A stretch of DNA of 4,392 bases. It comes from a virus. Its lineage: Duplodnaviria; Heunggongvirae; Uroviricota; Caudoviricetes. Below the pieces are notes generated by a model. That model saw only the letters and a list, made by a program, of their open reading frames with translations, had not been told where the DNA came from and did not search any database. Location: IMG/VR virus record IMGVR_UViG_648276671_000011; one strand, 5' to 3'. Positions 1 through 4,392 of the stretch are shown piece after piece (positions within the stretch are counted from its first letter, which is position 1; every line of letters starts with the position of its first letter). A program made the position numbers and the translations under genes.

Positions 1-149
1 AATCGAAATCGACACCGAAAAATAAAACATCAAGTCATATCAATATATTGCATTGGTGGTGATGACGAATAAAAATGCAAAAACTAGCCTTTTTCCGCGA
101 TGCTCCCGCCCCGTGGCAGGGCACCCCACAAGGAGGACCCGCCATCACT

Positions 150-491
150 ATGGAGGCCATGACCATGACCATGACCATGACCATGACCATGACCATGACC
201 ATGACCATGACCGAGACCGAAGCGCTCGGGATAATCCGCAGTATTACCGGAATCAGCCAGCAGGCTGGCGAACAGGAGGCCACGCAGCCGGACAGCGTGA
301 TAGCCGAAAATTACGCGCGTGTTGTTGCTGAGGTGATGCGCCGTGATGGTATTGAGCTTAACGGCGTGGATATGCGCAACATACGAACCAGAGTCCTTGA
401 GTTGCTGGCATACCGTCGCCGTTCTCAACAACGGAGGGAGAGCGCGAAAAGTACTTACCAGTGGAAGAAGCCGGAACGACTGCGGCGGTAA
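150..491 (+). CDS. Hypothetical small protein (113 aa from ATG150; 138 aa if ATG75) with N-terminal (Met-Thr)9 repeat and a basic Arg/Lys-rich C-terminus
   Basis: ORF-track frame 75..491. AGGAGG at 131..136 lies 13 nt upstream of the in-frame ATG at 150. Downstream sequence (...ARVVAEVMRRDGIELNGVDMRNIRTRVLELLAYRRR...) is protein-like. Three other frames also read through the repeat (53..331 +, 35..283 -, 84..431 -), so strand and frame are not certain. I do not recognise the family. Confidence 0.45.
   Translation: MEAMTMTMTMTMTMTMTMTMTETEALGIIRSITGISQQAGEQEATQPDSVIAENYARVVAEVMRRDGIELNGVDMRNIRTRVLELLAYRRRSQQRRESAKSTYQWKKPERLRR
158..211. repeat. Perfect hexanucleotide microsatellite (CATGAC)x9, with one degenerate unit at 212..217
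   Basis: Directly counted: nine identical CATGAC units, 54 bp. Encodes (Met-Thr)n in the frame of the 150..491 ORF. Confidence 0.97.
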
Positions 492-675
492 CTTGCTGAT
501 ATTCCCGATAACGCAAAATTGCGTTGGCTGGTGGGTGAGTTGCAGATTTGCAACTCGACCATGAAACTACGGAAACTACCCGTAGTTTGGGTAGTAAGAG
601 TAACACCCAGATTTTGGGGCTTACTCGCGATACCCAAATAAAGGGTATCGGTGGAAGAAATATCGTTTCTCATAT

Positions 676-714
676 GTAAGTACCGAGGGCGGAATTCCGC
701 CTTCGGTTACTTAT
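676..714. repeat. Long imperfect inverted repeat (about 17 bp stem, one bulge) centred on the perfect 14-bp palindrome GGCGGAATTCCGCC (688..701)
   Basis: Hand base-pairing: 688..701 is its own reverse complement; flanks 676..687 pair with 702..714 with one bulged T and two G-T pairs. Confidence 0.6.
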
Positions 715-732
715 TGTGCTCATGCACAGGGA

Positions 733-793
733 GGGGCGGGTCAAAATCTCTGTACCCTGACGTCTTCAGGACTGCCCGCCCCATCGATTTTTT
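733..793 (+). terminator. Candidate intrinsic terminator: GC-rich stem GGGGCGGG (733..740) / CCCGCCCC (775..782) with a large loop, then T6 (788..793)
   Basis: 8-bp G/C stem enclosing a ~34-nt loop that has its own small hairpin (CCTGA..TCAGG); T-run starts 5 nt after the stem. The loop is larger than a classic terminator, so this is tentative. Confidence 0.3.
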
Positions 794-1048
794 ATACCCG
801 CGAAAAATGAAAAACGCTTCACGCTGGTGGGCCTGATGCCGATATGGGGAGCCGCATACCGGAGAATATCCACCAGCACGGCAACAGCAGAATAGCCCCG
901 ACACAGAAAAACCACGAATATGGGGTTTTTGTTATGGCATGGTCATGATGACCGCCCCTGCTCTGAATGGTGGAAATCACCACGCAGATCATCCACCAGC
1001 TTCATGACGGATAGCCGGAAAATGATAATGATTAAAGCGTGTTGATCT

Positions 1049-1075
1049 TTGTTCGCGGTTGTTCGATATTGTTCG
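1049..1075. repeat. Three copies of TTGTTCG at exact 10-bp spacing (1049, 1059, 1069)
   Basis: Direct reading: tTTGTTCGcgg TTGTTCGata TTGTTCGtga. One helical turn between copies, as in phased binding-site arrays. Confidence 0.6.
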
Positions 1076-1081
1076 TGAAGC

Positions 1082-1105
1082 GGTGTAGTTAATGGTGTAG
1101 TTAAT
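1082..1105. repeat. Perfect 12-bp tandem duplication GGTGTAGTTAAT x2
   Basis: 1082..1093 is identical to 1094..1105. Confidence 0.85.
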
Positions 1106-1115
1106 ATCACTGTTT

Positions 1116-1143
1116 TTGACGGGCTTGTTATTTGCAACATAAT
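1116..1143 (+). promoter_or_regulatory. Candidate sigma70 promoter upstream of clpS: -35 TTGACG (1116..1121), 16-bp spacer, -10 CATAAT (1138..1143)
   Basis: Hexamers read by eye; would give a ~130-nt 5' UTR before clpS. An inverted repeat TGATAG-N4-CTATCA (1178..1193) lies inside that leader. Not validated. Confidence 0.3.
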
Positions 1144-1278
1144 GAAAAATAAAGACTAATTAACTAAATGATATAAATGATAGTTATCTATCATGTGGAG
1201 TAGATTGGTCAGGCAAATAAGCTCTTGTCAGCGGCAGGGCGTTCTGCCGATAACCGTAACCGAAGATGATAACTGACA

Positions 1279-1599
1279 ATGGGTAAAACGAACGACTGGC
1301 TGGACTTTGATCAACTGGCGGAAGAAAAAGTTCGCGACGCGCTAAAACCGCCATCTATGTATAAAGTGATATTAGTCAATGATGATTACACTCCGATGGA
1401 GTTTGTTATTGACGTGTTACAAAAATTCTTTTCTTATGATGTAGAACGTGCAACGCAATTGATGCTCGCTGTTCACTACCAGGGGAAGGCCATTTGCGGA
1501 GTCTTTATCGCCGAGGTTGCAGAAACCAAAGTGGCGATGGTGAACAAGTACGCGAGGGAGAATGAGCATCCATTGCTGTGTACGCTAGAAAAAGCCTGA
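1279..1599 (+). CDS. clpS: ClpS, ATP-dependent Clp protease adaptor (N-degron recognition), 106 aa
   Basis: Translation [51 protein letters not shown]... matches enterobacterial ClpS as I remember it. 30-nt gap to clpA, typical of the clpS-clpA operon. Confidence 0.95.
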
Positions 1600-1629
1600 A
1601 TGCAGGCATAAAAATTGGGGGAGGTGCCT

Positions 1630-3906
1630 ATGCTCAATCAAGAACTGGAACTCAGTTTAAATATGGCTTTCGCCAGAGCGCGCGAGCACCGTCATGAGTT
1701 TATGACCGTCGAGCACTTGTTACTGGCGCTGCTCAGTAACCCATCTGCCCGGGAGGCGCTGGAAGCGTGTTCTGTGGATTTGGTTGCGCTCCGTCAGGAA
1801 CTGGAAGCCTTTATTGAACAAACCACACCCGTTCTGCCTGCCAGTGAAGAGGAGCGCGACACACAGCCGACGCTGAGTTTTCAGCGTGTACTGCAACGTG
1901 CGGTCTTCCATGTCCAGTCCTCCGGTCGCAATGAGGTTACCGGTGCAAACGTTCTGGTCGCTATTTTTAGCGAACAGGAGTCGCAGGCGGCATATCTGTT
2001 GCGTAAACATGAAGTCAGCCGTCTCGATGTGGTGAGCTTTATCTCTCATGGCACGCGTAAAGACGAGCCGACACAGTCTTCTGATCCTGGCAGCCAGCCA
2101 AACAGCGAAGAACAAGCTGGTGGGGAGGAACGTATGGAGAATTTCACGACGAACCTGAATCAGCTTGCGCGCGTGGGAGGAATCGACCCACTGATTGGTC
2201 GTGAGAAGGAGCTGGAGCGTGCTATTCAGGTTCTCTGCCGTCGCCGTAAAAACAACCCGCTGCTGGTGGGGGAATCTGGTGTCGGTAAAACCGCGATTGC
2301 GGAAGGTCTTGCCTGGCGAATTGTTCAGGGCGATGTGCCGGAAGTGATGGCTGACTGTACGATTTACTCTCTCGATATCGGTTCTCTGTTAGCGGGCACA
2401 AAATATCGCGGCGACTTTGAAAAACGTTTTAAAGCGTTGCTCAAGCAGCTGGAGCAGGATACTAACAGCATCCTGTTTATTGATGAGATCCACACCATTA
2501 TCGGTGCGGGTGCAGCCTCTGGTGGCCAGGTCGATGCGGCTAACCTGATCAAACCGCTGCTCTCCAGCGGTAAAATTCGCGTAATTGGTTCGACAACCTA
2601 TCAGGAGTTCAGCAACATTTTCGAGAAAGACCGTGCTCTGGCGCGTCGCTTCCAGAAAATTGATATTACTGAACCGTCGATCGAAGAAACTGTTCAAATC
2701 ATCAATGGCCTGAAACCGAAGTATGAAGCGCACCACGACGTGCGTTATACCGCAAAAGCGGTGCGTGCAGCGGTAGAGCTGGCGGTGAAATACATTAACG
2801 ATCGTCATCTGCCGGATAAAGCCATTGACGTTATCGACGAAGCGGGCGCTCGCGCACGCCTGATGCCGGTAAGCAAACGCAAGAAAACCGTTAATGTGGC
2901 GGATATTGAGTCCGTGGTGGCCCGTATTGCGCGCATTCCAGAGAAGAGTGTTTCGCAGAGTGACCGCGATACCCTGAAAAACCTCGGCGATCGCCTGAAA
3001 ATGCTGGTCTTCGGTCAGGATAAAGCCATTGAGGCGCTGACTGAAGCCATTAAGATGGCGCGTGCAGGTTTAGGTCACGAACATAAACCGGTCGGTTCGT
3101 TCCTGTTTGCAGGCCCTACCGGGGTCGGGAAAACAGAGGTGACGGTACAGCTTTCGAAAGCTTTGGGCATTGAGCTTCTGCGCTTTGATATGTCCGAGTA
3201 TATGGAACGCCATACCGTCAGCCGTCTGATTGGTGCGCCTCCGGGATACGTTGGTTTTGATCAGGGCGGTTTGCTGACTGATGCGGTCATCAAGCATCCA
3301 CATGCGGTGCTGCTGCTGGACGAAATCGAGAAAGCGCACCCGGACGTGTTCAATATTCTGTTGCAGGTGATGGACAACGGTACGCTGACCGATAACAACG
3401 GACGCAAAGCGGACTTCCGTAACGTGGTATTGGTGATGACCACCAACGCTGGGGTACGAGAAACTGAGCGTAAATCGATTGGTCTTATCCACCAGGACAA
3501 CAGTACCGATGCGATGGAAGAGATCAAGAAGATCTTTACGCCGGAGTTTCGTAACCGTCTCGACAACATTATCTGGTTCGATCATCTCTCCACCGACGTG
3601 ATCCATCAGGTAGTGGATAAATTCATCGTCGAGTTGCAGGTTCAGTTGGATCAGAAAGGTGTTTCTCTGGAAGTGAGCCAGGAAGCGCGTAACTGGCTGG
3701 CCGAGAAAGGTTACGACCGGGCAATGGGCGCACGTCCGATGGCGCGTGTCATCCAGGACAACCTGAAAAAACCGCTCGCCAACGAACTGTTGTTTGGTTC
3801 GCTGGTGGACGGCGGTCAGGTGACGGTTGCGCTGGATAAAGAGAAAAATGAGCTGACTTATGGATTCCAGAGTGCACAAAAGCACAAGGCGGAAGCAGCG
3901 CATTAA
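1630..3906 (+). CDS. clpA: ClpA, ATP-dependent Clp protease ATP-binding/unfoldase subunit (two AAA+ modules), 758 aa
   Basis: Translation from ATG1630 ([24 protein letters not shown]...) matches E. coli ClpA as recalled. Walker A motifs GESGVGKT and GPTGVGKT are present. GGAGG at 1619..1623 sits 6 nt upstream of ATG1630; the ORF-track start at 1615 is a TTG and is less likely. Confidence 0.97.
2122..2136 (+). promoter_or_regulatory. clpA: Internal ribosome-binding site GGGGAGG (2122..2128) plus in-frame ATG (2134..2136, Met169) for the shorter ClpA65 form
   Basis: SD-like GGGGAGG 5 nt upstream of internal Met169 codon (seen). Internal initiation at Met169 producing a truncated ClpA is established for E. 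coli ClpA. Confidence 0.6.
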
Positions 3907-3930
3907 TCTGATTGTCAGGTAGGTTGGTGA

Positions 3931-3969
3931 AGTCCGTAATCTCGAAAGAGGTTACGGACTTTTTGTTTG
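3931..3969 (+). terminator. Rho-independent terminator of clpA: 13-bp stem AGTCCGTAATCTC / GAGGTTACGGACT (one T-G pair), GAAA loop, then TTTTTGTTTG
   Basis: Hand-paired hairpin starting 25 nt after the clpA stop, followed directly by a T-rich tract. Confidence 0.75.
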
Positions 3970-4118
3970 TAGGCTGGGGCGGTGAAAACCCTATTTTTGG
4001 AGGTGAAGGTAAGTTGTTGATAATTAATGGTGCTGGAAGGTAAGAATAAAAAAGGGTGGCAGCAGGAAAATGAGATGGTTTTGCTTTATTAATAACGGAC
4101 TAAACGTGTAGTATTTGA
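3970..4118 (+). promoter_or_regulatory. AT-rich putative CRISPR leader
   Basis: ~150 bp AT-rich segment immediately 5' of the intact repeat; the degenerate repeat is at the far end, consistent with leader-to-array polarity on the + strand. No promoter hexamers confidently assigned. Confidence 0.4.
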
Positions 4119-4206
4119 GTTCACTGCCGTACAGGCAGCTTAGAAAGCCAACCGAAAGAAAAACTCGATTTTTATACCGTTCACTGCCGTACAGGCAGAT
4201 AAAATG
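4119..4206 (+). CRISPR. Orphan type I-F mini-array: repeat 1 (4119..4146, GTTCACTGCCGTACAGGCAGCTTAGAAA), 32-bp spacer (4147..4178, GCCAACCGAAAGAAAAACTCGATTTTTATACC), degenerate terminal repeat 2 (4179..4206)
   Basis: 28-bp repeat with the Cas6f-type hairpin core CTGCC-GTACA-GGCAG matches the E. coli/Yersinia I-F repeat consensus from memory. Second copy is identical for 20 nt then degenerates. Spacer length of 32 is typical. No cas genes in the window. Confidence 0.85.
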
Positions 4207-4208
4207 CG

Positions 4209-4244
4209 AAAAAAAAACTCGTACTTTCGTACGAGCTTTTCTTT
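4209..4244. terminator. Bidirectional intrinsic terminator: A9 (4209..4217), 7-bp stem CTCGTAC / GTACGAG with TTTC loop, then CTTTTCTTT (4236..4244)
   Basis: The hairpin is flanked by an A-run on one side and a T-run on the other, so it can terminate + strand (CRISPR) and - strand (tRNA side) transcription. Confidence 0.6.
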
Positions 4245-4249
4245 AAATA

Positions 4250-4267
4250 TGGCGGTGAGGGGGGATT
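4250..4267 (-). pseudogene. 3'-terminal fragment of a tRNA-Ser(GGA)-like gene (acceptor 3' strand plus part of the T-arm); the rest of the tRNA is not present downstream
   Basis: TGGCGGTGAGGGGGGATT is the reverse complement of ...AATCCCCCCTCACCGCCA, the 3' end of E. coli tRNA-Ser (serW/serX type) as recalled. From 4268 the sequence no longer follows the tRNA, and no complementary acceptor 5' strand (CCTCACC on +) is found in the next 125 nt. Confidence 0.5.
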
Positions 4268-4392
4268 GACTCGCTTCGCTCGCCCTGCGGGCAGCCCACT
4301 CACTGTGTTCGTGGTCTGTCCAACTGGCTGCGCCAGTTGTCGAACCCCGGTCGGGGCTTCTCGATCCCCCCTGGAGTGCAATATGCGAAAAA

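Follow-up and report, generated by a model that had tools for sequence, protein, structure and literature searches.

A PICI end at the cspD-clpS site carries segments resembling the cos regions of two phage families

In E. coli K-12, cspD lies 322 bp from clpS, in agreement with the ∼320 bp given in the initial annotation of this locus. The window, by which we mean the whole 4,392-nucleotide stretch of DNA analyzed here, carries clpS (1279..1599) and clpA (1630..3906) on the plus strand, and the question it raises is what has taken the place of cspD in front of them. The initial annotation stated that no cold-shock-domain ORF exists on either strand of 1..1278. This is borne out: with E. coli CspD as the query, the best tblastn match anywhere in the window had E = 1.7, the positive control, cspD itself in the related locus L001, was recovered at E = 3e-39, and none of the listed window ORFs is CspD-like. 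The further claim, that cspD is absent, does not stand. The complete genomes closest to the window, those of ST361 and F374, retain intact cspD and yljB genes, separated from the attR core by an island and situated ∼10.9 kb upstream of it. We consider it about 90% probable that positions 1..1176 are the right end of an ∼10.8 kb phage-inducible chromosomal island (PICI) of the EcCICFT073/EcCIIHE3034 family, integrated at the cspD-clpS site, and that cspD is displaced, not lost. The junctions, the family identity of the island, the published att site, and the likeness of two segments to phage cos regions, including a cohesive end measured in SfI, are shown directly, and the clpS-clpA operon is the chromosomal flank.

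The island meets the chromosome at an 18-bp attR core, ATGATAGTTATCTATCAT (1177..1194, plus strand), an imperfect palindrome whose first 11 bp are the published core ATGATAGTTAT. In K-12, this 18-mer occurs in single copy (L002 2312..2329), overlapping the yljB stop codon and 84 bp upstream of the clpS start codon. The attL form of the core is ATGATAGTTATtTATCAT (L001 10349..10366), giving an 18-bp att site of ATGATAGTTAT(C/T)TATCAT. With attR, attL, a single K-12 copy, and a published core, the locus has the specific, duplicated att site, not used by prophages, that is typical of PICIs; EcCIIHE3034 and EcCI18098 are catalogued at att “cspD-clpS” with core ATGATAGTTAT (Fillol-Salom et al. 2018, ISME J, Table S1). 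A tRNA scan of the window came back empty; the island is therefore not one that targets a tRNA gene. Beyond the core, the clpS upstream region with its 5′ leader (1195..1278, plus strand) is native and unchanged: inspection by eye shows identity to K-12, and there are 0 differences from ST361 and F374. The ∼1.28 kb of differing content described initially is therefore confined to 1..1176 (1194 including the duplicated core), 1177..1278 being a match to the K-12 clpS upstream region. Between the two origins first proposed, replacement or insertion upstream of a conserved operon, the clean site-specific junction with its duplicated core decides for insertion. A tyrosine integrase would have inserted the island at this core, and cspD and yljB would have been pushed ∼11 kb away, with no deletion, because the island integrated between the end of yljB and clpS.

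The window begins inside the island, such that the integrase and the remaining island were read only in near-identical relatives. In the closest complete genomes the island is present in full with its integrase intact, and the order is integrase…primase…capsid…Nu1-like TerS…window, with cspD and yljB beyond. The islands of ST361, F374, and IHE3034 have the size (∼10–15 kb) and modules of a PICI, namely int, an alpA-type regulator, and primase-replication genes, and have no tail, portal, TerL, or lysis genes. No exact match to the window exists in the complete-genome collection, the best being 99.6%, and neither ST361 nor F374 has any substitution across 1..1278. The island part has 0 substitutions relative to ST361 beside a clpA that differs by 1.9%, which points to recent horizontal spread. 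The visible end would be the packaging and recombination end of the island: it comprises, in order, a minus-strand mEp460-type cos, the last gene with its repeat, a terminator-like hairpin, an SfV-type cos, Chi sites, arm repeats, and attR. The hairpin-rich non-coding stretch noted at the outset is real (492..∼1176) and consists of cos sites and att arm sites of this phage satellite end.

The first cos-like segment (1..144, minus strand) is of the lambda-family, mEp460/Gifsy-2 type. It is 85–87% identical to mEp460 and relatives (∼86% for mEp460), in which the matching 144 bp lie 50–190 bp upstream of the terS start codon. By analogy with lambda, it contains a cosQ-like GGGTCCT (140->134), a cosN-like 12-mer, GGGCGGGAGCAT (111->100), and a cosB-like region (99->1) that runs ∼16 nt past the window start in relatives. 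This is the lambda-family layout, with cosQ ∼30 nt upstream of cosN and its flanks, then cosB, in a segment that lies upstream of terS in phages; the heptamer-to-cosN spacing is 29 nt in the window versus 30 in the lambda-type cos1 of L001. As in lambda, the cosQ heptamer is GGGTCCT, and the flanks of the cosN-like 12-mer, ACG / CGCGG, are conserved. Relative to the lambda ends, 16/22 positions of the 12-mer plus flanks match, the differences falling at 4/12 positions of the 12-mer and 6/22 with flanks. Lambda cosN itself, GGGCGGCGACCT, is absent from 1..1278 at ≤3 mismatches; the segment is of a diverged type, found only through its likeness to mEp460. The linear virion assembly mEp460_4F5 starts CCACGGGGCGGGAGC and ends ...GGGTCCTCCCGGTGGGGTGGCCTG, placing its physical ends inside the cosN-like motif. 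A literature search for measured cohesive ends of mEp460/Ayreon-type phages found none, the Ayreon paper predicting the location only. The segment has the position and orientation of cos2 in EcCICFT073 and EcCIIHE3034, and, unlike its counterpart upstream of terS in mEp460/Gifsy-2-like phages, it points away from the island's terS-like gene.

The second segment (729..812, plus strand) is an SfV/SfI/SfII/ST64B-type cos, HNH dependent and HK97-like. Its 84 bp match the intergenic stretch from HNH to terS in phages such as SfII and ST64B, with 90.5–94% identity to the cos regions of the phages sampled for this figure, SfII and ST64B. A 10-nt cohesive end, TGCCCGCCCC (773..782, plus strand), is flanked by the inverted repeat GGGGCGGG / CCCGCCCC and equals, base for base, the end that was measured for virion DNA of SfI (PMC3636060), so that both this end and the flanking recognition region of an SfV/SfI-type cos are present. 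In the Shigella/Salmonella phages SfI, SfII, SfIV, SfV, and ST64B the site sits between the HNH and terS genes, whereas in the window it lies in a non-coding satellite end, and the satellite encodes neither HNH nor the terS protein of those phages. Related satellites at other att sites carry the SfV-type block in 3/5 sampled cases, each with TGCCAGCCCC in place of TGCCCGCCCC.

The two phage groups package with different machinery: mEp460 with a DUF1441 TerS and a GpA TerL, SfII and ST64B with a Terminase_4 TerS, an HK97-like TerL, and an HNH protein. Judged by these matches, the end of one island appears to combine cos types from two helper-phage families with different terminases. Each in-window cos would be cut by a helper terminase, and the island would thereby be packageable by more than one helper family. 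In relatives, the Nu1-like terS is directly preceded by a perfect lambda cosQ and cosN (GGGTCCT and, from 30 nt further on, GGGCGGCGACCT). In the ST361-type island the gene beside this cos1 is a Phage_Nu1 homolog (PF07471, E = 1e-22), for which a sequence search for structure matches returned none; its comparison with RppA, the mark of Rpp-type packaging redirection, gave only E = 1.4. The TerS-like protein of the island has no meaningful similarity to the mEp460 TerS; its cognate site is therefore some other sequence than the inverted mEp460-type cos.

A broader interpretation, tentative and short of an even chance in our estimation, is that three cos sites would serve three helper packaging systems, that they would be swappable cassettes between satellites, and that Chi would protect the cut ends. 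Its parts would be the lambda-type cos1 with Nu1-like TerS, seen in relatives, and the mEp460/Gifsy-type and SfV/ST64B-type sites of the window. Exchange is suggested by the island already published for this att site, which has other cos types, and by islands elsewhere that share the SfV-type block. Should both in-window sites prove functional, a single satellite could travel on unrelated temperate phages.

Four Chi sites (GCTGGTGG) fall within the 474 bp surrounding the SfV-type cos: one at 527..534 (plus strand), and a cluster in 823..1000 made up of 823..830 (plus strand), 870..877 (minus strand), and 993..1000 (minus strand). Most are so oriented that they would stop RecBCD entering at cos-cut ends and protect linear satellite DNA, the site at 823 being the 1/4 in the wrong orientation for this role. 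The window as a whole has 7 Chi sites versus 0.14 expected; at the K-12 genome density, the excess has a Poisson P of ∼4e-6. The ST361 island has 13 in 10.8 kb. We regard the clustering as a small side observation. The first of the four lies in a conserved satellite non-coding block (492..728, plus strand), 85–92% conserved in satellites at other att sites and absent from EcCIIHE3034. The block also holds an imperfect inverted repeat (577..647, plus strand) and a terminator-like hairpin (682..707, plus strand), which probably ends the packaging operon. An Rfam search of 1..1278 at a permissive threshold gave nothing credible, only mir-598 and sR28 at E 0.3–0.5.

The chief alternative leaves the island in place and holds that both in-window cos-like segments are non-functional recombination relics, or have another role such as termination, with packaging only through the lambda-type cos1 and Nu1-like TerS, both located beyond the window. 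The perfect lambda cosQ/cosN of relatives is consistent with this, as is EcCIIHE3034, which does without either in-window cos type, so that neither is needed in this PICI family. Deletion of cos2 in EcCICFT073 left transfer unreduced, and raised it in one case, and the variant TGCCAGCCCC of 3/5 sampled related satellites points the same way. Against this, the SfV-type block keeps its phage identity over exactly the cos region, including the exact measured cohesive end, and recurs in 3/5 satellites at other att sites. In the mEp460-type block, cosQ, cosN, and cosB keep their arrangement and spacing. ST361 and F374 have both blocks without change, and the SfV-type cos lies between Chi sites of the correct orientation. 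On balance we find relics unlikely, though a serious contender, and consider both segments candidate cos sites of the PICI.

The last gene of the island bears on two weaker alternatives. The repeat-containing ORF of the initial annotation is confirmed, with a longest frame of 75..491 and the hexanucleotide repeat (ATGACC)x9 at 159..212 (plus strand; TRF period 6, 100% matches). The repeat is an expansion of the start codon and the Thr codon of the gene that follows, in 9 copies in the window versus 3 in ST361 and F374. Family members start MTE..., which corresponds to the repeat end. The conserved, satellite-specific 94-aa gene runs from 207 to 491 (plus strand; phrog_1561, E = 2.6e-50), and the repeat may give its product an N-terminal (Met-Thr)n extension; database proteins at ≥98% identity are 122–130 aa long, in 2-aa steps. 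We note this start-codon repeat as a minor observation in its own right. A long-range complement between the repeat and 938..956 was judged coincidental, EcCIIHE3034 keeping 938..956 without any repeat. A Pfam search with the 94-aa protein returned nothing, PHROG 1561 is a family without assigned function, and all 981 homologs are hypothetical or unnamed. AlphaFold models three helices (pLDDT 68), for which Foldseek against the PDB found no match below E = 1.7. This gene family is the last gene in several satellite types, and the protein is 72% identical to the product of the last EcCICFT073 gene. In tblastn against 50,697 phage records it gave one weak match only, the pattern of a PICI-unique gene.

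Essential absence of the last gene from those phage records is difficult to reconcile with the inserted DNA being the end of a defective lambdoid prophage and no satellite. Two segments do match phage genomes, and island proteins are annotated as capsid, decoration, and TerS. However, the phage matches span 144 and 84 bp only, both at cos regions, and the ∼10.8 kb island has an integrase, AlpA-type regulators, a DUF927 primase, and SSB with no tail, portal, TerL, or lysis genes. As element and site are moreover catalogued as a PICI, we consider a prophage origin improbable. The chance that the element is instead a P4-like satellite or a capsid-forming PICI (cf-PICI), and not a classical cos PICI, appears similarly slim. 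The element resembles P4-like elements in having an Icd-like gene, a primase, and regulators of the AlpA type, it resembles cf-PICIs in having a capsid homolog, and the same ORF-plus-cos block ends satellites with a TerL or a protease-capsid fusion. The gene order, however, is that of EcCICFT073, and the matches of the cos segments are to lambdoid and SfV-type phages, with no P4-type cos. The annotations of the ST361, F374, and IHE3034 islands, the basis of this comparison, list none of sid, psu, and delta of P4-like elements and, of the cf-PICI set, no TerL, portal, protease, HNH, or head-tail connector of their own. That 1..1278 came down by vertical descent as the usual sequence upstream of clpS in the source lineage, without any mobile element, is hardly credible: 134 complete genomes have the same window-type end at the same place, but the yljB-clpS junction is uninterrupted in 5058/5426 (93%) complete E. 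coli genomes and most E. coli lack most of 1..1278, the 18-bp core is duplicated with an integrase adjoining attL, and the island has no substitutions relative to ST361 despite the 1.9% difference in clpA.

An attP-derived arm of 31% G+C (1020..1176, plus strand) has motifs that recur on the attL side and at the EcCICFT073 right end. It includes three TTGTTCG repeats 10 bp apart (1049..1075, plus strand) and two GGTGTAGTTAAT repeats (1082..1105, plus strand), all of them putative binding sites for integrase or for an accessory protein. At 1116..1143 (plus strand) the arm also has a promoter-like sequence, TTGACG-16-CATAAT, that faces outward. With the island 84 bp from the clpS start, this promoter-like sequence might make clpS/clpA expression differ between strains with and without the island. 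A promoter scan of the K-12 intergenic region gave no plus-strand candidate, and the literature held nothing usable on a clpS promoter or a yljB transcription start. A mobile element and an insertion site that are both already catalogued account for the missing cspD, with nothing unusual for clpS/clpA or cspD biology. The basic finding is ordinary, both insertion site and island type being published; the mix of cos types at this end is of modest novelty, and its function is a prediction.

Among known systems, the staphylococcal cos SaPIs SaPIbov4 and SaPIbov5 are likewise satellites carrying a copy of a helper cos, and SaPIbov4 has two putative cos sites. They differ in being of unrelated lineage and host, and are not known to carry cos sites from two unrelated terminase families. 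Closer is EcCICFT073, the prototype Gram-negative cos PICI, in which both cos sites work experimentally, and the one element here for which helper-dependent induction, packaging, high-frequency transfer, and helper interference are shown (Fillol-Salom 2018 and 2019). Like the right end of the present island, it has cos1 (plus strand), a packaging-redirecting gene, an inverted cos2 (minus strand), a 93-aa gene, and GGTGTAGTTAAT arm repeats. Unlike it, EcCICFT073 occupies ycfD-phoQ with core GGACATATTT, has RppA (an RppC homolog; PDB 6HLK, E = 5e-31) where the present island family has the Nu1-like TerS, and carries two lambda-type cos sites with no SfV-type cos.

The closest published islands are EcCIIHE3034 and EcCI18098, which share with the window island the site, the core ATGATAGTTAT, a size of 10.5–10.8 kb, the gene order including the Nu1-like TerS, a 93/94-aa last gene, and an att-proximal 360 bp that is ∼98% identical. 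Across 820..1290, EcCIIHE3034 is ∼98% identical to the window, and across the arm stretch 1020..1176 ∼99%. It differs in its inverted cos beside the last gene, which is lambda-type (AGGTCGCCGCCCCGTAAC) where that of the window is mEp460-type. It has no ATGACC repeat, and at the place of 511..820 it has a different, shorter spacer, and so is without the SfV-type cos. Closely related PICIs at a single att site thus differ in the helper cos sites they carry and, if these are functional, satellites would have in the exchange of cos cassettes an easy way to widen or switch helper range and so to move between strains.

The window contains the end of an inserted element, just upstream of clpS (1279..1599) and clpA (1630..3906). 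Of 5426 complete E. coli genomes, just 134 carry most of positions 1..1278; nearly all have only its last ∼100 bp. In ST361, a closely related complete genome, the counterpart of this stretch forms the right-hand end of a block of ∼10.8 kb with yljB on one side and clpS on the other, and F374, the closest complete genome, has the same arrangement. K-12 has a single copy of ATGATAGTTATCTATCAT, which overlaps the stop codon of yljB and lies 84 bp short of the clpS ATG. The window carries the attR copy of ATGATAGTTATCTATCAT at 1177..1194, native sequence begins at 1177 and continues through the rest of the window, and the left junction of occupied genomes reads ATGATAGTTATtTATCAT. The junction is uninterrupted in 5058 of the 5426 genomes, so the site is occupied or otherwise interrupted in ∼7%.

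This insertion accounts for the position of cspD, which in K-12 ends 322 bp upstream of clpS, in agreement with the distance given in the initial annotation, with the small gene yljB in between. Searching the whole window with E. coli CspD (tblastn) gave a best E of 1.7, and a positive control with this query recovered the gene in a related locus (E = 3e-39); the cold-shock gene said to be missing is thus indeed absent from 1..1278. Of the replacement or insertion proposed earlier, the insertion holds and the loss does not: in ST361 and F374 both cspD and yljB are intact beyond the far side of the island, and cspD is displaced, not lost. The repeat-containing open reading frame (ORF) and structured non-coding stretch described upstream of clpS are both real.

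The ST361 island is annotated, in order, with a tyrosine integrase, HTH regulators, an Icd-like protein, a DUF4222 protein, a DUF927 primase, SSB, a major capsid homologue, a head decoration protein, an AlpA-type HTH protein, a “terminase small subunit,” and a 94-aa hypothetical gene. The window shows the packaging and recombination end of such a cos phage-inducible chromosomal island (PICI). Its island part has zero substitutions relative to ST361, next to a clpA that is 1.9% different, which fits recent horizontal spread. The last 60 bp of the island contain a sigma-70-like promoter facing clpS (TTGACG-16-CATAAT, 1116..1143, 10/12 matches), and a promoter scan gave no plus-strand candidate in the K-12 intergenic region, which suggests that the island might alter clpS/clpA transcription.

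Beyond clpA, two type I-F CRISPR repeats (Rfam CRISPR-DR4) lie toward the serW/infA side, the first at 4119..4146 (50.1 bits) and the second, degenerate, at 4179..4206 (29.7 bits), with a single spacer of 32 nt between them; the pair resembles a minimal orphan array. Because the ST361 alignment is lost at 4146, array content varies between strains. An RtT-like element follows on the minus strand (4250..4385; 44.9 bits, just under the gathering score of 45), labeled “RtT sRNA” in several related genomes. The tRNA-Ser gene (serW) that comes next in relatives is past the window end, and a tRNA scan found none in the window.

Two cos segments within the window derive from phage groups with different terminases: mEp460 has a DUF1441 TerS and a GpA-type TerL, and in SfII and ST64B a Terminase_4 TerS is accompanied by an HK97-like TerL and an HNH protein. 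The first segment (1..144, minus strand) is 85–87% identical to DNA 50–190 bp upstream of the terS start in mEp460 and its relatives. It includes the heptamer GGGTCCT, the lambda cosQ sequence, and, 29 nt past it, GGGCGGGAGCAT with flanks ...CCACG and CGCGG.... This motif resembles lambda cosN, which reads ...TTACG GGGCGGCGACCT CGCGG.... The linear virion assembly of mEp460_4F5 starts with CCACGGGGCGGGAGC and ends with ...GGGTCCTCCCGGTGGGGTGGCCTG, placing the physical ends of that phage inside the cosN-like motif. A long ORF call of 138 aa from the ATG at 75 (75..206 stretch) spans the segment, and its first 33 residues match PHROG 35283, phage “hypothetical proteins” over the equivalent cos region that include mEp460 gp59 and the Ayreon “late gene regulator.” ORFs of this type are probably spurious calls on cos DNA.

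The second segment (729..812) shares 90.5–94% identity with the stretch between HNH and terS in SfII, ST64B, and related phages. Positions 773..782 are exactly TGCCCGCCCC, the measured cohesive end of SfI virion DNA; SfII, SfIV, and SfV are reported to have this cos too (PMC3636060, PMC3851460). Satellites at thiM and tRNA-Ile sites also carry this SfV-type block, with a 10-mer that differs by one base. Preceding it is a non-coding block kept among satellites (492..728), with an inverted repeat and, at 682..707, a strong hairpin resembling a terminator. Within the cos block, the window reads AAAA at 742..745, where ST361, F374, and the phages' SfV-type cos read AAA. Besides repeat copy number, this is the sole difference from ST361 and F374 in 1..1278; the extra A sits 28 nt ahead of the cohesive-end sequence and may reflect either an error in sequencing or a true change in length.

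Chi sites (GCTGGTGG) occur about once per 4.6 kb in the genome. Four surround the SfV-type cos within 474 bp, at 527 and 823 (plus strand) and 870 and 993 (minus strand), against an expectation of ∼0.1 at K-12 genome density, and the ST361 island (10.8 kb; 10349..21177 of its locus, L001) has 13, with no RecBCD inhibitor annotated in it. RecBCD recognizes Chi in one orientation only; if the DNA is cut at 773..782, RecBCD entering from the new ends would meet 527, 870, and 993 in that orientation, and 823 in the other. The adjoining AT-rich region (1020..1176, 31% G+C) contains three TTGTTCG with 10-bp spacing and two GGTGTAGTTAAT (1082..1105), motifs found again at the attL end and in EcCICFT073. 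Their simplest interpretation is as arm-type sites to which the integrase or an accessory protein would bind. The tandem GGTGTAGTTAAT lies near both island ends (L001, the ST361 locus, 10486..10509) and in EcCICFT073 (L007 9103..9126), whose att core is a different one. EcCIDI14 is listed with a nearly identical string for its “att site core” (Table S1, PMC6092414); that entry may therefore be an arm motif instead.

The last island gene begins in an (ATGACC)x9 repeat (159..212), located exactly at its start codon. Members of its protein family begin MTE..., so the repeat is an expanded start codon plus Thr codon. There are nine copies in the window against three in ST361 and F374, and near-identical database proteins differ in length by 2-aa steps. 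GGAGG lies just before the repeat (152..156) and would favor initiation within it, giving a variable-length N-terminal (Met-Thr)n tail. The 94-aa protein gene (207..491; PHROG 1561, function unknown) is abundant in E. coli, is the last gene in several satellite types, and is essentially missing from phages in a search of 50,697 phage records; structure prediction and fold search gave no result. Four other satellite loci (L013, L014, L015, and L017) end in this 93/94-aa gene plus the downstream block. Among satellites with this end, that of SMS-3-5, at thiM, has a TerL gene, two at tRNA-Ile carry a gene that fuses protease and capsid, one has a DUF1441 (mEp460-type) TerS immediately upstream, and after one comes a truncated gpA terminase gene of a prophage, so this satellite may lie inside a helper.

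If the island behaves like EcCICFT073, a helper prophage would induce it, which would excise via its own integrase at the core and replicate; concatemers would then be cut at cos by the helper terminase and packaged. In relatives of the island, a Nu1-family TerS homolog is preceded by perfect lambda cosQ and cosN. The main rival explanation is that one or both cos segments in the window are relics. The most economical reading would be that more than one helper family could package the island, with cos modules swapped between satellites. We found no earlier description of the cos-type mix, the Chi clustering, or the start-codon repeat in the literature examined; these are modest additions. The element and site are already published.

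The insertion beside clpS is a new copy of an already catalogued satellite at an already known site. Fillol-Salom et al. (2018) list two PICIs at “cspD-clpS” with core ATGATAGTTAT (Table S1, PMC6092414), EcCIIHE3034 (NC_017628.1 920272-930825, 10.5 kb) and EcCI18098 (10.8 kb). EcCIIHE3034 has the same gene order as the ST361-type island and ∼98% identity to window 820..1290; in its host strain, IHE3034, clpA is annotated as a frameshifted pseudogene (L012 11469..). The prototype, EcCICFT073, is located beside phoQ and shares the right-end layout of cos1, RppA, inverted cos2, 93-aa gene, and then GGTGTAGTTAAT repeats, and the function of both its cos sites has been demonstrated by experiment. 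Its RppA, whose sequence matches that of the RppC crystal structure (E = 5e-31), stands where relatives of the window's island have the Nu1-family TerS homolog. In contrast to the window, both EcCICFT073 and EcCIIHE3034 are without the SfV-type block and have a lambda-type cos2, at equal position and orientation, in the slot that here holds the mEp460-type cos.

Follow-up and report, generated by a model that had tools for sequence, protein, structure and literature searches.

A microsatellite of start-codon hexamers in the last gene of an EcCICFT073-like phage satellite

The island and its chromosomal neighbourhood

The DNA analysed here, referred to as the window, is the whole 4,392-nucleotide stretch of the IMG/VR virus record IMGVR_UViG_648276671_000011. 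Its right two thirds comprise clpS (1279-1599), clpA (1630-3906) and, beyond them, the orphan type I-F CRISPR/serW region known from E. coli. From position 1 to about 1194, the window holds the end of an element of about 10.5 kb, which is inserted between yljB/cspD and clpS. The attR core of this island, a 22-bp direct repeat common with attL, occupies 1173-1194, as determined by blastn against island-free K-12 and the related locus L001; the match between island-free K-12 and the window does not begin until 1173. The initial annotation had called nine perfect copies rare in enterobacterial chromosomes; the locus is the end of a mobile phage satellite and not ordinary chromosomal DNA.

According to annotated genomes, the island carries genes for an integrase, an HTH regulator, an Icd-like protein, a DUF4222 protein, a primase, an SSB protein, a homolog of major capsid proteins, a homolog of head-decoration proteins, a second HTH regulator and a "terminase small subunit" with a Phage_Nu1 domain (E=1e-22). 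The last gene of both the island and its packaging module is the open reading frame (ORF) at 159-491. In L001, L002, L003 and L007, on which the architecture was tested, the gene order, the size of about 10 kb, the element's own att direct repeats and the lack of tail and lysis genes were all as in the EcCICFT073 type. Judged by its sequence, the element is an EcCICFT073-type phage-inducible chromosomal island (PICI). EcCICFT073 itself encodes a capsid homolog (c1499), a decoration protein (c1500) and RppA (c1503), and it possesses two cos sites (PMC6092414, PMC6739421). The likeness to such PICIs (Fillol-Salom 2018 and 2019) lies in the gene architecture, the two lambda-like cos sites, the size of about 10.5 kb and the dedicated att sites; these papers do not mention the last gene or the repeat found here. 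The upstream Nu1-family protein, whose sequence matches no PDB chain, comprises 180 aa, compared with 144 aa for RppA. The two 49-kb regions of CFT073 that were examined contain a lambda-like prophage and ordinary chromosome; the PICI is not located there.

Between the last gene and attR lies a gene-free stretch of 680 bp with a 33-nt imperfect inverted repeat (577-647), a palindrome (682-707) and a hairpin (733-790). The palindrome is perfect, GC-rich and built around an EcoRI site; it resembles a terminator with a weak T tail. The hairpin has the arms GGGGCGGG...CCCGCCCC, and a T run comes after it. The gene-free stretch has no match in Rfam. Some 730 bp beyond the repeat array described below, at 938-956, there is a partial, inverted copy of the repeat motif (CATGGTCATGATGACCGCC); it contains a 10-nt perfect complement of CATGACCATG and may be due to chance. 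Just inside attR, two tandem copies of the 12-mer GGTGTAGTTAAT (1082-1105) and TGTTCG motifs occur within 1055-1105. Similar motifs are found just inside attL near int (L001, about 2380-2520), and they are probably arm-type integrase binding sites.

On the chromosomal side of attR, ClpS and ClpA differ from their K-12 counterparts by the substitutions T77I and N136S, respectively, and, at the DNA level, identity over clpS-clpA reaches only about 97%, both with K-12 and with other island-carrying strains. The orphan array between clpA and serW consists of two plus-strand type I-F repeats (4119-4146 and 4179-4206; Rfam CRISPR-DR4, 50.1 and 29.7 bits) and a single 32-nt spacer (4147-4178), which is entirely unlike the K-12 spacer at the same place. 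An RtT-like element follows on the minus strand (4250-4385), scoring 44.9 bits, just below the Rfam gathering score of 45; in related genomes, RtT sRNAs are annotated at that site beside serW.

A cos-like site upstream of the last gene

On the minus strand, the heptamer GGGTCCT at 134-140 is identical to cosQ of lambda (NC_001416). A cosN-like core, ACGGGGCGGGAGCATCGCGG, is located 19 nt downstream of it at 95-114, also on the minus strand. In lambda, GGGTCCT is followed by 20 nt and then by ACGGGGCGGCGACCTCGCGG across the cos junction. The composite cosQ-cosN pattern matches the window once and none of 200 shuffled sequences. Within the cosN-like site, ACGGGGCGG and TCGCGG are kept, and the 12-nt end region reads GGGCGGGAGCAT versus GGGCGGCGACCT in lambda. 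The first cos site of the island lies upstream of the Nu1-like gene (L001, 11203-11250, plus strand), and its cosQ-cosN sequence is nearly identical to that of lambda. The Nu1-like gene lies between the two sites, which point in opposite directions. The site in the window is cos-like and, by comparison with lambda, would be the second, inverted and diverged lambda-like cos site of the island. The presence of two sites in the L001-type island agrees with the published statement of two cos sites for such islands.

The cosQ heptamer overlaps an apparent AGGAGG on the plus strand (131-136). This motif was considered as a Shine-Dalgarno sequence for the ATG at 150 and rejected because of the overlap with cosQ and because that ATG is not conserved.

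The hexamer array

The repeat follows the cos-like site at a short distance. Tandem Repeats Finder (TRF) delimits the array to 157-212, with a period of 6 bp, 9.3 copies, 100% matches, no indels and a score of 112. In coding register, it is a perfect (ATGACC)9 on the plus strand at 159-212, as established by TRF, a regular-expression count (n=9, where n is the number of units) and alignment with alleles of three and six units. ATGACC is CATGAC in another register, and the nine perfect CATGAC hexamers of the initial annotation were recovered by both TRF and the count. The span of 150-217 proposed for them includes the array itself but is slightly wide at its edges, by ATGGAGGCC at the 5' end and GAGAC at the 3' end; the immediate flanks are GGAGGCC on the 5' side and GAGACC on the 3' side. 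Each ATGACC unit supplies an in-frame AUG and a Thr codon, with a TGA in the +1 frame. The probability of a chance match of the 48 extra bases is negligible.

An independent metagenome contig (L029, SKDZ01001421.1) also carries nine perfect units. It is 99.75% identical to window positions 1-1211, with two mismatches (SNPs) and one 1-nt indel. Because this contig has nine units too, the n=9 allele is real and not an accident of assembly.

Two copies of another hexamer, GACCGA (Thr-Glu-Thr-Glu), adjoin the main array at 213-224 on the plus strand. The database allele P0161 has three copies (MTETETE...), and GACCGA may be regarded as a second, shorter slippage-prone unit abutting the first. A match of Rfam mir-598 over the repeat was dismissed as noise, its 22 bits falling far below the gathering score of 69.

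Reading frame and extent of the gene

Four long overlapping ORFs cross the repeat, as had been stated in the initial annotation. On the plus strand, they read Met-Thr (75-491) and His-Asp (53-331); on the minus strand, they read Val-Met (35-283) and His-Gly (84-431). The third plus frame has a TGA in every unit. The Met-Thr frame is open in every allele, including the diverged alleles L003 and L004, and third-position changes in it are about twice as numerous as those at positions 1 and 2. In L003 and L004, stops interrupt the His-Asp frame, and the minus-strand ORF of 115 aa contains two stops in either allele. Calculated over 11 distinct DNA alleles, pS is 0.235 and pN 0.036 in the conserved core (approximately residues 26-71 of the 94-aa form, from TQPDS), giving a pN/pS of 0.15. 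This ratio is 0.66 over the N-terminal 28 alignment columns and 0.31 in the basic C-tail. By these measures of conservation, Met-Thr is the real coding frame. The slippage-prone, in-frame (Met-Thr)n tract that had been proposed for an uncharacterised small protein thus belongs to the constrained frame, and the His-rich and minus-strand readings offered beside it do not hold.

The conserved part of the gene is the 94-aa core at 207-491 on the plus strand (MTETEALG...ERLRR, stop at 489-491), which was delimited by a match to the phrog_1561 profile, homologs, pN/pS and the PGAP annotation. PGAP gives the extent of 207-491 to a hypothetical protein, WP_024187550 / WP_001710151, in L001/L002. The protein WP_001710151 (94 aa) is annotated alike for two, three and six units, because PGAP picks the last AUG. 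Other gene callers predict products of 96, 98, 100 or 122-133 aa at the same locus.

The 113-aa product of the initial annotation, from the ATG at 150, and the whole ORF of 138 aa are over-extended. The ATG at 150 is ACG in L004 and L016, and positions 95-140 are cos-like. The 5' extension of the longest ORF (75-158, plus strand; MQKLAFFRDAPAPWQGTPQGGPAITMEA), delimited by allele comparison, is missing or different in L003, L004 and L010-L013. It overlies a DNA site, since the cos-like site occupies 95-140, and it is most likely not translated, as far as can be read from these alleles.

The protein family phrog_1561

The ORF product matches phrog_1561 over its full length (E=7.5e-51, residues 1-94 versus all 93 positions of the profile), and 913 homologs of it were retrieved from the database. 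Members of the family mostly have 93-97 aa and usually begin with MTE(A/T/S)E..., encoded by ATG ACN GAA/G. The family is narrow, with only 37 representative clusters among 1.84 billion proteins. A tblastn search of 50,697 phage genomes returned one weak partial match only, to a Klebsiella phage. In the genome-contig collection, no relative was found, and a scan for the exact pattern with at least six units gave no match. From its distribution in these collections, phrog_1561 appears to be a satellite-specific family that sequenced phages hardly ever carry.

No significant match emerged from Pfam, NCBIfam or PADLOC, although PADLOC showed a weak one to BrxA (E=0.012); a phmmer search of the PDB with the ORF product found no match, and there were no significant structural neighbours. 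The AlphaFold2 model has a pLDDT of 68 and helices at 3-14, 29-46 and 56-86, with the tract preceding the first of these, a short and poorly constrained N-terminal helix. A eukaryotic-looking protein of 2175 aa with a signal peptide and repeats (P0141) aligned weakly with residues 29-61 in 11 places, at 32% identity; the summed E-value of 3e-14 is probably an artefact of repeat summation.

In capsid-forming relatives of the island, the ATGA start of the gene overlaps the stop of the upstream packaging gene. This upstream gene encodes TerL in L012/L013, which sit at the same clpS site, and its product in L010/L011 is a DUF1441 protein. Such an overlap has the form of a classic translational-coupling junction. 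The position of the gene as the last in the packaging module, its coupling to terL in relatives and its location next to the cos-like site here suggest a packaging-associated or satellite-specific accessory role of the protein. For EcCICFT073, each gene beyond ori was expressed singly, and only rppA blocked lambda (PMC6739421).

Copy-number variation

Because relatives begin with MTE..., the unit can be recognised as codons 1 and 2 of the gene itself. The tract had been placed inside the 5' end of the ORF, which is correct but understated, since the unit consists of the start codon of the family and the Thr codon that follows it. Other alleles begin with MTMTE (ATGACA ATGACC in L004, ATGACC ATGACC in L016), MTITE or MTRM(S/T)E, and expansion beyond two units is confined to the allele background of the window.

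The copy number varies across related genomes, as the initial annotation had proposed to examine: n=1, 2, 3, 4, 5, 6 and 9 were found in otherwise near-identical islands. L001 and L007 have three units, L002 has six and L008 has two, with otherwise identical flanks; the window and L029 have nine. Between L002 and L007, identity is 99.72% over 25 kb. Among complete E. coli genomes, of which only about 2% have the repeat-bearing allele, six units were counted in 2, five in 4, four in 19, three in 30 and two in at least 5; this census covers the 60 best of 95 full-length matches, and n was derived from match length. Of 5,426 complete E. coli genomes, not one has nine units. The IMG/VR satellites add ten alleles with n=2, three with n=3 and one each with n=4 and n=5, and the protein database contains alleles with one to five units.

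Flanks that are 100% identical to those of the window carry three, four or five units, and a second flank haplotype (99.0% identical) carries three or four. The occurrence of several copy numbers on one flank haplotype implies repeated, independent changes. Sets of near-identical strains share their copy number (E14/E16/E32, TUM18530/TUM18780 and NDM3/NDM6); two SNPs and one indel in 1.2 kb separate the pair with nine units. The shared copy numbers, including n=9, imply that, over short periods, the tract is not hypervariable, and no change in n was seen within a single clone. On this comparison of alleles, it is polymorphic between lineages and not wildly unstable. NDM2 (n=3) and NDM3 (n=2) were considered as a clonal slippage pair and discarded because their islands differ.

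Origin of the tract and the start of translation

The preferred explanation, and a likely one, is a slipped-strand microsatellite that arose from the first two codons (ATG ACC) of a real satellite gene and is probably near-neutral. Tandem amplification of ATG ACC (Met-Thr) by slipped-strand mispairing would generate the tract, and self-pairing in single-stranded DNA would be expected to favour slippage. Since the unit has 6 bp and carries an in-frame AUG, neither gaining nor losing units can shift the frame or remove the start. A change in n would alter only the number of Met-Thr dipeptides before the conserved MTE... and the number of AUGs after GGAGG. The added dipeptides fall where the protein is least constrained, so variation in n is probably tolerated and near-neutral, although near-neutrality is itself an assumption.

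A Shine-Dalgarno-like motif, GGAGG, is present at 152-156 on the plus strand and may serve in initiation. It lies 2 nt before the first AUG (159), 8 nt before the second (165) and 14 nt before the third, and its context, GGAGGCC-ATGAC, is also found in the approximately 82%-identical allele L004 and in the IMG/VR alleles. By prediction, the region of the motif is mostly paired, with an unpaired probability of about 0.2 at all n. The true start in the n=9 allele would be one of the AUGs at 159-207. Initiation would occur mainly at the second AUG, which spacing rules favour because it lies 8 nt after GGAGG, giving an (MT)8 extension at n=9. No credible promoter was detected across the tract; a 9/12 consensus match starts inside it, and the number of such matches is no higher than in shuffled sequences.

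A one-unit change keeps the frame, and there is an AUG in each unit, so the tract does not behave as a phase-variable ON/OFF element. The initial annotation had described a length polymorphism rather than an on/off switch, and this description is borne out by the variation in n.

Alternative explanations

Two alternatives concern the array itself and its reading frame. Sequencing or assembly error might have swelled the copy number, which would fit the absence of nine units from the complete E. coli genomes and of the exact 138-aa ORF from a collection of 15 billion proteins; such an artefact is scarcely credible, because contig L029 has exactly nine perfect units between slightly different flanks and because a 54-bp array is well inside read length. 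A real product with (His-Asp)n on the plus strand or (His-Gly)n on the minus strand, metal-binding-like as in Salmonella yohM/rcnA, was suggested by the length of both ORFs in the window and by the identity of the CATGAC hexamer to the STTR5/SE5 VNTR in YohM, a Ni/Co resistance protein (PMC3174255, PMC2040188, PMC5183578). This idea has virtually no chance of being correct. Stops interrupt both the His-Asp frame and the 115-aa minus-strand ORF in the diverged alleles, purifying selection acts in the Met-Thr frame, and Pfam matches are sub-threshold only, such as ZrgA in the (His-Asp)n frame with 16.9 bits against a cutoff of 27.4. Conservation refutes the His-rich readings.

Two further explanations assign a function to the length of the tract. 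One connects it with packaging: tract length, or a hairpin or cruciform formed by the tract, would modulate cos cleavage or packaging termination at the inverted cos-like site. The repeat begins at 159, 18 bp from cosQ (134-140), its DNA is quasi-palindromic, and it would be at the last-packaged end if the inverted site were used. L003 and L004, however, have the same cosQ and no expanded repeat, the repeat keeps the codon register of a constrained ORF, and cosB, the specificity element, lies on the opposite side of cosN. Moreover, one of the two cos sites of EcCICFT073 is dispensable (PMC6092414), and the site in the window is the diverged one, all of which makes a role in packaging very improbable. 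The other explanation is a translational rheostat, a selected contingency-type element in which the CAUG hairpin and the number of AUGs, both set by n, tune the protein dose. CAUG is palindromic, a feature absent from the initial annotation, and (CAUGAC)n is predicted to fold into a ladder of 4-bp CAUG:CAUG stems; the RNA of positions 120-260 has a predicted folding z-score of -3.3. The minimum free energy of the repeat alone is 0 for up to two units, -2.8 for three, -8.2 for six and -16.0 kcal/mol for nine, and every AUG except the middle one is predicted to be base-paired. In the model, freeing the ribosome footprint at the second AUG costs about 8.5-10 kcal/mol at n=2-4, rising to about 12 kcal/mol at six or more units. 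Against this, the modelled effect levels off at about 2-3.5 kcal/mol, a few-fold change, from n=6 on, and most natural alleles have two to four units, where the hairpin is negligible. The rheostat is unlikely on balance, and a strong RNA switch was rejected because the footprint-opening cost saturates at about +2-3.5 kcal/mol. A selected rheostat of dosage or N-terminal length on the PICI, quantitative and not ON/OFF, is likewise quite unlikely. A probably near-neutral microsatellite of start-codon units remains the preferred explanation.

Comparison with known repeats

Phase-variable contingency loci of Haemophilus and Neisseria have units of 1, 2, 4, 5 or 7 bp, and changes in their copy number shift the frame or the promoter spacing and switch expression ON or OFF. 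The tract resembles them in being a slippage-prone repeat at a coding 5' end beside alternative AUGs. It differs in its 6-bp unit, which keeps the frame and brings an AUG each time, so that there is no OFF state.

Closer in sequence is STTR5/SE5, whose unit is read as His-Asp in yohM. It shares the same hexamer with the tract (GACCAT / ATGGTC = CATGAC), in frame within a coding sequence. In contrast, the unit is read here as Met-Thr, holds the start codon, and lies at the extreme N-terminus of a protein encoded by a mobile phage satellite; the two genes have no homology. In Salmonella enterica yohM (rcnA), STTR5/SE5 is a multi-allelic VNTR of 4-15 copies used as an MLVA marker (PMC3174255, PMC2040188, PMC5183578), positioned between two domains of the chromosomal Ni/Co efflux protein (PMC5183578). 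The YR2794 VNTR of Yersinia ruckeri, (CATGAC)4-15 (PMC6070765), has the same unit and a similar range of copy numbers and was compared by unit and range alone. A search of the E. coli MLVA literature with all 12 rotations of the unit revealed no scheme with the satellite locus, only STTR5/SE5 and YR2794. In-frame hexamer VNTRs, even with CATGAC, are already well known in enterobacteria. Two things are unusual here: the initiation codon is part of the unit, and the repeat resides in a phage satellite.

Implications

The microsatellite adds no new principle, and no new mechanism is demonstrated by it. Its practical consequences concern annotation and typing. Gene callers are inconsistent about the start of this one locus, with products of between 94 and 133 aa; the last-AUG choice of PGAP hides the polymorphism entirely, and the upstream ORF extension called by many pipelines is really a cos-like site. 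The tract also provides a ready-made VNTR marker for tracking this satellite family.

If the rheostat were true after all, n would tune the amount or N-terminal length of a packaging-module protein and would thereby affect the way the satellite exploits its helper phage or blocks it. For the biology of these satellites, the analysis flags phrog_1561 as a conserved, apparently satellite-specific gene that stands last in its module and is coupled to terL in capsid-forming relatives.

Follow-up and report, generated by a model that had tools for sequence, protein, structure and literature searches.

What does a virus-like genome carry in a long non-coding stretch that is packed with hairpins? In the DNA examined here, a 4,392-nt stretch of the IMG/VR record IMGVR_UViG_648276671_000011 (hereafter the window), a small open reading frame is followed by such a segment (537-793), which was originally predicted to be a structured 3' UTR or a small RNA, possibly a riboregulatory switch. 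The density of hairpins is real. All five of the predicted stem-loops were found where they had been placed, and the RNA fold of 530-800 reaches -125.6 kcal/mol, whereas dinucleotide-shuffled versions give -78 +/- 5 (z = -9.4; none of 200 was as good). Further stems were identified at 509-526, 598-626, 656-670 and 715-728, together with a long imperfect inverted repeat (577-609/615-647). The reverse complement of 530-800 folds equally well (z = -9.35), implying that the palindromes are a property of the DNA and that no single transcribed strand is indicated. There was no strand preference in wobble pairs or folding energies across the individual units, with the plus strand folding better in 14 units and the minus strand in 14, and with G-U counts of 20 and 16.

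Screening of the complete window with cmscan (E <= 1) identified no Rfam family between 213 and 940. Neither strand has a sigma-70-like promoter within or beside the segment, making an independent small-RNA gene unlikely. The segment is non-coding. The original prediction had set aside the open reading frames that cross it, and rightly so: the small ORFs at 519-641, 548-679 and 455-673 (minus strand) were rejected as genes for lack of a Shine-Dalgarno sequence, and the frames are broken in relatives (a 1-nt deletion removes the ATG in L166, the frame is truncated after 13 codons in L007, and in L008 it runs into different sequence). No gene is annotated over the hairpin stretch in any of the matching E. 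coli RefSeq records, and the packaging site described below is likewise unannotated in every one of them.

The satellite island and its right end

The window is E. coli DNA, and from position 1 to about 1105 it corresponds to the right end of a phage satellite of about 10.5 kb, an EcCICFT073-like phage-inducible chromosomal island (PICI) inserted with cspD/yljB on one side and clpS on the other. The gene order of the island runs from int through an AlpA-type HTH gene, an Icd-like gene, a DUF927 primase gene, capsid and decoration homologues and a Nu1-like small terminase gene to phrog_1561, with iterons following the primase gene; the capsid-type genes are homologues of a major capsid and a head-decoration protein. 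Thus, the RefSeq annotation of L001 (10592-20455), read together with protein-family matches, reveals an integrase, an AlpA-type regulator, a primase-replicase with an adjacent ori, packaging-interference genes, a length of about 10 kb and att repeats, the hallmarks by which the island is a PICI of the classical type. The direct repeat that bounds it lies at 10512-10568 and 21012-21068 of L001. Its right-hand copy, attR, contains three TTGTTCG motifs (at 1049, 1059 and 1069, with a spacing of 10 bp) that are probably integrase arm sites, and two copies of GGTGTAGTTAAT (1082-1105), which form the core and are repeated at attL. Past both cos and attR, clpS follows as the next gene, with its start at 1279.

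The small open reading frame upstream of the hairpins is a real gene. It encodes a 94-residue protein of the family phrog_1561, is the last gene of the satellite, and corresponds to the RefSeq CDS at L001 20171-20455, although its start could lie as early as 75 or 150. Proteins that are 66-91% identical are encoded by other PICI and cf-PICI-like islands. The protein gave no match in Pfam and no sequence match in the PDB, and an AlphaFold model comprises three helices predicted with low confidence (pLDDT 65).

Table 1. Positions of the features identified in the window.
Feature	Position	Strand	Evidence or remark
Last satellite gene, phrog_1561, 94-aa protein	207..491	+	ORF list; PHROG match, E = 1e-50
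M0 box TAACTTGCTGATATTCCCG	489..507	-	IHF consensus match TATCAGCAAGTTA at 489-501, minus strand
M0 hairpin, AACGCAA / TTGCGTT	509..526		Fold -7 kcal/mol; covaries
M1, 123-nt block of nested palindromes	532..654		Satellite-specific, conserved
H1, 20-bp palindrome GAGTTGCAGATTTGCAACTC	537..556		Arms GAGTTGCA (537-544) / TGCAACTC (549-556)
H2, AAACTACGG / CCGTAGTTT	564-572 / 580-588		Read from the sequence
Alternative to H2, CTACCC / GGGTAG	576-581 / 589-594		Read from the sequence
H3	598-626		M1 stem
H4, GATACCC / GGGTATC	629-635 / 643-649		Read from the sequence
M2, 39-nt GC-rich palindrome with A/T-rich flanking arms	676..714	+	Centre GGCGGAATTCCGCC; terminator-scan match
cos site, SfV/SfI/SfII/SfIV/ST64B/phiP27 type	711..817 (about)	+	blastn against phages and alignment
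cos inverted repeat, GGGGCGGG / CCCGCCCC	733-740 / 775-782		Kept in phage cos sites
Cohesive-end sequence TGCCCGCCCC	773..782	+	Identical to the 10-nt SfI virion end
Right attachment site (attR)	1049..1105	+	Direct repeat with attL; TRF period 12, two copies; island end

A cos packaging site of the SfV type

When the window was compared with phage genomes by blastn, only 729-812 gave matches, to 20 phage records at 82-96% identity, and in these phages the matching sequence sits at genome ends or at annotated cos sites. The SfV and SfIV records begin at window position 766, while the SfI record ends at 782. An alignment of the site with phiP27, SfII and ST64B revealed long invariant blocks (GGGGCGGGTC and GCCCGCCCC), and the cos-site annotated in phiP27, CGCCCGCCCC (misc_feature, L002 1544-1553), aligns at the same position as 773-782. 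The 10-nt cohesive end of SfI, TGCCCGCCCC, was determined by end-sequencing of virion DNA (PMC3636060). Together, these matches show that the sequence at about 711-817, which makes up the last third of the hairpin-rich stretch, is a cos site for DNA packaging that was copied from phages of the SfV/SfI/ST64B/phiP27 family, from which we infer that the island would be cleaved at cos and packaged.

The site shares with its phage counterparts the 83-nt block, the cohesive end, the inverted repeat, the T-run and a downstream ATACCCGCGAAAAATGAAA stretch. The inverted repeat encloses a small hairpin (CCTGA/TCAGG, 756-770) and is followed by the T-run at 788-793. A GC stem with a T-run had been listed among the predicted RNA structures at 733-793; while both elements exist, they belong primarily to cos rather than to a terminator, and the cos stem alone is unexceptional for its composition (z about -2).

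The surroundings of the site differ from those in the phages. In SfV/ST64B/phiP27-type phages the cos block lies between an HNH endonuclease gene and terS-terL, an arrangement that we take to reflect HK97-like, HNH-dependent cos packaging. In the island, by contrast, phrog_1561 and the palindrome cluster lie upstream, about 290 nt of non-coding DNA and attR lie downstream, and the site is neither preceded by an HNH gene nor followed by terS, as is to be expected of a 10.5-kb satellite that borrows the machinery of its helper. A large share of E. coli genomes also have prophages with an SfV-type cos.

The island has a second cos of the lambda type, whose cosQ-cosN lies just upstream of the Nu1-like gene and is close to 'CFT073 cos.1' as published. 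The Nu1-like protein has no PDB sequence match at E <= 0.01 and thus no detectable similarity to crystallised RppC. The published description of EcCICFT073 (PMC6092414) includes these capsid and decoration genes. PICIs of its type are mobilised through lambda-type cos sites and Rpp. The island resembles EcCICFT073 and other Gram-negative cos PICIs (Fillol-Salom 2018, 2019) in its gene layout, its capsid and head-decoration homologues and the lambda-type cos before the Nu1-like gene, and a marking primer used for an IHE3034 island in the Fillol-Salom work matches its attR-proximal sequence. It differs in that both published cos sites of EcCICFT073 are of the lambda type, whereas the cos at 711-817 is of the SfV/phiP27 type.

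Related arrangements are known. The staphylococcal island SaPIbov5 carries the cos of its helper and relies on the HNH/TerS/TerL machinery (PMC6092414, cf-PICI preprint). Cos-type SaPIs of this kind are therefore similar in being satellites with the cos of an HNH-dependent helper, but the sequences are unrelated, the hosts belong to another phylum, and the island studied here has the additional lambda-type cos. Islands of the capsid-forming type (cf-PICIs; Alqurainy et al.), which carry a P27-family TerS, a TerL and phrog_1561, end in the same M0-M1(-M2)-cos arrangement (modules defined below); the window island has neither TerL nor a P27-type TerS.

Palindrome modules between the last gene and cos

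The roughly 240 nt between the last gene and cos (489-728) were found in satellites only, and are made up of short modules, which we term M0, M1 and M2. A blastn search of window 500-728 against 50,697 phage records returned no match. The region is strongly mosaic among satellites, with modules shuffled, duplicated or replaced and, in some satellites, with ori iterons or small ORFs inserted between repeated boxes. No paper containing the M1, H1 or M2 sequences was found in the searchable literature, and the accessible texts on EcCICFT073 and Gram-negative PICIs do not mention the palindrome modules.

M0 (489-526) combines an IHF-consensus box, the TAA of which is the stop codon of phrog_1561, with a small hairpin. 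The box was found 72 times in satellite right ends, 71 of them in plus orientation. A scan with the IHF consensus WATCARNNNNTTR gave three matches in the window compared with 0.29 expected, and across 53 satellite right-end regions it gave 57 matches on the minus strand and 18 on the plus strand, against about two expected per strand. The Ns of the consensus coincide with the variable positions of the repeated box, and we regard 489-501 as a putative IHF site by its match to the consensus and its A/T-rich flank. At the position of the neighbouring hairpin we found at least eight different stem sequences in which complementarity is kept. In a test of 27 units, which compares paralogous units, both-side changes were seen in all six pairs (35 such cells versus 15 expected), a covariation score that none of 500 shuffles reached.

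Of 5,426 E. coli genomes, 704 carry M1 (13% of complete genomes), at 801 places, and it is never annotated; it is absent from the 50,697 phage records. In 666 of the 704 carrier genomes it is 90-100% identical over its 123 nt. It follows the phrog_1561 gene in the same orientation in 43 of 43 distinct contexts, always between that gene and a cos-like site, and every context examined proved to be a satellite right end. Per carrier genome, the median number of places is one and the maximum six. Thus, while the stems do turn out to be copies of a repeated module family, as the original prediction had considered, this family is carried by phage satellites and is not dispersed through the chromosome in the manner of REP, BIME or ERIC elements. 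The modules do resemble BIME/RIP elements, in which REP palindromes flank an IHF site, in that an IHF consensus stands beside short palindromes where a transcription unit has its 3' end; they differ in lacking a REP consensus and in being confined to satellites.

Within M1, the loops and spacers are conserved as well as the stems, and the block is at least as conserved as the adjacent gene (in L008, 94% DNA identity compared with 82% amino-acid identity). This degree of conservation exceeds what a passive trailer would need and hints at a sequence-specific role. The heptamer AAACTAC/GTAGTTT occurs four times in M1 and recurs in other modules. M1 can also adopt an alternative fold as one long imperfect hairpin (577-647), and its fold is exceptional whichever strand is taken (z = -6.8 for plus, -8.2 for minus). 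An invariant 16-mer, GTAGTTTGGGTAGTAA, lies in a stretch capable of remaining single-stranded; a scan of 596 Gb of genome contigs yielded chance matches in unrelated phyla only, the pattern being too short.

The first palindrome of M1, H1, is perfect in most copies (GAGTTGCAGATCTGCAACTC, with a central GATC). Lambdoid prophages also carry the exact 20-mer within KilA-N genes, where a Pfam match at E = 6e-27 confirmed the domain, and the 20-mer lies at a mosaic boundary in satellites and in KilA-N genes alike. The H1 arms, along with the codons TTG and TCG, which are rare in E. coli usage, are kept in KilA-N homologues of Yersinia and Morganella phages; this comparison draws on six phage homologues, the 80 genes sampled from IMG/VR being near-identical and uninformative. 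M1 was rejected as a decayed KilA-N gene because tblastn matches are limited to the 7-10 residues that the palindrome encodes. Also rejected was a sigma-54 promoter (TGG-N9-TTGCA) overlapping H1, whose spacing, by eye, is not kept in L005 or L008.

The third module, M2, has a folding energy of -26.7 kcal/mol as the plus strand and of -21.5 kcal/mol as the minus strand (z about -6). It is kept in satellites of the window type, and L008-type satellites have other hairpins in its place; the site downstream of M1 in the latter, which has no phage match, is a candidate cos-like site. The match in a terminator scan, the fold, the absence of an internal promoter and the constant orientation relative to the operon suggest that M2 is most likely the intrinsic terminator of the rightward operon of the island, and it could act in both directions. 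M2 resembles intrinsic terminators in its GC-rich stem but is followed by a weak U-tract, the tail being only UUAUUGU, part of which pairs inside the stem; in L007 the stem is retained and there is no U-tract. The structured 3' UTR of the original prediction is therefore possible for part of the segment, where 676-714 is a credible intrinsic terminator, while 733-793 is a site in DNA. Since many satellites with an SfV-type cos have neither M1 nor M2, neither module can be needed for cos function, nor is M2 a universal terminator.

Readings of the segment and their meaning

Taken together, these data suggest that the segment is probably the non-coding right arm of an EcCICFT073-like PICI, consisting of an SfV-type cos and the satellite modules M0-M2, with M2 terminating the rightward operon. 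Upon induction of an SfV-type helper, the helper terminase would cut satellite concatemers at cos; in the capsid-forming relatives, cutting would be done by the satellite's own P27-family TerS and TerL. After packaging, the palindrome cluster would form the last 240 bp or so of the packaged molecule. M2, backed by the cos stem and T-run, would end transcription of the rightward operon, which in the integrated state would spare clpS from read-through and in the circular state would block transcription across attP into int. The smaller hairpins would then be stem-loops of the 3' trailer, with the IHF box serving as an architectural site. The central perfection of the palindromes, as in H1 and M2, and the lack of strand bias suit sites in DNA just as they suit RNA hairpins.

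These same properties raise the possibility that the palindromes and the IHF box form a protein-binding array at the DNA level, a nucleoprotein site that might either assist packaging beside cosN as a satellite-specific accessory or act on a helper protein such as KilA-N, as its sensor or decoy. Such an array would fit the conserved loops and spacers, the strong enrichment and orientation of the IHF consensus, the repeated heptamer, the duplication of M1 together with cos in L221 and L270, and the occurrence in KilA-N genes of the H1 20-mer, whose arms are preserved through rare codons in distant homologues. It fits less well with the absence of M1 from many satellites that have the same cos, or with the M0 hairpin, where pairing is maintained while the sequence varies, as expected if structure rather than sequence is recognised. 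In lambda and HK97, moreover, the binding site of the small terminase lies on the other side of cosN. Two candidate partners or precedents were dropped. Variants of the phrog_1561 protein do not co-vary with module type, and its predicted fold is of low confidence. The HK022 protein Roi, which is said to bind inside its own gene beside an IHF site, has a different N-terminal domain, and bases 30000-40751 of the HK022 record contain no H1 palindrome at up to four mismatches. On balance, we consider a binding array unlikely.

It is more doubtful still that M1, with or without M2, functions as a regulatory RNA, whether derived from the 3' UTR or independent, or as a switch operating through the hairpins at 564-588 and 576-594. 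The position directly after a gene in constant orientation, the very stable fold, the conservation of M1, M2 as a possible terminator at the 3' end and GTAGTTTGGGTAGTAA as a possible seed are all compatible with an RNA, but the minus strand folds as well, and the searches for an Rfam family and a promoter were negative. Comparison with relatives, one of the checks originally proposed, also points away from an RNA at M1: the five stems originally listed, those of M1 included, have no compensatory changes among aligned relatives, H1, H3 and H4 are broken without compensation in L007, which at 78% identity has diverged furthest, and L166 breaks H4. The two mutually exclusive hairpins do overlap as described; this overlap, however, arose when the 9-nt unit GAAACTACN was duplicated in tandem, and L005 and L007 each lack one copy of it, so that one of the alternative hairpin partners is lost and the alternative pairings are not conserved. 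A switch acting in cis would also have nothing to control, as the element lies 3' of its gene instead of in a 5' leader, with clpS beyond attR. Because there is no Rfam match and 9-nt indels remove one alternative hairpin, the segment is neither a riboswitch or attenuator nor a known small RNA.

A functionless mosaic of recombination scars, linkers and decayed fragments hitch-hiking between the last gene and cos, with palindromes as a by-product, would account for the shuffling, duplication and replacement of modules, for H1 at mosaic boundaries both here and in KilA-N genes, and for uncompensated stem mutations, but is very improbable given the near-identity of M1 in most carriers, its conservation relative to the adjacent coding gene, its invariant orientation and position, the covarying M0 hairpin and a hairpin density nine standard deviations above chance.

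In summary, the segment is a satellite cos site of a known kind joined to undescribed non-coding modules. What looks like a small RNA or a terminator, a stem with a T-run, is a site for packaging, recognisable from its 10-nt cohesive end. M1 and the repeated unit of IHF box and hairpin are conserved but lack annotation, and the searchable literature does not mention them. It is conceivable, if on the unlikely side, that M0-M1 is an undescribed cis-acting element between satellite and helper, acting through IHF-assisted binding or titration of a KilA-N-type protein or as a 3'-UTR RNA on helper or host, in an island whose two cos sites exploit both lambda-type and HNH-dependent SfV-type helpers. 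The presence of an SfV-type cos on an EcCICFT073-type PICI suggests that such islands may have a broader range of helpers for gene transfer.

The island and its right boundary

The window is E. coli chromosome, with clpS and clpA at 1279-3906, and its first part (1-1280) has a partial match in 5,425 of 5,426 complete E. coli genomes but a full-length match in only 134. One of these genomes, NZ_CP026755 (locus L001), has an insert of ~10.5 kb between cspD/yljB and clpS, flanked by the 24-nt repeat GGTGTAGT(C/T)AATGGTGTAGTTAAT, the right copy of which is window 1082-1105. The insert codes for a tyrosine integrase, an AlpA-type HTH protein, Icd-like proteins and a DUF927 primase (followed by iterons, TAACCCGCAAAA) and contains an SSB pseudogene; its other genes encode major-capsid and head-decoration homologues, a further HTH protein, a ‘terminase small subunit’ and a small hypothetical protein. 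Gram-negative phage-inducible chromosomal islands (PICIs) have this layout, and in their prototype, EcCICFT073, the capsid and head-decoration genes are the same (c1499 and c1500; PMC6092414). It follows that 537-793 is part of a phage satellite and is situated between its last gene and the right attachment site; this PICI context is certain, and by gene content the island belongs to the EcCICFT073 type.

Near the attachment site, TTGTTCG occurs three times at exactly 10-bp spacing (1049-1075), probably as integrase arm-type sites, and next to them the attR core has its 12-mer GGTGTAGTTAAT in duplicate (1082-1105); window 1036-1077 matches, as reverse complement, a primer with which Fillol-Salom et al. 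marked an island of strain IHE3034. A hexanucleotide is repeated perfectly in tandem at 157-212 (CCATGA x 9.3, or ATGACC repeats), giving a (Met-Thr)n tract ahead of the start annotated for the phrog_1561 gene (207-491), which RefSeq places after the repeat; other strains match this region in two pieces, ~37 nt shorter, consistent with a different repeat number. Beyond the island, two CRISPR-DR4 repeats (4119-4146 and 4179-4206; 50 and 30 bits) lie between clpA and the tRNA-Ser/infA region, where E. coli has the remnant of a type I-F CRISPR array. An Rfam RtT match on the minus strand (4250-4385; 44.9 bits, just below the gathering score) overlaps the RefSeq position of a tRNA-Ser cut by the window end, where ARAGORN found no complete tRNA, and is probably a tRNA-related false match.

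A phage-type cos site in the 3' third of the segment

When window 500-1000 was compared with 50,697 phage records by sensitive blastn, matches were confined to 729-812, and all of them lay at a genome end or adjoining terminase genes (see table). The phiP27 gene order is HNH endonuclease, cos, terS, terL, and cos is flanked on either side in the same way in SfII and ST64B. The alignment with the phages spans window ~711-817 and contains long invariant blocks. Within it, the annotated 10-nt cos of phiP27, CGCCCGCCCC, aligns with 773-782, which is exactly the SfI cohesive end, 5'-TGCCCGCCCC-3', known from sequencing of virion DNA ends (PMC3636060). The phage matches and this SfI end thus identify the ‘GC stem plus T-run’ that the original prediction had counted among its RNA hairpins as an inverted repeat, GGGGCGGG/CCCGCCCC, with a T-run downstream of it, both common to SfV/phiP27-type phage cos sites. 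Judged by sequence, the 3' element very probably belongs to this cos family, and we infer that the island would use it. Carrying a helper’s cos is an established strategy of P4, SaPIbov5 and EcCICFT073, and a satellite of this sort is already a known kind.

A lambda-type cosQ-cosN (exact GGGCGGCGACCT) is found at L001 19195-19260, ~1.3 kb before the window begins and just upstream of the Nu1-like gene, and is close to the published ‘CFT073 cos.1’ (supplement of PMC6092414). Both published cos sites of EcCICFT073 are lambda-type; the SfV-type cos at the right end of the present island is that of a different phage group. The island therefore has cos sites of two phage packaging families; no description of lambda-type and HNH-type cos in one classical PICI was found in the accessible literature. 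A PDB sequence search with the Nu1-like protein gave no match, and it is therefore not called an Rpp.

Coordinates of the right-end modules, the phage cos matches and H1 copies in KilA-N genes
Feature	Record	Position	Description
M0	window	489-526	box TAACnnGyTGATwnTyyCG, then small hairpin; box TAA is the phrog_1561 stop codon
M1	window	532-654	palindromes H1 (537-556), H2 (564-588; alternative 576-594), H3 (598-626), H4 (629-649)
M2	window	676-714	GC-rich palindrome; flagged by terminator scan
cos match (blastn)	SfV, SfIV	record start	record start is window 766
cos match (blastn)	SfI	record end	record end is window 782
cos match (blastn)	SfII	23-105
cos match (blastn)	ST64B	40062-40144	40,149-bp record
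cos match (blastn)	phiP27		at feature annotated ‘cos-site’
H1 in KilA-N gene	L212	4770-4789
H1 in KilA-N gene	L230	5503-5522
H1 in KilA-N gene	L411
H1 in KilA-N gene	L412

Palindromic modules upstream of cos

The original prediction had read the whole segment as a possible structured 3' UTR or small RNA. Every stem that it named was recovered in place, and the hairpin density of 530-800 is real and far above chance (RNA fold of -125.6 kcal/mol vs -78 +/- 5 for dinucleotide shuffles; z = -9.4). The reverse complement folds at z = -9.35: the high hairpin density is a property of the duplex, that is, of palindromes, several of which are perfect through the centre in most copies (e.g. GAGTTGCAGATCTGCAACTC and GGCGGAATTCCGCC).

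Evidence bearing on an RNA was sought in several ways. No Rfam family matches the segment, no sigma-70-like promoter was found on either strand of 236-1115, and the small ORFs across the region show no conservation among relatives. The compensatory changes for which a comparative alignment had been proposed did not appear, there being no double change in any M1 or M2 stem among the relatives aligned; the most diverged M1 copy (L007, 78%) has uncompensated mismatches in H1, H3 and H4, and L166 has one in H4. Single stem transitions yield G-T at about equal rates on the two strands. The overlapping, ‘mutually exclusive’ hairpins likened to a switch arise from a tandem duplication, GAAACTACG-GAAACTACC, one 9-nt copy of which is missing in both L005 and L007, so this arrangement is not conserved.

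Alignments split the 5' two thirds of the segment into the modules M0, M1 and M2, of which we found no description in the accessible literature. Window 500-728 has no blastn match in any of the 50,697 phage records, and the same sequence recurs where other E. coli islands have their right end, both classical PICIs (L007) and elements resembling capsid-forming PICIs, with TerS (P27 family) and TerL (L005, L006, L008). It lies in each directly 3' of a homologue of phrog_1561, a small protein with no Pfam match.

The M0 box occurs 72 times in satellite loci, 71 of these in the same orientation and at most four per element. On the minus strand it reads as the IHF consensus WATCARNNNNTTR, its variable positions coinciding with the consensus Ns, and is a predicted IHF site; 53 such regions hold 57 minus-strand and 18 plus-strand matches to this consensus, vs ~2 expected per strand. 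The window has three (0.29 expected), the other two exact matches being at 38-50, upstream of the phrog_1561 gene, and at 4010-4022, downstream of clpA. The M0 hairpin keeps its pairing across at least eight different stem sequences: in 27 units, both-side changes affect all six pairs (35 such cells vs 15 expected), and none of 500 shuffles attained the score observed. As M0 units are paralogous, this covariation shows selection for self-complementarity but not for an RNA; of 37 units, each strand gives the better fold in 14.

M1, which holds four of the predicted hairpins, is present in 704 of the 5,426 genomes at 801 places; most copies are 90-100% identical, and none is annotated. It lies 84-830 nt after the phrog_1561 gene, in the same orientation, in 43 of 43 distinct contexts. 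An SfV-type cos follows in 14 contexts, 186 nt from a fixed anchor, and in another 14 a conserved site without phage match follows at 159 nt. In L221 and L270, M1 and a cos-like site have been duplicated together, so that each stands there twice in tandem; L221 has replication-origin iterons between its two M1 copies. M1 is better conserved than the adjacent protein gene (in L008, 94% DNA vs 82% amino-acid identity), and some constraint is therefore likely.

The H1 palindrome, GAGTTGCAGAT(C/T)TGCAACTCG (537-557), has a second setting, its exact 20-mer lying within the CDS of a KilA-N-domain gene in at least 88 IMG/VR loci. This gene adjoins rusA in lambdoid prophages, and the 20-mer, which encodes ELQICNS, is also carried by a second KilA-N gene of 60% protein identity. 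In homologues from a Yersinia and a Morganella phage, both arms are preserved, with the rare codons TTG and TCG; other homologues have a different peptide at this position. M1 and KilA-N genes share no similarity beyond H1. The palindrome may be under selection at the nucleotide level in both settings, or the two may share a recombination linker. Since the sample was partly ascertained by the H1 pattern itself, the KilA-N link is a lead rather than a finding. HK022 Roi was considered as a precedent and dropped; H1 is absent from HK022 record bases 30000-40751.

In many satellites with the same cos, other modules stand in their place, for example different hairpins, ori iterons or GTGAC repeats in phase. 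In L156 (2345-2400) and L151 (2285-2340), from which M0 and M1 are absent, the stop codon of phrog_1561 is followed at once by five GTGAC repeats with a phasing of 10-11 bp; these resemble an array for protein binding and might be where a small terminase is recognised. Iterons (TGCGGGTTA / TAACCCGC) surround an AT-rich core between the phrog_1561 gene and cos in L144 (3060-3250) and L151 (2540-2700); thus the right-end region gathers cis-acting sites. In L007 (2787-5200), the satellite abuts lambda-like prophage sequence with annotated truncated capsid, FI and head-tail joining genes, and has an abortive-infection gene immediately 3' of the palindromes. Downstream of M2 in L219, L242, L283, L306 and L308, a coding stretch looks terminase-like by eye; these five satellites and L007 seem to be inserted within prophages.

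Possible roles of the modules

The best-supported reading of the upstream modules is that they would form the 3' trailer of the island’s rightward operon. M2 would stop transcription, with the cos stem and T-run as backup, thereby shielding clpS while the island is integrated and, when it is circular or concatemeric, int on the far side of attP. Of the other elements, the smaller palindromes would serve as 3' stem-loops, and the IHF box as an architectural site. The folding energy of M2 is -26.7 kcal/mol for the plus strand and -21.5 for the minus strand; a weak U-tract follows it, and we propose the terminator role tentatively, at slightly under even odds. The main rival holds that the upstream palindromes are a DNA-level protein-binding array. 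A packaging role for M1 is weakened because, in lambda and HK97, the small-terminase binding site is on the other side of cosN. It is unlikely that M0-M1 is a truly novel element, cis-acting or RNA, of the interplay between satellite and helper.

Follow-up and report, generated by a model that had tools for sequence, protein, structure and literature searches.

Upstream of clpS, in a 4392-bp stretch of Escherichia coli DNA (hereafter, the window) that contains clpS at 1279–1599 and the end of clpA at 3906, two kinds of short direct repeat lie side by side, and the question is which process they serve. The original prediction took them for an array of cooperatively bound or iteron-like sites that would place clpS-clpA under regulated expression. 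Our analysis indicates that they most probably belong to attR, where they would serve as accessory protein-binding sites in what is the P arm of attP; the element concerned is a phage-inducible chromosomal island (PICI) that resembles EcCICFT073 and is located between yljB and clpS. The grounds for this reading, the proteins that may occupy each motif, and the competing explanations are set out below.

Two Types of Phased Repeat Upstream of clpS

Exactly three copies of the heptamer TTGTTCG were present in the window (1049–1055, 1059–1065, and 1069–1075), always on the + strand and with the starts exactly 10 bp apart. A degenerate fourth unit in the same phase, GTGTTGA, preceded the three perfect heptamers at 1039–1045. 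After a gap of exactly 6 nt (1076–1081) behind the last heptamer, a perfect tandem of GGTGTAGTTAAT began, with one copy at 1082–1093 and the other at 1094–1105. The sequence of the window around both repeat types is cTTTGTTCGcggTTGTTCGataTTGTTCGtgaagcGGTGTAGTTAATGGTGTAGTTAATatcactgttTTTGACGggc. Among 2000 dinucleotide-preserving shuffles of the window, none contained a 7-mer repeated three times at 10-bp phase (0/2000), and none contained a perfect 12-bp tandem of two copies (0/2000). The phased repeats are real, and chance is ruled out as their origin; both the spacing of the heptamers and the 12-bp duplication were recovered at exactly the coordinates first described for them. An Rfam scan found no RNA family matching the repeat region. 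The features of this part of the window are as follows.

1–1176, + strand: right-hand end of an EcCICFT073-like PICI, a phage satellite of ~10.8 kb in its integrated state, as judged from distribution and gene content
729–812, no strand assigned: cos-like packaging site, identified by its match to phage ends
1039–1075, + strand: phased array of four units (GTGTTGA and TTGTTCG ×3), proposed sites of an AlpA/Vis-type recombination directionality factor (RDF)
1082–1105, + strand: tandem pair of 12-mers (GGTGTAGTTAAT ×2), proposed integrase arm-type sites, the P-arm pair of attP, here in attR
1116–1143, + strand: candidate sigma-70-like element, TTGACG-16-CATAAT, agreeing with the consensus at 10 of 12 positions, located in the island and facing the core and clpS
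1161–1173, − strand: IHF-consensus match TATCATTTAGTTA with a single mismatch, a candidate bending site only, in the A/T-rich stretch that separates the core from the arm sites
1177–1194, no strand assigned: attR core ATGATAGTTATCTATCAT, an imperfect inverted repeat (ATGATAG/CTATCAT) with a 4-nt center

A consensus scan of the window for IHF sites gave six matches, which is not above the chance level (3.6 expected), and no convincing IHF site was found among them.

At the far end of the window, the interval from clpA to the serW region contained two direct repeats of the CRISPR-DR4 family (type I-F-like), at 4119–4146 and 4179–4206, with one spacer between them. One of the two scored 50.1 bits with the Rfam model, which is above the gathering score, and the second scored 29.7 bits; there were no cas genes in the window. 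An RtT-like element on the − strand (4250–4385; 44.9 bits vs. a gathering score of 45), annotated as “RtT sRNA” in some RefSeq genomes, occupied the place that is taken by tRNA-Ser directly after clpA in other strains.

The Repeats Lie Inside the Right End of a Mobile Island

To the 301-bp query taken from window positions 1000–1300, 5425 of the 5426 complete E. coli genomes gave a match, mostly only from query base 174 (window ~1173) onward. The whole query was covered in only 366–367 of the 5426 genomes (~7% of complete E. coli), and at least 80% of window 1–1300 was covered in 134 of the 5426. K-12 (L002) and most other strains have an empty site, in which the match to the window begins at ~1173, and in K-12 the small gene yljB and cspD are located immediately upstream of that point. 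Strains with a match to the whole window have an insert of ~10.8 kb, which separates yljB from clpS.

The 18-bp core was found at both ends of the island and once in the empty attB of K-12. Its consensus across attL, attR, and attB is ATGATAGTTAT(C/T)TATCAT, and the three contexts are gatagATGATAGTTATCTATCATgtgg for the K-12 attB, gatagATGATAGTTATtTATCATctag for the attL of L001, and tataaATGATAGTTATCTATCATgtgg for the attR of the window. Because base 1188 is T in attL and C in both attR and attB, the crossover lies to the left of 1188, and the island boundary falls at 1177–1187. The stop codon of yljB is inside the core and is kept intact. With respect to this boundary, the repeats sit 70–145 bp inside the right end of the satellite, in attR.

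In L001 and L017, the island encodes int, alpA, an Icd-like protein, a DUF927 primase, SSB, a second AlpA-like protein, a DUF4222 protein, a lambda E-like capsid protein, a D-like decoration protein, and a Nu1-C-like small terminase (TerS). Gene content of this kind has been described for the PICI EcCICFT073, and the island also has iterons 3′ of its primase gene and a cos-like site. Judged by its size of ~10.8 kb, its int-alpA-pri/rep organization, its packaging and capsid genes, and its own attB, the island is a PICI. The iterons form a field of at least 10 copies of TAACCCGCA/TGCGGGTTA directly 3′ of the DUF927 primase gene (L001 16155–16472), which is presumably the replication origin of the island; PICI origins have been reported 3′ of the primase gene. 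Units similar to these iterons also occurred near the right end of L014.

Besides the cos-like segment and the attR arm, the part of the island that falls in the window includes a conserved hypothetical ORF, with its annotated start at 207 and its stop at 491. The cos-like segment is 90–94% identical to the physical genome ends of SfII and ST64B, matches the annotated “cos-site” of phiP27, and is probably the cos site of the satellite. This match hints at helper phages of the SfII/ST64B packaging type, despite the lambda E/D-like capsid genes. A hexanucleotide repeat, (CCATGA)9, was also observed at window 157–210, at the 5′ end of ORF 207–491. Each of its units has an in-frame ATG, which may give a (TM)n N-terminal extension, and the copy number is polymorphic, with nine copies in the window vs. 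three in L001 and L017.

One Composite Module Occupies Both Arms and Recurs in Related Islands

In L001 (41 kb), + strand clusters of TGTTCG were located at 10370/10380 and 10443/10453 in attL and at 21013/21023/21033 in attR. GGTGTAGTTAAT with at most one mismatch was found at 10485–10508 and 21045–21068, with no other copies, and both motifs clustered solely at the two island ends, on one strand. Each arm carries a single composite of ~70 bp in direct orientation, namely four 10-bp-phased units, a 6-nt spacer, and two tandem 12-mers. The four units are GTGTTGA and three copies of TTGTTCG in attR, and TTGTTCG, TTGTTCG, CGGTTTG, and TTGTACG in attL, where two extra GTGTTCG units lie beside the core. 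The 12-mer pair in the attL of L001 ends 24 nt ahead of the ATG of int, a P4-type tyrosine integrase gene.

Homologues of the integrase were detected in 1217 E. coli genomes. The search for homologue loci on species-representative genomes gave one Shigella locus, and the diversity of the islands was sampled from E. coli genomes. Islands at the following six attB sites were compared.

yljB/clpS: the window, L001, L003, and L017
abgR/smrA: L004
roxA/phoQ: L005–L007
rcnR/thiM: L008
tqsA: L011 and L012/L015, capsid-forming PICIs (cf-PICIs)
yifB: L013/L014, a cf-PICI

Each of the eight islands in which both arms were examined had exactly two tandem 12-mer pairs, one in each arm (8/8), and a phased heptamer array was located ahead of every 12-mer pair in the related islands. 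Conservation of the phasing, which had been proposed as a check on the original prediction, was therefore observed across related islands, but it is tied to the mobile element and is independent of clpS. The cf-PICIs L011, L012, and L013 carry genes for an HK97 capsid, protease, portal, HNH, TerS, and TerL. Their int/alpA/att modules are nearly identical to those of the EcCICFT073-type PICIs (L004 and L006), and the recombination module therefore appears to have been exchanged between both satellite types.

The 12-mers Follow the N-Terminal Domain of the Integrase

The island integrase contains an Arm-DNA-bind_3 domain (PF13356, E = 1.4e-16, residues 8–96) in addition to PF00589. The 12-mer covaried with the N-terminal 100 residues of Int, in that three N-domain classes corresponded to three 12-mer classes, also in the arm 10–14 kb away from int, although these three classes are not fully independent phylogenetically and represent few independent events. 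In class 1, in which the N-domains are at least 76% mutually identical, the 12-mer is GGTGTAGTYAAT, and position 11 was A in 20/20 copies. Class 2 (L008, with an N-domain ~60% identical) has TGTGTGGTCAGT in both arms. Class 3 comprises cf-PICIs with the N-domain SVKYLTSGK, and its 12-mer ends in ..AYT (..ACT or ..ATT) in 10/10 copies; this ending was also present in attR arms ~14 kb away from int, the flanks of which are otherwise identical to those of class 1 arms. The heptamers were constant across all three N-domain classes.

A natural chimera was found in L013. The N-terminal 100 residues of its integrase (12875–14104) are 91% identical to those of L011, a tqsA cf-PICI, and the rest of the protein is 98% identical to the integrase of L004, from the abgR/smrA site. 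The 12-mers of the L013 island (including L014 1052–1075) follow the N-domain, i.e., they belong to the class of the swapped part. This island lies in yifB, in an attB that resembles the smrA-site attB (..GCGGATATGAATAT.. vs. ..TCGTGAATGAATAA..).

In the GenBank record of P4, the 12-bp repeats annotated as “attP arm sequence repeats” form two tandem pairs, of which one lies across the core and the other 15 nt ahead of the int ATG, and P4 Int has been reported to bind DNA close to its transcription start. Because of the P4 layout, the covariation with the N-domain, and the L013 chimera, we assign the 12-mers to Int, as putative arm-type sites that would be bound by its N-terminal domain. The four 12-mers of each attP would be occupied by the arm-binding domains of Int, which would bridge the arms to the core as in the lambda and P4 intasomes.

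The Heptamers as Candidate AlpA Sites

The alpA product matched Phage_AlpA (PF05930, E = 8e-18), and this protein shares 40% identity with Vis, the excisionase of P4 (E = 1e-19). In EcCICFT073, AlpA activates its own promoter, and AlpA overexpression leads to int-dependent excision (PMC6092414). RDF operators in general are direct repeats that are one helical turn apart and are cooperatively bound (PMC7498355), and the array in the window has this spacing, with three perfect units and one degenerate unit in exact 10-bp phase.

Across the loci of 27–41 kb, phased runs (at least three units, exact 10 bp) were found only in the att arms and in the intergenic region between int and alpA. The intergenic arrays contain 3–6 units on the opposite strand and were present in L001, L004, L006, L012, and L013; by chance, 0.1 run would be expected in each locus. 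The arrays located, with units TTGTTCG, TTGTTCC, or TTGTTTC, are listed here.

L001, 12047–12071, opposite strand: int-alpA array
L004, 7187–7243, opposite strand: int-alpA array
L006, 17280–17326 and 17540–17566, opposite strand: int-alpA arrays
L013, 14133–14189, opposite strand: int-alpA array

These arrays are probably AlpA operators at an autoregulated alpA promoter, and an AlpA motif in this position would account for AlpA autoregulation. From the sequence comparisons and by analogy with known excision systems, we infer that the heptamers of the arms are sites for an AlpA/Vis-type excision factor. Covariation between the heptamers and AlpA was weak: the arms of group A carry mostly TTGTTCG, those of group B carry mostly TTGTTCC or TTGTTTC, but TTGTTCG was also found in group B, in the arrays that precede alpA. 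According to this assignment, a winged-helix protein of the AlpA family would bind the phased TTGTTCG units cooperatively, head to tail. Its binding would bend the DNA and help to place Int on the adjoining 12-mers, and AlpA would drive excision once a helper phage switches alpA on. In EcCICFT073, the expression of a Pint reporter was unchanged by AlpA (PMC6092414), which gives no sign that AlpA bound in the arm next to int would affect transcription.

The second AlpA-like protein (L001 18794–19177) was also considered as the heptamer binder and was rejected. L001 and L004 share this protein under a single accession although their arm heptamers differ, and no gene of this kind is annotated in L003, L008, or the cf-PICIs.

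Comparison With Known Attachment Sites

The attP of P4, with the arm repeats of Pierson and Kahn, resembles that of the island in several respects: the integrase is of the P4 type with Arm-DNA-bind_3, one tandem 12-bp pair immediately precedes the int ATG and another lies across the core, all in one orientation, and the RDF (Vis) belongs to the AlpA family. In contrast, the P4 integrase is only 23% identical to that of the island, the P4 12-mer (ANTGGGGGCAYA) is unrelated in sequence to GGTGTAGTTAAT, extra inverted and intragenic repeat copies are present, and the core and attB are different. Furthermore, a consensus for the int promoter overlaps the 12-mers in P4, and none such was seen in the island. 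Directly upstream of the int-proximal 12-mer pair of P4 (L016 3966–4010, − strand), we observed four 10-bp-phased units ending in TCC (tTCGTCC, gTCTTCC, gTTGTCC, and aAAATCC); these may correspond to the heptamer array and are candidates for Vis binding.

The attL of KplE1/HK620 has the same order of elements as the island, with RDF sites followed by Int arm-type sites and then the int ATG, and its integrase has the same arm-binding Pfam domain. In KplE1, attL overlaps the regulatory region of int. In footprinting of the KplE1 attL, TorI occupied five cooperative sites with the core GTTCG/GATCG, which fall into two blocks, and one block consists of three 8-bp sites 2 nt apart, i.e., in 10-bp phase. 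In the text consulted, TorI sites are described for attL alone, whereas the island has heptamer arrays in both arms. The arm sites of IntS are a different, TTTTACCC-like motif, KplE1 integrates at a tRNA gene, and IntS is 22% identical to the island integrase. Because TorI is only 27% identical to the island AlpA (44 residues), the resemblance in GTTCG could be coincidental.

The attP of lambda comprises P and P′ arm sites, X1-X1.5-X2, and IHF sites. A heterobivalent integrase bridges the arm and core sites, and three RDF protomers are bound at ~10-bp phase beside an Int arm site. The scale is comparable to that of the island, with sites ~80–150 bp from the core, but the family of the integrase arm domain and the motifs differ. 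The Xis sites of lambda are confined to one arm, whereas each arm of the island has an identical copy of the composite module.

EcCICFT073 and related PICIs share with the island the order int, alpA, Icd-like, pri-rep, E-like capsid, D-like decoration, TerS-like, and cos, and L004, which is of the EcCICFT073 type with another attB, has the same arm module. In EcCICFT073, AlpA has been described as a helper-induced activator needed for excision, and experiments on this relative have shown its induction, excision, and packaging by a helper phage. These relatives differ from the island in their site (abgR/smrA vs. yljB/clpS) and in their integrase, which is 75% identical. In the PICI and cf-PICI literature searched, we found no description of the arm repeats.

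Alternative Explanations for the Repeats

We considered whether the two motifs might have been assigned the wrong way round, with the heptamers as the arm-type sites of the integrase and the 12-mer pairs bound by AlpA or another island protein. The P′ arm sites of lambda (P′1-P′2-P′3) are likewise three direct repeats ~10 bp apart, and the last base of the heptamer varies somewhat among island groups. However, where the Int N-domain diverges (L008 and L011–L013), it is the 12-mers that change, in both arms, and the heptamers are unchanged. The annotated arm repeats of P4 are tandem 12-mers in corresponding positions, the heptamer arrays upstream of alpA fit a regulator better than an integrase, and L006 and L012 have AlpA proteins that are 90–100% identical, yet their 12-mers differ. 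We regard the reversed assignment as quite unlikely. The minus-strand ORF at 943–1140 (65 aa), in which the repeats would encode the peptide LTTPLTTP, is uninterrupted in the window as well as in the L003 arm, which is 91% identical, and a hypothetical protein is annotated at this position in a few RefSeq genomes. It is left without annotation in most genomes, stop codons interrupt its frame in L004 and L006, the corresponding arms of which keep the DNA repeats, and the repeated peptide is a trivial outcome of the 12-bp tandem in the DNA. That this ORF is a real gene is extremely improbable, and the doubt originally expressed about it was well founded.

The reading with which the locus was first presented, an array of transcription-factor operators controlling the native clpS-clpA promoter, draws on the position of the repeats 10–70 bp upstream of a good sigma-70 consensus aimed at clpS, and this promoter-like element was found only in clpS-site islands. 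It is nevertheless very improbable. The repeats are carried, within a mobile island, by only 366–367 of the 5426 genomes, and both they and the promoter-like element are missing from ~93% of E. coli (~5060/5426), K-12 included. Identical modules flank the islands at abgR/smrA, roxA/phoQ, rcnR/thiM, tqsA, and yifB, and the same module lies beside int at the opposite end of the island. The −35 element placed at 1116 does belong to a sigma-70-like consensus, but this is island DNA and not the native clpS promoter. Same-face phasing does suggest cooperative protein binding, as was first proposed; the iteron half of that proposal did not hold, as the island has iterons of its own that differ from the heptamers (TAACCCGCA). 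As iterons of the island origin, the heptamers would correspond to the type-1 repeats of P4 crr/ori (TGTTCACC), which they resemble in TGTTC and which lie near the P4 attP, crr being adjacent to it. Against this, the primase gene is already followed on its 3′ side by a separate dense field of TAACCCGCA/TGCGGGTTA, islands with replication proteins that differ beyond a shared N-terminal domain have the same heptamers, this shared domain does not track the heptamer groups, and the heptamers are symmetrical in both att arms. We consider a role as iterons highly unlikely.

A Promoter-Like Element Between the 12-mers and the Core

The element at 1116–1143, located between the 12-mers and the core, was the sole sigma-70 consensus match within 850–1300. 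It was also present, in a slightly weaker form, in the second lineage at the clpS site (L003), and it was not found in the arms of islands at the five other sites. Consensus scans of the + strand found no sigma-70 consensus in the part of attL that extends from the core to the int ATG and no consensus promoter in the yljB-clpS interval of K-12. A literature search covering an island at cspD/clpS, yljB, and a mapped clpS promoter returned nothing useful. We think it unlikely that the element would be a functional outward promoter driving clpS-clpA, perhaps modulated by Int/AlpA on helper induction, or would act as an int promoter after excision. If it did, ClpS/ClpAP proteolysis or int expression would be coupled to the integration state of the satellite.

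An added role for the repeats, compatible with their reading as att-arm sites, is that the Int/AlpA sites also serve as operators of this outward promoter, which would drive clpS-clpA while the satellite is integrated, or int after excision joins the arms. This role has in its favor that the element is the only consensus promoter in the arm, together with the result of the attL scan above. It also has a precedent in KplE1 and P4, for which overlap of the int promoter with the att site and autoregulation by Int and the RDF are documented. On the other hand, the sites are located upstream of the −35 element, which suits activation or no effect and not repression, and the promoter consensus is missing at the five other sites, and therefore it is not a general device for int expression. 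The added role is doubtful.

Significance for PICIs of E. coli

Returning to the att-arm reading, we conclude that the repeats, located in an att arm of a mobile island, most probably serve the integration and excision of the satellite and not the native control of clpS. They are an ordinary part of the tyrosine-recombinase attachment site in a known satellite family; which protein occupies which motif we infer from comparison between islands. If clpS were affected at all, this would be a side effect of the outward-facing promoter-like sequence of the island. A false lead is thereby removed: a hidden phased operator array for E. coli clpS-clpA is without support, because the repeats belong to a mobile satellite.

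The advance is incremental and not surprising. It provides a sequence-level map of the recombination module that is common to the PICIs and cf-PICIs of E. coli at six chromosomal sites, comprising the core, four putative integrase arm sites, and candidate arrays of the AlpA type, which are located in each arm and ahead of alpA. Within this map, a natural case of domain swapping links the 12-mer to the N-domain of the integrase. The map helps to delimit satellites in genomes, and it raises the hypothesis that AlpA may be a direct excision factor in addition to the transcriptional activator already described.

Follow-up and report, generated by a model that had tools for sequence, protein, structure and literature searches.

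An orphan type I-F CRISPR mini-array downstream of clpA in Escherichia coli carries a single spacer matching csy3

In Escherichia coli, the active type I-F CRISPR-Cas loci of LF82 and UTI89 (CRISPR4.1 and CRISPR4.2) comprise 9-15 repeats, with six cas genes adjacent and another array on the far side of serW. The I-F system of this species is constitutively active, and its PAM is GG on the complementary strand at the leader-proximal end, which reads 5'-CC in spacer sense (PMC3506596). A second kind of locus is formed by orphan arrays, which sit between clpA and serW with a leader, an I-F repeat and a degenerate terminal repeat, have no I-F cas genes, and carry a spacer whose match, flanked by the cognate PAM, lies in such a gene (Almendros, Guzman, Garcia-Martinez & Mojica, Nat Microbiol 2016). 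This locus is the orphan CRISPR4 of Mojica and the CRISPR3 "anti-CRISPR" of Touchon & Rocha (2010), who found Cas1, Cas3 and Csy2 as targets in a survey of 51 genomes, proposed an anti-CRISPR role for the cas-matching arrays and argued that they are under selection (PMC2886076). According to the account of Almendros 2016 given in PMC8616872, expression of native orphan arrays is constitutive, and the arrays act by interference against plasmids that bear I-F cas genes and also prime spacer acquisition. Mini-CRISPR arrays borne by viruses have also been described, in which one spacer is accompanied by a full and a truncated repeat and Cas proteins are supplied in trans (PMC8616872).

Here we describe an array of the orphan kind in a 4,392-nt stretch of DNA (the window), which is E. 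coli chromosome. It has the site, leader, I-F repeat and degenerate terminal repeat of the orphan CRISPR4 arrays, is likewise without I-F cas genes, and has a spacer matching an I-F cas gene beside the cognate PAM, but its target is csy3 rather than one of the genes reported in the 51-genome survey. The K-12 mini-array between clpA and serW agrees with it in architecture (two repeats, one spacer), flanks and terminal repeat; the K-12 spacer, however, is TTCACAGGTAACATACTCCACCCGCCCACCAT, which is directed against cas1f, matching it on the opposite strand beside a CC PAM with 2-3 mismatches. K-12 also differs by a G-to-A mutation in the stem of repeat 2 and by having no RtT-like unit between array and serW. 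With the active LF82/UTI89 locus the window shares the repeat, the leader, the clpA-proximal position, the 60-nt periodicity and the CC/GG PAM, whereas it holds one spacer and no cas genes. Its layout and reliance on Cas in trans recall the virus-borne mini-arrays; those sit on viruses, whereas the window array is chromosomal, vertically inherited and aimed at cas genes. A full-text search of the open-access literature, which did not cover Almendros 2016, did not find the spacer sequence. Published work on orphan arrays had been invoked in a sequence-only reading of the window, and could be traced to Touchon & Rocha 2010 (PMC2886076) and, through what PMC8616872 reports of it, to Almendros et al. 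2016.

That reading had placed a two-repeat array at 4119-4206 and quoted its 32-nt spacer, and these coordinates and this spacer proved exact (Table 1). A repeat search found that the 20 nt at 4119-4138, GTTCACTGCCGTACAGGCAG, recur without change and in direct orientation at 4179-4198, a spacing of 60 nt, so that the periodicity of 28 + 32 nt is exact, with repeat starts at 4119 and 4179. Rfam CRISPR-DR4 (RF01317) matches 4119-4146 with 50.1 bits (gathering score 35, E 6e-11), and this repeat, of the I-F (CRISPR-4 / Ypest) type, is identical to the repeats of the arrays flanking cas1f-cas6f in the I-F-positive strain 025542-1 (locus L004), where the clpA-proximal array uses the exact 28-nt sequence. 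Both copies had been taken for I-F consensus repeats, a description that fits repeat 1 and fails for repeat 2, which is a degenerate terminal repeat identical to repeat 1 at 23 of 28 positions. CRISPR-DR4 scores 29.7 bits at 4179-4206 (E 1e-4), under its gathering score, because the last 8 nt are ATAAAATG and not CTTAGAAA. Degeneracy of the last 8 nt is typical of terminal repeats, and a terminal repeat of this type is also found in K-12-type orphan arrays.

Table 1. Features of the array and its flanks in the window.
Feature	Coordinates	Strand	Evidence or remarks
clpA intrinsic terminator hairpin	3929..3962	+	Stem of 15 bp, then a run of T; conserved in every aligned relative
CRISPR leader, AT-rich, ~155 nt	3963..4118	+	Alignment with the K-12-like locus
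Repeat 1, full type I-F repeat GTTCACTGCCGTACAGGCAGCTTAGAAA	4119..4146	+	Rfam CRISPR-DR4
Single 32-nt spacer GCCAACCGAAAGAAAAACTCGATTTTTATACC, anti-csy3 (Cas7f)	4147..4178	+	Match to the csy3 coding strand
Terminal degenerate repeat	4179..4206	+	First 20 nt intact, last 8 nt ATAAAATG
Bidirectional intrinsic terminator hairpin	4209..4244	.	Terminator-like on either strand; forms in the MFE fold

In repeat 1, the Cas6f hairpin CUGCC-GUACA-GGCAG is followed by the 8-nt 5' handle CUUAGAAA. Repeat 2 keeps the hairpin and the Cas6f cleavage site within its first 20 nt, and CUGCC/GGCAG stem-loops form in both repeats in the predicted RNA fold. Repeat 2 is predicted to suffice to supply the 3' hairpin of the single crRNA. 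Since the leader is intact, one repeat is full, the spacer has 32 nt and the 20-nt hairpin is present, exactly one complete crRNA precursor is encoded, laid out as 5' handle, spacer and 3' hairpin. Two further likenesses to the spacer were seen in the window and set aside. Positions 4153-4167 in the spacer (CGAAAGAAAAACTCG) and 4207-4221, where the downstream terminator starts (CGAAAAAAAAACTCG), form an A-rich near-repeat of 14/15, which is probably due to chance, because by our own count the full spacer agrees there at 19/32 and no PAM is present. The sequence at 784-798, TCGATTTTTTATACC, resembles the 3' end of the spacer, but is short and needs an indel, and was treated as chance.

The terminator upstream of the leader sets clpA transcription apart from the CRISPR leader, while the hairpin at 4209-4244, conserved upstream of serW in K-12-like and I-F-positive loci, is common to the array and the convergent serW/RtT-like transcription unit. 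The leader of the window aligns with the K-12-like leader, which the I-F-positive strain 025542-1 also carries (L004, 3161-3316); the leaders of L004 and of K-12-like strains both end in ...AACGTGTAGTATTTGA directly before repeat 1. On this alignment, the segment at 3963-4118 is a homologue of the leader that serves the active array next to clpA in I-F-positive strains. The window has a divergent leader allele, with 18-26 differences in 157 nt against four other carriers of the same spacer, a small and biased sample of strains picked for their variable arrays, so that the comparison of leader and array divergence is an anecdote only. A simple scan, uninformative in itself, found no strong sigma-70 promoter in the leader.

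The only ORFs of the window with NCBIfam matches are clpS (1279-1599) and clpA (1630-3906), both matched at equivalog level, and no cas genes were found, as the sequence-only reading had stated. It had also named the clpA-infA interval as the home of the E. coli I-F system and expected cas-less strains to retain a short array there, and both points hold. The interval carries cas1f-cas6f flanked by two arrays in 025542-1 and UTI89 (L005), in the shared order clpA, array, cas1f, cas3f, csy1, csy2, csy3, cas6f, serW (tRNA-Ser), second array, infA; a short array without cas genes is kept in TUM1886 and in K-12-like strains. TUM1886 is the closest relative, matching the whole window at 99.0% with an identical spacer, and its flanks of 12 kb in each direction are free of cas genes. 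Downstream of the array, serW and infA come after one or two RtT-like units in relatives, and JCH8249 and TUM1886 have an integrase island there, followed by serW and infA. The array of the window adjoins no cas genes, which makes it an "orphan" and leaves the assignment of its repeat family unaffected. Its junction (repeat, ATAAAATGCG, terminator) does not correspond to a simple deletion of the operon as it stands today. PGAP left the mini-array unlabelled ("none") in all the records sampled.

The array has mobile and repetitive neighbours on both sides. Window positions 1 to ~1178 are the right end of a ~10-kb phage-satellite-like island between yljB and clpS, with the att core ATGATAGTTATCTATCAT at both island junctions; this segment differs from the cspD-yljB-clpS intergenic region of K-12, to which homology resumes at ~1179. 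In relatives, the island encodes an integrase, an Icd-like protein, a DUF927 or primase gene and a small terminase subunit, and that of F374 adds major capsid and head-decoration genes and so resembles a PICI that forms capsids. The island's final ORF (75-491, +, 138 aa) belongs to phrog_1561, of unknown function, and contains a perfect hexanucleotide microsatellite, (CCATGA)x9.3 at 157-212, encoding a run of Met-Thr dipeptides. Alignments of the whole window to relatives come in 2-3 pieces, which might reflect differences in (CCATGA) copy number. At the other end, an RtT-like element at 4250-4385 (-) scores 44.9 bits against RF00391 (gathering score 45), with the next unit starting at 4386. 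The element opens with the serW 3' end (TGGCGGTGAGGGGGGATT) and then diverges, and ARAGORN found no tRNA in the window. The unit of terminator hairpin, serW 3' fragment and RtT-like body occurs once or twice in tandem in relatives, before the true serW or an integrase-bearing island, and is absent from K-12-like strains.

The spacer matches the coding strand of csy3. The L004 protospacer (12001-12032) agrees at 30/32 positions, with mismatches at spacer positions 26 and 29, and that of UTI89 also at 30/32, with mismatches at 2 and 23; the best protospacer, at 31/32, is found in Escherichia whittamii and Escherichia sp. E1V33, where the mismatch is at position 2. The E. whittamii target is Csy3 (TIGR02566 equivalog, 444 bits), and the protein is 94% identical to that of E. 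coli. The protospacer encodes RQPKEKLDFYT, Csy3 residues R288-T298, and all mismatches between spacer and csy3 lie at synonymous third codon positions. CC stands directly 5' of the protospacer in L004, L005, L013, L019 and L021, and the base at -3 of the flank gives a GGC motif, which supports interference in E. coli (PMC3506596). Chance matches were found in 0 of 100 dinucleotide shuffles of L004. When the 32-mer was searched by blastn against 5,426 complete E. coli genomes, it returned the array itself, csy3 and weak IS3 matches (E ~2), and a degenerate scan that took a single genome from each species detected the motif at 16 loci. No 32/32 protospacer in a csy3 context was found in metagenome contigs, and 31/32 was the best in species-representative genomes.

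The sequence-only reading had raised the possibility that the spacer is directed against a cas gene, and proposed to look for a flanking PAM and to search phages and plasmids. A csy3 match of 30-31/32 with an adjoining 5'-CC bears this out, and the phage and plasmid searches gave no significant target: the best blastn matches in phages and true plasmids reached at most 26 nt with E ~1 or worse. The sole full match in the plasmid collection was to a 4.9-Mb record, evidently a chromosome, and viral contigs gave no match in a degenerate scan for the csy3 motif. The csy3 alleles differ from one another by 5-11% overall, with a mean of 1.8-3.2 differences per 32-nt window, and one or two mismatches to the spacer are therefore ordinary allelic divergence. 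Escape mutation in csy3 was considered as well; the mismatches per protospacer window (1-4) are within the gene-wide range and give no evidence for it.

To place the array among its relatives, four orphan arrays were compared: those of the window, a K-12-like strain, VG888-46E9 and F374. All 8 of their distinct spacers match, with 0-6 mismatches, cas1f, cas3f or csy3 of L004/L005, and the PAM is CC throughout, except for one TC in one allele; the window array thus belongs, as one variant, to a coherent family. The site holds 2-5 repeats in relatives, with different cas-matching spacers. VG888-46E9 (L003, 14212-14477) and F374 (L006, 19082-19289) are cas-less and have 4-5 repeats at this site, every spacer matching cas1f or cas3f with a CC PAM. 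In VG888-46E9 a 33-nt cas3f spacer is duplicated in tandem, and the K-12 cas1f spacer is also present in a copy shortened to 28 nt. Two spacers of F374 match cas3f of strain 025542-1 at 32/32, and the F374 array is overlain by a PGAP "hypothetical protein". In repeat 2 of the K-12-type array (L002, 3273-3292), CAGACAG replaces CAGGCAG and one pair of the Cas6f stem is broken, whereas the hairpin of the window is intact; the K-12 array may be less processable through this break.

Of the 5,426 complete E. coli genomes, 253 have the mini-array with 100% identity over its 88 nt, and about 410 (~7.6%) carry it with no more than 3 differences, a figure read from the position in the ranked match list. 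The exact spacer is present in 380 genomes. The csy3 protospacer occurs in ~240, of which the UTI89 type is the commonest allele (about 200). At E<=1e-3, a threshold that leaves out the IS3 noise, the array spacer or csy3 protospacer turns up in 653 genomes, at 655 places in total, and at most two genomes can therefore have both. The two genomes with two significant places could reflect duplication of the locus or rare strains with spacer and csy3 together. This mutual exclusivity is partly trivial, because an I-F system with the spacer would target itself and exclusivity would be expected whenever I-F is active, whatever the model; it is consistent with a barrier to I-F uptake and does not discriminate. 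Among carriers, the spacer varies by A5G, T19C and C31T, repeat 1 by C6T, which keeps a G-U pair, and repeat 2 by C5T, and such drift between strains is compatible with relaxed constraint.

These data argue with fair confidence for an orphan, cas-less I-F array of the kind retained between clpA and serW in most E. coli lineages, in this case a csy3-directed variant that would act as a barrier to I-F uptake. The barrier function of this particular spacer we infer from the published work on sister arrays. The array would be transcribed from its own leader and would stay inert while Cas proteins are absent. If a mobile element imported an I-F cas operon, the incoming Cas6f would process the resident transcript, Csy1-3 would assemble on the crRNA, the complex would bind the protospacer in the csy3 gene being brought in, and Cas2-3 would degrade the incoming DNA. 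Imperfect matches would also trigger primed spacer acquisition, and the net effect would be that an active I-F system could not establish itself. The seed of I-F spacers comprises positions 1-5, 7 and 8. The L004-type csy3 allele, mismatched at positions 26 and 29, should be open to direct interference, and the UTI89-type and E. whittamii alleles, mismatched at position 2, are more likely to elicit priming than interference. Against a barrier stands the finding that metagenome contigs and species-representative genomes gave no perfect protospacer and that the best, at 31/32, is mismatched at seed position 2; direct interference against the commonest csy3 allele, the UTI89 type, may be weak and dependent on priming. 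It is conceivable, although we think it doubtful, that the csy3 spacer represents a distinct anti-cas lineage, with its nearest target in Escherichia other than E. coli, which records and polices the transfer of I-F systems between species. Direct interference would then act only on the rarer L004-type allele, with priming against the common UTI89 type. This arms-race reading is weakened because the divergence of csy3 already explains the mismatches.

The main rival to the barrier model is a neutral relic, in which an ancestral I-F system would have taken up a self-targeting csy3 spacer, autoimmunity would have selected for loss of the cas genes, and the array would persist without function. 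This scenario is reportedly due to Diez-Villasenor et al. in 2010. It would also account for the cas matches of every orphan-array spacer, and it is in keeping with the point mutations that segregate in the spacer and repeats among carriers, the stem-breaking G-to-A change in repeat 2 of K-12-type arrays, the failure to find an exact target today in metagenome contigs or species-representative genomes, and the lack of a strong promoter in the simple sigma-70 scan of the leader. [quoted passage not shown] Native orphan arrays have, moreover, interfered with I-F plasmids in the experiments that PMC8616872 relates. In the genomes themselves, 88 nt are identical in 253 carriers although the leader of the window differs at 18-26 of 157 sites from those of four other carriers (a small, biased sample), and the orphan junction is not what a simple deletion of the present-day operon would leave. 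On balance, we regard a functionless relic as unlikely.

Two other explanations fare much worse. Spacers of active E. coli I-F arrays mostly match plasmids (PMC2886076), and the spacer of the window could by analogy serve ordinary phage or plasmid immunity, its likeness to csy3 being incidental. The phage and plasmid matches of at most 26 nt (E ~1 or worse) and the empty scan of viral contigs speak against this, as does a csy3 match of 30-31/32 with a PAM, mismatches that are all synonymous and no counterpart in 100 shuffles; the csy3 match and the absent mobile-element target effectively refute this very improbable reading. That the locus is no CRISPR at all, and the 20-nt direct repeat a product of chance or part of the serW/RtT repeat structure, might be suspected from the presence of just two copies, the lack of PGAP annotation in the sampled genomes and the repetitive RtT-like neighbourhood. 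Against this, CRISPR-DR4 scores above its gathering score, the 28 + 32 periodicity is exact, cas-linked arrays at this locus have an identical repeat behind the same leader, and relatives hold 2-5 repeats at this site with different cas-matching spacers. The CRISPR-DR4 match, the identity with cas-linked repeats and the spacers of the sister arrays refute a chance repeat, which has scarcely any probability left.

The anti-cas orphan array is thus a known type of locus (Touchon & Rocha 2010; Almendros et al. 2016), and csy3 as the target gene is possibly the sole new detail. In the barrier reading that we prefer, a chromosomal CRISPR remnant appears to immunise the bacterium against gaining the matching CRISPR-Cas system, which confirms a known phenomenon. 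Arrays of this kind may affect the introduction of I-F systems or I-F-based tools into E. coli.

Follow-up and report, generated by a model that had tools for sequence, protein, structure and literature searches.

An apparent insertion footprint 3' of Escherichia coli serW very probably marks the period of a tRNA-Ser-linked RtT repeat array

The closest described system is the tyrT locus, where a 178-bp unit is reportedly repeated 3.14 times, each copy with the last 19 nt of tRNA-Tyr. At tyrT of K-12, four RtT matches of about 135 bits were found with a 178-bp period, and each of them ends in the tRNA-Tyr 3' end followed by the tRNA's own spacer. We take these matches to be the classic tyrT repeats, that is, the rtT RNA (rttR). 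To our knowledge, the only published proposal for a role of the RtT RNA is a link to the stringent response, known from a second-hand mention. A literature search for Ser-linked RtT units or for an RtT function, with the classic tyrT papers outside its range, returned nothing beyond citations of tyrT rtT. One of these is in PMC3318445, where Bosl & Kersten 1991 is cited for tyrT rtT. Units labelled RtT sRNA by PGAP also lie in the ycdU-serX-ghrA intergenic region, next to serX. A further point of comparison is a short DNA site, the 14-bp direct repeat TGGCGGTGAGGGGG, which is used by the integrases of OI-43, OI-48 and SRL-PAI according to PMC3064760.

The stretch of DNA analysed here (the window, 4,392 bp) is from E. 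coli, with clpS at 1279-1599 and the end of clpA at 3906 as placed by an ORF map and similarity searches. Along the window, clpS-clpA is followed by a two-repeat type I-F CRISPR relic and then by the region 3' of serW. In K-12, clpA and the CRISPR relic are followed by a terminator that leads directly into serW, the tRNA-Ser(GGA) gene on the minus strand. The feature under study sits 3' of serW and is therefore to be read on the minus strand. No complete tRNA was found in the window by ARAGORN.

The part of the window upstream of clpS (1-1278) is accessory, and at least 80% of the whole window is covered in 288 of 5,426 E. coli genomes. An ORF at 75-491 matches the phage family phrog_1561 (E = 2.6e-50). 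In strain F374, genes for a capsid, a head-decoration and a small-terminase protein are located just left of the region that matches window 1-1278. This part of the window appears to be one end of a prophage or phage satellite that inserted next to clpS.

The preliminary description had reported a near-identical 13-mer pair that brackets a terminator, a tRNA 3' fragment and a GC-rich segment, and both the pair and all three bracketed elements are present. The two copies (AAAATGCGAAAAA and AATATGCGAAAAA) are identical at 12 of 13 positions and lie 179 bp apart from start to start. The 10-mer ATGCGAAAAA within them occurs in the window only at 4204 and 4383, against 0.05 occurrences expected, and two matches were obtained in 1 of 200 dinucleotide shuffles, so the recurrence is not a product of chance. 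To the left of the two 13-mers the sequences are unrelated, indicating that the homology truly begins at the left end of the 13-mer. With the 179-bp spacing, the window contains 1.07 units. The 13-mer is very probably the first 13 bp of the next head-to-tail unit of about 179 bp downstream of serW. The features of the region are listed in Table 1.

Table 1. Features at the clpA-distal end of the window, with positions counted from its first base
Feature	Position	Strand	Description
CRISPR relic	4119-4206	+	type I-F; found between clpA and serW also in K-12
CRISPR repeat	4119-4146	+	Rfam CRISPR-DR4, 50.1 bits
CRISPR spacer	4147-4178	+	32 nt
Degenerate terminal CRISPR repeat	4179-4206	+	Rfam CRISPR-DR4, 29.7 bits; last 6 nt overlap the first 13-mer
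13-mer copy 1	4201-4213	-	distal array edge; on the RNA strand, end of the terminator U-tract plus CGCAUUUU; homology boundary evident when internal junctions are set against this array end
Complete tandem unit	4201-4379	-	179 bp: spacer/terminator, tRNA-Ser 3' end and RtT body
Terminator hairpin	4209-4244	-	intrinsic; 16-bp stem, GAAA loop, U9 tract, A-run on the opposite side; supported by RNA folding and, for the equivalent site in JCH8249, by a terminator scan
tRNA-Ser(GGA) 3'-terminal 18 nt	4250-4267	-	AAUCCCCCCUCACCGCCA; one C shorter than the serW 3' end AAUCCCCCCCUCACCGCCA
RtT-type structured RNA, Ser type	4250-4385	-	closing helix and inner hairpins; 3' end is the tRNA end with CCA
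Closing helix, 3' arm	4258-4269	-	T-stem 3' strand and start of the acceptor 3' strand; pairs with 4361-4372
Closing helix, 5' arm	4361-4372	-	GGGGGGAU on the RNA strand; 1-nt insertion at 4363 found in the window only
13-mer copy 2	4380-4392	-	first 13 bp of the next unit (end of the terminator U-tract); unit cut by the window edge

The first 13-mer overlaps the end of the CRISPR relic, and the 13-mers were considered as CRISPR direct repeats. This was rejected, as only copy 1 overlaps the degenerate terminal repeat and copy 2 has no CRISPR neighbour. The spacer of the relic differs from the K-12 spacer at the same site. No protospacer for it was found in 50,697 phage and 72,556 plasmid records, in which the sole full match was an E. 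coli chromosome filed as a plasmid. A stretch of the spacer (4153-4167, CGAAAGAAAAACTCG) is identical at 14 of 15 positions to the flank of the serW terminator (4207-4221, CGAAAAAAAAACTCG), besides being complementary to 4232-4244. The likeness to the terminator flank is probably due to chance because the sequence is A-rich, and the spacer was not retained as a source of the 13-mer repeat.

On the RNA strand, the unit starts with the 5' arm, which is followed by GAGAAG, a hairpin CCCCGACCGGGG with UUCGA, two to three more hairpins and GAGUCA. It ends with AUCCCCCC(C)UCACCGCCA, the tRNA-Ser 3' end, after which comes the serW terminator. The tRNA fragment reads TGGCGGTGAGGGGGGAT from 4250, and its first 14 bp (4250-4263) are TGGCGGTGAGGGGG, the same as the att direct repeat of the OI-43/OI-48/SRL-PAI integrase. 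The terminator is the native one of serW, the same hairpin being found right after serW in K-12, and one copy is present per unit. Compared with other serW units, the window unit has 96-99.5% identity in the unit alignment.

The minus strand of the window at 4250-4385 matches Rfam RF00391 (RtT RNA) over the full-length model (1-130), with 44.9 bits (E = 1.3e-6), the gathering score being 45. The orthologous copies in strain JCH8249 score 48.6 and 45.1 bits and carry the PGAP label RtT sRNA. The shortfall of 0.1 bit for the window copy is probably due to the 1-nt insertion at 4363, where the window reads CTCGATCC and all relatives read CTCATCC, between the closing-helix arm and GAGAAG. Either a private mutation or an error of sequencing could account for this insertion. 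An exact 35-mer spanning CTCGATCC was absent from the GTDB representative genomes and from metagenome contigs, and the window-specific variant was found in none of 5,426 complete E. coli genomes, the best body match there being 99.2%.

Several properties of the RtT family are seen. The array of related loci comes right downstream of serW, in the same orientation, and the tail of the unit is the tRNA 3' end with CCA. The organisation is tandem with a period close to 178 bp (179 bp in the window, 179 and 181 bp in relatives), and the multi-helix fold is closed by a 5' arm and a tRNA-derived 3' segment. The feature can be assigned to a known repeat and RNA family, which PGAP already annotates as RtT sRNA in many RefSeq E. 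coli genomes.

The Ser-type units were compared with those of tyrT. Both are tandem units of about 178-181 bp right downstream of a same-strand tRNA gene, and both contain the 3' end of the cognate tRNA with CCA, followed by the tRNA's own spacer. The blocks GAUGAGAAG, GACC, GGUUCGA and AAUCC and the closing-helix architecture are common to the two types. In contrast, the cognate tRNA is Tyr at tyrT and Ser(GGA) for the window type, the central hairpin sequences are different, and the overall identity is only about 55%. In the Ser-type units the spacer is a strong intrinsic terminator; on its tRNA strand, the tyrT array yielded no terminator-like site, and no tpr-like ORF is apparent in the Ser-type units. 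The Rfam scores of Ser-type units are 36-49 bits, near the cut-off, versus about 135 bits for the tyrT units. The two types differ exactly where the unit copies the tRNA or pairs with it (GGGGGGAU/AUCCCCCC versus GGGGAAGGAU/AUCCUUCCCC, and CCCC...GGGG versus CUUC...AAGG).

The serX-linked units are much closer to those of serW. They have the same tRNA species, unit design, terminator and 14-bp core, with about 94% identity, but belong to another chromosomal locus and have a period of 181 instead of 179 bp. Fixed locus-specific substitutions also distinguish them, for example CCACGAAC...GUGG versus CCGUGAAC...GCGG, which is a compensatory pair.

The partial inverted symmetry noted near the ends of the bracketed segment proved real. 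The segments 4258-4269 and 4361-4372 are 92% complementary over 12 nt and form the closing helix of the RtT-type RNA. Among 49 distinct Ser-type units, 93.3% of the cells of a five-hairpin structure inside the closing helix are paired, versus 29-55% in slid controls, and compensatory changes are found in 14 pairs versus 3-8 in slid controls, with none of 500 shuffles reaching the observed values; these counts use the structure from a single-sequence fold, as RNAalifold missed hairpin 2 of the Ser-type alignment owing to gap placement. The MFE z-score of the RtT-type RNA is -5.2. One invariant G-U pair is compatible with the tRNA-sense strand alone, as are several G-U variants. The covariation and the strand-specific G-U pairs together indicate that the inverted symmetry is the closing helix of a structured RNA, of which the 3' strand is the tRNA fragment.

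An ORF on the minus strand of the window (4181-4381) and the annotated protein WP_012602745.1 were considered as a protein-coding explanation of the GC-rich segment. This explanation was rejected on account of 1-nt indels, deletions of 12-15 nt and RNA-type covariation among homologues. WP_012602745.1 is a PGAP hypothetical protein of 132 aa, annotated at 2618-3016 in locus L006 and at 6487-6885 in the F374 locus (L012), which correspond to about window 4000-4385 on the minus strand and overlap both the RtT unit and the CRISPR relic. Since homologous units show 1-nt indels and RNA covariation, this annotated ORF is probably spurious.

The continuation past 4392 was deduced from close relatives, because the exact window variant was found in no collection searched. 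JCH8249 is 99.8% identical to the window over 3907-4392. Past the second 13-mer, its sequence goes on with a further full terminator, another TGGCGGTGAGGGGGGGATT tRNA fragment and another RtT body, after which a third terminator and a 14-nt tRNA fragment abut a tyrosine integrase gene. Tandem Repeats Finder gave a period of 179, 2.3 copies and 96% matches for this array. In six further strains, every junction of a body end with AATATGCGAAAAA runs through the full terminator and TGGCGGTGAGGGGG, and beyond this TGGCGGTGAGGGGG comes another body, intact serW or island DNA. The same junctions were inspected in L001 (JCH8249), L003, L006 and L012, always with the full terminator and TGGCGGTGAGGGGG.

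In these relatives the match from 4214 onward therefore goes on, with no immediate divergence after the 13-mer. The second copy extends for about 63-68 bp (the full terminator plus 14-19 nt of the tRNA-Ser 3' end) in every related locus examined, and often a full unit follows, which agrees with the suggestion that it begins a larger duplicated block. The other suggestion, a target-site duplication or recombination scar around a discrete insertion, did not hold, as the shared stretch is about 63-68 bp within a 179-bp period and not 13 bp. The genome of the window would be expected to continue past 4392 with AAA(A)GCTCGCACTTTCGTACGAGCT(C/T)TTCTTT(A/G)AATA over about 50 bp, followed by TGGCGGTGAGGGGG. 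Beyond that TGGCGGTGAGGGGG, one would expect GGATTGACTCGC (another RtT unit), GGATTCGAACCCCC (serW) or ACCGCCTGAAAT (the junction of a serW-integrated island).

The number of units at serW was determined by landmark mapping. No unit is present in K-12, one is present in each of three strains (L004, L006 and L012) and two in each of three others (L001, L003 and L005). In island-free strains, the array is directly followed by intact serW and infA. A unit at serW was found in about 1,031 of 5,426 complete E. coli genomes (at least 80% cover of 3907-4392), and most of the other complete genomes match 3907-4392 only up to the tRNA fragment, where tRNA-Ser is annotated. The segment thus does occur as a discrete unit that is present or absent, in 0, 1 or 2 copies at serW; it does so as the unit of a tandem repeat, not as a mobile insertion.

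The RtT body sequence is present in 3,536 E. coli genomes, because a second identical tRNA gene, serX, bears the same kind of array. In K-12, the serX array has a period of 181 bp and 3.4 copies. The units are 98-99% identical within a locus and about 94% identical between serW and serX. The likeness within a locus, compared with the difference of about 6% between serW and serX, points to evolution or homogenisation in place.

The linkage to tRNA genes was surveyed by a degenerate pattern scan of 185,579 GTDB species-representative genomes, which gave 103 loci with 154 units. Nearly all of the loci belong to Enterobacteriaceae or Erwiniaceae (Enterobacterales), with Escherichia, Citrobacter, Klebsiella, Enterobacter and Pantoea among the genera, and the unit periods across Enterobacterales are 167-183 bp. 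An upstream tRNA on the same strand was present in the fetched locus for 132 units, and all 132 lie at most 800 nt from tRNA-Tyr(GTA) (81 units) or tRNA-Ser(GGA) (51 units). The remaining 22 of the 154 units are accounted for by truncated loci, an upstream unit missed by the strict pattern, or one chance match in Marivivens. An exact 13-nt tail is common to the unit and the tRNA in 110 of the 132 units, and in the 22 others listed the tail is of the matching tRNA type but one to a few nt off. The 5' arm tracks the T-stem of tRNA-Ser: CCCCGCC goes with GGCGGGG in E. whittamii and Citrobacter, and CCCCCTC with GAGGGGG in Pantoea, and CCCTCCC with GGGAGGG is also seen. The RtT-type units thus co-evolve with the tRNA and are under structural constraint.

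The only tRNAs behind which RtT-type units were found in the 103 loci, tRNA-Tyr(GTA) and tRNA-Ser(GGA), are both class-II tRNAs with long variable arms. The first hairpin of the unit and UUCGA together reproduce the cognate T-arm in its 5' half, giving the impression of a T-arm split by an insertion of about 70 nt. A contig of 426 bp from a Paenibacillus camelliae assembly (NZ_JAMBNY010000058.1; L019) carries a Tyr-type RtT unit typical of Enterobacteriaceae, and is probably contaminating DNA. Two tiny Citrobacter draft contigs (L057, 477 bp; L082, 423 bp) are collapsed RtT arrays.

The exact 14-bp core TGGCGGTGAGGGGG is present in every unit. In JCH8249 (L001 3702-5078; L116), a P4-type tyrosine integrase gene directly follows the RtT array, at the junction of TGGCGGTGAGGGGG with ACCGCC. 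The island there is larger than 50 kb and contains afa fimbrial genes, iro remnants, malX and IS elements. O111 strain 11128 has the same arrangement of array and integrase, at serX. The window resembles OI-43 and OI-48 of EHEC O157:H7 and SRL-PAI of Shigella in having their direct repeat at 4250-4263, and a near-identical strain has such an island beyond the array. In contrast to those repeats, the 13-mer is another sequence, 37 bp away from the core, the period and content of the unit are unrelated to island ends, and arrays without islands occur. The 13-mer as an integrase att-site repeat was rejected, as it differs from the 14-bp core and the segment it brackets is 166 bp long (4214-4379) and has no genes.

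The presence of the exact integrase repeat in each unit, and of an integrase gene directly beyond the array in JCH8249 and O111 strain 11128, would fit a model in which the units are att-site scars left by serial integration and excision of serW islands through a P4-type integrase with core TGGCGGTGAGGGGG, so that the integrase drives the copy number. We consider this very unlikely. Besides the 37-bp distance between the 13-mer and the core, arrays of one to two units are found beside intact serW without an island, and around the 3.4 units of K-12 serX the fetched region bears no annotated island gene. The tyrT arrays share this architecture but not the core, and the RNA-type covariation with G-U pairs in the body is unexpected for protein-binding arm sites. 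In both island-bearing loci the island lies between the array and the tRNA side, which means that the units are not the island ends.

A second model takes the unit as an integrative or episomal circle of about 179 bp, or a multimer of it, which recombines within the roughly 68 bp common with the tRNA 3' end and terminator and spreads horizontally from one tRNA locus to another. In formal terms, a filled site does amount to an empty one with a unit added between 68-bp direct repeats, and serW and serX, with identical tRNAs, both have Ser-type units. This model is nevertheless highly improbable, as the units carry locus signatures (98-99% alike within a locus but about 6% apart between serW and serX), where the tRNA varies between species the tail and the 5' arm vary with it, and neither a free form nor one on a plasmid turned up, with just 6-11 of over 8,000 places classified as plasmid. 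There is hardly any reason left to regard the GC-rich segment as a MITE-like element with GGGGGGAT/ATCCCCCC as terminal inverted repeats and the 13-mer as its target-site duplication: a direct repeat does surround a segment with inverted ends, and empty (K-12) and filled alleles do exist, but the duplication is about 63-68 bp and not 13 bp, one arm of the inverted repeat is the 3' end of the tRNA itself and varies as the tRNA does, the units of the 103 loci form tandem arrays, always behind tRNA-Tyr or tRNA-Ser(GGA), and none is dispersed, alleles differ by whole units, and no transposase is associated with them.

The preferred reading is therefore a head-to-tail array at the tRNA gene. The arrays are tandem, differ among strains by integer numbers of units, are homogeneous within a locus and are structurally constrained in the tRNA sense. 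The 3' end of the tRNA gene itself, together with its terminator, constitutes the first partial unit, and about 68 bp of identical sequence recur in each period. Each unit consists of an RtT-type body of about 110 nt, the last 18 nt or so of tRNA-Ser with CCA, which provides the 3' strand of the closing helix, and a copy of the serW spacer and terminator. As the copy-number polymorphism suggests, unequal homologous recombination or replication slippage between the stretches of about 68 bp may add or remove whole units, and the same events may keep the units of one locus alike (concerted evolution). The role of the tRNA 3' end and terminator as first partial unit would also keep the tails identical to the tRNA, and the 5' arm may then acquire compensatory changes through selection on the RNA fold.

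No promoter-like site was found inside the units on the tRNA strand, so transcription would have to come from tRNA read-through. By analogy with tyrT, the read-through RNA may be trimmed by tRNA 3'-processing enzymes to a stable CCA-ended RNA. Because a strong intrinsic terminator follows each Ser-type unit, distal units are probably weakly transcribed.

The linkage to tRNA genes, the concerted evolution and the strong covariation argue that the RtT RNAs are under selection. It is conceivable, although we think it rather unlikely, that the RtT-type units are a distinct, under-described class of tRNA-linked structured RNAs that mimic the 3' end of the tRNA acceptor and T-arm, or that they act at the DNA level. 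In such a class, the 5' arm and the first hairpin would follow the T-stem of the cognate tRNA through compensatory change. As mimics, they could for example be decoys for factors that bind tRNA 3' ends. At the DNA level, they could be spare att sites, or templates for repairing the tRNA gene, itself a hotspot of island integration.

What appeared as an insertion footprint reflects the period at which units of a known repeat family recur. RtT arrays vary in copy number among strains and adjoin an integration hotspot of pathogenicity islands. Since they are polymorphic, close to this hotspot and core-bearing, and collapse to tiny contigs in draft genomes, they can confuse the calling of island boundaries and genome assemblies. 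The survey yields concrete tRNA-linked RtT variants for functional study. The remaining interest lies in the biology of the RtT-type units, in their exclusive linkage to two class-II tRNAs and in their co-evolution with them.
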